From contig CAZXNG010000002.1 in assembly GCA_964642065.1 (NCBI GenBank), forward strand, positions 1 through 25,346: DNA of 25,346 bases. The letters are read 5' to 3'. Below are positions 1-25,346 of this stretch, one piece after another. The DNA is from an uncultured Halobacteriales archaeon. GTDB taxonomy: Archaea > Halobacteriota > Halobacteria > Halobacteriales > Halorutilaceae. Position numbers and translations under genes: made by a program. Under the pieces are notes generated by a model that did no database searches, was not told the DNA's origin, and saw only the letters and a program-made list of their open reading frames with translations. Numbering within the stretch: position 1 is the stretch's first letter; the number at the start of each line of letters is the position of its first letter.

Positions 1-575
1 CGGTAGTAGCCGTCGACGGTGACGAGGTAGTCGCTCTCGGCGTTCTCCATACGGGTCGCCAGGGCGTCGCTGCTGAAGCCCGCGAACACCACGTTGTGGG
101 GTGCGCCGATGCGGGCGCACGCGAGCATGACTATGGGGAGCTCAGGCAGCATCGGCATGTAGACGGAGACGACGTCGTCCTCCTCGACTCCGAGGCTCCT
201 GAGCGCCGCTGCGGCGGCGTTGACCTCGTCGTACAGGTCCTCGTAGCTGTAGTCGCGGGTCTCGCCGGGTTCGCCCTCCCACTTCAGCGCGACCTCGGCG
301 CCGCGTTCGGGGATGTGGCGGTCGACGCACTCGTAGCAGGCGTTCAGGCTGCCGCCGGTGAACCACTCGTAGAACGGTTCGTCGGAGTCGTCGAGCACCT
401 CGTCGTACAGGTCGTACCAGTCGAGCAGGGTGGCGGCCTCCTCCCAGCACTCCGGCCAGTCGTCCTCGAACCTGTCGTATATCGACGGGTCGTTGTAGTT
501 CGCCTGTTCGACGAACTCCTCGGGGGGCTGGAACGAGTCCTCCTCGGGGAGCCTCGCCTCTATCTCCTCTGACAT
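1..575 (-). CDS. acs: Acetyl-CoA synthetase (AMP-forming), 5' part; runs off the left edge
   Basis: Not in the ORF track. Manual translation from ATG at 575 gives MSEEIEARLPEEDSFQPPEEFVEQAN...WFTGGSLNACYECVDRH...YMPMLPELPIVMLACARIGAPHNVVFAGFSSDAL...VTVDGYYR, the characteristic Acs N-terminus. Confidence 0.96.
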   Translation of the reverse strand, partial: MSEEIEARLPEEDSFQPPEEFVEQANYNDPSIYDRFEDDWPECWEEAATLLDWYDLYDEVLDDSDEPFYEWFTGGSLNACYECVDRHIPERGAEVALKWEGEPGETRDYSYEDLYDEVNAAAAALRSLGVEEDDVVSVYMPMLPELPIVMLACARIGAPHNVVFAGFSSDALATRMENAESDYLVTVDGYY

Positions 576-599
576 GCCGCGTACTTAGAAGGGTCGCTC

Positions 600-605
600 A
601 ATAAA
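600..605 (-). promoter_or_regulatory. Putative TATA box for a leaderless acs transcript
   Basis: TTTATT on the minus strand 25-30 nt upstream of the acs ATG, the spacing typical of haloarchaeal leaderless genes. Confidence 0.55.
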
Positions 606-653
606 GCTAGGGAGGACCGGAACGACGACGTAGACGGACGTCTTCTACCGACC

Positions 654-1046
654 GTGGAACACGAACGGTACTTCACGGTCGAGGAGGCGAACGATGCGCT
701 GGAGAGCCTGCGGCCGCTAGTGCAGGAGGTGCTTGAGATACGGCACGACCTCGACGCACTGGGTTACGACCTCCCGAGCCGGAGCTTCGTCCGCGAACCC
801 GACGACGAGGACGTGGAACGCGTGGAGAAGAAGCTCGCGCGTCTGGAGCAGGTGCTCGACGAGGTACACGAGACGGGTGCGCTCTACAAGGACCCGACGT
901 TCGAGAAGGGTACGCTGGACTTCCCACATCTGCGGGAAGGGAAAGACGGCGAGAAGGAGGTCTACCTCTGCTGGATGGAGGGCGAGGACGAGGTAGGTTA
1001 CTGGCACCCCGTCGACGAGGGCATGCGGGGACGTCGGCCGCTGTAG
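654..1046 (+). CDS. DUF2203 family protein
   Basis: GTG start. N-terminal YFTVEEAN..L..L and C-terminal G.LDFP...DG..EVYLCW..GE..V.YWH...EG..GR.PL match the DUF2203 pattern as I recall it. Acidic composition. Confidence 0.8.
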   Translation: MEHERYFTVEEANDALESLRPLVQEVLEIRHDLDALGYDLPSRSFVREPDDEDVERVEKKLARLEQVLDEVHETGALYKDPTFEKGTLDFPHLREGKDGEKEVYLCWMEGEDEVGYWHPVDEGMRGRRPL

Positions 1047-1072
1047 CTGCTTCCTCTACCTCGCGCAGCGGC

Positions 1073-2119
1073 TCAGTCGTCGTCCGCCTCCGCCTTCTCC
1101 GGCTCGACAGCTTCAGTGGACTCCGCGGGCGCGGGCTCCGCCTCCGCTCCGACGTCGACCGACGCACGCGCGCCACCGGAGGCCTCCACCGCCTCGGCCT
1201 CCGCGGTCTCGGGTTCCTCGAAGGTGCTCTCTATCGCCGCCCTGACGTCGAGCACGGACTCCACGTCTTCGACGACCTCGGGGTCGGTCGAGGCGATGTA
1301 GGCGTCGCCGGTGTGTCTGGCGTCGCGGTTGCCGTGGTCGCTGACGACGACGAGGGTGTCGTCCTCGTCTAGCGCGCCGTGGACGGCGTCGGTCAGCGTC
1401 GCGGCCTTCCGGTACGCCCGTCTCTGCCAGTCGGGGTCGTCGACGGCTGGCACCGTGTGGCCGACCGTGTCTAGGTACGGCAGCCAGGCGAACACGAGGT
1501 CGTGGTCTCGGTCGGCGGCCGAGAGCACCGCGCCTATCTTCTCGCTCGACTCCGCCATCAGCCACTCGTCCACCCTCTCCGGCCGTTTCTTGGGCTCGTA
1601 GACCACGCGTTCCTCGTCGACGTCGGCGTCGGCGTACAGCATCTCCGCGTGCTTGCCGTTCCAGCCGATGTCAAGGCCGACGTCGCCGTCCTCCTCGGTG
1701 ACGTAGTTCGGAACCGTGATGACGCGCGACCTTCTCCCGTCGAAGACCGTCGAGACGTCGCGCTCCGAGTACCAGTCCGGGGTCTTCTGCGACAGGCTGA
1801 ACCCCATGTTCCGTAGCTTCAACCCTATCCAGATCCGGGTGTCCGTGGGCAGAAATCGGTGGACGAGGTTCGCTCCGTACCGGAGGAACGGGCTGTCGAA
1901 CCTCGCGCCGACGTCGTCGTCGATTAGCCGGACTCCGTGTACCTCCGGCGGCTCTCCCGTGATTATCGACGGCCAGATCTCGTAGGTGTCGGGCTTCCCG
2001 AGGACGGGGTTGTCGAGCGACTCCATAGGTCTGCCATGGGGGGCGAAGGATCCCTGCATCCCGTACTCCTCGAGCAGACGTGCGTCGAGCCCGTCCCAGC
2101 CGAGCACGAAGGTCGTCAT
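1073..2119 (-). CDS. Alkaline phosphatase superfamily (NPP/phosphodiesterase-like) protein with an acidic low-complexity tail
   Basis: Metal and nucleophile motifs VLGWDGLD, PDTYEIWPSIITG, YLDTVGH, VVVSDHG and a downstream H. No signal peptide. Confidence 0.8.
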   Translation of the reverse strand: MTTFVLGWDGLDARLLEEYGMQGSFAPHGRPMESLDNPVLGKPDTYEIWPSIITGEPPEVHGVRLIDDDVGARFDSPFLRYGANLVHRFLPTDTRIWIGLKLRNMGFSLSQKTPDWYSERDVSTVFDGRRSRVITVPNYVTEEDGDVGLDIGWNGKHAEMLYADADVDEERVVYEPKKRPERVDEWLMAESSEKIGAVLSAADRDHDLVFAWLPYLDTVGHTVPAVDDPDWQRRAYRKAATLTDAVHGALDEDDTLVVVSDHGNRDARHTGDAYIASTDPEVVEDVESVLDVRAAIESTFEEPETAEAEAVEASGGARASVDVGAEAEPAPAESTEAVEPEKAEADDD

Positions 2120-2210
2120 CCGGAGTCGTGTAGGACGTCGACACCTAACTATCTTCTGGGGGTTCGTGCGGCGGACGCACGACGTAGAACCGACGTGCGC
2201 CGCGGAGTCG

Positions 2211-2657
2211 TCATCTGCGGAACTCCGTCTCGTCGATACGTGTCACGACGGAGTACTCGGACTCCGCGAGGTCGTACTCCGGCGGCTCCTCCCGGGCGTA
2301 CAGCGGCTCCAATAGCTCGCCCTCCCTGACGCCGCGGACCTTCAGGTACTCCCGGGTATCCTCCGGCTCCATCTCGGTCTCGTACAGCTTCCGAGCGAGC
2401 TCGCGGCTCAGCCACTCCTCCTCGCTGACCTCGGGGTCGAGGAGCTCGGCGGCGCGGCAGTACCTCCGGACGTACCAGTTGAGGTCGTTGAGCAAGGCGA
2501 GACCCGCGCCGATGGTCGCGGTCTCGACCTCGACGACGTTGTCAAGCGGCGTGTACTTGAACTCGTACGTCGAAAGCGCCCGCCGCGAGGTCTCGCTGGA
2601 GCGCAACTCCTCACGGAGGTCGTACTCGTCCTTCCCTATCAGCCTCACCCGGGTCAT
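2211..2657 (-). CDS. Conserved haloarchaeal hypothetical protein (DUF5804-like)
   Basis: Start moved to ATG 2657 (MTRVRLIG...), which overlaps the upstream stop as TGATG. The motifs LLNDLNWY and EWLSR.LA match a haloarchaeal family recalled as DUF5804. Confidence 0.7.
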   Translation of the reverse strand: MTRVRLIGKDEYDLREELRSSETSRRALSTYEFKYTPLDNVVEVETATIGAGLALLNDLNWYVRRYCRAAELLDPEVSEEEWLSRELARKLYETEMEPEDTREYLKVRGVREGELLEPLYAREEPPEYDLAESEYSVVTRIDETEFRR

Positions 2658-2839
2658 CAGGCCCTGAGGTTCTCGTAGACCTCGAGGTCGCGCTCCGTCT
2701 GGAGGAACTCCGCGACCTTCGCGGTTCGACCGCAGGACTCGCACTCGTGCTCCTCCGAAGGTTCCGGCAGCGAGGACACCTCCGTCGACCTCTCGTCACC
2801 ACAGTCCGTGCAGTAGACGTTGACCCATGACTCGCTCAT
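2657..2839 (-). CDS. Small CxxC...CxxC zinc-ribbon-like protein (60 aa)
   Basis: ATG 2839 gives MSESWVNVYCTDCG...HECESCGRTAKVAEFLQTERDLE. It has two CxxC pairs, and the AEF..TERDL tail recalls a small haloarchaeal family. Confidence 0.75.
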   Translation of the reverse strand: MSESWVNVYCTDCGDERSTEVSSLPEPSEEHECESCGRTAKVAEFLQTERDLEVYENLRA

Positions 2840-2977
2840 GCAGGTAAGTTCCGCTCTCACGAGTAAGAAGCTTCTGGCTGTCTCCACCGAACGGGAGTCC
2901 GGGCTCGGTCCGACCCCCGGAGCGTCCCGTCGACGTTTTAGAGAAGATACTTGGAGGACGGTACACTACCGCGAGAC

Positions 2978-3523
2978 ATGAAGAGACGGAGGGTGCTGTG
3001 GGCCGGCGCTGCCATGGCCGCGGGAGCGTCGGGATGCGTCGACCGGTTGCTCGAAGACGGAGGTGACGGGGAGGGCGACAACCGCTCGGGCGACGGCGAC
3101 GAGGATGGAGGTGACGACGGTGACGGAGGCGGCGGAGGCGACGGGGACGAGACGTCGACGGGGATACGGCTGCTGTCCAGCGAGTTCGACGTCACCGACC
3201 GCGTGCCCGGAAATGCCGAAGACATCGCCGACGTATCCTTCGACGACGCCGAAGGCTCGGTCGAGTTAGGAGGGGTGATACAGGGCGAGAACAGCTGCAG
3301 GACCGCGGAGATGGAGTCCATGGGGTACGACGACGGGGCCGACGTCCTCGAGGTACGAGTGGAGACCGCGGACCTGCCGGACGCAGAGGAGGTCTGCACC
3401 CCCGTTATCATGGAGCTGTCCTACCACGCAACCGCGGACCTCTCGGGCGGCCTCCCATCGGTAGTCTCGGTCTACCACGACGGCGACCTAGTCGTCTCCG
3501 TCGAACGACGGAGCGGAGACTGA
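2978..3523 (+). CDS. Tat-exported lipoprotein with one copy of a ~105-aa two-Cys domain
   Basis: ATG 2978 gives MKRRRVLWAGAAMAAGASGC (twin-Arg signal, lipobox ASGC20), then a G/D linker and the domain GGVIQGENSCRTA...EVCTPVIMELSY...VYHDG. Confidence 0.85.
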   Translation: MKRRRVLWAGAAMAAGASGCVDRLLEDGGDGEGDNRSGDGDEDGGDDGDGGGGGDGDETSTGIRLLSSEFDVTDRVPGNAEDIADVSFDDAEGSVELGGVIQGENSCRTAEMESMGYDDGADVLEVRVETADLPDAEEVCTPVIMELSYHATADLSGGLPSVVSVYHDGDLVVSVERRSGD

Positions 3524-3578
3524 AACGGGCTTTTCAGCCTACGTAACCCCTTAGACCCGTCGTCACCTAACCCGAGCT

Positions 3579-4817
3579 ATGAGACGCAGGGAGTTCGTAT
3601 CCGCCGCGGCAGCGGCGGGCGCGGCTGGAGTGACCGGATGCATAGACGGCGGAGACGGTAACCGGACGGACGACGGCGACGACATCGACGGTAACGAGAC
3701 CGACGGAGACGGCGGGACGAGGGTGACGGACACGTCGTTCACCTCCTCCCCGAGCCGCGGAGATACCGAGGAGGCGGCTTCGTACTCGTTCGAAGACGGG
3801 GCTTTGCGCGTCTCGGGCGTCGTCGTCGGCTCGGACGCGTGCAAGACGGCCGAACTCGACTCCGCGGAGTACGACGGGGGGCGCGACGCCGTCGTCGTCG
3901 ACGTCGTCACCGTCGACGCCGAAGACGCAGGCGAAGTCTGTGCCGAGGTCCTCAAGCCGATACGGTACGAGGCCGTCGTCGACGTCGAGTACGAGGAGCA
4001 GCCTTCGGTCGTAGTCACGCACGACGGCGAAGAGGTCGACGCGACGAAGGGCACCGGCGAAGCCGGCGGAGGCGACGGGCCCGCGCTCACGGGCTCCGAG
4101 CTCGAGGTCACGAACTCCGAGTGTGGAACGGGGTCGGAGGAGGCCGAGTACACCGCGACACAGGCTATGTCGGAGGACGACGAGAGCGTAGGCGTCGTCG
4201 AAGGCACGCTGTCGGGACCGGACTCCTGCACCACCGCGGAGCTCGGATACACGAGTTACGACGCCGAGGACGACGTCCTCGTCGCCGACATCCGGACGGC
4301 GCGCACCGACGACGCTTGCCAGGAGTGCATCACAGAGGTCGACTACAGGGTCGAGGCGACGTTCGAGGGCGGCGTCGCCGAATCCGCGGAGGTGTCGCAC
4401 GACGGCGTCCGCGTCGACGGCTTAGGCGTGGGCGTCGAGGACGCGGAGTTCTCCGTCGAAGGGGTCGAGAACGCGTCGGGAGACGAGGGAACCGGAGACG
4501 CGGAGTTTCAGGAGGACGAAGGTCGCGTCGTCGTATCCGGCACTATCGTCGGCGACGACGGCTGCGCGACCGCGCGTCTCGCGGAGGCCTTCGTCGAGGA
4601 CGGGGCGCTCGTGGTCGACGTCGAGACCGTGGGAAAGGACACCCATCTCAGGTACTGCACCCAGGCTCTCGTAGCCATAGGTTACGAGGCGACGTTCACC
4701 TTCGACGGCGAGATACCCGACGAGGTCTCCCTGTCACACGACGGAACCAGCGTGATGAGCGGTGCGTACGCCTCCGAGTCCGTCACCGAAGAACCCGAGA
4801 ACGGTTCCGAGTCCTAG
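3579..4817 (+). CDS. Tat-exported lipoprotein with three tandem copies of the same two-Cys domain
   Basis: MRRREFVSAAAAAGAAGVTGC (RRxF Tat motif, lipobox VTGC21), then three units each with G-x-[VIL]-x-G-x-D-x-C-x-T-A-x-L ... C ... Y ... HDG. Confidence 0.88.
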   Translation: MRRREFVSAAAAAGAAGVTGCIDGGDGNRTDDGDDIDGNETDGDGGTRVTDTSFTSSPSRGDTEEAASYSFEDGALRVSGVVVGSDACKTAELDSAEYDGGRDAVVVDVVTVDAEDAGEVCAEVLKPIRYEAVVDVEYEEQPSVVVTHDGEEVDATKGTGEAGGGDGPALTGSELEVTNSECGTGSEEAEYTATQAMSEDDESVGVVEGTLSGPDSCTTAELGYTSYDAEDDVLVADIRTARTDDACQECITEVDYRVEATFEGGVAESAEVSHDGVRVDGLGVGVEDAEFSVEGVENASGDEGTGDAEFQEDEGRVVVSGTIVGDDGCATARLAEAFVEDGALVVDVETVGKDTHLRYCTQALVAIGYEATFTFDGEIPDEVSLSHDGTSVMSGAYASESVTEEPENGSES

Positions 4818-4833
4818 AGGTCGAGCCCGGGTA

Positions 4834-5760
4834 CTAGAAGTCGAGCGCGAACCCCCCGCCGTCGACGTACACCGACGGCTCGGTGACGACGCCGTCGAGA
4901 TGTACGTCGCACTCGACGTCGCCGCCGAAGCCCGAGCTGTCGCCGACGGCGACGTGGACGGTGCCGGCGACCTTCTCGTCCTGCAGCACGTTGCCTATCA
5001 ACGTCGCCGCGGGGTTGAGGCCTATCCCGAGCTCCGCGAGGTTGCGGCCGCAGCTCCCTGCATCGTCGAGCGTCTCGGCAAGGTCGTCGCTGGAGACCTC
5101 GACTGCGCGGCCGTCCTCGAACTCTATCTCTATGGGTTCGTCGGGGATGCCGACGGAGGACATCGTGCCGTCGACGACGAGCCGGCCGTCTCCTCCGGTG
5201 GGTGCGATGTAGACCTCGCCGGCGGGGAGGTTGGTGACGCAGCCGGCTTCGTGGCAGACGCCGGTGTCGGGCTTCCAGCTCCGGCCGCCGACCTCTAGCG
5301 TGAGGTCGGTGCCCTGCGGGCTCTCGACCCGTACCTCGGCGGCGTCTTCGAGACGGTCGAGGAGGTCGTGGGCGCGTCGTTTGACCTCCCCGTAGTCGGC
5401 CTTCATCGCGCCGTGCATCACCTCCTCGGTTATCGACGGCATCGTGGCGACGCGGGCGCCGGCGTCGCACGACTCAATGCGGGCGCGGGTGTGGGTGAGG
5501 CTGCGCGTCGTGGGGGCGAGGACGACGTCGCTCTCCCGCATCGCCGCCGCTACCGCCGCCGGCGGCTCCCTTCCGTGGCGTTCGTCGGCCTCTATCTCGA
5601 GGTAGACGGCACTGTCGGCGCGCTCCACCGCCGCAGCGTGTATCGCTCGTCCGATGGACCGCCGGCGTTCGTCGGTGACGACGAGGACGTCCTCGTCGCC
5701 GGCGACAGCCATGCAGTCCTCGACGGCGACGCGGGCGCTCTCCCGCATGTCTCCGGGCAT
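4834..5760 (-). CDS. Aminopeptidase, peptidase M29 (thermophilic metalloprotease/AmpS-like) family
   Basis: Motifs NLPAGEVY, AELGIGLN, DEKVAGTVHVAVG and HLDG. Alternative start at 5748. Confidence 0.88.
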   Translation of the reverse strand: MPGDMRESARVAVEDCMAVAGDEDVLVVTDERRRSIGRAIHAAAVERADSAVYLEIEADERHGREPPAAVAAAMRESDVVLAPTTRSLTHTRARIESCDAGARVATMPSITEEVMHGAMKADYGEVKRRAHDLLDRLEDAAEVRVESPQGTDLTLEVGGRSWKPDTGVCHEAGCVTNLPAGEVYIAPTGGDGRLVVDGTMSSVGIPDEPIEIEFEDGRAVEVSSDDLAETLDDAGSCGRNLAELGIGLNPAATLIGNVLQDEKVAGTVHVAVGDSSGFGGDVECDVHLDGVVTEPSVYVDGGGFALDF

Positions 5761-5783
5761 AGGAGGGCGTTGCAGCGCGTCGG

Positions 5784-5809
5784 TTAAACCTCCATCGCAA
5801 CCGTTAAAA
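5784..5809. promoter_or_regulatory. Back-to-back TATA-like boxes for the aminopeptidase (-) and tRNA-Thr (+)
   Basis: TTTAA on the minus strand (5784-5788) lies 24-28 nt upstream of ATG 5760. TTAAAA on the plus strand (5804-5809) lies 27-32 nt upstream of the tRNA 5' end at 5836. Confidence 0.55.
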
Positions 5810-5835
5810 CCGCTGTACGCCTACCAGACCAACGC

Positions 5836-5908
5836 GCCGTCGTAGCTCAGCTGGTAGAGCGAGTCCTTCGTAAGGACTAGGCCGTGGGTTCAAATCCCAC
5901 CGACGGCT
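5836..5908 (+). tRNA. tRNA-Thr (anticodon CGT), no intron, CCA not encoded
   Basis: Cloverleaf: acceptor GCCGTCG/CGACGGC, D stem GCTC/GAGC, anticodon stem AGTCC/GGACT with loop TTCGTAA, T stem GTGGG/CCCAC with loop TTCAAAT. Confidence 0.97.
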
Positions 5909-5913
5909 AGCCT

Positions 5914-5919
5914 AAAAAA
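5914..5919 (-). terminator. Possible oligo-T terminator for the 447-aa repeat-protein gene
   Basis: T6 on the minus strand about 70 nt after the stop at 5991, just before the transcript would run antisense into tRNA-Thr. Confidence 0.4.
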
Positions 5920-5990
5920 GGTTCAGGGCCTACCTGTGTCTTCCTGCGGGCCGGTATCTAAGAGAGGTGGGTGTTTCCCTGGCGGACCCC

Positions 5991-7334
5991 TCACTCCCCG
6001 GGGTATCTCTCCTCCATCCCCTCGGTTACGTCTCTGGCTACCTGTTCGGCGATCAGTCTCCTGACTGCGGTGTCGAGGGTGTTGTCCACCAGTCGTTCGC
6101 TCGCGTCCGCCTCCACGAGGCGTTCGCTGGTCCTCTCGAGCGTCTCGTCCACGAGCGCGTCGCTCTGACCTTCCTCGATAGCTACTTCGGCGGCTTCCTC
6201 GACCAGTGCTTCTACGATGCGTTCGCTGGCGTTCGCCCTCACTATCTCTCCGGTGGCGGCCGTCAGGGTGTCCTCAACGAGGGCGTCGCTCTGACCTTCC
6301 TCGACCATCACGTCTCCGGCGTCGGAGACGAGGGCCTGGACGAGCGCGAGACTGGCTTGCTCTTGCTCTATCTCGCGGGTGATCGCTTCGAGGGTGTCCT
6401 GAAGTAGTCTGTCGCTCTCGCCTGCGTCTATCATGTCCTGGATAGCGACGTCTACTATGTCTGTAGCCAGGCTCTCGGCCTCGCCTTCGTCGACGAGTCT
6501 GTCGGCGCTGATGTCGAGGACTTCTTCGACGAGTTCGTCGCTGTAGCCCTGTTCGATGATGGTCTCGATGAGCTTGTTCCCTACGTCTTCGACTACCAGA
6601 TCCGATCTCCGCCCCAGTAGCTTGTGGGCGACCTTCTTGACCACCGTACGTACGGGACCCATCCTCCGTACGCCGGGCAGGTGGTCGAGCACGATGTCTG
6701 CGACGTCGAGCACGAGTTGGTCGCTCTCGGGACCCTGAAGTCTGTGTACTATCGCGTCGCCGACGTCCCACATGATATCCTCGGCGTACTCCTCGTCTTC
6801 CTTGAGCACGTGGACCGTGATGACGTCGACGCTGTCTCTGAGGAGGGCCTCGGACTCGCCGCTCTCCCGGACGCGGGTCTTGATGACGTCGCCGACGTCT
6901 TCGACTATCTCCTCTTCGAGGTCGGCGTCGGACACCACGCGGTATATCACATCGGCGCCTTCGTCGACCAGCTGTTCCTCGAGCTCTGCGTCTTCGACGC
7001 GGTGGTTGAGGACGTCGATAGTCTCCTCTACGACGTCTTCCTGGAGGTCGTGTTCGCGGCTTACCTCGAGGATGACGCGGGCGCCCTCCTCCACGAGCTG
7101 GTTCTGAAGTCCCGACTCCTGGATCCGGTTCTGGATCACGGCTACCGCGTCGCGTACGACGTCGTCGCTCAACCCCTCTTTACGAGTGGTCTCGCTGACC
7201 ACCTCCACGGTGTCGAACACCATGGTGTCCGCCTGTTCTTCGTCCAGGTTCTCGCTTATCTCCTCCTTGAGCGCCTCGGCCGCTTCGTCGATGTCGTCTT
7301 CCGAGATGGTTATCGAGTGCTCCGTCGAGGACAT
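5991..7334 (-). CDS. Hypothetical acidic all-alpha protein with ~18 copies of a 21-aa repeat and a central basic segment
   Basis: 447-aa ORF with typical halophile acidity and a TA-rich box 21-30 nt upstream. The repeat register S/Q/E/A-[DEN]-x-[LVI]-[VL]-x-[DE] recurs about every 21 aa. I recognise no family. Confidence 0.85.
   Translation of the reverse strand: MSSTEHSITISEDDIDEAAEALKEEISENLDEEQADTMVFDTVEVVSETTRKEGLSDDVVRDAVAVIQNRIQESGLQNQLVEEGARVILEVSREHDLQEDVVEETIDVLNHRVEDAELEEQLVDEGADVIYRVVSDADLEEEIVEDVGDVIKTRVRESGESEALLRDSVDVITVHVLKEDEEYAEDIMWDVGDAIVHRLQGPESDQLVLDVADIVLDHLPGVRRMGPVRTVVKKVAHKLLGRRSDLVVEDVGNKLIETIIEQGYSDELVEEVLDISADRLVDEGEAESLATDIVDVAIQDMIDAGESDRLLQDTLEAITREIEQEQASLALVQALVSDAGDVMVEEGQSDALVEDTLTAATGEIVRANASERIVEALVEEAAEVAIEEGQSDALVDETLERTSERLVEADASERLVDNTLDTAVRRLIAEQVARDVTEGMEERYPGE
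6157..6304. repeat. 22-bp exact direct repeat, 126 bp apart (42-codon super-repeat)
   Basis: GCGTCGCTCTGACCTTCCTCGA occurs at 6157-6178 and 6283-6304. Each copy lies within the codons for EEGQSDA. Confidence 0.9.
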
Positions 7335-7614
7335 GAACGCAGTTTCGCATCATCAACTAATAACTCTTGGGAGGGTGGGGTTTGCCGTCTCCGGGTAGAA
7401 GGAGGTGATGGAGTGCGAACTCCACCGGCGGCTAAGGACTGTTTTCCACGTCTCCTTTTAAGTGGTCGCACGAGATGGTTCGGTAAATCCGGACGATGTA
7501 ACACGGTCACAGATTCCTTCGACGGGAAAGGTATATCGGCGCCCGCCCCCTAGGGCGTTCGAACGTGGAACCTTACACCCAAACCCCGATGCCGTCGGCC
7601 TTCGGGTTCGAGCT

Positions 7615-8364
7615 ATGAGCCGGGTGGTCGTGGCGGGGGACGTCCATCTCGGCGCTCACAACTCGGACGCGGAGGCGTTCGCGGAGTTCCTCGACGAGCT
7701 ACACCGCCGGCAAGAGGAGGTGGACGAGGTGGTGCTGCTCGGTGACCTCTGGGACATGGTCCGGCGCGACCCCTTCGGAGTCGCCTGGGAGACCTCCGGT
7801 ATACTCGACGGTCTCAAGCGGTTGGCCGACGTGGTCCCTGTGCGCTACGTGCTGGGCAACCACGACGTATACCTCCGGGACCTCGACGGAGGACGTTACG
7901 AGCTCGACTTCCGGGAGAGCTACACCCTCGAGCAGGACGGCGTCAGCGTCCACTTCCGCCACGGGCACGAGTTCGACGGCCTGCACTCGAACCGGGTGTC
8001 GAGCTTCCTCTCGGGGCCGGGGGACCGCGGCGACATCGACCCCACCCGGGGTCTCAAGGACCCCGTGGTCGCCGGCGCCCGAGAGGTCATCTGCAGGACA
8101 CGAGGGTGGCTGCGCGCCGACGGAGGCGAGGAGGTCTATCCCCGAAGGGAGAGGAGGGCGCACGACTTCGCCGAGGGTATGTCCGCCGACAAGCTCGTCT
8201 ACGGCCACACTCATTCGCCGTACGTCAACCACGACGGCGTCGTGGCGAACGCGGGCTCCTGGAAGTCGACGGCTCCGGTACACAACACCTACGTCGAGGT
8301 TTCGGGAGGTAATCTGCGTCTGTACGAGTACCGTCGGGGTGGCGAGGACAGGCGGCTGGACTGA
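7615..8364 (+). CDS. Calcineurin-like metallophosphoesterase (YbbF/LpxH-like)
   Basis: Start moved to ATG 7615 (MSRVVVAGDVHLG). All five motifs are present: DxH, GDLWD, GNHD, HGHEFD and GHTH. Confidence 0.9.
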   Translation: MSRVVVAGDVHLGAHNSDAEAFAEFLDELHRRQEEVDEVVLLGDLWDMVRRDPFGVAWETSGILDGLKRLADVVPVRYVLGNHDVYLRDLDGGRYELDFRESYTLEQDGVSVHFRHGHEFDGLHSNRVSSFLSGPGDRGDIDPTRGLKDPVVAGAREVICRTRGWLRADGGEEVYPRRERRAHDFAEGMSADKLVYGHTHSPYVNHDGVVANAGSWKSTAPVHNTYVEVSGGNLRLYEYRRGGEDRRLD

Positions 8365-8430
8365 CCGGGCATCGTAGCTTCTCGCATCGAGACGTACTAA
8401 ATCGGCCGCGACTTCTGAAGAGCCGTGGTT

Positions 8431-9099
8431 TCAGAACAGGCTCGTTATCGCTCCGGCGACGAACAGTAGGAGGACGCCGAACAGGAACAGGAGCAGGAGG
8501 ATGGGTGTGGCGCGCAGGGCGACGTGGCTCACGGGGAGGAGCCGGGCCTTGTTGGACCAGTTGAGCGCGGAGCCGATGACGAGCGACGGCGCGGAGACGT
8601 CCCGTGCTCGCAGCCTCTCGGAGTCCTGTATCAACGCTTCGACCCAGTCGTGGAGGGGTTCGAGGTCGTGGCCCGACCCCCCGTTGAGCCGGAGGTTCAG
8701 CTCCGTGTTGTACTCGAAGGCGACGCGGGTGATGTTCGCGGAGCCGAGTATGCACTCGGGTTCGGGCCCCATCCGGAGGTAGAGCTTCGCGTGGAGCCCC
8801 TTCGGTCGCTTGTAGATCTCCACCTGGTCGCGGTCGTCCATACGCCAGAGGTCCCGTGCTATCCCCGGCGAGAGCTGGTCGGAGGTGGAGCCCACCACCA
8901 CCTTCAGCCTGTTGTCGGGGGATCTGTCGAGGAAGGACTCGACGTCCTCCCTCAGGCTGAGGTAGCCTTGCTTGGTGAAGTAGCCGCTGACCAGGTAGAT
9001 GGTTCCGTCGCCGTCGAACAGGTCGGAGAGCGCCTGCTTGAACCGGGGCTCCGTGGTGTCGGTGTCGAGGATCTCGTACGTACGCCGTGGGTCGCTCAT
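8431..9099 (-). CDS. Single-domain phospholipase D-superfamily protein (restriction-endonuclease-like HxK type) with a C-terminal transmembrane helix
   Basis: VSGYF, LH103AK105LYL, GSAN(119-122) and N131xE133. C-terminal hydrophobic stretch ILLLLFLFGVLLLFVAGAITSLF. No signal peptide. Confidence 0.85.
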   Translation of the reverse strand: MSDPRRTYEILDTDTTEPRFKQALSDLFDGDGTIYLVSGYFTKQGYLSLREDVESFLDRSPDNRLKVVVGSTSDQLSPGIARDLWRMDDRDQVEIYKRPKGLHAKLYLRMGPEPECILGSANITRVAFEYNTELNLRLNGGSGHDLEPLHDWVEALIQDSERLRARDVSAPSLVIGSALNWSNKARLLPVSHVALRATPILLLLFLFGVLLLFVAGAITSLF

Positions 9100-9123
9100 C
9101 TAATGGTTAGATGGTGTTACATC

Positions 9124-9130
9124 ATAAAAA
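9124..9130 (-). promoter_or_regulatory. Putative TATA box for the PLD gene
   Basis: TTTTTAT on the minus strand 25-31 nt upstream of ATG 9099. Confidence 0.55.
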
Positions 9131-9205
9131 GGGTCGCCGGAACGTCCGTGTCGACGTCCGTGGTCCTCGGTCTCGGTCGTCGAGGACGGCCAGACCAAGC
9201 GACGT

Positions 9206-9613
9206 CTACAGCACGTACGACACGAACGTCACGAACGGCCCGAACACCAGCACCCCGATGACGAGCGCGGCGATGTACGCCCTTCTGTTCTGGCGCTCTA
9301 TCTTCTCCGCGGTCATCTCCGTCAGGTCGGCGACGTCGCGGCGGGCGTCGTCGGGGATGCGGTACCTTTCGGGGCCGGCACCTGGTTCGTTCGTCCTCTC
9401 CCCGTGCCGCTGTATCTCGTCCTTCGTCAGCTCGTGGTACTCGCGTACGCGGCCGGAGAGGCTGTCCTCGTCCTCGCCGGCGTCGGGGTAGACGACGGGT
9501 TCGTCTCTCCGCAGCCTTTCGAGGTTGTCCTCGTGCACCGCCTGTATCCGGCGGCGCTCCTCGACGCCGCCGAAGGCGTCGGGTGTGGCGATGGCGAGGG
9601 TTGCTGCGGGCAT
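9206..9613 (-). CDS. Hypothetical tail-anchored membrane protein (135 aa)
   Basis: Charged soluble N-terminal part, then RQNRR (positive-inside), then a single C-terminal hydrophobic helix AYIAALVIGVLVFGPFVTFVSYVL. Confidence 0.65.
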   Translation of the reverse strand: MPAATLAIATPDAFGGVEERRRIQAVHEDNLERLRRDEPVVYPDAGEDEDSLSGRVREYHELTKDEIQRHGERTNEPGAGPERYRIPDDARRDVADLTEMTAEKIERQNRRAYIAALVIGVLVFGPFVTFVSYVL

Positions 9614-9724
9614 CTATATCGAGGGAGTCGGTAGACGGCTTTAGGGGCTTCGGTGCCCCATCGACGCCGGGACGACCGAGGCTCCCGATACCTCTAAGGA
9701 CTGCCGTCGCCTTGTTTCGTCAAG

Positions 9725-11311
9725 ATGAACGCAGGGTCACGTCGGGTCCTGTTGGCGCTGGCTCTGTCGGGCGTCGTGTTGCTCGTCTGCTCAGGCGTCG
9801 TCGCCGGCGCCGTCGGAGCCGGGGTGTCTGCCGGAGACGACGTCGAAGAGGACGGAGACGGTGGCGACGAGGTGGTCGTCAGGTTCACTCCGGCACCCTC
9901 CGACCTCGACGACGCCGACGGCCTCAGGAGACACGCGAGAGACAGCCAGAGCGCCTTCGTCGACCACGTGGAGGGTCGGGGCGACGTAGACGTAGTGAGG
10001 AGGTTCTGGATATCTAACTCCGCGCTCGTCGAGGTCGAGGGAGACGCCGCCGACGGGCTCGACGAGCTAGAGGGCGTCGTCGGAGTCCATCCGAACTACA
10101 GGTACCGGGTGGCTCAGGTCGAGTCCGAGCTCGACGAGGGTCCGCCGAGAGATATCGGTCACGTACGGAGCAGCCACGGATACGTCGTCGACTACGGCGT
10201 GGACGTCGTCAACGCTACCGGGGTCTGGAACGAGACCATGGGCGACGGCGTCAAGGTCGCGGTCCTCGACACGGGCGTGGAGCCCTCCCACCCCGACGTC
10301 GACCTCTACACGGACGACGTCGCGGACCCCGCTAGACCGGGAGGCTGGAGCGAGTTCGACGCCCAGGGAGTCGCTGTGGACAGCGAGCCCTACGACGCCG
10401 GCGTCCACGGAACCCACGTCAGCGGAACGGTGGCCGGTGGCGACGACTCCGGCGTCTACATCGGGGTGGCGCCGGAAGCGGAGCTTCTGCACGCGAAGGT
10501 CTTCGACGTCGGCGGCACGTTCGCGCAGATCAACGCCGGCATGGAGTGGGCTGTGGAGGAGGACGCCGACGTCATGAGCCTGAGCTTCGGGGTCGAATGT
10601 GAGGAGGGGGAGGACGGCTCCCGCTACGTCCGTCCGATGGTCGAGCCGGTTCTGAACGCCGAAGCCGCGGGGACGTTCGTCGTAGCGGCCACGGGCAACG
10701 GAGGCGAGGGGTGCACGAGCTCGCCGTCGAACGTGCCCGATTCCTTCGCGGTCGGCGCAGTCGACAGGTTCCTTCAGGTGCCGTCGTTCTCGGGCGGCGG
10801 CGATGTCGACACCTCGGAGGCGTGGGGCGACGCCGCTCGCGAGAACTGGTCGGAGAGCTACGTCGTACCCGACGCCGTGGCTCCAGGGGTCGAGGTGGTG
10901 AGCGCTGTCCCGGGCGGAGGCTACCGTGACATGGACGGCACGAGCATGGCTGCGCCTCACGTCGCAGGTGCCGCGGCGCTGGTGCAGTCCACGACCGAGG
11001 AACGCCTCGAACCCGACGAGCTCAGGGAAGCGCTGGAGCGGTCGACGTGGAAGCCGGACGACGCATCCGCGGACAAGGACGTCAGGTACGGTGAAGGCAT
11101 CGTCGACGTCTACGACGCCGTCGAACACGTGCGAGCCCAGAAGGAAGAGGTATCAGACGGGGGAGAGAGCGAAGGGAACGAAACGGGGAACGAGACGGGG
11201 AACGAGACGGGGAACGAGTCGGACGGCTCGCCCGAGGATATGCCGGGCATGGGTTTCGCCGCGGCAGTCGCCGCGCTGTCGGGGCTCGTCGTGCTCCGTC
11301 GGAAGACGTAA
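9725..11311 (+). CDS. Subtilisin-like S8 serine protease with signal peptide, I9-type propeptide and a PGF-CTERM-like sorting signal
   Basis: Catalytic triad VAVLDTG, HGTHVSGT and GTSMAAPH, with the oxyanion Asn in AATGN. The N-terminus has SRRVLL plus an h-region. The C-terminus is PGMGFAAAVAALSGLVVLRRKT. Confidence 0.93.
   Translation: MNAGSRRVLLALALSGVVLLVCSGVVAGAVGAGVSAGDDVEEDGDGGDEVVVRFTPAPSDLDDADGLRRHARDSQSAFVDHVEGRGDVDVVRRFWISNSALVEVEGDAADGLDELEGVVGVHPNYRYRVAQVESELDEGPPRDIGHVRSSHGYVVDYGVDVVNATGVWNETMGDGVKVAVLDTGVEPSHPDVDLYTDDVADPARPGGWSEFDAQGVAVDSEPYDAGVHGTHVSGTVAGGDDSGVYIGVAPEAELLHAKVFDVGGTFAQINAGMEWAVEEDADVMSLSFGVECEEGEDGSRYVRPMVEPVLNAEAAGTFVVAATGNGGEGCTSSPSNVPDSFAVGAVDRFLQVPSFSGGGDVDTSEAWGDAARENWSESYVVPDAVAPGVEVVSAVPGGGYRDMDGTSMAAPHVAGAAALVQSTTEERLEPDELREALERSTWKPDDASADKDVRYGEGIVDVYDAVEHVRAQKEEVSDGGESEGNETGNETGNETGNESDGSPEDMPGMGFAAAVAALSGLVVLRRKT
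11174..11221 (+). repeat. Tandem 12-bp coding repeat x4 (GNET GNET GNET GNES)
   Basis: GGGAACGAAACG, GGGAACGAGACG, GGGAACGAGACG, GGGAACGAGTCG. Confidence 0.92.
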
Positions 11312-11337
11312 GCCCGCGAGGCACCGGTCTCGTACCG

Positions 11338-12954
11338 ATGAGCGTCAACGATGCGTTGGACTCCGCCGGCCGCGTGCTCCGGGAGCGGCCGTCGGACGTG
11401 CTTCCGATCTACCTGCTGGGTATCAGCAGCGTCGCGGTGGTACGGGTCACGCCGTTCCTCTCCGCGGCGCTCGTCTACCTCGTACTCGCCTACCACGGGC
11501 GCACGGGAGAGGTCGTGGACCTGCTCGCCACGGTCGACGTAGACTCCCTGCTCGACCCGGAGACAGCCGGGCCTGCGTCTTCCGACGCCCTGACGCAGGC
11601 GTTCGACCTCGTGGTGTCCACTCCCGGGGTGGTGCCGGTTCTGGCGCTGTCCGTCGTCGCGGTCGTCCTGGTCTCCGTCGTCGTGAACGCTCTCGTCGGC
11701 GCGGGCAGGGTGCACACGGTGTACTCCGCTCTCCAGGGGGGCGACGGACTGCAGGACGGCGTCGCGGGCGCGGTGGAGGACTACGACTCCTTCGTCGTGC
11801 TCGCTCTGCTGGAGGTTTTCGGCGTCCTCTTGTTCTCGGGTGTAGCTTTGATGCTCGGCGGCCTCGTCGTGCTCTACTTCGACGGCGTGGTCGCGGCCGC
11901 CTTCGGCGTCCTCCTGGGTCTCATCTGGCTGGTCTCCGTCCTGATGTTGCATCTGGTGTTCCTTTTCGCGCCGCAGTCCGTCGTGGTCGACGACGTCGGC
12001 GCGGTGGAGGGGGTGCGCGGCAACCTGGGGTTCCTGAAGCGGGAGCCCGTGGACTTCCTAGCCTACCTCGCGGTCGCGGTCGTCGGAGTCACGGTGCTCG
12101 GCACGTTCGCGGGCGTGTTCGCGGCCGCAGGCGCGGACGCGGTGACGCCGCTTCTCGCCTACGTCGCGCTGCTTCCGGCGCTCGACCTGGTGAAGACCGA
12201 CCTCTACGCCCGACACGCCGACACGGTCTACGGCGGCGACGAAGGCAGCCACGGCCACCCGAAGGACCCGGTGGAGAGCGGTGTCGAAAGCCAGCGGGAC
12301 GACGGTTCCGCGGCTTACGTCGAGGTCGAGGCTTCGTCGTCGTATCTGCCGGCTCCCGTTCGTTCCGCGCTGTCGAGGCTGAAGGCGGAGCTCCGGAGGG
12401 GCTGGCGGGAGATGGTGTCTTTCTGCTTCGAGAGGCCGTGGCTGCTGGTCGCGTCCGGCGTACTGTTCGCGTCGTCCTTCGCGGTGGGTTTCAGAGTGGC
12501 GGACCTCTACCTCGGGAGTTTCGAGTCGTCGATACAGGGGCGTCTCGAGACCGTGTCTCCGCTGGGCGGCTTCCTGAACTACTCGGCGAACAACTGGTCG
12601 GTCGCGGTCACCTCCGCGTACTCGGGGCTCGCGCTCTCCGTCCCGACGGTGTTCGCCCTCGCCTTCAACGGAGCGTTGCTCGGCGGACTGGTCGCGACGG
12701 AGGTAGAGCCGATGGAGCTCCTGGGGTTCGTGCTGCCTCACGGGGTGGTGGAGATACCTGCGCTGCTGATATCGGGGGCGCTCGGCCTCTACCTCGGCGG
12801 CGTCGCCTGGGGGTATCTCCGCGGCTCGGTCGACGTCGACACTCTGGCCCGCGAGGTCGAGAGAGCGTACCTCGTGCTCGTGGGTCTCGCAGTGCTGTTC
12901 GTGCTGGCGGGACTGGTGGAGGGTTTCGTCAGCCCCTATCTGCTGATGGAGTGA
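11338..12954 (+). CDS. Stage II sporulation protein M (SpoIIM/DUF95)-like multi-pass membrane protein with an extra N-terminal membrane domain
   Basis: The C-terminal domain has NNWSVA...NGALLG...LPHGVVEIPALLISGALG, typical of the SpoIIM family. Many hydrophobic helices. Confidence 0.85.
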   Translation: MSVNDALDSAGRVLRERPSDVLPIYLLGISSVAVVRVTPFLSAALVYLVLAYHGRTGEVVDLLATVDVDSLLDPETAGPASSDALTQAFDLVVSTPGVVPVLALSVVAVVLVSVVVNALVGAGRVHTVYSALQGGDGLQDGVAGAVEDYDSFVVLALLEVFGVLLFSGVALMLGGLVVLYFDGVVAAAFGVLLGLIWLVSVLMLHLVFLFAPQSVVVDDVGAVEGVRGNLGFLKREPVDFLAYLAVAVVGVTVLGTFAGVFAAAGADAVTPLLAYVALLPALDLVKTDLYARHADTVYGGDEGSHGHPKDPVESGVESQRDDGSAAYVEVEASSSYLPAPVRSALSRLKAELRRGWREMVSFCFERPWLLVASGVLFASSFAVGFRVADLYLGSFESSIQGRLETVSPLGGFLNYSANNWSVAVTSAYSGLALSVPTVFALAFNGALLGGLVATEVEPMELLGFVLPHGVVEIPALLISGALGLYLGGVAWGYLRGSVDVDTLAREVERAYLVLVGLAVLFVLAGLVEGFVSPYLLME

Positions 12955-13068
12955 CGGCGTTCCGGAGGAGGTGTCCCCACCCATGTCCGTCCGCAAATCC
13001 TTACTGCTCGTCCAATATTATTCCACATTCACTTTACGGGTTACAGAAATACTTTTGTACGTCCGACG

Positions 13069-13074
13069 TTTAAC
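13069..13074 (+). promoter_or_regulatory. Putative TATA box for the DUF5789-like gene
   Basis: TTTAAC 25-30 nt upstream of ATG 13099, within an AT-rich intergenic region. Confidence 0.5.
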
Positions 13075-13098
13075 CAGGCGTGGTAGGTATTAACACGG

Positions 13099-13377
13099 AT
13101 GGACGTCAACGAGGTGTACGAGAAGCTGGAACGCGACGTCGAACCCCCGGTGACACGGCGAGAGCTCGCTGAAGCGTTCGGAGACGTCGAGATAGACTGC
13201 CCCGCTGGCGAGGCCACCGAGATGACGGAGGTGCTCGACATGGACGACGCCTCGACATACACCTGCCTCCAGGAAATCCACGAGACCGTTATGGGGAACC
13301 TCGACGAGTCCCACGTCGGGAGGAAGTACTACGACGACCGCGGACCCAACTACGGAACCGACCAGGTGTCGTTCTGA
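13099..13377 (+). CDS. Small acidic haloarchaeal protein, DUF5789-like
   Basis: P.T..EL...FGD..I ... ET....L....VGRKYYDDR pattern, recalled from the DUF5789 family. Confidence 0.72.
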   Translation: MDVNEVYEKLERDVEPPVTRRELAEAFGDVEIDCPAGEATEMTEVLDMDDASTYTCLQEIHETVMGNLDESHVGRKYYDDRGPNYGTDQVSF

Positions 13378-13477
13378 GGGTCAGTAACCTCGCTCCTGCG
13401 GCAGCCACAGGGTCGGCGTCTCTTCGGGGTACGTGACGCTACGTTTACCTTGCTGGAGAGCCAACCGGTAGTTAACA

Positions 13478-13879
13478 GTGCCCGACAAATGCCCCTTGCT
13501 CGACGACTGCGACGCCGCCACCGGTGAGACCGAGTGCGCGCACTTCGTCGACCGGTCCGGAGTCGACTGGTGCGACTACTTCGAGTTCAGTCCCGCCAAG
13601 GACCCCGTGAGCCCCGGTCAGGTGGTGGACGTGGAGATATTCGACGCCGACGACAGGGGTAACGGACTCGGTCGCACCAGCGACGGCTTCGTGGTGCGCG
13701 TCGACGGCGGCATCCCGGGCAAGACCGCGAAGGCGAAGATAAAGACCGTCTACGACAACAGCGCGAAGGCCGACCTCGTCGAGTTCACCGGCGACTACTA
13801 CCCAGACGCGGAGGAGGAAGACGACGAGGAAGACGACGAACCGCGGTCGGGCTCCCGCGACAACTGGTACGGAGCATAG
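13478..13879 (+). CDS. TRAM-domain protein with an N-terminal Cys/His cluster
   Basis: GTG start. TRAM signature PVSPGQVVDVEI......GNGLGRTSDGFVVRVDGGIPG..AKAKI..V....AKA, acidic tail and a GSRDNW end. N-terminal C5/C11/C20/H22/C32. Confidence 0.85.
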   Translation: MPDKCPLLDDCDAATGETECAHFVDRSGVDWCDYFEFSPAKDPVSPGQVVDVEIFDADDRGNGLGRTSDGFVVRVDGGIPGKTAKAKIKTVYDNSAKADLVEFTGDYYPDAEEEDDEEDDEPRSGSRDNWYGA

Positions 13880-13980
13880 CCTGCCATAGACGGCGACGTC
13901 GGCGTATCTTCGGGTGTACGTCCCCGACTCACCGCCTCAGGTCAACGAAAGAAATTAGTCTCGTCTCGACAAGTAGTGCC

Positions 13981-14697
13981 ATGCGAGTCAGGAGCGGCGA
14001 CGGCTCCGAAGGTGCACGAGTCTGGCTGGATCGCTCCGAAGTGGACTTCCTCCTGGACAACGCCGACTTTGGCGAACAGACGGGGTTCGTAGACGTCGGC
14101 GGCGGACAGACGGTCTTCGTCGACGACGCCGAAGACATCCGCAGGTTCGCCCTCGCCTTAGGAGTTCGATGCGGGCTCCGCGCCGAAGAGGTGGTCACCG
14201 TCACCGCCGACGACGTAGTCGAGGTGGACGCCGGAACAAGGATACATGTAGAGGGAGGAGGAGAAGAGAGGTTAGCTCCCATCGCCCCGTGGATGGCTTC
14301 CTCGGTCGACCGGTACTCCACCGGAGCCTCGGCCCCGGGAGACAGCCCGTTGCTCGACGTCGGCGTCGACACCATCGAGAACTGGATACGCGAGGCCGCC
14401 GAAAGATGCCGTATACAGTCCGAGGAAGACGGCTGGCGCCACGTCGACAGCCGCGACCTCCGGCGGACCTGGGCGCGTCTCCTCGTCGACAGCGGAGTCG
14501 ACCCCGCGCTCGTCATGGAGTGGGGCGGCTGGAGCGACTGGAGGAGCTACCGCGAGACCTGCTACGGCTCCTGTCCACCCGAGGTCGAACGCACCGAAGC
14601 CAAGAAAGCACCCTGGATGGGAGAAGAGGAGACCGGAAGTGTCTCGACACGGAAGGTCAGCAGGAGAGCGTCCGGCGACCTCGACGTGAAGCAGTGA
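13981..14697 (+). CDS. Short tyrosine recombinase/integrase-family protein (haloarchaeal type), probably catalytically degenerate
   Basis: RVWL.R.EV, LGVRCGLR67, DLR161RTWA, VMEWGGW and terminal E..K.PW match short haloarchaeal integrases. The expected K, H and Y positions are substituted (see findings). Confidence 0.85.
   Translation: MRVRSGDGSEGARVWLDRSEVDFLLDNADFGEQTGFVDVGGGQTVFVDDAEDIRRFALALGVRCGLRAEEVVTVTADDVVEVDAGTRIHVEGGGEERLAPIAPWMASSVDRYSTGASAPGDSPLLDVGVDTIENWIREAAERCRIQSEEDGWRHVDSRDLRRTWARLLVDSGVDPALVMEWGGWSDWRSYRETCYGSCPPEVERTEAKKAPWMGEEETGSVSTRKVSRRASGDLDVKQ
14071..14130 (+). repeat. Imperfect tandem 30-bp duplication inside the recombinase gene
   Basis: 14071-14100 versus 14101-14130 match at 24 of 30 positions, encoding GEQTGFVDVG and GGQTVFVDDA. 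Confidence 0.75.
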
Positions 14698-14704
14698 CCG
14701 CTCC

Positions 14705-15175
14705 ATGACGCTGCCGGCATCACCGACCGCGCTGGAGCCCGCTGCACAGCTCTCGCTAGTCGCCGCCGGCGCGTTCTTCCTAACGGGGCTGCTGACCGGC
14801 GTCTGGAAGTACCGGTGGATAATGGCGACGGAGGAGGCGGAAGCACCCTACTACGTCAACACTGCCCACCGGGCTTCGCTGCTGTACTCGTTCGCCGCCG
14901 TCCTCCTGATGCAGTTCTCCGTCTACAGCACGTGGAGCGACCTCGTCGACCTCGCGGCCGTGGCCGTGCTCGTGTTCTTCTTCGCAGCCGCGATAACCTC
15001 TTACGTCGTCCACGGCGTCCTGCAGGACACCGACAACCAGTTCCGCGAACCCTACGTGCTCTGGCGATGGACCCTACCCGAACCCGTCGTCAGAGCCGCG
15101 ATGTGGCTGCTGATAATCGGCGAAGTCGGCGGGTTCCTCGTGCTGTTCACCGGGGTGCTCGTGCAGTTCGTATAG
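14705..15175 (+). CDS. Four-helix integral membrane protein with two conserved-looking His residues, uncharacterised family
   Basis: Four hydrophobic segments. The motifs GLLTGVWKY, AH55RASLLYSFA, H103G...DTDNQF and GEVGGF resemble a family I recall mainly from Proteobacteria and Actinobacteria. Starts 7 nt after the recombinase stop. Confidence 0.8.
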   Translation: MTLPASPTALEPAAQLSLVAAGAFFLTGLLTGVWKYRWIMATEEAEAPYYVNTAHRASLLYSFAAVLLMQFSVYSTWSDLVDLAAVAVLVFFFAAAITSYVVHGVLQDTDNQFREPYVLWRWTLPEPVVRAAMWLLIIGEVGGFLVLFTGVLVQFV

Positions 15176-15258
15176 ATAGACTGAATCTCTTGTGGGATGC
15201 GAGCGAAGGCGGACATCCCTCCTCCACCCACCCCCCCCCCAAGTTCGGACGGAGTGGA

Positions 15259-15333
15259 TGGGCCCAGTCGGATTTGAACCGACGACCACTCGGTTATGAG
15301 CCGAGCGCTCTAACCAGTCTGAGCTATGGGCCC
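15259..15333 (-). tRNA. tRNA-Ile2 (anticodon CAT, agmatidine-modified, reads AUA)
   Basis: Reverse complement: GGGCCCA TA GCTC AGACTGGTTA GAGC G CTCGG CTCATAA CCGAG TGGTC GTCGG TTCAAAT CCGAC TGGGCCC A. The GGGCCC acceptor and CTCGG-CTCATAA-CCG arm match haloarchaeal tRNA-Ile2 rather than initiator or elongator Met. Confidence 0.9.
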
Positions 15334-15359
15334 GCGTCCCGGTCTTTACGGCGAGACGG

Positions 15360-15365
15360 AATAAA
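15360..15365 (-). promoter_or_regulatory. Putative TATA box for tRNA-Ile2
   Basis: TTTATT on the minus strand 27-32 nt upstream of the tRNA 5' end. Confidence 0.55.
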
Positions 15366-15371
15366 GTCTTT

Positions 15372-15845
15372 CTAATCCCCGAGCTTCTGCCTGACGTAAC
15401 GTCTCTGTTCCTCGGGGAGGTCGGCTTCAAGCAGCTTCCGCAGACCCTCCTCGTAGCGCGGGTCGTCGCTGGGTCGCCCCATCACGACCTCGTCTCGGGG
15501 GCCGGTGTCTCCGCTGTATCCGAAGCCGGCGCGGTGGACGGCCTCGTATGCGTAGGGGTTGTTGACGGATATCCTGACGGCGGGGTAGTCGTCGAGAAGT
15601 CGGTCGCTGGCTCGTTCGACGAGCTCGGCTGCGACGCCCTCCTGCTGTCGGTCGTCGCGGACGGAGAGGTACCGAATGCGGGCGGCGTCGCTGCCTCTTT
15701 CCTCGTCGTACGACAGCACGGCGACGATGTCGCCGTCGCACTCGCGAGCGACCACCTTCTTCGTCGGCAGCCGGAACTTGCCTGCGTAGCTGAACTCCTC
15801 GTGGTCCAGCATGAGACGCTTGGAGCCAATGAACTCGACGTTCAA
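15372..15845 (-). CDS. GNAT-family N-acetyltransferase (haloarchaeal type)
   Basis: TTG start. RIRYLSVRDDRQQEGVA (motif A-like), NNPYAYEAVHRAGF and an N-terminal FSYAGKF. Confidence 0.8.
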   Translation of the reverse strand: MNVEFIGSKRLMLDHEEFSYAGKFRLPTKKVVARECDGDIVAVLSYDEERGSDAARIRYLSVRDDRQQEGVAAELVERASDRLLDDYPAVRISVNNPYAYEAVHRAGFGYSGDTGPRDEVVMGRPSDDPRYEEGLRKLLEADLPEEQRRYVRQKLGD

Positions 15846-15927
15846 CGAATCCCCTAGACGTCGAGCGGAGATAAGGATGATGCCTGTCAGACCGGTGTGA
15901 AACGTGCGAACGCGGTGTGGATACGGG

Positions 15928-17427
15928 CTACTCGCCGCCGAACATCTTCCGCATCATCGGATGCATCTCCATCATCTGCTCCTCCGCTATCTCCTCGTAC
16001 AGCTTGTAGGTGATGGAGACCGCGAGCAGCAGTCCCATGCCGTCGACCCCTCCGATGGTGCCGAGGAGGTTCGCCGTCGCCGCCAGCACGCCGAGCAGGA
16101 TGCCGCTCATCACGGTAATCTGCGGGATGTACCGCTCCATCACCTTCTCGATGACGCCGGGGTTCCGTCGGAAGCCCGGTATCTGCATGCCGCTGCGCTG
16201 TATCTGGCGGGCGACGCTCTCCGGCCCCATGTCCGCGCTCTCCACCCAGAACACCGCGAACACCGCGCCGCCGACGCAGAGGAACGCGAGGTCGACGCCC
16301 ATCCTGATGAGCACCTGGTATACGTCCTGGCTGGGGCCGATGGGCAGCCACCACATCCAGTCCTGCGGACGGTATATCGGGGTGAAGTAGTACATCAGGC
16401 CTCCAGTGGCGACGCCGGACTGTGGGTCGTAGACCGCGAACCAGCTGTAGTCGAAGCCCTGGCTGTAGAGGACCTGGCCCATCATCTGGAGGTTCGCCTG
16501 GATGGCGCGGACGAATATCAGCGGGAGGACGCTGGCGTAGATGAGCTTCACGGGGTAGCGTCCGCGAGCGCCCTTCACGCGGGCGTGCGACAGCGGTATC
16601 TCGACGCGAACGCTTTCGGCGTAGACGACCATCGCGAACACCAGCAGAGTGGTGAAGACGAACAGGAACTGGCCTCCGTAGGTCATGAGGAACCAGAGCC
16701 CGTCCCAGCTCGCCACCGCGAAGTCCGTGCCCAGAGGCGACTCCTGCGTGAAGAATATCGTGTACCACCGGAATATCAGGCCGACGGGGAGGTCGTATCC
16801 GAGCAGCTGTACCGCGGGGTCGGTGGGGTCGACGTGCCAGTCGAACACCCCGCCGACGAGCTGCTGGCTGACGCCGGCGACGATGAACAGGCCGACGCCG
16901 CTGCCGACGCCCCACTTCGAGATTATCTCGTCGAGGTAGAGGATGAGCACTCCGCCGAGAGCTACCTGCAGGAAGACTATCCACGCCATCGCGGTCGGAG
17001 AGATGCCCATGTCGGCACGTGGTGCGAGGAAGCCCGTCGCCACCATCGGTGCGGCGGTCAGCATCGACATCACGACGACGAGCGCCTTCTGGCTGCCCTG
17101 GTAGAGAGCCTGACCGCGGGGTTCCTCGGTGTTGAACGGCAATAGGTCTGCGCCGTCGAGCAGCTGGAGCACGATGGACGCCGTGACGATAGGACCGATG
17201 CCGAGGTGGAGTATCGACCCCTGCTGGCCCGCGAGCACCGAGCGGAACTGGCCGAACAGGTCGCCCTGGACGTCCACCCCGAAAATGGTGACGTTCGTGA
17301 GAGCGAAGTACAGCACCAGTATACCCAGCGTCCACGTCAGCTTCGTCTTGAAGGGAACGTGTTTCGCCGGACGCGTTACCGATGGCATCCGGACAATGTA
17401 AGGCTCCAGTATGTCTACGATACCCAT
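15928..17427 (-). CDS. secY: Preprotein translocase subunit SecY
   Basis: LGIGPIVTASIVLQLL, KWGVGSGVGLFIVAG, RYPVKLIYASVLP, GMQIPGFRR and GLLLAVSITYKLYEEI. Follows L15. Confidence 0.99.
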   Translation of the reverse strand: MGIVDILEPYIVRMPSVTRPAKHVPFKTKLTWTLGILVLYFALTNVTIFGVDVQGDLFGQFRSVLAGQQGSILHLGIGPIVTASIVLQLLDGADLLPFNTEEPRGQALYQGSQKALVVVMSMLTAAPMVATGFLAPRADMGISPTAMAWIVFLQVALGGVLILYLDEIISKWGVGSGVGLFIVAGVSQQLVGGVFDWHVDPTDPAVQLLGYDLPVGLIFRWYTIFFTQESPLGTDFAVASWDGLWFLMTYGGQFLFVFTTLLVFAMVVYAESVRVEIPLSHARVKGARGRYPVKLIYASVLPLIFVRAIQANLQMMGQVLYSQGFDYSWFAVYDPQSGVATGGLMYYFTPIYRPQDWMWWLPIGPSQDVYQVLIRMGVDLAFLCVGGAVFAVFWVESADMGPESVARQIQRSGMQIPGFRRNPGVIEKVMERYIPQITVMSGILLGVLAATANLLGTIGGVDGMGLLLAVSITYKLYEEIAEEQMMEMHPMMRKMFGGE

Positions 17428-17453
17428 CGTGCCCTACCTCTGTTACCTCGTTC

Positions 17454-17472
17454 TAAAGTCTTTTTGAAAGAC
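17454..17472 (-). promoter_or_regulatory. Candidate internal secY promoter (BRE+TATA) overlapped by a 6-3-6 palindrome
   Basis: The minus strand reads CAAAAAGA-CTTTAG 27-40 nt upstream of the secY ATG. GTCTTT-TTG-AAAGAC at 17458-17472 is an inverted repeat. Confidence 0.5.
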
Positions 17473-17488
17473 CCGTACCTCGAAGCCG

Positions 17489-17953
17489 TCACTCCCCGTC
17501 TTCGGCTTCTTCCGACGGCTCCTCGTCGTCTTCCTCGGCGGTGACGACGACCTCGCCGCCCGCCTCCTCTATCTTCTCGACCGCGCTGTCGCTGAAGTCG
17601 TCGGCGTACACCGTGAGGGTGTTCCGTACCTGTCCGCCGCCGAGGACCTTGTCGACACCGAGGTCCTCCGCGTCTATCTCGTAGCCGTCGCCGCTCTCCT
17701 CCGCGACTCCGTCCTCGACGAGGCCGCGTACCCCGCGGTCAATGTCGCCGACGTTGACGGTCTCCGTCTCCTCGACGACCTTCTGCGGACGTTTGAAGCC
17801 GTGCTTGCCGAGCGGCGGGTGCTCGCGCGACTCGTGCTTCTTCCTGCCGGCGTCTCCGCGTCCGCCGCGGTTGCCCGCGCCTCGTCGTTTCTTCTGCGAG
17901 CCGCCTCCGTGCGTCCGCGAGCCTCTGCCTCGTTTCTTGCTGTCTCGTGCCAT
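17489..17953 (-). CDS. rpl15: 50S ribosomal protein uL15
   Basis: [32 protein letters not shown] and KVLGGG; operon position. Confidence 0.97.
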
Positions 17954-18417
17954 CAGTGCATCCTCCTGAGGAGTTCGTCTAGGTCGTCGCCGTGGTATCC
18001 GAGCACGCCGCCCTCGCTCGCCGCCTTCTTCACCCCGTCGTGTCCCTTGCGGGGGGGATGGAGACGGATGGTCGGCGACAGACCGGCGTCGCGGAGCGTG
18101 GTCTCTCCGTCGACCAATGCCTCCGCGAGCGCGTCTACGTCGCCGTACTCGGATTTCTCGGCGACGTAGTCGTCGTCCACGGGTTCACCCTCCGGCGTTT
18201 CGCCCCTCTCCCTGAGGAGGAGGGCGACGGTATCGCTGTCGGGTTCGCCGTAGGCGACGTAGTCGTTCACCTTGAACACCATGCCTCTGTAGCTGTCTTC
18301 GTCGGGGACGATGGTGAAGTGGTTGACCGAGCCGAGGTTGAGCATGTCGAGGGTGTCGCGAACCTCGCCGCTCTGGTTGACCTCGCCTCGCACCTGCAGT
18401 ACTCCGTACGCGCTCAT
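17953..18417 (-). CDS. rpl30: 50S ribosomal protein uL30 (archaeal long form)
   Basis: Internal ATG 18417 of the long track ORF gives [13 protein letters not shown]...TLDMLNL...[17 protein letters not shown]...RLHPPRKG. Confidence 0.96.
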
Positions 18418-19067
18418 CACTCGATCACCTCCCGCCGCCTGTCGGCGTGAGCGGGGACGCGCGCCTCCGCGGTCTCCAGCAGGGCGTCGACGGTGGCCTT
18501 GCCGAAGTTCACGGTGGTGCGGGTCTGGCCGCTGGACCGCGTCCAGACGTCCTCGATGCCCGCGAGCTCGAGCACGTGGCGCGCTGTCTCTCCGCACGCG
18601 AGCCCGAGCCCGCGTGGCGCGGGGATGAGCTCGACGTCGACGCTGCCTGCCTTGCCCTGCGTCTTCAGCGCGACGGTGTGGGGTCGGCCGCAGCCGCACT
18701 CCCAGCTGCCGCATCCGCGCGAAACCTTGAATATGTTGAGCTTGGCGACGTCGATGGCGTTCCGGATGCCTGCGCCGACCTGGTCGGCCTTCGCCTCGGC
18801 GTAGCCGATGTAGCCGTCGTGGTTGCCGACGACGACACTGCACCGGAACTTCACCCTGCGGCCGCTGTCGGTCATCCGCTGCACCATGTTGATGTCGAGG
18901 ACCTCGTCGTCCATGCCGGGCAGGAGGGTGTCGACGACCTCGGCCTCCTTCAGCGGGAGGCCGCTGGCGAGCGCCTCGTCCATCGAGGTTATCTCGCCCT
19001 CCTGCACCTCTCTGCCGAGACGGGTCTTCGGCACCCAGTCGTCGTGGTCTCCCTGGCTCTGGCTCAT
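18417..19067 (-). CDS. rps5: 30S ribosomal protein uS5
   Basis: [36 protein letters not shown] and PAPRGLGL. Confidence 0.98.
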
Positions 19068-19600
19068 GCTTCACCCTCCAGTTCCTCGAGGACGTCGTCG
19101 AACATCTCCGGCACGTCGGAGGTGTCGACGTCGCGTCCCTCGTACTCGACGCCTTCGGCGATGTGTTCGCCTCGGACCCGTTCCCACTCCGGCATGACAT
19201 CGTCGCCGTGCGGGACCTCCAGCCCGGCGTCGACGGCGCCCTTGAGGGCGGCGAAGACCCGGTTCTGCGGGGTCACGTGGTTGAGGCCGACGTCGAGCAC
19301 GGCTTCGTCGTGGTGCTCGAGCGCGCGTTCGCCGGCGATATGTCCGGCGAGGTACGCCGCCGGCAGGTTGCCGGTCGGTGCCTCCCAGCCGTACTCCTCT
19401 AGCTCGCCGGTGTGCGCGTGCGCCAGTGTCTCGTCGCCCTGGTCGCCCTGCACCACGAGCTGCACCTGCGTGTTGCTGTTGCTCTTCCTCACTACGAGTC
19501 GTGGTTTACCGCTCTTCAGCAGGGCGAGCCGCTGGCCGTAGTCGGTGCGGCCCTCCTGCCTTCGTTTGAATGGTACCTTGTATGTTGCTCCACTGGACAT
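19064..19600 (-). CDS. rpl18: 50S ribosomal protein uL18
   Basis: [32 protein letters not shown] and NLPAAYLAG. Confidence 0.97.
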
Positions 19601-19602
19601 CT

Positions 19603-20055
19603 CTAGTCACCTCCTCCTGTCTCGCCCTCGACGTGGTTCCGGAGGTACCGTACGCTCCTGAACTCCCCGCCTTTCGCGCGGTCGTAGAGGTCGCGGTACT
19701 CGCTGGGCGTTATCTCGCCCTCCTCCCGCATCTCCTTGAGCGCGCGTCTCTGGGCCCGTATGTCGTCCTTCCACTCGTCCTTCGAGTCGCTGCGTGCGCC
19801 GGCCTTGCCCTTCCGCGTGCCCGGCCCCTTCTGGTGGCCGTAGCTGCGTTTCTCGTCGCGCTCCCGCGCCCGCGACCGGCTGACGCCTTGCTTCTCCTTC
19901 TCCCGGATGAGGCCGACGTTCACCATCTCCCGGACGTCTTCCCGGGTGATGGCCTCGGCGATCTCGCCCTGTGCGTCGGGGTCTATCCAGACGCGGCTCT
20001 CGCCGCAGCCGATGATGTCGGCCGCCATCCGCTTCTGGCTCTTCAGGTCGGTCAT
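19603..20055 (-). CDS. rpl19e: 50S ribosomal protein eL19
   Basis: ATG 20055 gives MTDLKSQKRMAADIIGCGESRVWIDP...AITREDVR...GPGTRKGKAGAR...YRDLYDRAKGGEF. Confidence 0.97.
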   Translation of the reverse strand: MTDLKSQKRMAADIIGCGESRVWIDPDAQGEIAEAITREDVREMVNVGLIREKEKQGVSRSRARERDEKRSYGHQKGPGTRKGKAGARSDSKDEWKDDIRAQRRALKEMREEGEITPSEYRDLYDRAKGGEFRSVRYLRNHVEGETGGGD

Positions 20056-20768
20056 GCTTCCTCCACCTCCGAGGCAGCTACCTCGTCCTCGCCGACGTGC
20101 GTCGGGTTGAGGACGCGTATCTCCTCCTCCAGCGCCTTCTCCTCGATGCGCTCCCTCTTGCGTCCGCCGACGGAGCCGCCGATGCGGACCGCCTGCTTCG
20201 AGGGGTCGACATCGTCGAGCTCCTCCGGCCGGTGCACGAGCACCTCCTCGAATCCACTGGGGTGGAGGCCCCGCGCTGCCTTCGGCGAGCCGTGTGCGGC
20301 GCTGGCGCGCGCTCCCTTGCCCTTGACGCCCTTCCGGCGTCGGCTGTGGCTGCCGAGCGGCCGCCTCCACGACGTCGGCACGCGTTTCTTCTTGTGGTGG
20401 TCCTGCCTGAGGAAGCTCGGCGTAGCTGCCTTCCGGCGCTTCCTCTTCGCGAGCGCGTCCGCGGTCTCGTCGTCGAGCTCCGGCGACTTGTCGCTGAGCG
20501 GAGCCGCCGTGATGACCTCGGTGGCCTCTTCCTCCTCGGCTTCCTCCTCTATCTCCTCGACCTCGACGTCCTCCTCGACCTCGAGGCCTCCGACGTCCGC
20601 CTTGATGCGGGCGGCGAGCGCCTTGCCGACGCCGTCCGCCTCCGACAGCTCGTCCTGACTCGCGGCCTTGAGCTTCGCGACAGAGTCGAAGCCGGCTTCC
20701 TCCAGCGCCTCGGCCTTCGACGCTCCGACGCCGTCGACGTCCGTGAGCTCCTGTGGTTCGTCGCTCAT
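20052..20768 (-). CDS. rpl32e: 50S ribosomal protein eL32 with the haloarchaeal N-terminal HhH extension
   Basis: C-terminal FLRQDHHKKKRVPTSWRRPLG and GLHPSGFEEVLV; N-terminal LTDVDGVGASKA and GVGKALA helix-hairpin-helix repeats. Confidence 0.96.
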   Translation of the reverse strand: MSDEPQELTDVDGVGASKAEALEEAGFDSVAKLKAASQDELSEADGVGKALAARIKADVGGLEVEEDVEVEEIEEEAEEEEATEVITAAPLSDKSPELDDETADALAKRKRRKAATPSFLRQDHHKKKRVPTSWRRPLGSHSRRRKGVKGKGARASAAHGSPKAARGLHPSGFEEVLVHRPEELDDVDPSKQAVRIGGSVGGRKRERIEEKALEEEIRVLNPTHVGEDEVAASEVEEA

Positions 20769-20771
20769 CTT

Positions 20772-21308
20772 CTACACCTCCATCCCGGGCTTCCGGGTTA
20801 TGTAGATGCCGTCCTGGAAGACGCGGACGTCCTTGTCGTTCTCGTAGGTCAGCCGCTCTATGTTCGCGGCGGTCTGACCGACGTCGTCCTTGTCGGGTCC
20901 GCGCAGCGTTATCTCTTCCTCGGAGACCTCGACCTCGGTGTCGCCGAGTATCTCCGCACGTCGGGGGTGTTTCTCCCCGAGGAAGTTCCGTACCTCTACC
21001 TCGTCGCCCTTCACCTCGACCTGCATGGGGAAGTGGCTGTACAGGACCTTCATCCCGTACTCGAACCCGTCCTGGACGCCTTCGAAGGCGTTCTCGACGT
21101 GGCTCTCGAAGGTCCCCACCGTGGCCATGAGGTCGCGGCGGTCGTCCGCCGCGGTGATGACGACGCTGTCGTCTTCGACGTCGACCGTGACCCTGGGGTG
21201 GCTGAGCTTGCGCTCCACCACTCCCCCGGGGCCGTCGAACTCCAGCGTGTCGCCGTCTACGGTGACGGTGACGTCGTCGGGTATCTCTATCTCTGTTGTG
21301 GTCTTCAT
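20772..21308 (-). CDS. rpl6: 50S ribosomal protein uL6
   Basis: EIEIPDDVTV, YSHFPMQV, NFLGEK and DVRVFQDGIYI. Confidence 0.97.
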   Translation of the reverse strand: MKTTTEIEIPDDVTVTVDGDTLEFDGPGGVVERKLSHPRVTVDVEDDSVVITAADDRRDLMATVGTFESHVENAFEGVQDGFEYGMKVLYSHFPMQVEVKGDEVEVRNFLGEKHPRRAEILGDTEVEVSEEEITLRGPDKDDVGQTAANIERLTYENDKDVRVFQDGIYITRKPGMEV

Positions 21309-21320
21309 CTTCTGTTCACC

Positions 21321-21713
21321 TCAGTAGACGTACGCGAGCACCTGGCCGCCCACGCCCTCCGAACGTGCGTCGTAGTGCGTCATGACGCCGTGGCTCGTCG
21401 TCACTATCAGGGTGCCGAAGTCACGTCCCGGCAGGAACCGTTTCTCCCACTTCTCGTACTCGTCCTTCTTCGCGCTGTAACGTGGCTTCACGGGGCCGCA
21501 GTCGTTGATCTGGCCCGCGAGCTCCACGTCGTACTTGCCTGCTTTGCCGTCCTCGACGTAGCTGTACTCCTCGATGTATCCCTGGTCGTGCAGCACCTCG
21601 AGCACGTTGCCCACCGTGTTCGAGGCGGGCTCTATCGTGCACTCTAGCTTGCCGAGCTGGTCGGCGTTCTTGATGGTCGAGAGCGCGTCGGCGACCGGAT
21701 CTGTGAGTGTCAT
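21321..21713 (-). CDS. rps8: 30S ribosomal protein uS8
   Basis: DPVADALSTIKNA, GQINDCGPVKPRY, WEKRFLP and IVTTSHGVMTH. Confidence 0.98.
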   Translation of the reverse strand: MTLTDPVADALSTIKNADQLGKLECTIEPASNTVGNVLEVLHDQGYIEEYSYVEDGKAGKYDVELAGQINDCGPVKPRYSAKKDEYEKWEKRFLPGRDFGTLIVTTSHGVMTHYDARSEGVGGQVLAYVY

Positions 21714-21725
21714 ATCTAGTTCACC

Positions 21726-21875
21726 TCAGCTGTACTTCTTAGCTCCCATGTCCCGTGCGACCTCGCGGAAGCACTGCCGGCAGAGGTATATCTCGTACCG
21801 GCTGACGAGGCCTTCCTCGCGGCCGCAGCGGTTGCACTCGTGTTCGATGCCGGTCTGGTCGTCTCGCGTCGTCAT
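21726..21875 (-). CDS. rps14: 30S ribosomal protein uS14 (Zn-binding type), 49 aa
   Basis: Not in the ORF track. Manual translation: [49 protein letters not shown]. Its ATG overlaps the L5 stop as ATGA. Confidence 0.96.
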
Positions 21876-22390
21876 GATACATCAACTCCGTAGGTATCCT
21901 CGACGTACTCTGCGGCGTCGTCGGGGGAGAGCCTCTGTTTCTCCGGCAGCTTCCTCGACATCACGCTGCGTCTTTCGACGCGCTTGCCCTTCCTGGCGAG
22001 CGCGACGGTGACGTCCATGCCGTAGATACCTATCTCGGGGTCGTACTCCATCTCCTCGAAGTCCGTGTGCTCCTCGATACCGAACGAGAAGTTCCCGCTG
22101 TCGTCGAACGACGACCTCGGCACCTCCTCGGCGATGTCGAGCGCCTGGTCGAGGAACTCCTCGGCGTCGTCGCCGCGGAGCGTGACCTTGCATCCGATGG
22201 GGTCGCCACGGCGGATGCCGAACTCCGGCAGGCTCTGCTTCGCCTGCGTCCTCACGGTCTCCTGACCGGTTATCTCCTCGACTATCTCCTCGGCGTTCCG
22301 GAGCTCGACTCCGCCTTCGCCCACGCTCATGTGGACGACGACCTTCTCGACGTAGGGCTGCCGCATCTCGTGGACGTCCTCCAGAGTCAT
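21872..22390 (-). CDS. rpl5: 50S ribosomal protein uL5
   Basis: [36 protein letters not shown] and [12 protein letters not shown]. Confidence 0.98.
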
Positions 22391-23100
22391 GCTTCGGCCT
22401 CCTGCTCCTCGAGGCTGCTGACGTCCTCACCGATGACGAAGACGTACTCCTCCACGGTCTCGAACGCCTCGCCGTCCTCGGTCTCTACTTCGACGGTGTT
22501 GTCTCCGCTGCCCTCGTGCACCGTGCGGTCGACGAGCTCTCCGACCTCTCCGCTGTGGCGGCCGTCGACGGCGGTGACGGCGCATCCCTCGGTGAACTCG
22601 AACGAGGTGACGACCTCGCCGGATTCGAGGTCGACGACGACCGAGTCGTTCGTGGAGTACTCGTCTCCGTCGTCGACGACGACGTTGGAGCCGTTGTGGA
22701 GGTTGAGCTGTACGCGGCCGCCGTCGAGGTAGGTCTTGTCCTCGACCCGGGCGAGCTTGTCCTCGGCCGCGTCCTCCTCCACGGGTATCAGGGCGAGCCG
22801 GCCGCCTTCGCCTGGGAAGACGCGGAAGTAGTCGTCGCGGCCGGGGAAGCCGACGATGTCGAACGTCCCCACCGGCGTGCGGGGGTCGACGGCTTCGCCG
22901 TTGACCTCCACGCCTCCGTCGTCGATGGCGTACCTCAGCTCCTTCGCGCTGTCGACGAATCCGAGGACGTCGCGCACGAAGACCAGCAGCGGCACCGCTT
23001 CAGCGTCGTGCGGTCCCGCGTGCGAGCCCACGGTGTAGACCGTGTTCTTCCGGTCGAGAGGCCAGCTCTCGGGTGCGCTGATGCGCTTCTGGTGCGTCAT
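22387..23100 (-). CDS. rps4e: 30S ribosomal protein eS4
   Basis: HQKRISAPESWPLDRK, AGPHD, PLLVFVRDVLG and QLNLHNG. Confidence 0.97.
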   Translation of the reverse strand: MTHQKRISAPESWPLDRKNTVYTVGSHAGPHDAEAVPLLVFVRDVLGFVDSAKELRYAIDDGGVEVNGEAVDPRTPVGTFDIVGFPGRDDYFRVFPGEGGRLALIPVEEDAAEDKLARVEDKTYLDGGRVQLNLHNGSNVVVDDGDEYSTNDSVVVDLESGEVVTSFEFTEGCAVTAVDGRHSGEVGELVDRTVHEGSGDNTVEVETEDGEAFETVEEYVFVIGEDVSSLEEQEAEA

Positions 23101-23471
23101 GCTTCACCTCCCTTCTCCTCTATCCTCTCTACACGTCGTTCGTCCGAGAGGTCGAGCTCCGTCACCCGGAGGTTCGAGGGCTCGATGGGACGCGGCACCT
23201 CTTCGCCGTCGGTCTTCTCGACGACGGCTTCCTCGACGACGACGCGTTCGGTGTCCAGGTCGACGCCGACGACCTCCGCCTCGTGTCCGCGGAAGTCTCC
23301 GCGCATGACCTCGACGGTGTCGCCCTCCGCGACACGGACGCGACGTGTTCCGTACTCCTCCCGCAGCTCGTCGCTGAGCGTGGAGTGCACCTCGTTGTTC
23401 GCCTGATGGAGAGGCGCCTCCGCCGCCGACTTCCTCTGCTTCCGTGGCTGGCTGCTGTCTGTATCGGTCAT
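23097..23471 (-). CDS. rpl24: 50S ribosomal protein uL24
   Basis: ATG 23471 gives SSQPRKQRK...APLHQ...[10 protein letters not shown]...[11 protein letters not shown]...PIEPSNL. Confidence 0.96.
23104..23111 (-). promoter_or_regulatory. Shine-Dalgarno motif GGAGGTGA upstream of rps4e (similar motifs precede several operon genes, e.g. 23873-23880 before rpl14)
   Basis: GGAGGTGA-AGC-ATG on the minus strand, the archaeal SD consensus. Genes are coupled by ATGA/TGATG overlaps. Confidence 0.7.
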
Positions 23472-23866
23472 GCTATCATCTTGGCTGTTCCGGCTACGGC
23501 GCCGAACCTGTCTGCCGCTTCGCGGGCGATGGGGCCGCGTATCTCGGTGCCCCGCGCCTCGCGGTTGTCGTCGACGATGACGGCTGCGTTGTCCTCGAAC
23601 GCGACTCGGGTGCCGTCCGGCCGTTTGAACGGCTTCTTCTGCCGGACGACGACGGCTTCGAGAACCTGGCGTCGCATGTCGGGGTCGCCTTTCTTCACGC
23701 TGACCACTACGACGTCGCCGACTCCGGCCTTCGGCTGCCGGTTCCGGACGCCGCGGTAGTTCTTCACGCTGATGAGACCTAGCTCGCGGGCGCCGGTGTT
23801 GTCGGCGCATACGAGCTTCGCGCCCTTCGGGATGGAGCGCGGGACGTCGGCCTTCATGCCCTTCAT
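23468..23866 (-). CDS. rpl14: 50S ribosomal protein uL14
   Basis: [35 protein letters not shown] and [10 protein letters not shown]. Confidence 0.98.
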
Positions 23867-24204
23867 GCCGCGTCACCTCCTTCCTCGTCGACGACCTCGA
23901 TGACGACGAAGTTCTTCGTCTTGCTCAGCGGCCTGCACTCCGCTATCCTGACTCGGTCTCCTTCCTCGACGCCGAGGCACTCGGGGGAGTGCGCCGGCGT
24001 CCTGCTGCGTCGTCTCATGTACCTGTCGTACTTCGGTGCCTTGACCTCGTACTCGCGCTCAACGACCACGGTCTTCTCCATGTCGGTGCTCGCCACCTCT
24101 CCCTCGAGGACGCTTCCCCGGGGGGACAGCGAGCCGTGGAACGGACAGTTGTCGTCGTCGCAGGCGGTCTCCGGCACCGGTACGTCGTATCCTATGCTGG
24201 ACAT
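23863..24204 (-). CDS. rps17: 30S ribosomal protein uS17
   Basis: [30 protein letters not shown] and [13 protein letters not shown]. Confidence 0.98.
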
Positions 24205-24476
24205 CTTGTCACCTCTGGCTGTATCCTGGTTCTGTCTGCCGGCTCTCGGTCGAGCACGTCGCCGTCGACCTTCACGCGGCGGCCGTCGACGGTGAACTCG
24301 AACGTGGTGCCCTGCTTGGGCACCCCTACCTCGTGGTCTCCGGCGTCGACCACCAGGGTGTGCTTCGTCTCCCAGACCACGCGGCCGGAGACGCCCTCGA
24401 AGCCGCGGTCGCGGGCCTCGTCGGCCTCGACGTCGAGGCCGACGAGCTCGCGTCGCGGCAGCTCCTTGGGGTTCAT
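24192..24476 (-). CDS. rnp1: Ribonuclease P protein component 1 (Rpp29/Pop4)
   Basis: ATG 24476 gives MNPKELPRRELVGLDVE...GVSGRVVWETKHTL...VPKQGTTFEF...VDG..L...PADR. Canonical position between L29 and S17. Confidence 0.93.
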   Translation of the reverse strand: MNPKELPRRELVGLDVEADEARDRGFEGVSGRVVWETKHTLVVDAGDHEVGVPKQGTTFEFTVDGRRVKVDGDVLDREPADRTRIQPEVTRCPA

Positions 24477-24691
24477 GCTCCCTCCTCCTTCTCCATCTCG
24501 CGCTCGGTCTGGATGGTCTTGATGCGCGCGATGGTGCGCTTCAGCTCCTTCAGCCGGCCGGGGTTGTCGGGCGCACCACCCGCCGCCTGCACCGAGGTCT
24601 CGGCGAGCAGCTCCTGCTCGAGGTCCTCGAGCTCCTGCTCTATCTCGGCGTCGCTGAGCTCGCGTATCTCGTCGGCGCGGAGTATCGCCAT
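24473..24691 (-). CDS. rpl29: 50S ribosomal protein uL29
   Basis: MAILRADEIRELS, GGAPDNPGRLKELKRTIARIKTI. Confidence 0.97.
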   Translation of the reverse strand: MAILRADEIRELSDAEIEQELEDLEQELLAETSVQAAGGAPDNPGRLKELKRTIARIKTIQTEREMEKEEGA

Positions 24692-25346
24692 CAGCTACCA
24701 CCTCCGAAGCCGAGCTCCTCGGCGATGCGCTCCACCATCTCCTCGGTCTTGAGGTTGGCTTTCACGCCGGCCTCCTTCGCGAGGCTCTGGAGGTCGCGGT
24801 ACGACAGCTCCTCCAGCTCCTCCACCGAGGTAGGGGCGTCGTCGAGGGCGTCGGCCTCCTCCTCGGCCTCTTCTTCTGCCTCCGGTTCGGCTTCCTCCTC
24901 TGCTTCTTCCGCTGCTTCGGCCTCCGGCTCCTCGGCGGCCTCTTCCTCGTCCTCCACGGCTTCGGGTTCGGCCTCCTCTTCGGCCTCGTCCGTCTCCTCG
25001 TCTTCCTCGGCCCCGGGTTCCGGCTCGGGCTCCTCCTCGTCCTCTCCCGGGAGCTCGTCGAGGGGGCTGCCCTCCGGCGTCTCGTCGGGTGCGCCCTCGA
25101 CGGCGTCGGGCTCCTCGACTATCTCCTCGATGTCGCCGGCGCCCGCGGCCTCGACCTGTACGTCGGTCTGGGCGGCGTCGGGCACCATGTCCTCGGTGTC
25201 GGCGTCTACTGCGACATCGAACTTGTCGGGGAGCTCGGCGTCCGGCGGGATGATCCTCACCTGGACGCCGATGGTTCCGAGCTTCATGACGGCGGTGCCG
25301 TAGCCCTTCTGGACTATGCTCTCGGCGGGTTCGCCGCAGTGCTTGA
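24691..25346 (-). CDS. rps3: 30S ribosomal protein uS3, 3' part (starts outside the window) with acidic tail and a terminal SAP/HeH-like domain
   Basis: The frame is open to the window edge: KHCGEPAESIVQKGYGTAVMKLGTIGVQVRIIPP, the archaeal S3 C-terminal motif. An E/A/P-rich tail and ELSYRDLQSLAKEAGVKANLKTEEMVERI follow. Confidence 0.96.
   Translation of the reverse strand, partial: KHCGEPAESIVQKGYGTAVMKLGTIGVQVRIIPPDAELPDKFDVAVDADTEDMVPDAAQTDVQVEAAGAGDIEEIVEEPDAVEGAPDETPEGSPLDELPGEDEEEPEPEPGAEEDEETDEAEEEAEPEAVEDEEEAAEEPEAEAAEEAEEEAEPEAEEEAEEEADALDDAPTSVEELEELSYRDLQSLAKEAGVKANLKTEEMVERIAEELGFGGGS

Follow-up and report, generated by a model that had tools for sequence, protein, structure and literature searches.

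As a rule, tandem-repeat proteins gain and lose length without constraint, whichever side of a given landmark is affected. The locus considered here, which lies in a 25,346-nt stretch of haloarchaeal DNA (the window throughout), encodes a protein with the same number of repeats on both sides of a central segment, and it raises the question of what kind of protein this is and what would hold its two halves to one length. The first-pass annotation had described nine amphipathic 21-residue repeats, a basic hinge and nine further repeats, had attached importance to the equality of the two arms, and had recognised no named family.

The gene and its product

The possibility that the reading frame (table 1) is not a gene was rejected on the basis of dN/dS, homologs and codon bias. 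An ortholog, L010, also has 447 residues, aligns without gaps and shares 88% amino acid identity with the window protein; between the two genes dS is 0.75, dN 0.069 and dN/dS 0.09, which points to strong purifying selection. The GC3 of the coding sequence (0.79) is similar to that of the neighbouring genes. The spacing between the TATA-box-like hexamer and the ATG would be compatible with a leaderless transcript, a promoter reading that leans on general knowledge of haloarchaeal promoters. The run of six T residues downstream is likely a terminator, judging from its sequence and its position next to the convergent tRNA-Thr gene.

The protein is strongly acidic, with a net charge of about -87 and D+E amounting to 27.5% of residues. 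It contains no Cys; its maximum in a Kyte-Doolittle 19-residue window is 1.12, and therefore no transmembrane segment is present, while residues 1-30 carry a net charge of -9 and therefore do not form a signal peptide, in line on all three counts with the first-pass annotation. The frame is a genuine, stand-alone, cytoplasmic protein-coding gene under constraint.

Table 1. Coordinates of the repeat-protein gene, its parts and its flanking elements, numbered along the window
Feature	Position	Strand	Basis or remark
TTATTA, TATA-box-like hexamer	7358..7363	(-)	24-29 nt upstream of ATG; read from sequence
CDS of 447-aa repeat protein	5991..7334	(-)	stop codon 5991-5993; open reading frame list
N-cap, residues 1-34	7233..7334	(-)	family-wide conservation in alignments
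N-arm, residues 35-224, nine N-type 21-aa helix-turn units	6663..7232	(-)	repeat HMM, unit profiles, AF2 helices
N-arm expanded zone, residues 77-160, units N3-N6 (two 42-aa doublets)	6855..7106	(-)	identity matrix
Hinge, residues 219-243 (LPGVRRMGPVRTVVKKVAHKLLGRR)	6606..6680	(-)	Pro/Gly loop and unit-length amphipathic helix, charge inverted
C-arm, residues 244-432, nine C-type 21-aa units	6039..6605	(-)	repeat HMM, unit profiles
C-arm expanded zone, residues 307-390, units C4-C7	6165..6416	(-)	identity matrix
Exact 22-nt repeat TCGAGGAAGGTCAGAGCGACGC, first copy	6283..6304	(-)	encodes [IV]EEGQSDA; CDS nt 1031
Exact 22-nt repeat, second copy	6157..6178	(-)	CDS nt 1157
C-cap, residues 433-447 (VARDVTEGMEERYPGE)	5994..6038	(-)	alignments; includes E-[YF]-P-[AG], the terminal motif of the family
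T6 run	5914..5919	(-)	72-77 nt past stop codon, directly before convergent tRNA-Thr

Two arms of distinct units around a basic centre

When self-similarity of the window protein was compared with 500 shuffles, the strongest lags were 42 (z = 11.5) and 21 (z = 10.5), followed by 63 and 84; lags 11 and 22 fell outside the top ten. The periodicity at 21 and 42 is present in each arm taken separately. A repeat HMM recovered all 18 annotated unit starts (35...204 and 244...412) at 13-19 bits each, and the layout is one of nine units, a 25-residue Pro/Gly and basic segment, and nine further units. The arms measure 190 (N) and 189 (C) residues, against the estimate of about 189, and two units depart from 21 residues (161-183, with 23, and 184-203, with 20). 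AF2 was run on the single window sequence (pLDDT 52, pTM 0.33) and on a 3+3 homolog with a 13-sequence alignment (pLDDT 43, pTM 0.24), and both of these low-confidence outputs place one helix in each 21-residue unit. The protein is an all-alpha tandem repeat of 21-residue helix-plus-turn units, often arranged as 42-residue two-helix doublets. The architecture, repeat starts, arm lengths and helical repeats of the earlier description thus all stand.

The two arms are made of different unit types. N-type units follow [AS]-D-x-[LIV]-V-x-D-V-[AG]-D-x-[IV]..., with a small residue at position 9 and a large one at 12; C-type units follow S-D-x-L-V-[DE]-[DE]-T-L-[DE]-x-A-x-x-R-L-V-E-E-G, with a large residue at position 9, a small one at 12 and a hydrophobic one at 17. 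At position 9, 68% of N units have A/G and 74% of C units have L/V; at position 12, 93% of N units have I/V and C units mostly have a small residue (A/G/S/T, about 71%), so that the two patterns are reciprocal. Conservation of the hydrophobic core holds at the level of individual positions. Inside each arm, units alternate between A and B forms with a super-period of 42 residues, and within the expanded zones N3 and N5, C4 and C6, and C5 and C7 are each identical at 11 of 21 residues. The hydrophobic moment of the units is 0.23-0.53 and their net charge lies between -1 and -6, except for the last unit, C9, which is neutral; basic residues are almost lacking. The four prolines of the protein (202, 220, 227 and 445) all lie away from unit boundaries. 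The N-cap combines a short run of alternating hydrophobic residues (HSITIS; YxIxF in relatives) with a subsequent acidic helix (DIDEAAEALKEEISENL), and the AF2 secondary structure puts a helix at 12-26.

The centre of the protein had been taken as a break in the repeat. Its basic character is confirmed, with a net charge of +8 against -95 for the remaining protein. What had been called a break (225-243), however, is one unit-length helix with inverted charge, which follows an LPGVRRMGP loop: its length and hydrophobic moment (muH 0.33) match those of other units, and its net charge is +5 to +8 compared with 0 to -6 elsewhere. The hinge is in this respect a charge-inverted repeat unit. A HeliQuest-type discriminant for its helix gives D = 2.0-2.8, a mainly charge-driven value, and marks it as a possible lipid-binding helix. 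Only one substitution separates the 25-residue hinge from that of the ortholog.

A small haloarchaeal family

Scans of the window protein against Pfam, NCBIfam, PHROGs and PADLOC gave nothing above threshold, a PDB sequence search with it gave no match, and no description of such a family was found in a literature search, which agrees with the earlier failure to recognise a named family. Scattered sub-threshold matches of the window protein and its relatives to MCM5_C, YueH, RecX, ATP-cone, Nab2 and Cas10 were treated as noise.

Relatives were defined by a Pro/Gly loop (LP in most) and, after it, a basic amphipathic unit with DVGD-type units on both sides. Ten matches were obtained among 1.84 billion cluster representatives, and 15 with a family profile; the genome scan for members used a 5-sequence alignment. 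Overall, about 25 relatives were found among roughly 15 billion proteins, a collection which contains the neighbours of the window protein but not the protein itself. The window hinge aligns with all members, with 37-72% identity in a 107-residue core, and the hinge is present in every family module, two short forms having G in place of the P of LP. Named sources of the relatives are all Halorientalis or Halobacteria MAGs. The window gene belongs to a very small family that lacks annotation and, in these sequence searches, does not extend beyond Halobacteria. Its proteins range from 155 to 465 residues, and the window protein represents the longest known form (n = 9, where n is the number of units per arm). 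One MAG, Ods02, has 5+5 and 7+7 paralogs in tandem plus a 9+9 copy, and two proteins, P0003 and P0006, consist of two modules with the symmetry inside each. No second family member was found in the window.

Comparison of the gene neighbourhoods in the window, L001 and L002-L015 revealed no neighbour common to different genera, and because neighbourhoods are not conserved at this level no functional partner can be named. Two loci are conserved inside Halorientalis, one with the family gene between eRF1 and a ParA-like gene, the other with two family genes following crtB and DUF7553; they say little, since the whole region is syntenic there.

Matched growth of the two arms

Every intact relative is equal-armed, so that the emphasis previously laid on this feature is strongly reinforced. 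The number of 21-residue units is the same on either side of the hinge in the window protein (9+9) and in relatives from 2+2 to 9+9, with seven classes in all: 2+2, 3+3, 4+4 (twice in one protein), 5+5, 7+7, 8+8 and 9+9. Across 24 modules the residues before and after the hinge correlate with r = 0.99 and a slope of 0.997. By our own arithmetic, seven distinct arm sizes paired at random would all match with a chance of 1/5040, in a sample that is small and phylogenetically clumped. Equality of the arms while n runs from 2 to 9 is thus a family rule.

Global alignments show how the rule is kept. The 7+7 forms lack exactly 42 residues per arm (window residues 114-155 and 318-359), and the N-arm gap falls inside the expanded zone 77-160. 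The 5+5 forms lack exactly 84 residues per arm. In the N-arm these are two gaps of 42 residues at 67-108 and 114-155, the first beginning in N2, 10 residues before the expanded zone; in the C-arm they form one gap at 301-384, which begins 6 residues before the expanded zone 307-390. In a register that sets N_i against C_(n+1-i), the duplicated blocks N3-N6 and C4-C7 lie opposite each other. Changes in arm length are equal, mirror-placed insertions or deletions in both arms. The core tree needs about six separate changes of n, and the 8+8 form expanded other units than the clade of 7+7 and 9+9 forms. One protein, P0020, has a 9-residue deletion in the N-arm only, which counts against the rule.

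The first-pass annotation had also taken an exact 22-bp DNA repeat as a sign that part of the expansion is recent. The repeat is present, its two copies lying 126 nt apart, but the age estimate fails because both copies are exactly kept in the ortholog, which at dS = 0.75 is already 9+9. Nucleotide identity between the doublets is no more than about 55-63%, and Tandem Repeats Finder did not detect the array at the DNA level.

A proposed architecture and its alternatives

In a family module, an N-cap precedes n N-type units; a Pro/Gly loop with one basic amphipathic unit comes next, and n C-type units then lead to a C-cap ending in E-Y/F-P-A/G. Since no reliable three-dimensional model was obtained, the relation between the arms has to be argued from comparative architecture, and from this we infer that they pair physically and are for that reason held equal. 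The hinge might allow the C-arm to turn back and lie along the N-arm, or it might be the point about which two antiparallel chains pair. In the fold-back version, which we prefer, the protein would form a helical rod of two layers, n determining its length, with the conserved termini together at one end and the sole basic surface at the other. At the weakest step of the proposal, such a rod might serve as a spacer or adaptor of graded length, whose basic helix would dock on an anionic partner, either a membrane surface or nucleic acid, and whose capped termini would bind a second partner. We give this explanation as a whole, with its paired arms, docking helix and putative function, a probability of roughly 0.4.

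Several points weigh against parts of it. The A/B alternation and the 42-residue super-period are the signature of an ordinary two-layer solenoid, and if each arm is such a solenoid the other arm is not needed to bury its core. Side-chain volume compensation between mirrored, putatively paired units gave no signal. In the multi-molar KCl presumed for the cytoplasm of such an organism, electrostatic docking by a basic helix is also not self-evident.

Accordingly, it is possible, though we incline against it, that the protein is a continuous alpha-solenoid rod of 21 helices stacked in sequence as two-helix repeats, whose arms never touch and are equal for a functional reason, the basic helix being needed at the exact midpoint, for example as a central attachment point. 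The 42-residue pattern inside each arm and growth by 42-residue doublets are what such a rod would give, and the best PDB match of the family profile is a designed helical repeat protein (5cwb, E = 7e-4). In Foldseek the window model resembles designed armadillo, importin-alpha and DHR solenoids; these matches, however, have TM scores of 0.41 or below and rest on the pLDDT-52 model, and a second Foldseek comparison with low-confidence AF2 models gave nothing significant. Moreover, a continuous solenoid offers no folding reason for strict arm equality or for mirror-placed indels, and the N and C unit types segregate by arm instead of alternating throughout. Both odd and even values of n are found, and so a two-helix unit is not obligatory.

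An unlikely reading is that of a hyper-acidic polyanion with conditional folding, whose amphipathic helices would need high salt or a bound partner to form and which might buffer cations, chaperone basic proteins, mimic nucleic acid or protect against stress. It would account for the composition, for the low confidence of both AF2 runs despite clear helix propensity, and for the want of a conserved genomic partner. High acidity is, however, normal among salt-in haloarchaeal proteins; the low dN/dS, the hydrophobic core positions conserved one by one and the distinct N-type and C-type units also speak against it, and an exact matching of arms is not expected of a mere polyanion.

We also followed up the soluble part of DUF445 proteins, which had been named beforehand as a match that would refute the description. 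Distant homology between this soluble family and the helical middle region of these membrane proteins (PF04286; Escherichia coli YjiN, Bacillus subtilis YheB) is distinctly improbable. Weak profile matches do recur over the helical region of the family: the L013 protein reaches E = 1.2e-5 and 25.9 bits over profile positions 58-280, the L012 protein 19.3 bits, and P0001, P0005 and P0016 about 16.5 bits each, while BLASTP aligns the L013 protein with E. coli YjiN over the hinge region (E = 8e-4). Nevertheless, all these matches, at 16-26 bits, stay under the Pfam gathering cut-off of 33.8 bits, the window protein has no match at E <= 10, and hhalign of the family profile with the single YjiN sequence returns a probability of 0.5%. 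YjiN has no 21-residue periodicity, and the terminal transmembrane segments and signature motifs of DUF445 proteins are missing here. P0007, an unrelated protein with 21-residue repeats, matches DUF445 equally well (27.7 bits), which suggests a periodic or compositional artefact.

Least probable of all is a lipid- or membrane-surface coat of the exchangeable apolipoprotein, phasin or perilipin type, for which the amphipathic units, the possible lipid-binding helix of the hinge and the two Halorientalis paralogs adjoining the bacterioruberin gene cluster could be cited, but against which stand the charge of the units without interfacial basic residues, the boundaries free of Pro, the period, the lack of a Pfam apolipoprotein or phasin match, the anionic nature of haloarchaeal membranes, and the restriction of the carotenoid-cluster adjacency to one genus in which the surrounding synteny is conserved anyway.

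Returning to the fold-back rod, a more specific version can be envisaged, which we regard as doubtful. The family would be a previously unrecognised, natural and modular fold-back helical ladder, each rung made of one N-arm and one C-arm helix, that lengthens only by matched units; graded sets, such as the 5, 7 and 9 rungs of one MAG, would be spacers or rulers setting a basic, membrane- or nucleic-acid-docking tip at defined distances from the joined termini.

The lock-step change of the arms over seven size classes, in several independent events, makes the family a natural case of coupled repeat-number evolution; it would be a system for studying the growth of repeat proteins under geometric constraint. 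It would also offer protein design a rod that is tunable in length, highly soluble and adapted to salt. The locus flags an unannotated gene family in Halobacteria whose conserved basic centre and conserved termini provide two handles for a partner search. Should arm equality prove to be an accident of sampling, the protein would be just another orphan acidic helical-repeat protein.

Comparison with known systems

With the exchangeable apolipoproteins (the 11/22-mers of ApoA-I, A-IV and E), to which the first-pass annotation had likened it, the window protein shares tandem amphipathic helices and the absence of Cys. The analogy fails because the period is 21 rather than 11 or 22, because boundary Pro is lacking, its place as punctuation being taken by G/S-D turns, and because the units are acidic (net -1 to -6, C9 0) and almost devoid of basic residues; the polar faces are strongly acidic, without a class-A charge distribution. 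The apolipoprotein Pfam profile (PF01442-type) gave no match to the window protein at E <= 10.

HEAT and armadillo solenoids, such as importin-alpha and designed armadillo proteins, are likewise all-alpha, with a two-helix or roughly 42-residue super-period and a variable repeat number. Among Pfam HEAT/ARM profiles the best match was HEAT_2 (E = 0.086), in one of 13 members, with none for the window protein, and we know of no rule in known solenoids that keeps the repeats before and after a central element equal in number.

Designed helical repeat proteins (DHRs) were the only PDB entries matched by the family profile, 5cwb aligning with profile positions 12-152. Both are idealised, E/V/I-rich arrays of short amphipathic helices with 3-4-residue G/S/D turns and terminal caps. 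The window protein, in contrast, is natural, the alignment is gapped, and its unit of 21 residues (42 per doublet) is shorter than that of DHRs; it further has two arm-segregated unit types, arms of matched length and a central unit of inverted charge. Shared composition or convergence, rather than homology, probably explains the similarity.

A parallel to the proposed fold, as an architectural analogy only, is found in the fold-back arms of SMC, Rad50 and MukB. The window protein has no sequence similarity to these, neither an ABC ATPase head nor a continuous coiled coil, and no ATPase motifs or Pfam matches of this kind; in the AF2 outputs its arms are stacks of short helices broken every 21 residues. 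In both cases, nevertheless, halves of matched length flank a central hinge, changes in length are matched in both halves, and the ends of the chain are expected to meet, as the putative fold-back would bring about in the window protein.

A Repeat-Protein Gene with a Diverged Ortholog

The window, with a GC content of ~0.65, GC3 of ~0.8-0.9 and acidic predicted proteins, looks like a haloarchaeal chromosome fragment. Comparison of sequences indicates that the repeat-protein ORF is a real gene. An ortholog on contig L010 of MAG "Euryarchaeota archaeon Ods02" was flagged in the genome scan and read from its contig; it has equal length and aligns without gaps to the window protein (88% amino-acid and 84% nucleotide identity; dS = 0.75, dN = 0.069, dN/dS = 0.09), the central 130 residues being near-invariant. 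The hexamer upstream of the gene and the T run past its stop codon would fit a haloarchaeal gene that is transcribed alone and without a leader. A 15-billion-protein collection lacks this exact protein, although it includes others encoded on the same NCBI contig of 25,346 nt, and no gene with its product is on record; the source annotation probably missed the gene or called it wrongly.

An M29-type aminopeptidase homolog and a convergent tRNA-Thr lie on one side of the gene. Upstream, a divergent metallophosphoesterase in the window contrasts with a co-oriented 604-aa protein in L010, and similarity between the two regions (window 7335-7461) ends 12 nt upstream of the ATG. Between close relatives, then, the gene has changed place or the sequence around it has been rearranged. 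The neighborhood of the window gene gave no functional clue. Elsewhere in the window, a neighboring pair of genes encodes very acidic proteins whose N-termini are twin-arginine/lipobox-like (e.g., MRRREFVSAAAAAGAAGVTGC) and which have no Pfam match; the 412-aa one appears to contain ~4 internal Cys-bearing repeats of ~95 aa. The ORF ending a minus-strand gene run has an N-terminal stretch that, by eye, resembles a ribosomal-protein-S3-type sequence; its tail, in which D+E reach 39%, is extremely acidic and carries low-complexity repeats of the EEAEPEA kind.

Coordinates of features in the window and in related contigs
Feature	Position	Strand	Remark
Repeat-protein CDS	5991..7334	-	ORF, 447 aa
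TTATTA hexamer	24-29 nt upstream of window gene's ATG
T6 run	72-77 nt past stop codon of window gene
22-mer TCGAGGAAGGTCAGAGCGACGC, two copies	6283-6304 and 6157-6178	-	exact repeat, 126 nt apart
TCGAGGAAGGTCAGAGCGACGC in ortholog, two copies	L010 3088-3109 and 3214-3235		exact match
tRNA-Thr (CGT)	5836-5908	+	convergent, ~80 nt downstream of repeat gene
tRNA-Met	15259-15333	-	
Two adjacent acidic proteins	2951-3523 and 3579-4817	+
ORF with acidic tail	24691-25287	-
361-aa 7+7 paralog	L001 417-1502	+	MAG Ods02, directly upstream of 5+5 paralog
277-aa 5+5 paralog	L001 1647-2480	+	MAG Ods02

Architecture of the Window Protein

The proposed layout of nine units, a basic hinge and nine more units is borne out, and the family comparison below strengthens it considerably. 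All 18 unit starts listed in the first-pass annotation are in register, scoring 13-19 bits each against a 21-column HMM. Measured against 500 shuffles, self-similarity within the protein is strongest at lags 42 and 21 (z = 11.5 and 10.5), with lags 63 and 84 coming next; either arm taken separately gives the same picture. Units are not all equal, two in the N-arm measuring 23 and 20 aa, and conserved caps occupy residues 1-34 and 433-447. The protein is strongly acidic (D+E 123 versus K+R 36), with only four Pro. Its lack of Cys is likewise borne out; given a maximum Kyte-Doolittle value of 1.12 in 19-residue windows and a net charge of -9 at the N-terminus, it has, as proposed, neither a transmembrane segment nor a signal peptide. 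The "break" proposed between the arms is indeed a basic segment, but not a gap: a Pro/Gly loop, LPGVRRMGP, leads into a helix as long as one unit, whose hydrophobic pattern and moment resemble those of other units, with the charge inverted. Residues 219-243 carry a net charge of +8 versus -95 for the remainder, and three of the eight Lys sit in the basic helix.

A Halobacterial Family with Matched Arms

Curated family libraries give no match, in agreement with the earlier reading that no named family applies. An exhaustive HMMER scan over 1.84 billion cluster representatives returned 10 matches, including one repeat protein that is unrelated; a profile built on short forms gave 15, genome and metagenome scans four more long forms, and BLAST against the fetched loci one additional paralog. 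All relatives are annotated "hypothetical protein", and every named source is a Halorientalis species or uncultured Halobacteria. This is a new, unannotated family. Every member combines an N-terminal YxIxF-like stretch and acidic helix with n units, then a loop containing Pro/Gly (with LP in most members) and a basic amphipathic helix, then n units again; a short C-cap ending E-[YF]-P-[AG] is found in most and missing from the 177-180-aa P0005-type forms.

Relatives lie in unrelated contexts. In four Halorientalis loci (L003, L004, L005, L007), one or two 3+3 genes come after a single DUF7553 gene or a pair of them and adjoin crtB and bacterioruberin genes (amine-oxidase-type desaturase, UbiA, Caroten_synth); paralogs of a third type have eRF1 on one side and a ParA/MinD-like ATPase on the other (L002, L009). 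Neither arrangement is conserved outside Halorientalis.

Units before and after the hinge (n+n) in family members
Members	n+n	Source
P0011	2+2	Logan/ENA assemblies
Halorientalis forms, P0004, both modules of P0006	3+3	Halorientalis spp. (Halorientalis forms only)
Both modules of P0003	4+4	Halobacteria MAG (L014)
P0001, P0002, L015 protein	5+5	MAG Ods02; Logan assembly; JGI metagenome
L012 protein, L001 upstream gene	7+7	Halobacteriales MAG; MAG Ods02
L013 protein	8+8	MAG Ods01
Window protein and ortholog	9+9	window; MAG Ods02 (L010)

Units were counted visually, with an HMM and from lengths. The equal arms first noticed in the window protein recur throughout, and arm symmetry is a rule of the family: residues before and after the hinge correlate with r = 0.99 and slope 0.997, and a random assignment of the seven C-arm sizes to the identical set of seven distinct N-arm sizes would match in every case with P = 1/5040 by our arithmetic. 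The only exceptions look damaged, namely P0020, with a 9-aa deletion in one arm, and P0009, from a 1.1-kb contig, with an out-of-character basic tail at its end. MAG Ods02 has 7+7 and 5+5 genes in tandem and the 9+9 gene on a separate contig; this one genome holds forms graded 5/7/9.

Separate Growth of the Two Arms

A neighbor-joining tree of the conserved core needs ~6 changes of n, and the units expanded in the 8+8 protein differ from those in the 7+7/9+9 clade. Thus, the arm matches do not stem from one inherited event. In global alignments with the window protein, 7+7 proteins lack exactly 42 aa per arm (N-arm, 114-155; C-arm, 318-359) and 5+5 proteins exactly 84 (N-arm, 67-108 plus 114-155; C-arm, 301-384), at distances from the hinge that are roughly mirrored; in the register N_i : C_(n+1-i), duplicated block N3-N6 lies opposite duplicated block C4-C7. 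Unit profiles separate N-type from C-type units at position 9 (small, A/G, 68%, versus large, L/V, 74%), position 12 (large, I/V, 93%, versus mostly small, A/G/S/T, ~71%) and position 17 (polar versus hydrophobic). Duplications stay inside one arm (N3~N5, C4~C6 and C5~C7, 11/21 identical each); the arms therefore grew by separate events, yet ended equal. We know of no mutational mechanism that adds equal blocks either side of a centre, and selection on final geometry is the simplest explanation.

The first-pass annotation had read a 22-nt exact repeat as a sign of recent expansion. The repeat exists, but the reading does not hold, since the doublets containing it are only ~62% identical in DNA, the 9+9 state is older than the split from the Ods02 ortholog, and the 22-mer is kept in both orthologs. 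It is identical in both copies of both organisms, against third-codon conservation of only ~65% elsewhere in a gene at the dS given above; gene conversion or nucleotide-level constraint is possible.

Proposed Arm Pairing and Putative Function

Both AF2 runs (pLDDT 52 and 43) predict one ~17-residue helix per unit, with turns of 3-5 residues at G-x-S/A-D boundaries; Foldseek with these low-confidence models found low-TM matches to designed/armadillo solenoids or nothing significant. We tentatively favor (probability about 0.4) a module whose arms pair, by fold-back or as an antiparallel dimer, because this would account for arm equality, mirrored indels, arm-specific unit types and the symmetry of each module in two-module proteins. 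A single continuous solenoid with the basic helix at its midpoint would fit the A/B alternation inside each arm and the growth in doublets, and we consider it somewhat less likely. A crude volume-compensation test favored neither topology.

Conserved parts are both caps, the units next to the hinge and the basic centre; the arm middles vary in both sequence and number, a pattern expected of a spacer or adaptor. Such a protein would bind by its ends, with its length tuned, and the basic helix would be the obvious candidate to dock on something anionic, for instance a membrane or nucleic acid.

Comparison with Known Repeat Proteins

Membership in DUF445 is not demonstrable, profile matches being sub-threshold. 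The same model is matched equally well by P0007, an unrelated 476-aa protein with ~11 near-identical 21-aa units (SPDDSFLDEIINSAILQVVNE; lag-21 z = 27.8), which lacks a hinge and has a different domain at its C-terminus; its score of 27.7 bits is sub-threshold, like the scores of several family members. YjiN, a DUF445 protein, differs from the repeat family in lacking periodicity and having transmembrane ends. The proposed analogy with apolipoprotein-type lipid-binding repeats fails: unlike apolipoproteins, the window protein has a period of 21 unpunctuated by Pro and acidic polar faces, and no profile match was found. In the PDB, the family profile finds its best sequence match in 5cwb (E = 7e-4), a helical repeat protein designed de novo; the likeness underlines the "idealised" character of the units. 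Broadly, the family belongs with the alpha-helical tandem-repeat proteins, a known class in which its matched-arm rule is unusual.

What the first reader, a model, noticed from the sequence alone, without database searches (positions are those of the whole stretch)
8431..9099. Tail-anchored, restriction-type PLD domain: a possible membrane-tethered nuclease
Seen: one HxK motif lacking the canonical Asp (HAKLYLRM), with SGYF, GSAN and NxE, and a C-terminal 23-aa hydrophobic helix with no N-terminal signal. Established: single-HxK PLDs act as homodimers (Nuc, BfiI, Zucchini/mitoPLD), whereas cardiolipin synthases have two HKD motifs. The SGYF/HAK/GSAN/NxE pattern resembles restriction-endonuclease-like PLDs usually fused to helicases. 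Inference: a stand-alone nuclease held on the cytoplasmic face of the membrane, where viral or transforming DNA enters. This would be a topological mirror of N-anchored Zucchini.
Basis: partly seen in the sequence, partly recalled or inferred. Interest (0 to 1): 0.62.

Follow-up and report, generated by a model that had tools for sequence, protein, structure and literature searches.

The report
Tail-anchored PLD enzyme with swappable partner
This haloarchaeal gene encodes a nuclease-type phospholipase-D-fold enzyme held at the membrane by a C-terminal helix, and it almost always sits beside a second phosphate-ester-cutting enzyme, forming an undescribed two-gene unit whose substrate (DNA/RNA or membrane lipid) is still open.

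Summary
Window 8431-9099 (-) is a real 222-aa gene with one HxK motif (H103/K105), SGYF, GSAN and NxE. Its only strongly hydrophobic segment is the last 26 residues.

About 110 haloarchaeal protein clusters share this architecture, and an AlphaFold2 model is confident (pLDDT 92). By sequence and fold the domain belongs to the nuclease branch of the PLD superfamily (BfiI, SauUSI, NucT). Its nearest outside kin are the N-terminal nuclease domains of PLD-SNF2 helicases (34% identity).

It is not "stand-alone":
- In 26 of 29 main-clade loci a second phosphoesterase is adjacent. This is a YbhP-like EEP enzyme (21 loci) or an LpxH-like metallophosphoesterase (5 loci, including this window, where the two genes are convergent).
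- A sister clade always pairs with the metallophosphoesterase but lacks the membrane tail.
- The pair is patchy (8% of Halobacteriales genomes sampled), moves between contexts, and was never seen next to defence genes.

My best reading (about 50%) is a membrane-tethered dimeric nuclease whose partner trims or dephosphorylates the ends. The main rival (about 30%) is a lipid-headgroup enzyme pair, analogous to E. coli ybhP-clsB. An anti-viral role is possible but unsupported.

Verdict: a new variant of a known kind, of moderate interest.

The parts
8431..9099 (-). Gene for the 222-aa tail-anchored single-HKD PLD-superfamily protein (P0001)
   Evidence: ORF and translation; Pfam PLDc_2; BfiI match; 109 homologous clusters; AF2 model with pLDDT 91.9
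8785..8793 (-). HxK catalytic motif (H103-A-K105). It aligns to BfiI H105/K107. The canonical Asp position (res 110, 8770-8772) is Met here.
   Evidence: Translation check; HMMER alignment to 2c1l; H103 and K105 invariant, D110 present in at least 90% of relatives
8701..8745 (-). GSAN (res 119-122) to NxE (res 131-133), the second half of the PLD active site. N122 and E133 align to BfiI N125 and E136.
8533..8562 (-). Juxtamembrane motif NWSNKARLLP (res 180-189), at the end of predicted helix 170-185. W181 and K184 are invariant. A related motif, TWxxKGRINLP, is kept in the anchor-less sister clade.
8434..8511 (-). C-terminal tail anchor (res 197-222), preceded by basic residues K184, R186 and R196
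   Evidence: Hydropathy of 110 homologs; AF2 helix 190-221 at pLDDT 92-97; translation
7615..8364 (+). Partner gene: a 249-aa LpxH-like metallophosphoesterase with intact metal-binding motifs (GDVHLG, GDLWD, GNHD, GHTH). It is convergent with the PLD gene, with 66 bp between the two stop codons.
   Evidence: Pfam Metallophos; NCBIfam weak LpxH/YfcE hits; adjacency in relatives; AF2 plus Foldseek, top 24 hits all LpxH; invariant residues
9100..9140 (-). Upstream region with a TTTTTAT box 25-31 nt before the PLD ATG. This is a possible own TATA box with a leaderless mRNA (inference only).

Best explanation
The gene encodes an active PLD-superfamily phosphodiesterase of the BfiI/NgoFVII/SauUSI nuclease branch. 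It has a single HKD motif, so two copies must pair to form one active site. The C-terminal helix would then hold that dimer on the cytoplasmic face of the membrane as a tail-anchored protein.

It works together with the neighbouring phosphoesterase. Here the partner is an LpxH-like metallophosphoesterase. In Natrialbaceae it is a YbhP-like EEP enzyme.

The most likely mechanism is as follows. The dimer cuts the phosphodiester backbone of DNA or RNA that comes close to the membrane, through a covalent phospho-His103 intermediate. The partner then trims the ends or removes the terminal phosphate.

Shown: the fold, the catalytic residues, conservation of the tail, the gene pairing and the partner swap. 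Inferred: dimerisation, membrane insertion and topology, the nucleic-acid substrate, the division of labour with the partner, and the biological role (defence, DNA uptake or salvage, or turnover).
For: Catalytic site:
- H103/K105/N122/E133 align to BfiI H105/K107/N125/E136 and are invariant in 105 relatives.

Kinship with nucleases:
- The family profile hits only BfiI (6.3e-9) and SauUSI (1.3e-4) in the PDB.
- Top Foldseek hits are the SauUSI nuclease domain (E 8e-11), NucT and BfiI. NgoAVII, Nuc, Zucchini and PLD3/4 also appear.
- In 1.84 billion representatives the nearest non-family proteins are about 1100-aa PLD+SNF2 helicases (E 1.5e-40 and 1.1e-37).
- These show 34% identity over 170 aa (E 6e-32) and share family-specific motifs such as DQFSxxIAxDLWxLD. 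They score as DrmD/BrxH/PLD_Helicase in PADLOC.

Tail anchor:
- All full-length homologs have one hydrophobic segment, at the extreme C-terminus, with basic residues before it.
- AF2 gives pLDDT 91.9 with a continuous helix 190-221.

Pairing:
- An EEP gene lies directly upstream in 21 loci and an MPE gene directly downstream in 5, out of 29 main-clade loci.
- Close EEP orthologs were found only next to the PLD: 12 of 14 EEP-positive genomes among 301.
- The MPE was found only in PLD-bearing genomes, apart from one MPE fragment (G008) at the start of a contig in an incomplete genome where no PLD was detected.
- The pairing survives three gene orders: PLD then MPE in tandem, MPE then PLD in tandem, and convergent in this window.

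Partner activity:
- Both partners keep their catalytic residues.
- Both superfamilies contain DNA exonucleases and 3'-phosphatases. In E. coli K-12 the best sequence hit of the MPE profile is SbcD. The best PDB hits of the EEP profile include the ExoIII homolog 3g91/3fzi.
Against: - No activity, localisation or expression data exist.
- Both partners also have lipid-side look-alikes. The MPE model's top 24 structural hits are all LpxH. The EEP is closest, among E. coli proteins, to YbhP, whose gene lies in the cardiolipin synthase B operon.
- A membrane anchor is what one expects of a lipid enzyme.
- PssA, a lipid-synthesising PLD, matches the model with TM-scores similar to SauUSI (0.58-0.61 against 0.60-0.63).
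- The sister clade with the same MPE partner has no TM, so the anchor is not essential to the pair's chemistry.
- The catalytic domain is acidic overall (net charge -8, pI 4.9). That is normal for halophiles but gives no sign of a DNA-binding surface.
- I could not inspect model coordinates to see whether the active site faces the membrane.
Confidence: 0.5

Rival explanations
1. Lipid-headgroup module. The tail-anchored PLD acts on membrane phospholipids. It would either hydrolyse them to archaetidic acid or transfer the phosphatidyl group, as cardiolipin and phosphatidylserine synthases do. The partner (LpxH-like MPE or YbhP-like EEP) would cleave a neighbouring phosphoester, for example a CDP-archaeol pyrophosphate, the PGP-Me methylphosphate, or the phosphate of the PLD product. 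The pair would then remodel or scavenge phosphate from the membrane, like E. coli ybhP-clsB or the PlcP-type metallophosphoesterases of bacteria.
For: - The tail anchor puts the enzyme at the bilayer.
- The MPE model's top 24 PDB matches are all LpxH, with the same length and a helical insert at the same place. JGI names several homologs LpxH.
- The EEP partner is 29% identical over 171 aa to E. coli YbhP. YbhP is the best hit of the EEP profile in the whole K-12 chromosome (3.6e-7), ahead of YafD; XthA was not hit.
- ybhP-clsB-ybhN has the same EEP-then-PLD gene order (bioRxiv 10.1101/2022.03.11.483950; PMC9241728).
- Neighbourhoods are housekeeping genes, not defence islands.
- Both proteins are strongly conserved (mean column identity 66% for the PLD and 80% for the EEP).
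- PlcP-type metallophosphoesterases that remodel lipids under phosphate limitation are described (PMC4796936).
Against: - The PLD domain has no sequence match to any lipid-acting PLD in the PDB. Against ClsB, hhalign gives only 45% probability over 58 columns.
- It has one HKD motif, whereas cardiolipin and PS synthases have two.
- Its closest kin are helicase-fused nuclease domains.
- The MPE insert that corresponds to the LpxH lipid-binding cap is Arg/Asp-rich and modelled with low confidence (pLDDT 51-62), not hydrophobic.
- The sister clade lacks any anchor.
- YbhP itself has no known function.
- The pair is present in only 8% of Halobacteriales genomes sampled, so it cannot be a core lipid pathway.
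Confidence: 0.3
2. Dedicated antiviral or anti-plasmid defence at the DNA entry site. The tether keeps a non-specific nuclease away from the chromosome and close to injected DNA, as shown for the bacterial GIY-YIG protein SNIPE.
For: - The domain is nuclease-type and kin to defence-type PLD helicases. PADLOC gives weak matches to ZacB (1.3e-10), REase_II and DrmC.
- The distribution is patchy: 23 of 301 Halobacteriales, and 30 of 140 Natrialbaceae genomes in 16 of 31 genera.
- The pair sits in different contexts and sometimes on megaplasmids.
- In this window it lies in a variable segment between two tRNA genes, near a degenerate integrase.
- A membrane-bound nuclease that cuts entering phage DNA now has a precedent (PMC13190303).
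Against: - No recognisable defence gene was annotated in 10 annotated neighbourhoods.
- The partners have no PADLOC hit.
- NCBIfam DrmC scores 17.5 bits against a cut-off of 133.
- Sequence conservation is high for a defence gene.
- The sister clade is not membrane-bound.
- The protein has no recognisable sensor or DNA-binding domain of the kind SNIPE needs (DUF4041).
- There are no homologs in phage records.
Confidence: 0.2
3. The pair acts on another phosphodiester or phosphoanhydride that is neither nucleic acid nor membrane lipid, for example a nucleotide signal, polyphosphate, a CDP-alcohol, or a surface-polymer precursor.
For: - PLD, MPE and EEP superfamilies are all chemically broad.
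- Polyphosphate-kinase C-terminal domains appear among the viral fold matches.
- No context gene points to a specific pathway.
Against: - No positive evidence exists.
- The closest relatives by far are DNA enzymes.
Confidence: 0.1

Closest known systems
BfiI / NgoFVII / NgoAVII / SauUSI-type PLD nuclease domains (PDB 2c1l, 4rct, 7clg), and the N-terminal PLD domain of PLD-SNF2 helicases
   Same: - One HKD motif per chain.
- The same four catalytic residues align.
- These are the best sequence and fold matches.
- 34% identity over 170 aa to a helicase-fused copy.
   Different: - Those domains are fused to a DNA-recognition or helicase module and are soluble.
- This protein has no DNA-recognition or motor domain. 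It ends in a tail anchor and is paired with a separate phosphoesterase.
- Pfam RE_NgoFVII (PF09565) did not reach significance for this protein.
Zucchini / MitoPLD (PDB 4gel), and Nuc / NucT
   Same: - Small single-HKD PLDs that act as homodimers.
- Zucchini is membrane-anchored with its catalytic domain in the cytosol.
- They are structural matches.
   Different: - Zucchini is anchored by an N-terminal helix to the mitochondrial outer membrane. Nuc and NucT are secreted.
- Sequence identity is only 12-15%.
- No partner phosphoesterase is known for them (my own knowledge).
E. coli ybhP-clsB-ybhN operon (EEP protein plus PLD-type cardiolipin synthase B)
   Same: - The same EEP-then-PLD tandem order.
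- The haloarchaeal EEP is nearer to YbhP than to any other E. coli EEP.
   Different: - ClsB has two HKD motifs, about 413 aa and no TM.
- The PLD here is not ClsB-like by sequence.
- There is no YbhN/PplT-like third gene.
- YbhP's function is unknown.
SNIPE, the membrane-bound GIY-YIG nuclease that cuts phage DNA during injection (PMC13190303)
   Same: The concept of a nuclease tethered to the cytoplasmic face of the membrane.
   Different: - An unrelated nuclease fold, with an N-terminal TM and a DUF4041 DNA/tape-measure-binding domain.
- It is bacterial.
- A defence role is demonstrated there and untested here.

Membership tests
PLD superfamily (Pfam PLDc_2, PF13091) | HxK(x)4D motif with downstream GSxN and NxE, scoring above the Pfam gathering threshold | tested here: met
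   27.8 bits against a cut-off of 27. H103, K105, S120, N122 and E133 are present and invariant in the family. The Asp is replaced by Met in this protein only.
BfiI/NgoFVII-type restriction PLD nucleases | Sequence and fold similarity to the N-terminal catalytic domain, with aligned catalytic His/Lys/Asn/Glu | tested here: met
   2c1l matches at E 1.5e-5 (single sequence) and 6.3e-9 (profile). Foldseek matches 2c1l, 4rct and 7clg.
BfiI/NgoFVII-type restriction PLD nucleases | Fusion or association with a DNA-recognition domain (B3-like) or helicase, and membership of Pfam RE_NgoFVII | tested here: not met
   There is no domain other than PLDc_2, and PF09565 was not reported for this protein. 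The C-terminus is a TM helix.
Nuclease activity (any PLD nuclease) | Cleavage of DNA or RNA | not testable with these tools
   This needs biochemistry.
Tail-anchored membrane proteins | A single TM segment within about 30 residues of the C-terminus, no N-terminal signal, and the bulk of the protein N-terminal to the anchor | tested here: met
   The hydrophobic segment is res 197-222 and is the only one. It is conserved in all full-length homologs. AF2 predicts helix 190-221.
Tail-anchored membrane proteins | Post-translational insertion with a cytosolic N-terminal domain | not testable with these tools
   Only the basic residues before the helix (K184, R186, R196) fit the positive-inside rule.
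Cardiolipin / phosphatidylserine synthases of the PLD type (ClsA/B/C, PssA) | Two HKD motifs in one chain | tested here: not met
   The protein has one HxK motif in 222 aa. hhalign against ClsB gives 45% probability over 58 columns.
Zucchini/MitoPLD | Single HKD with an N-terminal membrane anchor | tested here: not met
   The single HKD is met, but the anchor is C-terminal. Zucchini (4gel) shares 15% identity.
DISARM DrmC | Score above the NCBIfam cut-off, and neighbouring drmA/B/D/MTase genes | tested here: not met
   NF038319 scores 17.5 bits against a cut-off of 133. No DISARM genes occur in the window.
LpxH (partner MPE) | Equivalog score, and a lipid A pathway in the organism | tested here: not met
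   PRK05340 scores 31.7 bits against a cut-off of 134. Fold similarity only. That archaea lack lipid A is my own knowledge.

The most novel reading that the evidence does not exclude
The PLD plus an interchangeable second phosphoesterase (EEP or MPE) is a compact archaeal immunity or DNA-gatekeeping cassette. In this reading self and non-self are told apart purely by location. A sequence-non-specific PLD nuclease dimer is tail-anchored at the inner face of the membrane and destroys DNA as it enters, and the partner degrades the ends. The anchor-less sister clade would be a differently targeted version.
Probability: 0.2. Interest if true: 0.75.

Novelty: new variant of a known kind. Interest (0 to 1): 0.5.

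Why it matters
- It would be the first tail-anchored member of the nuclease branch of the PLD superfamily. It would also be a first example of a PLD enzyme with an obligate second phosphoesterase that can be swapped between two unrelated folds.
- If it is a nuclease, archaea would gain a spatially restricted nuclease comparable to Zucchini or SNIPE.
- If it acts on lipids, a nuclease-type PLD would have been recruited to membrane chemistry. The parallel with ybhP-clsB would then give a handle on the unknown function of bacterial YbhP.
- Either way, the gene pair is a clean, small, testable unit in cultivable haloarchaea (Natrialba, Natronorubrum, Halorutilus).

Tried and rejected
- The 135-aa tail-anchored neighbour (9206-9613) and the acidic repeat protein (5991-7334) as further parts of the module: neither has a homolog next to any other PLD locus.
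- DrmC/DISARM membership: far below the cut-off, and no DISARM genes nearby.
- ClsB-like identity of the PLD: weak.
- PADLOC for the partners: no hits.
- Phage records: no homolog.
- Viral fold library: only generic PLD folds such as poxvirus envelope proteins and NucT-like proteins.
- PDB sequence search for the partners: only marginal hits, namely ExoIII-like proteins and a putative EEP for the EEP, and Mre11/SbcD for the MPE.
- Partner genes next to the basal, partner-less paralogs (L045-L049): none within about 6 kb.
- One search of earlier findings by words failed on syntax.
- I could not obtain model coordinates, so the orientation of the active site relative to the tail was not analysed.
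- My first ORF clustering missed the EEP in L037. tblastn corrected this.

Full report
**1. The observation**

Window 8431-9099 (-) is a 222-aa ORF.
- SGYF at res 38-41.
- HAK at H103-K105.
- GSAN at res 119-122.
- NTE at res 131-133.
- Met where the canonical Asp of HxK(x)4D would be (res 110).
- A terminal uncharged stretch, ATPILLLLFLFGVLLLFVAGAITSLF (res 197-222). This is 26 residues, not 23.

That stretch is the only hydrophobic segment. Its Kyte-Doolittle 19-residue mean is 3.11, against at most 0.58 elsewhere, so there is no signal peptide. Pfam PLDc_2 is just above its gathering score (27.8 against 27).

The window is haloarchaeal chromosome. GC content is about 65%, and SecY and the ribosomal-protein operon lie at 15.9-25 kb. 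The source is an incomplete assembly (G000: 78% complete, 286 contigs) whose family also holds Halorutilus salinus.

**2. The family**

A search of 5.8 billion proteins found 109 clusters. Most are 214-225 aa and all are haloarchaeal. Their names are only "phospholipase D family protein" or "NgoFVII family restriction endonuclease".

In 105 aligned members H103, K105, S120, N122, N131 and E133 are invariant. D110 is present in at least 90%, so the missing Asp is peculiar to this protein and its closest relative.

Every full-length member has a single, extreme C-terminal hydrophobic segment. It is preceded by the nearly invariant basic motif NWSNKARLLPxRNVALR. In most members the uncharged run is 15-16 residues followed by R-x-V. 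Here and in the Halorutilus-like subgroup it is 22-26 residues.

AlphaFold2 with this alignment gives pLDDT 91.9. It predicts a PLD core, helix 170-185, and a continuous helix 190-221.

**3. Which kind of PLD**

- Sequence: the protein alone matches BfiI (2c1l) at E 1.5e-5 over res 27-143. The alignment puts H103/K105/N122/E133 on BfiI 105/107/125/136. The family profile hits only BfiI (6.3e-9) and SauUSI (1.3e-4) in the whole PDB.
- Fold: Foldseek ranks the SauUSI nuclease domain first (E 8e-11), then NucT and BfiI. NgoAVII, Nuc, Zucchini, PLD3/4 and also PssA follow.
- Wider search: an exhaustive profile search of 1.84 billion representatives found only 17 proteins at E <= 1e-10. After the family itself come about 1100-aa proteins with an N-terminal PLD and an SNF2 helicase (E 1.5e-40 and 1.1e-37).
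- One of these helicase proteins is 34% identical over 170 aa and shares family-specific motifs. That is as close as the family's own anchor-less sister clade (31%). These helicase proteins score as DrmD/BrxH/PLD_Helicase in PADLOC.
- Against E. coli ClsB the profile gives only 45% probability over 58 columns.
- Among the 149 representatives scanned for hydrophobic segments, a C-terminal TM occurs only in this family. A few others have N-terminal hydrophobic segments.

So "restriction-type PLD" and "tail-anchored" both hold.

**4. It is not stand-alone**

*The metallophosphoesterase partner.* In the window a 249-aa metallophosphoesterase (MPE, 7615-8364, +) ends 66 bp from the end of the PLD gene, in convergent orientation. 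In Halorutilus salinus and two related assemblies the same MPE (66-69% identity) follows the PLD in tandem. Among 61 relatives the MPE occurs in six genomes. Five of these carry the PLD. The sixth, G008, has only an MPE fragment at the start of a contig.

*The EEP partner.* I analysed 34 loci from named genomes and assemblies.
- In the main clade of 29 loci, 21 have an approximately 259-aa endonuclease/exonuclease/phosphatase (EEP) gene directly upstream on the same strand.
- Five have the MPE downstream.
- Three have neither, and in one of those the contig ends 125 bp after the PLD.
- Close EEP orthologs were found in 12 of 301 Halobacteriales genomes, always next to the PLD. Only two distant EEP homologs stood alone.

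*Partner swap.* A maximum-likelihood tree places the MPE-linked subclade inside the EEP-linked clade, so the partner has been exchanged. The window's protein sits on a long branch (0.95), so its exact position is unsure.

*Paralogs.* Basal paralogs (41-46% identity) have no partner nearby. Several are second copies in genomes that also carry a main-clade copy.

*An anchor-less sister clade.* More distant MPE homologs in Halorussus, Natrinema and Salinibaculum are each followed by a PLD of 214-221 aa. These PLDs keep a TWxxKGRINLP motif but end in a short acidic tail with no TM. Six further genomes with this sister-clade PLD all have the MPE just upstream. Four partner-less genomes of the tail-anchored (TA) clade have no MPE anywhere.

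The invariant core is therefore PLD plus a second phosphoesterase. The tail anchor defines one large clade.

**5. Distribution and context**

The family is found in 23 of 301 Halobacteriales genomes. In Natrialbaceae it is found in 30 of 140 genomes, in 16 of 31 genera.

The flanking genes differ from genus to genus. They include cytochrome oxidase, carotenoid genes, a bat regulator, P450, aminotransferase, UbiB, ArsA and endonuclease V. None of the annotated neighbours was a recognisable defence gene. Some copies lie on megaplasmids. None was found in phage records.

In same-family relatives without the pair, the subtilase-SpoIIM genes of the window are conserved but the segment 5991-9613 is not. 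That segment lies between tRNA-Thr and tRNA-Met(CAT), near a degenerate integrase. The pair therefore behaves as a small accessory cassette.

**6. The partners**

Both keep their catalytic residues.

- MPE: the model (pLDDT 81) has LpxH as its top 24 PDB matches, followed by YfcE-like proteins and Mre11/SbcD. The insert at the position of LpxH's lipid-binding cap is Arg/Asp-rich and poorly modelled (pLDDT 51-62). By sequence, in the E. coli K-12 chromosome, SbcD (2.4e-4) and LpxH (4.1e-4) are about equal.
- EEP: the profile's best K-12 hit is YbhP (3.6e-7), then YafD; XthA is not hit. Pairwise identity to YbhP is 29% over 171 aa. ybhP lies immediately upstream of clsB, the PLD-type cardiolipin synthase B gene, in the ybhP-clsB-ybhN operon (bioRxiv 10.1101/2022.03.11.483950; PMC9241728).
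- Neither partner matches PADLOC.

**7. Interpretation**

Firmly shown:
- An active-looking single-HKD PLD of the nuclease branch.
- A conserved C-terminal anchor.
- A conserved partner phosphoesterase that has been exchanged between two unrelated folds.

Inferred:
- Homodimerisation, which is required because there is only one HKD motif, as in Nuc, BfiI and Zucchini.
- Cytoplasmic orientation, from the absence of a signal peptide and the basic residues before the helix.
- The substrate.

I weigh the close kinship to helicase-fused DNA nucleases as the strongest single clue. On that basis I favour a nucleic-acid substrate (about 50%), with the partner acting as an exonuclease or 3'-phosphatase. 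Both the EEP and MPE superfamilies contain such enzymes, which would explain why either can serve.

The lipid reading (about 30%) rests on the anchor, the LpxH-like fold, and the YbhP/ClsB parallel. It is weakened by the single HKD, the lack of any lipid-PLD sequence signal, the charged MPE insert, and the anchor-less sister clade.

It now has a bacterial precedent in SNIPE (PMC13190303), but nothing here supports it beyond patchiness. I give it about 20%, as a subset of the nuclease reading.

**8. Novelty**

The proteins are annotated only generically. A full-text search for tail-anchored PLD nucleases in archaea found nothing. The architecture and the two-gene cassette appear undescribed, but each component belongs to a known superfamily. 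I class it as a new variant of a known kind, with interest 0.5.

Noticed in passing
window 9206-9613 (-): A 135-aa protein directly upstream of the PLD also ends in a hydrophobic helix (YIAALVIGVLVFGPFVTFVSYVL). It has no Pfam, NCBIfam or PADLOC hit and no homolog beside any other PLD locus.
   Followed up: partly
L052 2751-3878 (Halorussus halophilus CP044523): An ArsA/Get3-type ATPase gene lies divergently next to an MPE-PLD pair of the anchor-less clade. This ATPase family targets tail-anchored proteins in other organisms. It was seen only once.
   Followed up: no
window 9725-12954 (+): The subtilase and SpoIIM-like genes stay adjacent in three relatives that lack the PLD/MPE pair (G001, G005, G006). 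The flank on the subtilase's upstream side differs in each.
   Followed up: partly
window 5836-5908 (+) and 15259-15333 (-): tRNA-Thr(CGT) and tRNA-Met(CAT) bracket the variable region. That region holds the repeat protein, MPE, PLD and a 238-aa Phage_integrase-family ORF (13981-14697).
   Followed up: partly
G084:C6:65918-66721: The MPE copy next to an anchor-less PLD carries one in-frame TAG. It may be a pseudogene or a sequencing error.
   Followed up: no
L059 1534-4645 (Salinigranum marinum plasmid NZ_CP100463.1): An MPE-PLD pair sits directly after an orc1/cdc6 replication-initiator gene on a 321-kb plasmid. Pairs of the anchor-less clade were found on three megaplasmids.
   Followed up: no
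L050 285-497 (MAG labelled Gemmatimonadetes, SKNW01000046.1): A partial PLD match (51% identity to res 8-78) lies near the end of the fetched stretch in a bacterial-labelled bin. It is probably a mis-binned haloarchaeal contig.
   Followed up: no

Follow-up and report, generated by a model that had tools for sequence, protein, structure and literature searches.

A single gene on the forward strand of the window, i.e. the whole 25,346-nt stretch of haloarchaeal DNA that was analysed, encodes a protein with the fold of a tyrosine recombinase and a degenerate active site (Table 1). The ORF is free of frameshifts and stop codons, as had been reported in the preliminary description of this DNA. Phage_integrase (PF00589) was the sole domain detected in the 238-aa protein by Pfam search (residues 55-188, with 33.5 bits where 27.1 are required), a SAM-like N-terminal domain being absent, and PHROG integrase families matched it with an E-value of 6e-16. 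The XerA equivalog model of NCBIfam (NF040815) gave 29 bits, far below its cut-off of 220; the protein has no core-binding domain. An AF2 model based on an input of 25 sequences reached a pLDDT of 76.5, and with this model Foldseek returned a probability of 1.00 to XerA, XerH and Cre. Structural alignment of the model by VIA-align ranged from Z 17.1 for IntI4 (2a3v; 161 residues aligned at an rmsd of 2.5) and XerA (5hxy) to Z 14-16 for XerH, lambda Int and Tn1549 Int. As modelled, the protein has the DNA breaking-rejoining catalytic fold. It is acidic overall (pI 4.55), as are its intact relatives, and neither net charge nor pI told its clade and these relatives apart. Two segments of the protein are specific to the clade, an insert near the N-terminus and a tail at the C-terminus. 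The AF2 pLDDT is below 50 for residues 33-48 of the insert and for the tail; the proteins of the parent family stop at a W-L that aligns with W212-M213, and the tail extends beyond this point.

Table 1. Position of the recombinase-fold gene, its segments and the neighbouring features in the window.
Feature	Position	Strand	Remarks
Promoter-like 18-nt box CAACGAAAGAAATTAGTC (BRE/TATA-like)	13943..13960	+	Ends 20 nt before the ATG
Tyrosine-recombinase-fold gene with degenerate active site	13981..14697	+	Intact ORF, 238 aa
Clade-specific insert, residues 27-52 (26 aa)	14059..14136	+	Opposite a gap in the family alignment and in hhalign; absent from the parent family
ArgI and GluI, R67...E70 of G-L-R-x-x-E	14179..14190	+	Both kept; invariant alignment columns
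Former catalytic beta-hairpin, residues 88-100	14242..14280	+	Acidic, without Lys; shortened by 2 residues relative to the parent family
R158-D-L-R161	14452..14463	+	Arg at the HisII position, ArgII kept
W184, then C194-Y195-G196-S-C198 (C-Y-G-S-C motif)	14530..14574	+	C194 at the nucleophile position; gapless alignment
Clade-specific C-terminal tail, residues 213-238 (26 aa)	14617..14694	+	Conserved core V-S-T-R-K-V-S
Four-helix membrane protein, 156 aa	14705..15175	+	Starts 7 nt past the stop codon of the integrase-like gene
tRNA with CAT anticodon	15259..15333	-	Met according to ARAGORN; begins 561 nt past the end of the ORF

The gene appears to have a promoter of its own. The TATA-like box that had been noticed upstream is real: CAACGAAAGAAATTAGTC shows no difference among the six orthologous contigs (five orthologue variants), and the remaining spacer diverges. 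Its spacing fits a BRE/TATA element of haloarchaea, and its distance to the ATG implies a leaderless or near-leaderless transcript. Even with three mismatches allowed, a search of the own genome gave no second copy, hence no regulon signal was found. A scan for sigma-70 promoters and terminators, which is not built for archaea, returned nothing.

The downstream gene is probably co-transcribed with the integrase-like gene. Their adjacency, with 1-29 nt between them, is kept in three orthologous loci (L001, L014 and L016), and orthologues of the membrane protein are also present in relatives without an adjoining integrase-like gene. No Pfam family matches the membrane protein, which is rich in His. 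The predicted complex of the two proteins scored 0.00, a value that speaks neither for nor against binding. The wider neighbourhood consists of SpoIIM, DUF5789 and TRAM genes on one side and the membrane protein, the CAT tRNA, GNAT and SecY on the other. The order of TRAM gene, integrase-like gene and membrane-protein gene was also found in a second MAG (L001, 71% identity) and holds in L014 and L016 as far as these short contigs extend. In two genomes of the same genus that lack the gene, TRAM gene and membrane gene are found on separate contigs, and one of the two genomes has an inversion of the SpoIIM block with respect to the membrane gene; from these rearrangements it follows that the gene sits at a synteny breakpoint. 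In the clade the gene is present as a single copy at a fixed chromosomal locus, outside any mobile-element context.

A tRNA-Ile2 had been described at about 560 nt from the gene. The distance is correct, and the label is consistent with the data without being proven: the sequence of this CAT tRNA is identical to tRNA-Ile(GAT) of the own genome at 61 of 76 positions (80%), which makes Ile2 the probable identity. No link between this tRNA and the integrase-like gene was found. In agreement with the reported absence of an att repeat, no 12-mer or longer word is shared with the tRNA region anywhere in the window. Direct-repeat families between positions 9000 and 19000 proved to be GC-rich coding noise, inverted repeats around the gene did not rise above noise, and a palindrome at 13890-13905 is not conserved among the orthologues.

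The register of the active site was determined by MAFFT on 25 sequences, by MAFFT L-INS-i on 126 sequences, and by hhalign, in which the five clade members were set against 26 intact relatives. All three gave the same register, the last with a probability of 100%, an E-value of 2.5e-51, 39% identity and a gapless stretch over residues 159-216. A profile search of the PDB additionally anchored the boxes to archaeal XerA 4a8e (G-L-R, G-G-K-G-G-K-D-R, H-Q-L-R-H and G-H-S). The register given in the preliminary description was upheld by these alignments with parent-family relatives, and the motif that it had used, W-x-D-W-x-T-F-R-E-H-Y-L-G, does exist in three of them (P0052, P0058 and P0067).

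Four residues of the active site are kept in invariant columns, namely R67 (ArgI), E70 (GluI), R161 (ArgII) and W184 (His/TrpIII), three of which had already been named as retained (both Arg and the Trp). The losses that had been described were likewise found. The hairpin reads H-V-E-G-G-G-E-E-R, and D-K of the parental G-K-G-D-K-Y-R-E falls opposite a gap of two residues in the clade. The Lys position, two residues before R97, is occupied by E, G, D, D and N in the five orthologues and by Lys in none; R97 is the only basic hairpin residue kept, and in intact relatives it coexists with the Lys. R158-D-L-R161 aligns with the invariant parental H-D-L-R-R and with H-Q-L-R-H of XerA 4a8e, which places R158 (CGC, 14452-14454) opposite the invariant His, and Arg158 is found at HisII in all five orthologues. 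The invariant Tyr of the parental H-Y-[RKL]-G aligns without gaps with C194 (TGC, 14560-14562), and the variable R/K/L aligns with Y195 (TAC, 14563-14565). C194, Y195 and C198 are invariant across the clade. The His that precedes the parental Tyr has also been lost, and its position is now variable. In a motif table of the whole family, nearly all of the approximately 120 relatives outside the clade keep K, H and Y, while the clade members uniformly (5/5) have no K, R and C at these positions. Cys143, Cys194 and Cys198 are three new invariant cysteines of the clade; C64, three residues before ArgI, is ancestral.

A word-indexed search of 5.8 billion proteins yielded four close orthologues (237-239 aa, 63-85% identity), together with a larger set of proteins of about 190-200 aa at 29-41% identity; those that bear a name are called 'integrase' or 'site-specific integrase'. 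When 1.84 billion representatives were searched exhaustively with HMMER, the close clade fell into a single 50%-identity cluster among 265 relatives in total. No further orthologues were found in two scans of 185,579 species genomes, and 40 genomes of relatives, including two of the same genus (76% and 89% complete), gave parent-type or weaker matches only. The number of intact orthologous ORFs is seven, five distinct at the 90% cluster level and two close cluster members, all of them of metagenomic origin (two MAGs plus some short contigs).

Pairwise dN/dS ratios were calculated on the orthologue DNA according to Nei-Gojobori, with bootstrap. The values range from 0.13 to 0.29 at dS 0.58-1.71, and the 95% intervals for three pairs are 0.11-0.24, 0.14-0.33 and 0.19-0.41. 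The membrane gene next to it is equally constrained (0.17-0.28), the TRAM gene more strongly (0.07). Within the protein, constraint is strongest in the insert (median omega 0.07), and of the core the former catalytic hairpin has the weakest (omega 0.35, dN 0.62); the tail has an omega of 0.54 overall, though with invariant residues. Constraint has thus moved from the old hairpin to the newly gained insert. That the gene is real and under selection is nearly certain.

The more distant relatives form a parent family of uncharacterised haloarchaeal integrases of about 195 aa, which contain PF00589 only and occur on plasmids and in Haloferax virus LSV-48N, an integrating virus (PMC12714723). PMC8371274 lists single-domain families, and this may be one of them. 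It shares with the query a layout of a short N-terminal beta-hairpin and helix followed by the catalytic domain, as well as the G-V-R-C-G-L-R, D-L-R-R-T-W and W-G-G-W boxes. In contrast to the query clade, the parent family keeps the hairpin Lys, H-D-L-R-R and H-Y, lacks insert and tail, and its genes are often present in multiple copies per genome and in mobile contexts. Relatives were found on 39 haloarchaeal plasmids; one in Salinirubellus lies in a provirus-like block with small unknown ORFs and a methyltransferase, and one in Halapricum has a second integrase, VapBC and IS605 in its surroundings.

In a maximum-likelihood tree of 112 family members, built with the quick tree search, the clade is monophyletic (100% SH-aLRT) and lies within a part of the family in which K, H and Y are retained. 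Its stem measures 0.92 substitutions per site, its tips 0.06-0.35. Descent of the gene from a mobile element is very probable. Elsewhere in the family, the chromosomal protein P0159 has no Lys, and Ala and Phe at the other catalytic positions. It was considered as the centre of a second conserved 'dead' clade and rejected as such: it has a very long branch, its sole relative is partial (53%), and it resembles a decaying singleton, so it lends no support to recurrent domestication.

The preliminary description had assigned the protein to the SNJ2-like, pleolipovirus-associated integrases and had used their targeting of tRNA genes as an argument. The two have in common that they are haloarchaeal tyrosine recombinases by descent and that a tRNA gene is at hand, SNJ2 integrating at tRNA-Met (PMC5861418) and the query lying near a CAT tRNA. 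IntSNJ2 exceeds 330 aa in length, with SAM-like domains (PF02899/PF13495) at its N-terminus and its Tyr at residue 330. It has Gly and Ala at the GluI and His/TrpIII positions, the SNJ2 type in general showing Gly/Ala at Glu/AspI and Ala/Val at His/TrpIII (PMC5861418, PMC8371274). The query, by contrast, has 238 aa and PF00589 only, with E70 and W184 present, and the 14-bp att repeats that flank SNJ2 have no counterpart in the window. The SNJ2-type identity is therefore rejected, the parent being the family of about 195 aa described above. The tRNA argument has no support here either, since none of 12 related loci has a tRNA within 1.5-8 kb.

Several readings of the degenerate active site have to be weighed. 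The protein could be a still-active, atypical tyrosine recombinase in which Y195 would be the nucleophile, R158 would replace HisII and another residue would act as general acid; a chromosomal task, e.g. dimer resolution or local inversion, could then be its function. Y195 and the phosphate-binding residues R67, E70, R161 and W184 are invariant, as in an active enzyme, and this is a counter-point to a dead enzyme. However, the gapless alignment of W181-W212 puts Y195 at a position that is variable (R/K/L) in every intact relative, and the conserved His that used to precede the Tyr has gone. Other deviations have precedents: HisII is K, Y or A in active SSV-, pNOB8- and pTN3-type integrases, Arg stands at the Lys position of SSV1, and the HisIII-to-Tyr spacing varies between 9 and 12 residues among active archaeal integrases (PMC5861418, Table 1). 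Because of the first of these, Arg158 alone is no proof of inactivity, and the spacing of 11 residues to Y195, against 10 in the parent family, lies within the range given. DSSP of the models places Tyr175 of the parent just past the end of a helix at 168-174, the corresponding helix of the query spanning 187-195, and at such a helix end a slip by one residue may be acceptable. The hairpin speaks against activity, being shortened, acidic and variable with R97 as its sole basic residue. The synteny breakpoint relative to same-genus genomes is in line with such an enzyme, but direct or inverted repeats fit for recombination sites were not found and the location has been stable over dS >1. Taken together, an active recombinase is considered unlikely.

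Recent decay, which had been offered in the preliminary description, would make the gene what is left of an element whose former integration site lay near the tRNA. The loss of three catalytic residues, a GC3 of 0.78 that is slightly under the 0.84-0.88 of the neighbours, and isolated degenerate copies elsewhere in the family such as P0159 would agree with it. Against these stand seven intact ORFs that have persisted at dS up to 1.7 with bootstrap upper limits of omega no higher than 0.41, identical substitutions fixed in all members, a strongly constrained gained insert, an invariant promoter and conserved synteny. The dN/dS values and the conservation effectively refute this reading, which is barely credible. 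It is also very improbable that the protein is a non-catalytic decoy that occupies an attachment site or poisons the tetramers of incoming parent-family integrases, a reading that corresponds to the dominant-negative blocker suggested in the preliminary description. Such integrases are common on haloarchaeal mobile elements, and the protein still has the family's fold and C-terminal W-L segment as well as its phosphate-binding residues. Its tail was gained at the place where recombinases such as Cre, Xer and lambda Int make their trans contacts. Mixed oligomers are nevertheless argued against by the identity of only 29-41% between the clade and intact members, att-like sequence was not found nearby, the parent family has no tRNA association in the 12 loci, and the neighbours are housekeeping genes rather than a defence island.

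The active site could also have been rebuilt for new chemistry or sensing, beyond mere disabling. C194 is invariant, C198 follows one helical turn on, C143 and the ancestral C64 are added to these, and the Arg and Trp of the clamp are kept. One option would be a Cys-based nucleophile that attacks a phosphate ester, another the control of DNA binding by a switch of the metal or redox (thiol) type. We regard a rebuilt site as improbable; with such a switch, the protein would be a redox- or metal-responsive regulator made from an integrase, possibly acting with the probably co-transcribed His-rich membrane protein.

On balance, and with modest preference, the gene is best read as an exapted ('domesticated') integrase descendant that is probably a non-recombining DNA-binding protein. 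Its ancestor would have been a small, catalytic-domain-only recombinase of a plasmid or virus, a copy of which became fixed in the chromosome of one uncultured haloarchaeal lineage between the TRAM-domain gene and the gene of the four-helix membrane protein. On the stem branch it lost the general-acid Lys, with a shorter and acidic hairpin, exchanged the His of HxxR for Arg and the nucleophile Tyr for Cys, and gained the N-terminal insert and the C-terminal tail of 26 aa each and the three invariant cysteines; thereafter it evolved under purifying selection. Judging from these residues, recombination has likely been lost. We infer DNA binding without cleavage because the fold and the phosphate-clamping ArgI, GluI, ArgII and Trp are kept: DNA would still be bound at the old active-site surface, and strand cleavage and exchange would be gone. 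A regulatory DNA-binding role is possible and is proposed tentatively; the protein may act as a regulatory or architectural DNA-binding protein, expressed from a conserved promoter of its own and probably along with the membrane protein encoded downstream. The acidic nature of the protein (pI 4.55), shared by its intact relatives, and the single occurrence of CAACGAAAGAAATTAGTC in the genome are noted here as counter-points to this reading.

Recombinase folds without recombinase activity have been described elsewhere. MrpR/YopR of SPbeta and SroF of phi3T are master repressors of this fold that bind operators (PMC10516654; bioRxiv 10.1101/2025.11.27.690993), and they demonstrate that DNA binding alone can be the mode of action of such a protein. 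Like the query, they have an incomplete catalytic set in a functional, retained gene, and their structures (8a0a, 8bpz and 9rd5) align with the model at Z 10.5-12.3 by VIA-align. The similarity is limited to the level of the fold, with 7-11% identity and Z-scores below those of true recombinases. These repressors are encoded by genes of bacterial phages and possess a core-binding domain, whereas the query is cellular and archaeal and lacks that domain. MrpR keeps Lys and Tyr and has lost both Arg, His and Trp; the query shows the reverse, with Glu kept too. In animals, DUF3504 of KCTD1, ZMYM2-4, QRICH1 and KIAA1958 represents domesticated Crypton tyrosine recombinases without the catalytic set (PMC3212892). 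Here as well a mobile-element recombinase became a permanent host gene; catalytic residues, the Tyr among them, were lost, and selection has since conserved it. DUF3504 differs in being eukaryotic, fused into large multidomain proteins and of independent origin, and in having lost ArgII also. In the literature searched, no described case of an archaeal or cellular prokaryotic tyrosine-recombinase fold without recombination was found.

The detailed analysis confirmed the observation of a degenerate active site, and retention is preferred over decay. Of the proposal in the preliminary description that a non-catalytic protein has been retained, the retention is borne out by selection, synteny and promoter, and the loss of catalysis is read from the residues. 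The clade is an independently evolved variant of the known exaptation of the recombinase fold. It offers a clean example, in which the mobile parent is identified, the losses lie on one long stem and the later selection is measurable. For haloarchaeal MAGs it also means that 'integrase' annotations near tRNAs are not always markers of mobile elements. The pattern is the mirror image of that in MrpR, the clamp being kept and the chemistry residues lost, and the clade provides a natural experiment for separating the DNA-binding from the catalytic parts of a recombinase active site.

Gene order between positions 9725 and 15175 of the window was compared with that of two loci from related genomes, L036 (G001:C75) and L032 (G005:C2), and close relatives were found to differ around the integrase-like locus. 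One genome of the same genus carries the protease-SpoIIM-DUF5789 block in the opposite orientation with respect to the gene of the four-helix membrane protein and has its TRAM gene on a separate contig; in another genus approximately 6 kb of other genes lie between TRAM and the CAT tRNA with GNAT. The breakpoint in gene order coincides with the exact position of the integrase-like gene.

Features of the window and degenerate members of the short-integrase family
Feature	Position	Strand	Remarks
12-nt tandem repeat GGGAACGAGACG	11174-11221		about 4 copies; 3' end of protease-like gene 9725-11311
Four-helix membrane protein gene, 156 aa	14705-15175	+	orthologues at loci L021-L024, L001 and L016
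tRNA, CAT anticodon	15259-15333	-	neighbour of integrase-like gene
P0159, short-integrase family member	L045:5001-5624		hairpin Lys absent; HisII = Ala; Tyr position = Phe
P0056, short-integrase family member	L042:2454-3044		hairpin Lys absent; HisII = Arg; Tyr kept (E-Y-Y-R-G)

Downstream of the integrase-like gene, the four-helix membrane protein has no matching Pfam family and is strongly conserved, with 60 invariant columns among seven sequences, including H55, H103 and the motifs T-G-V-W-K-Y-R and D-T-x-N-Q-F. Related haloarchaeal genomes encode it elsewhere and in the absence of any integrase-like neighbour, which suggests a gene native to the lineage rather than cargo picked up at the tRNA. 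Judged by its sequence, this tRNA is probably tRNA-Ile2 rather than Met: 61 of 76 positions are identical to the tRNA-Ile(GAT) of the genome and the anticodon stem is shared, in a comparison for which the 78%-complete MAG yielded no second CAT tRNA.

The integrase-like protein (13981-14697) contains four cysteines (C64, C143, C194 and C198), none of which varies among the clade members; the parent family has only one of the four. Four invariant cysteines are unusual in a Cys-poor haloarchaeal proteome.

Two further family members with degenerate active sites were found. P0159 is surrounded by housekeeping genes (ribosomal S10, NUDIX, GMC oxidoreductase and TrkA); its very long branch and single, partial relative indicate that it is probably a decaying singleton. 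P0056 resembles the integrase-like protein in its hairpin and HisII positions but differs from it in retaining the Tyr. It occurs in three contigs, all with two small HMA (heavy-metal-associated) genes downstream, and may represent an intermediate state or else a second specialised lineage.
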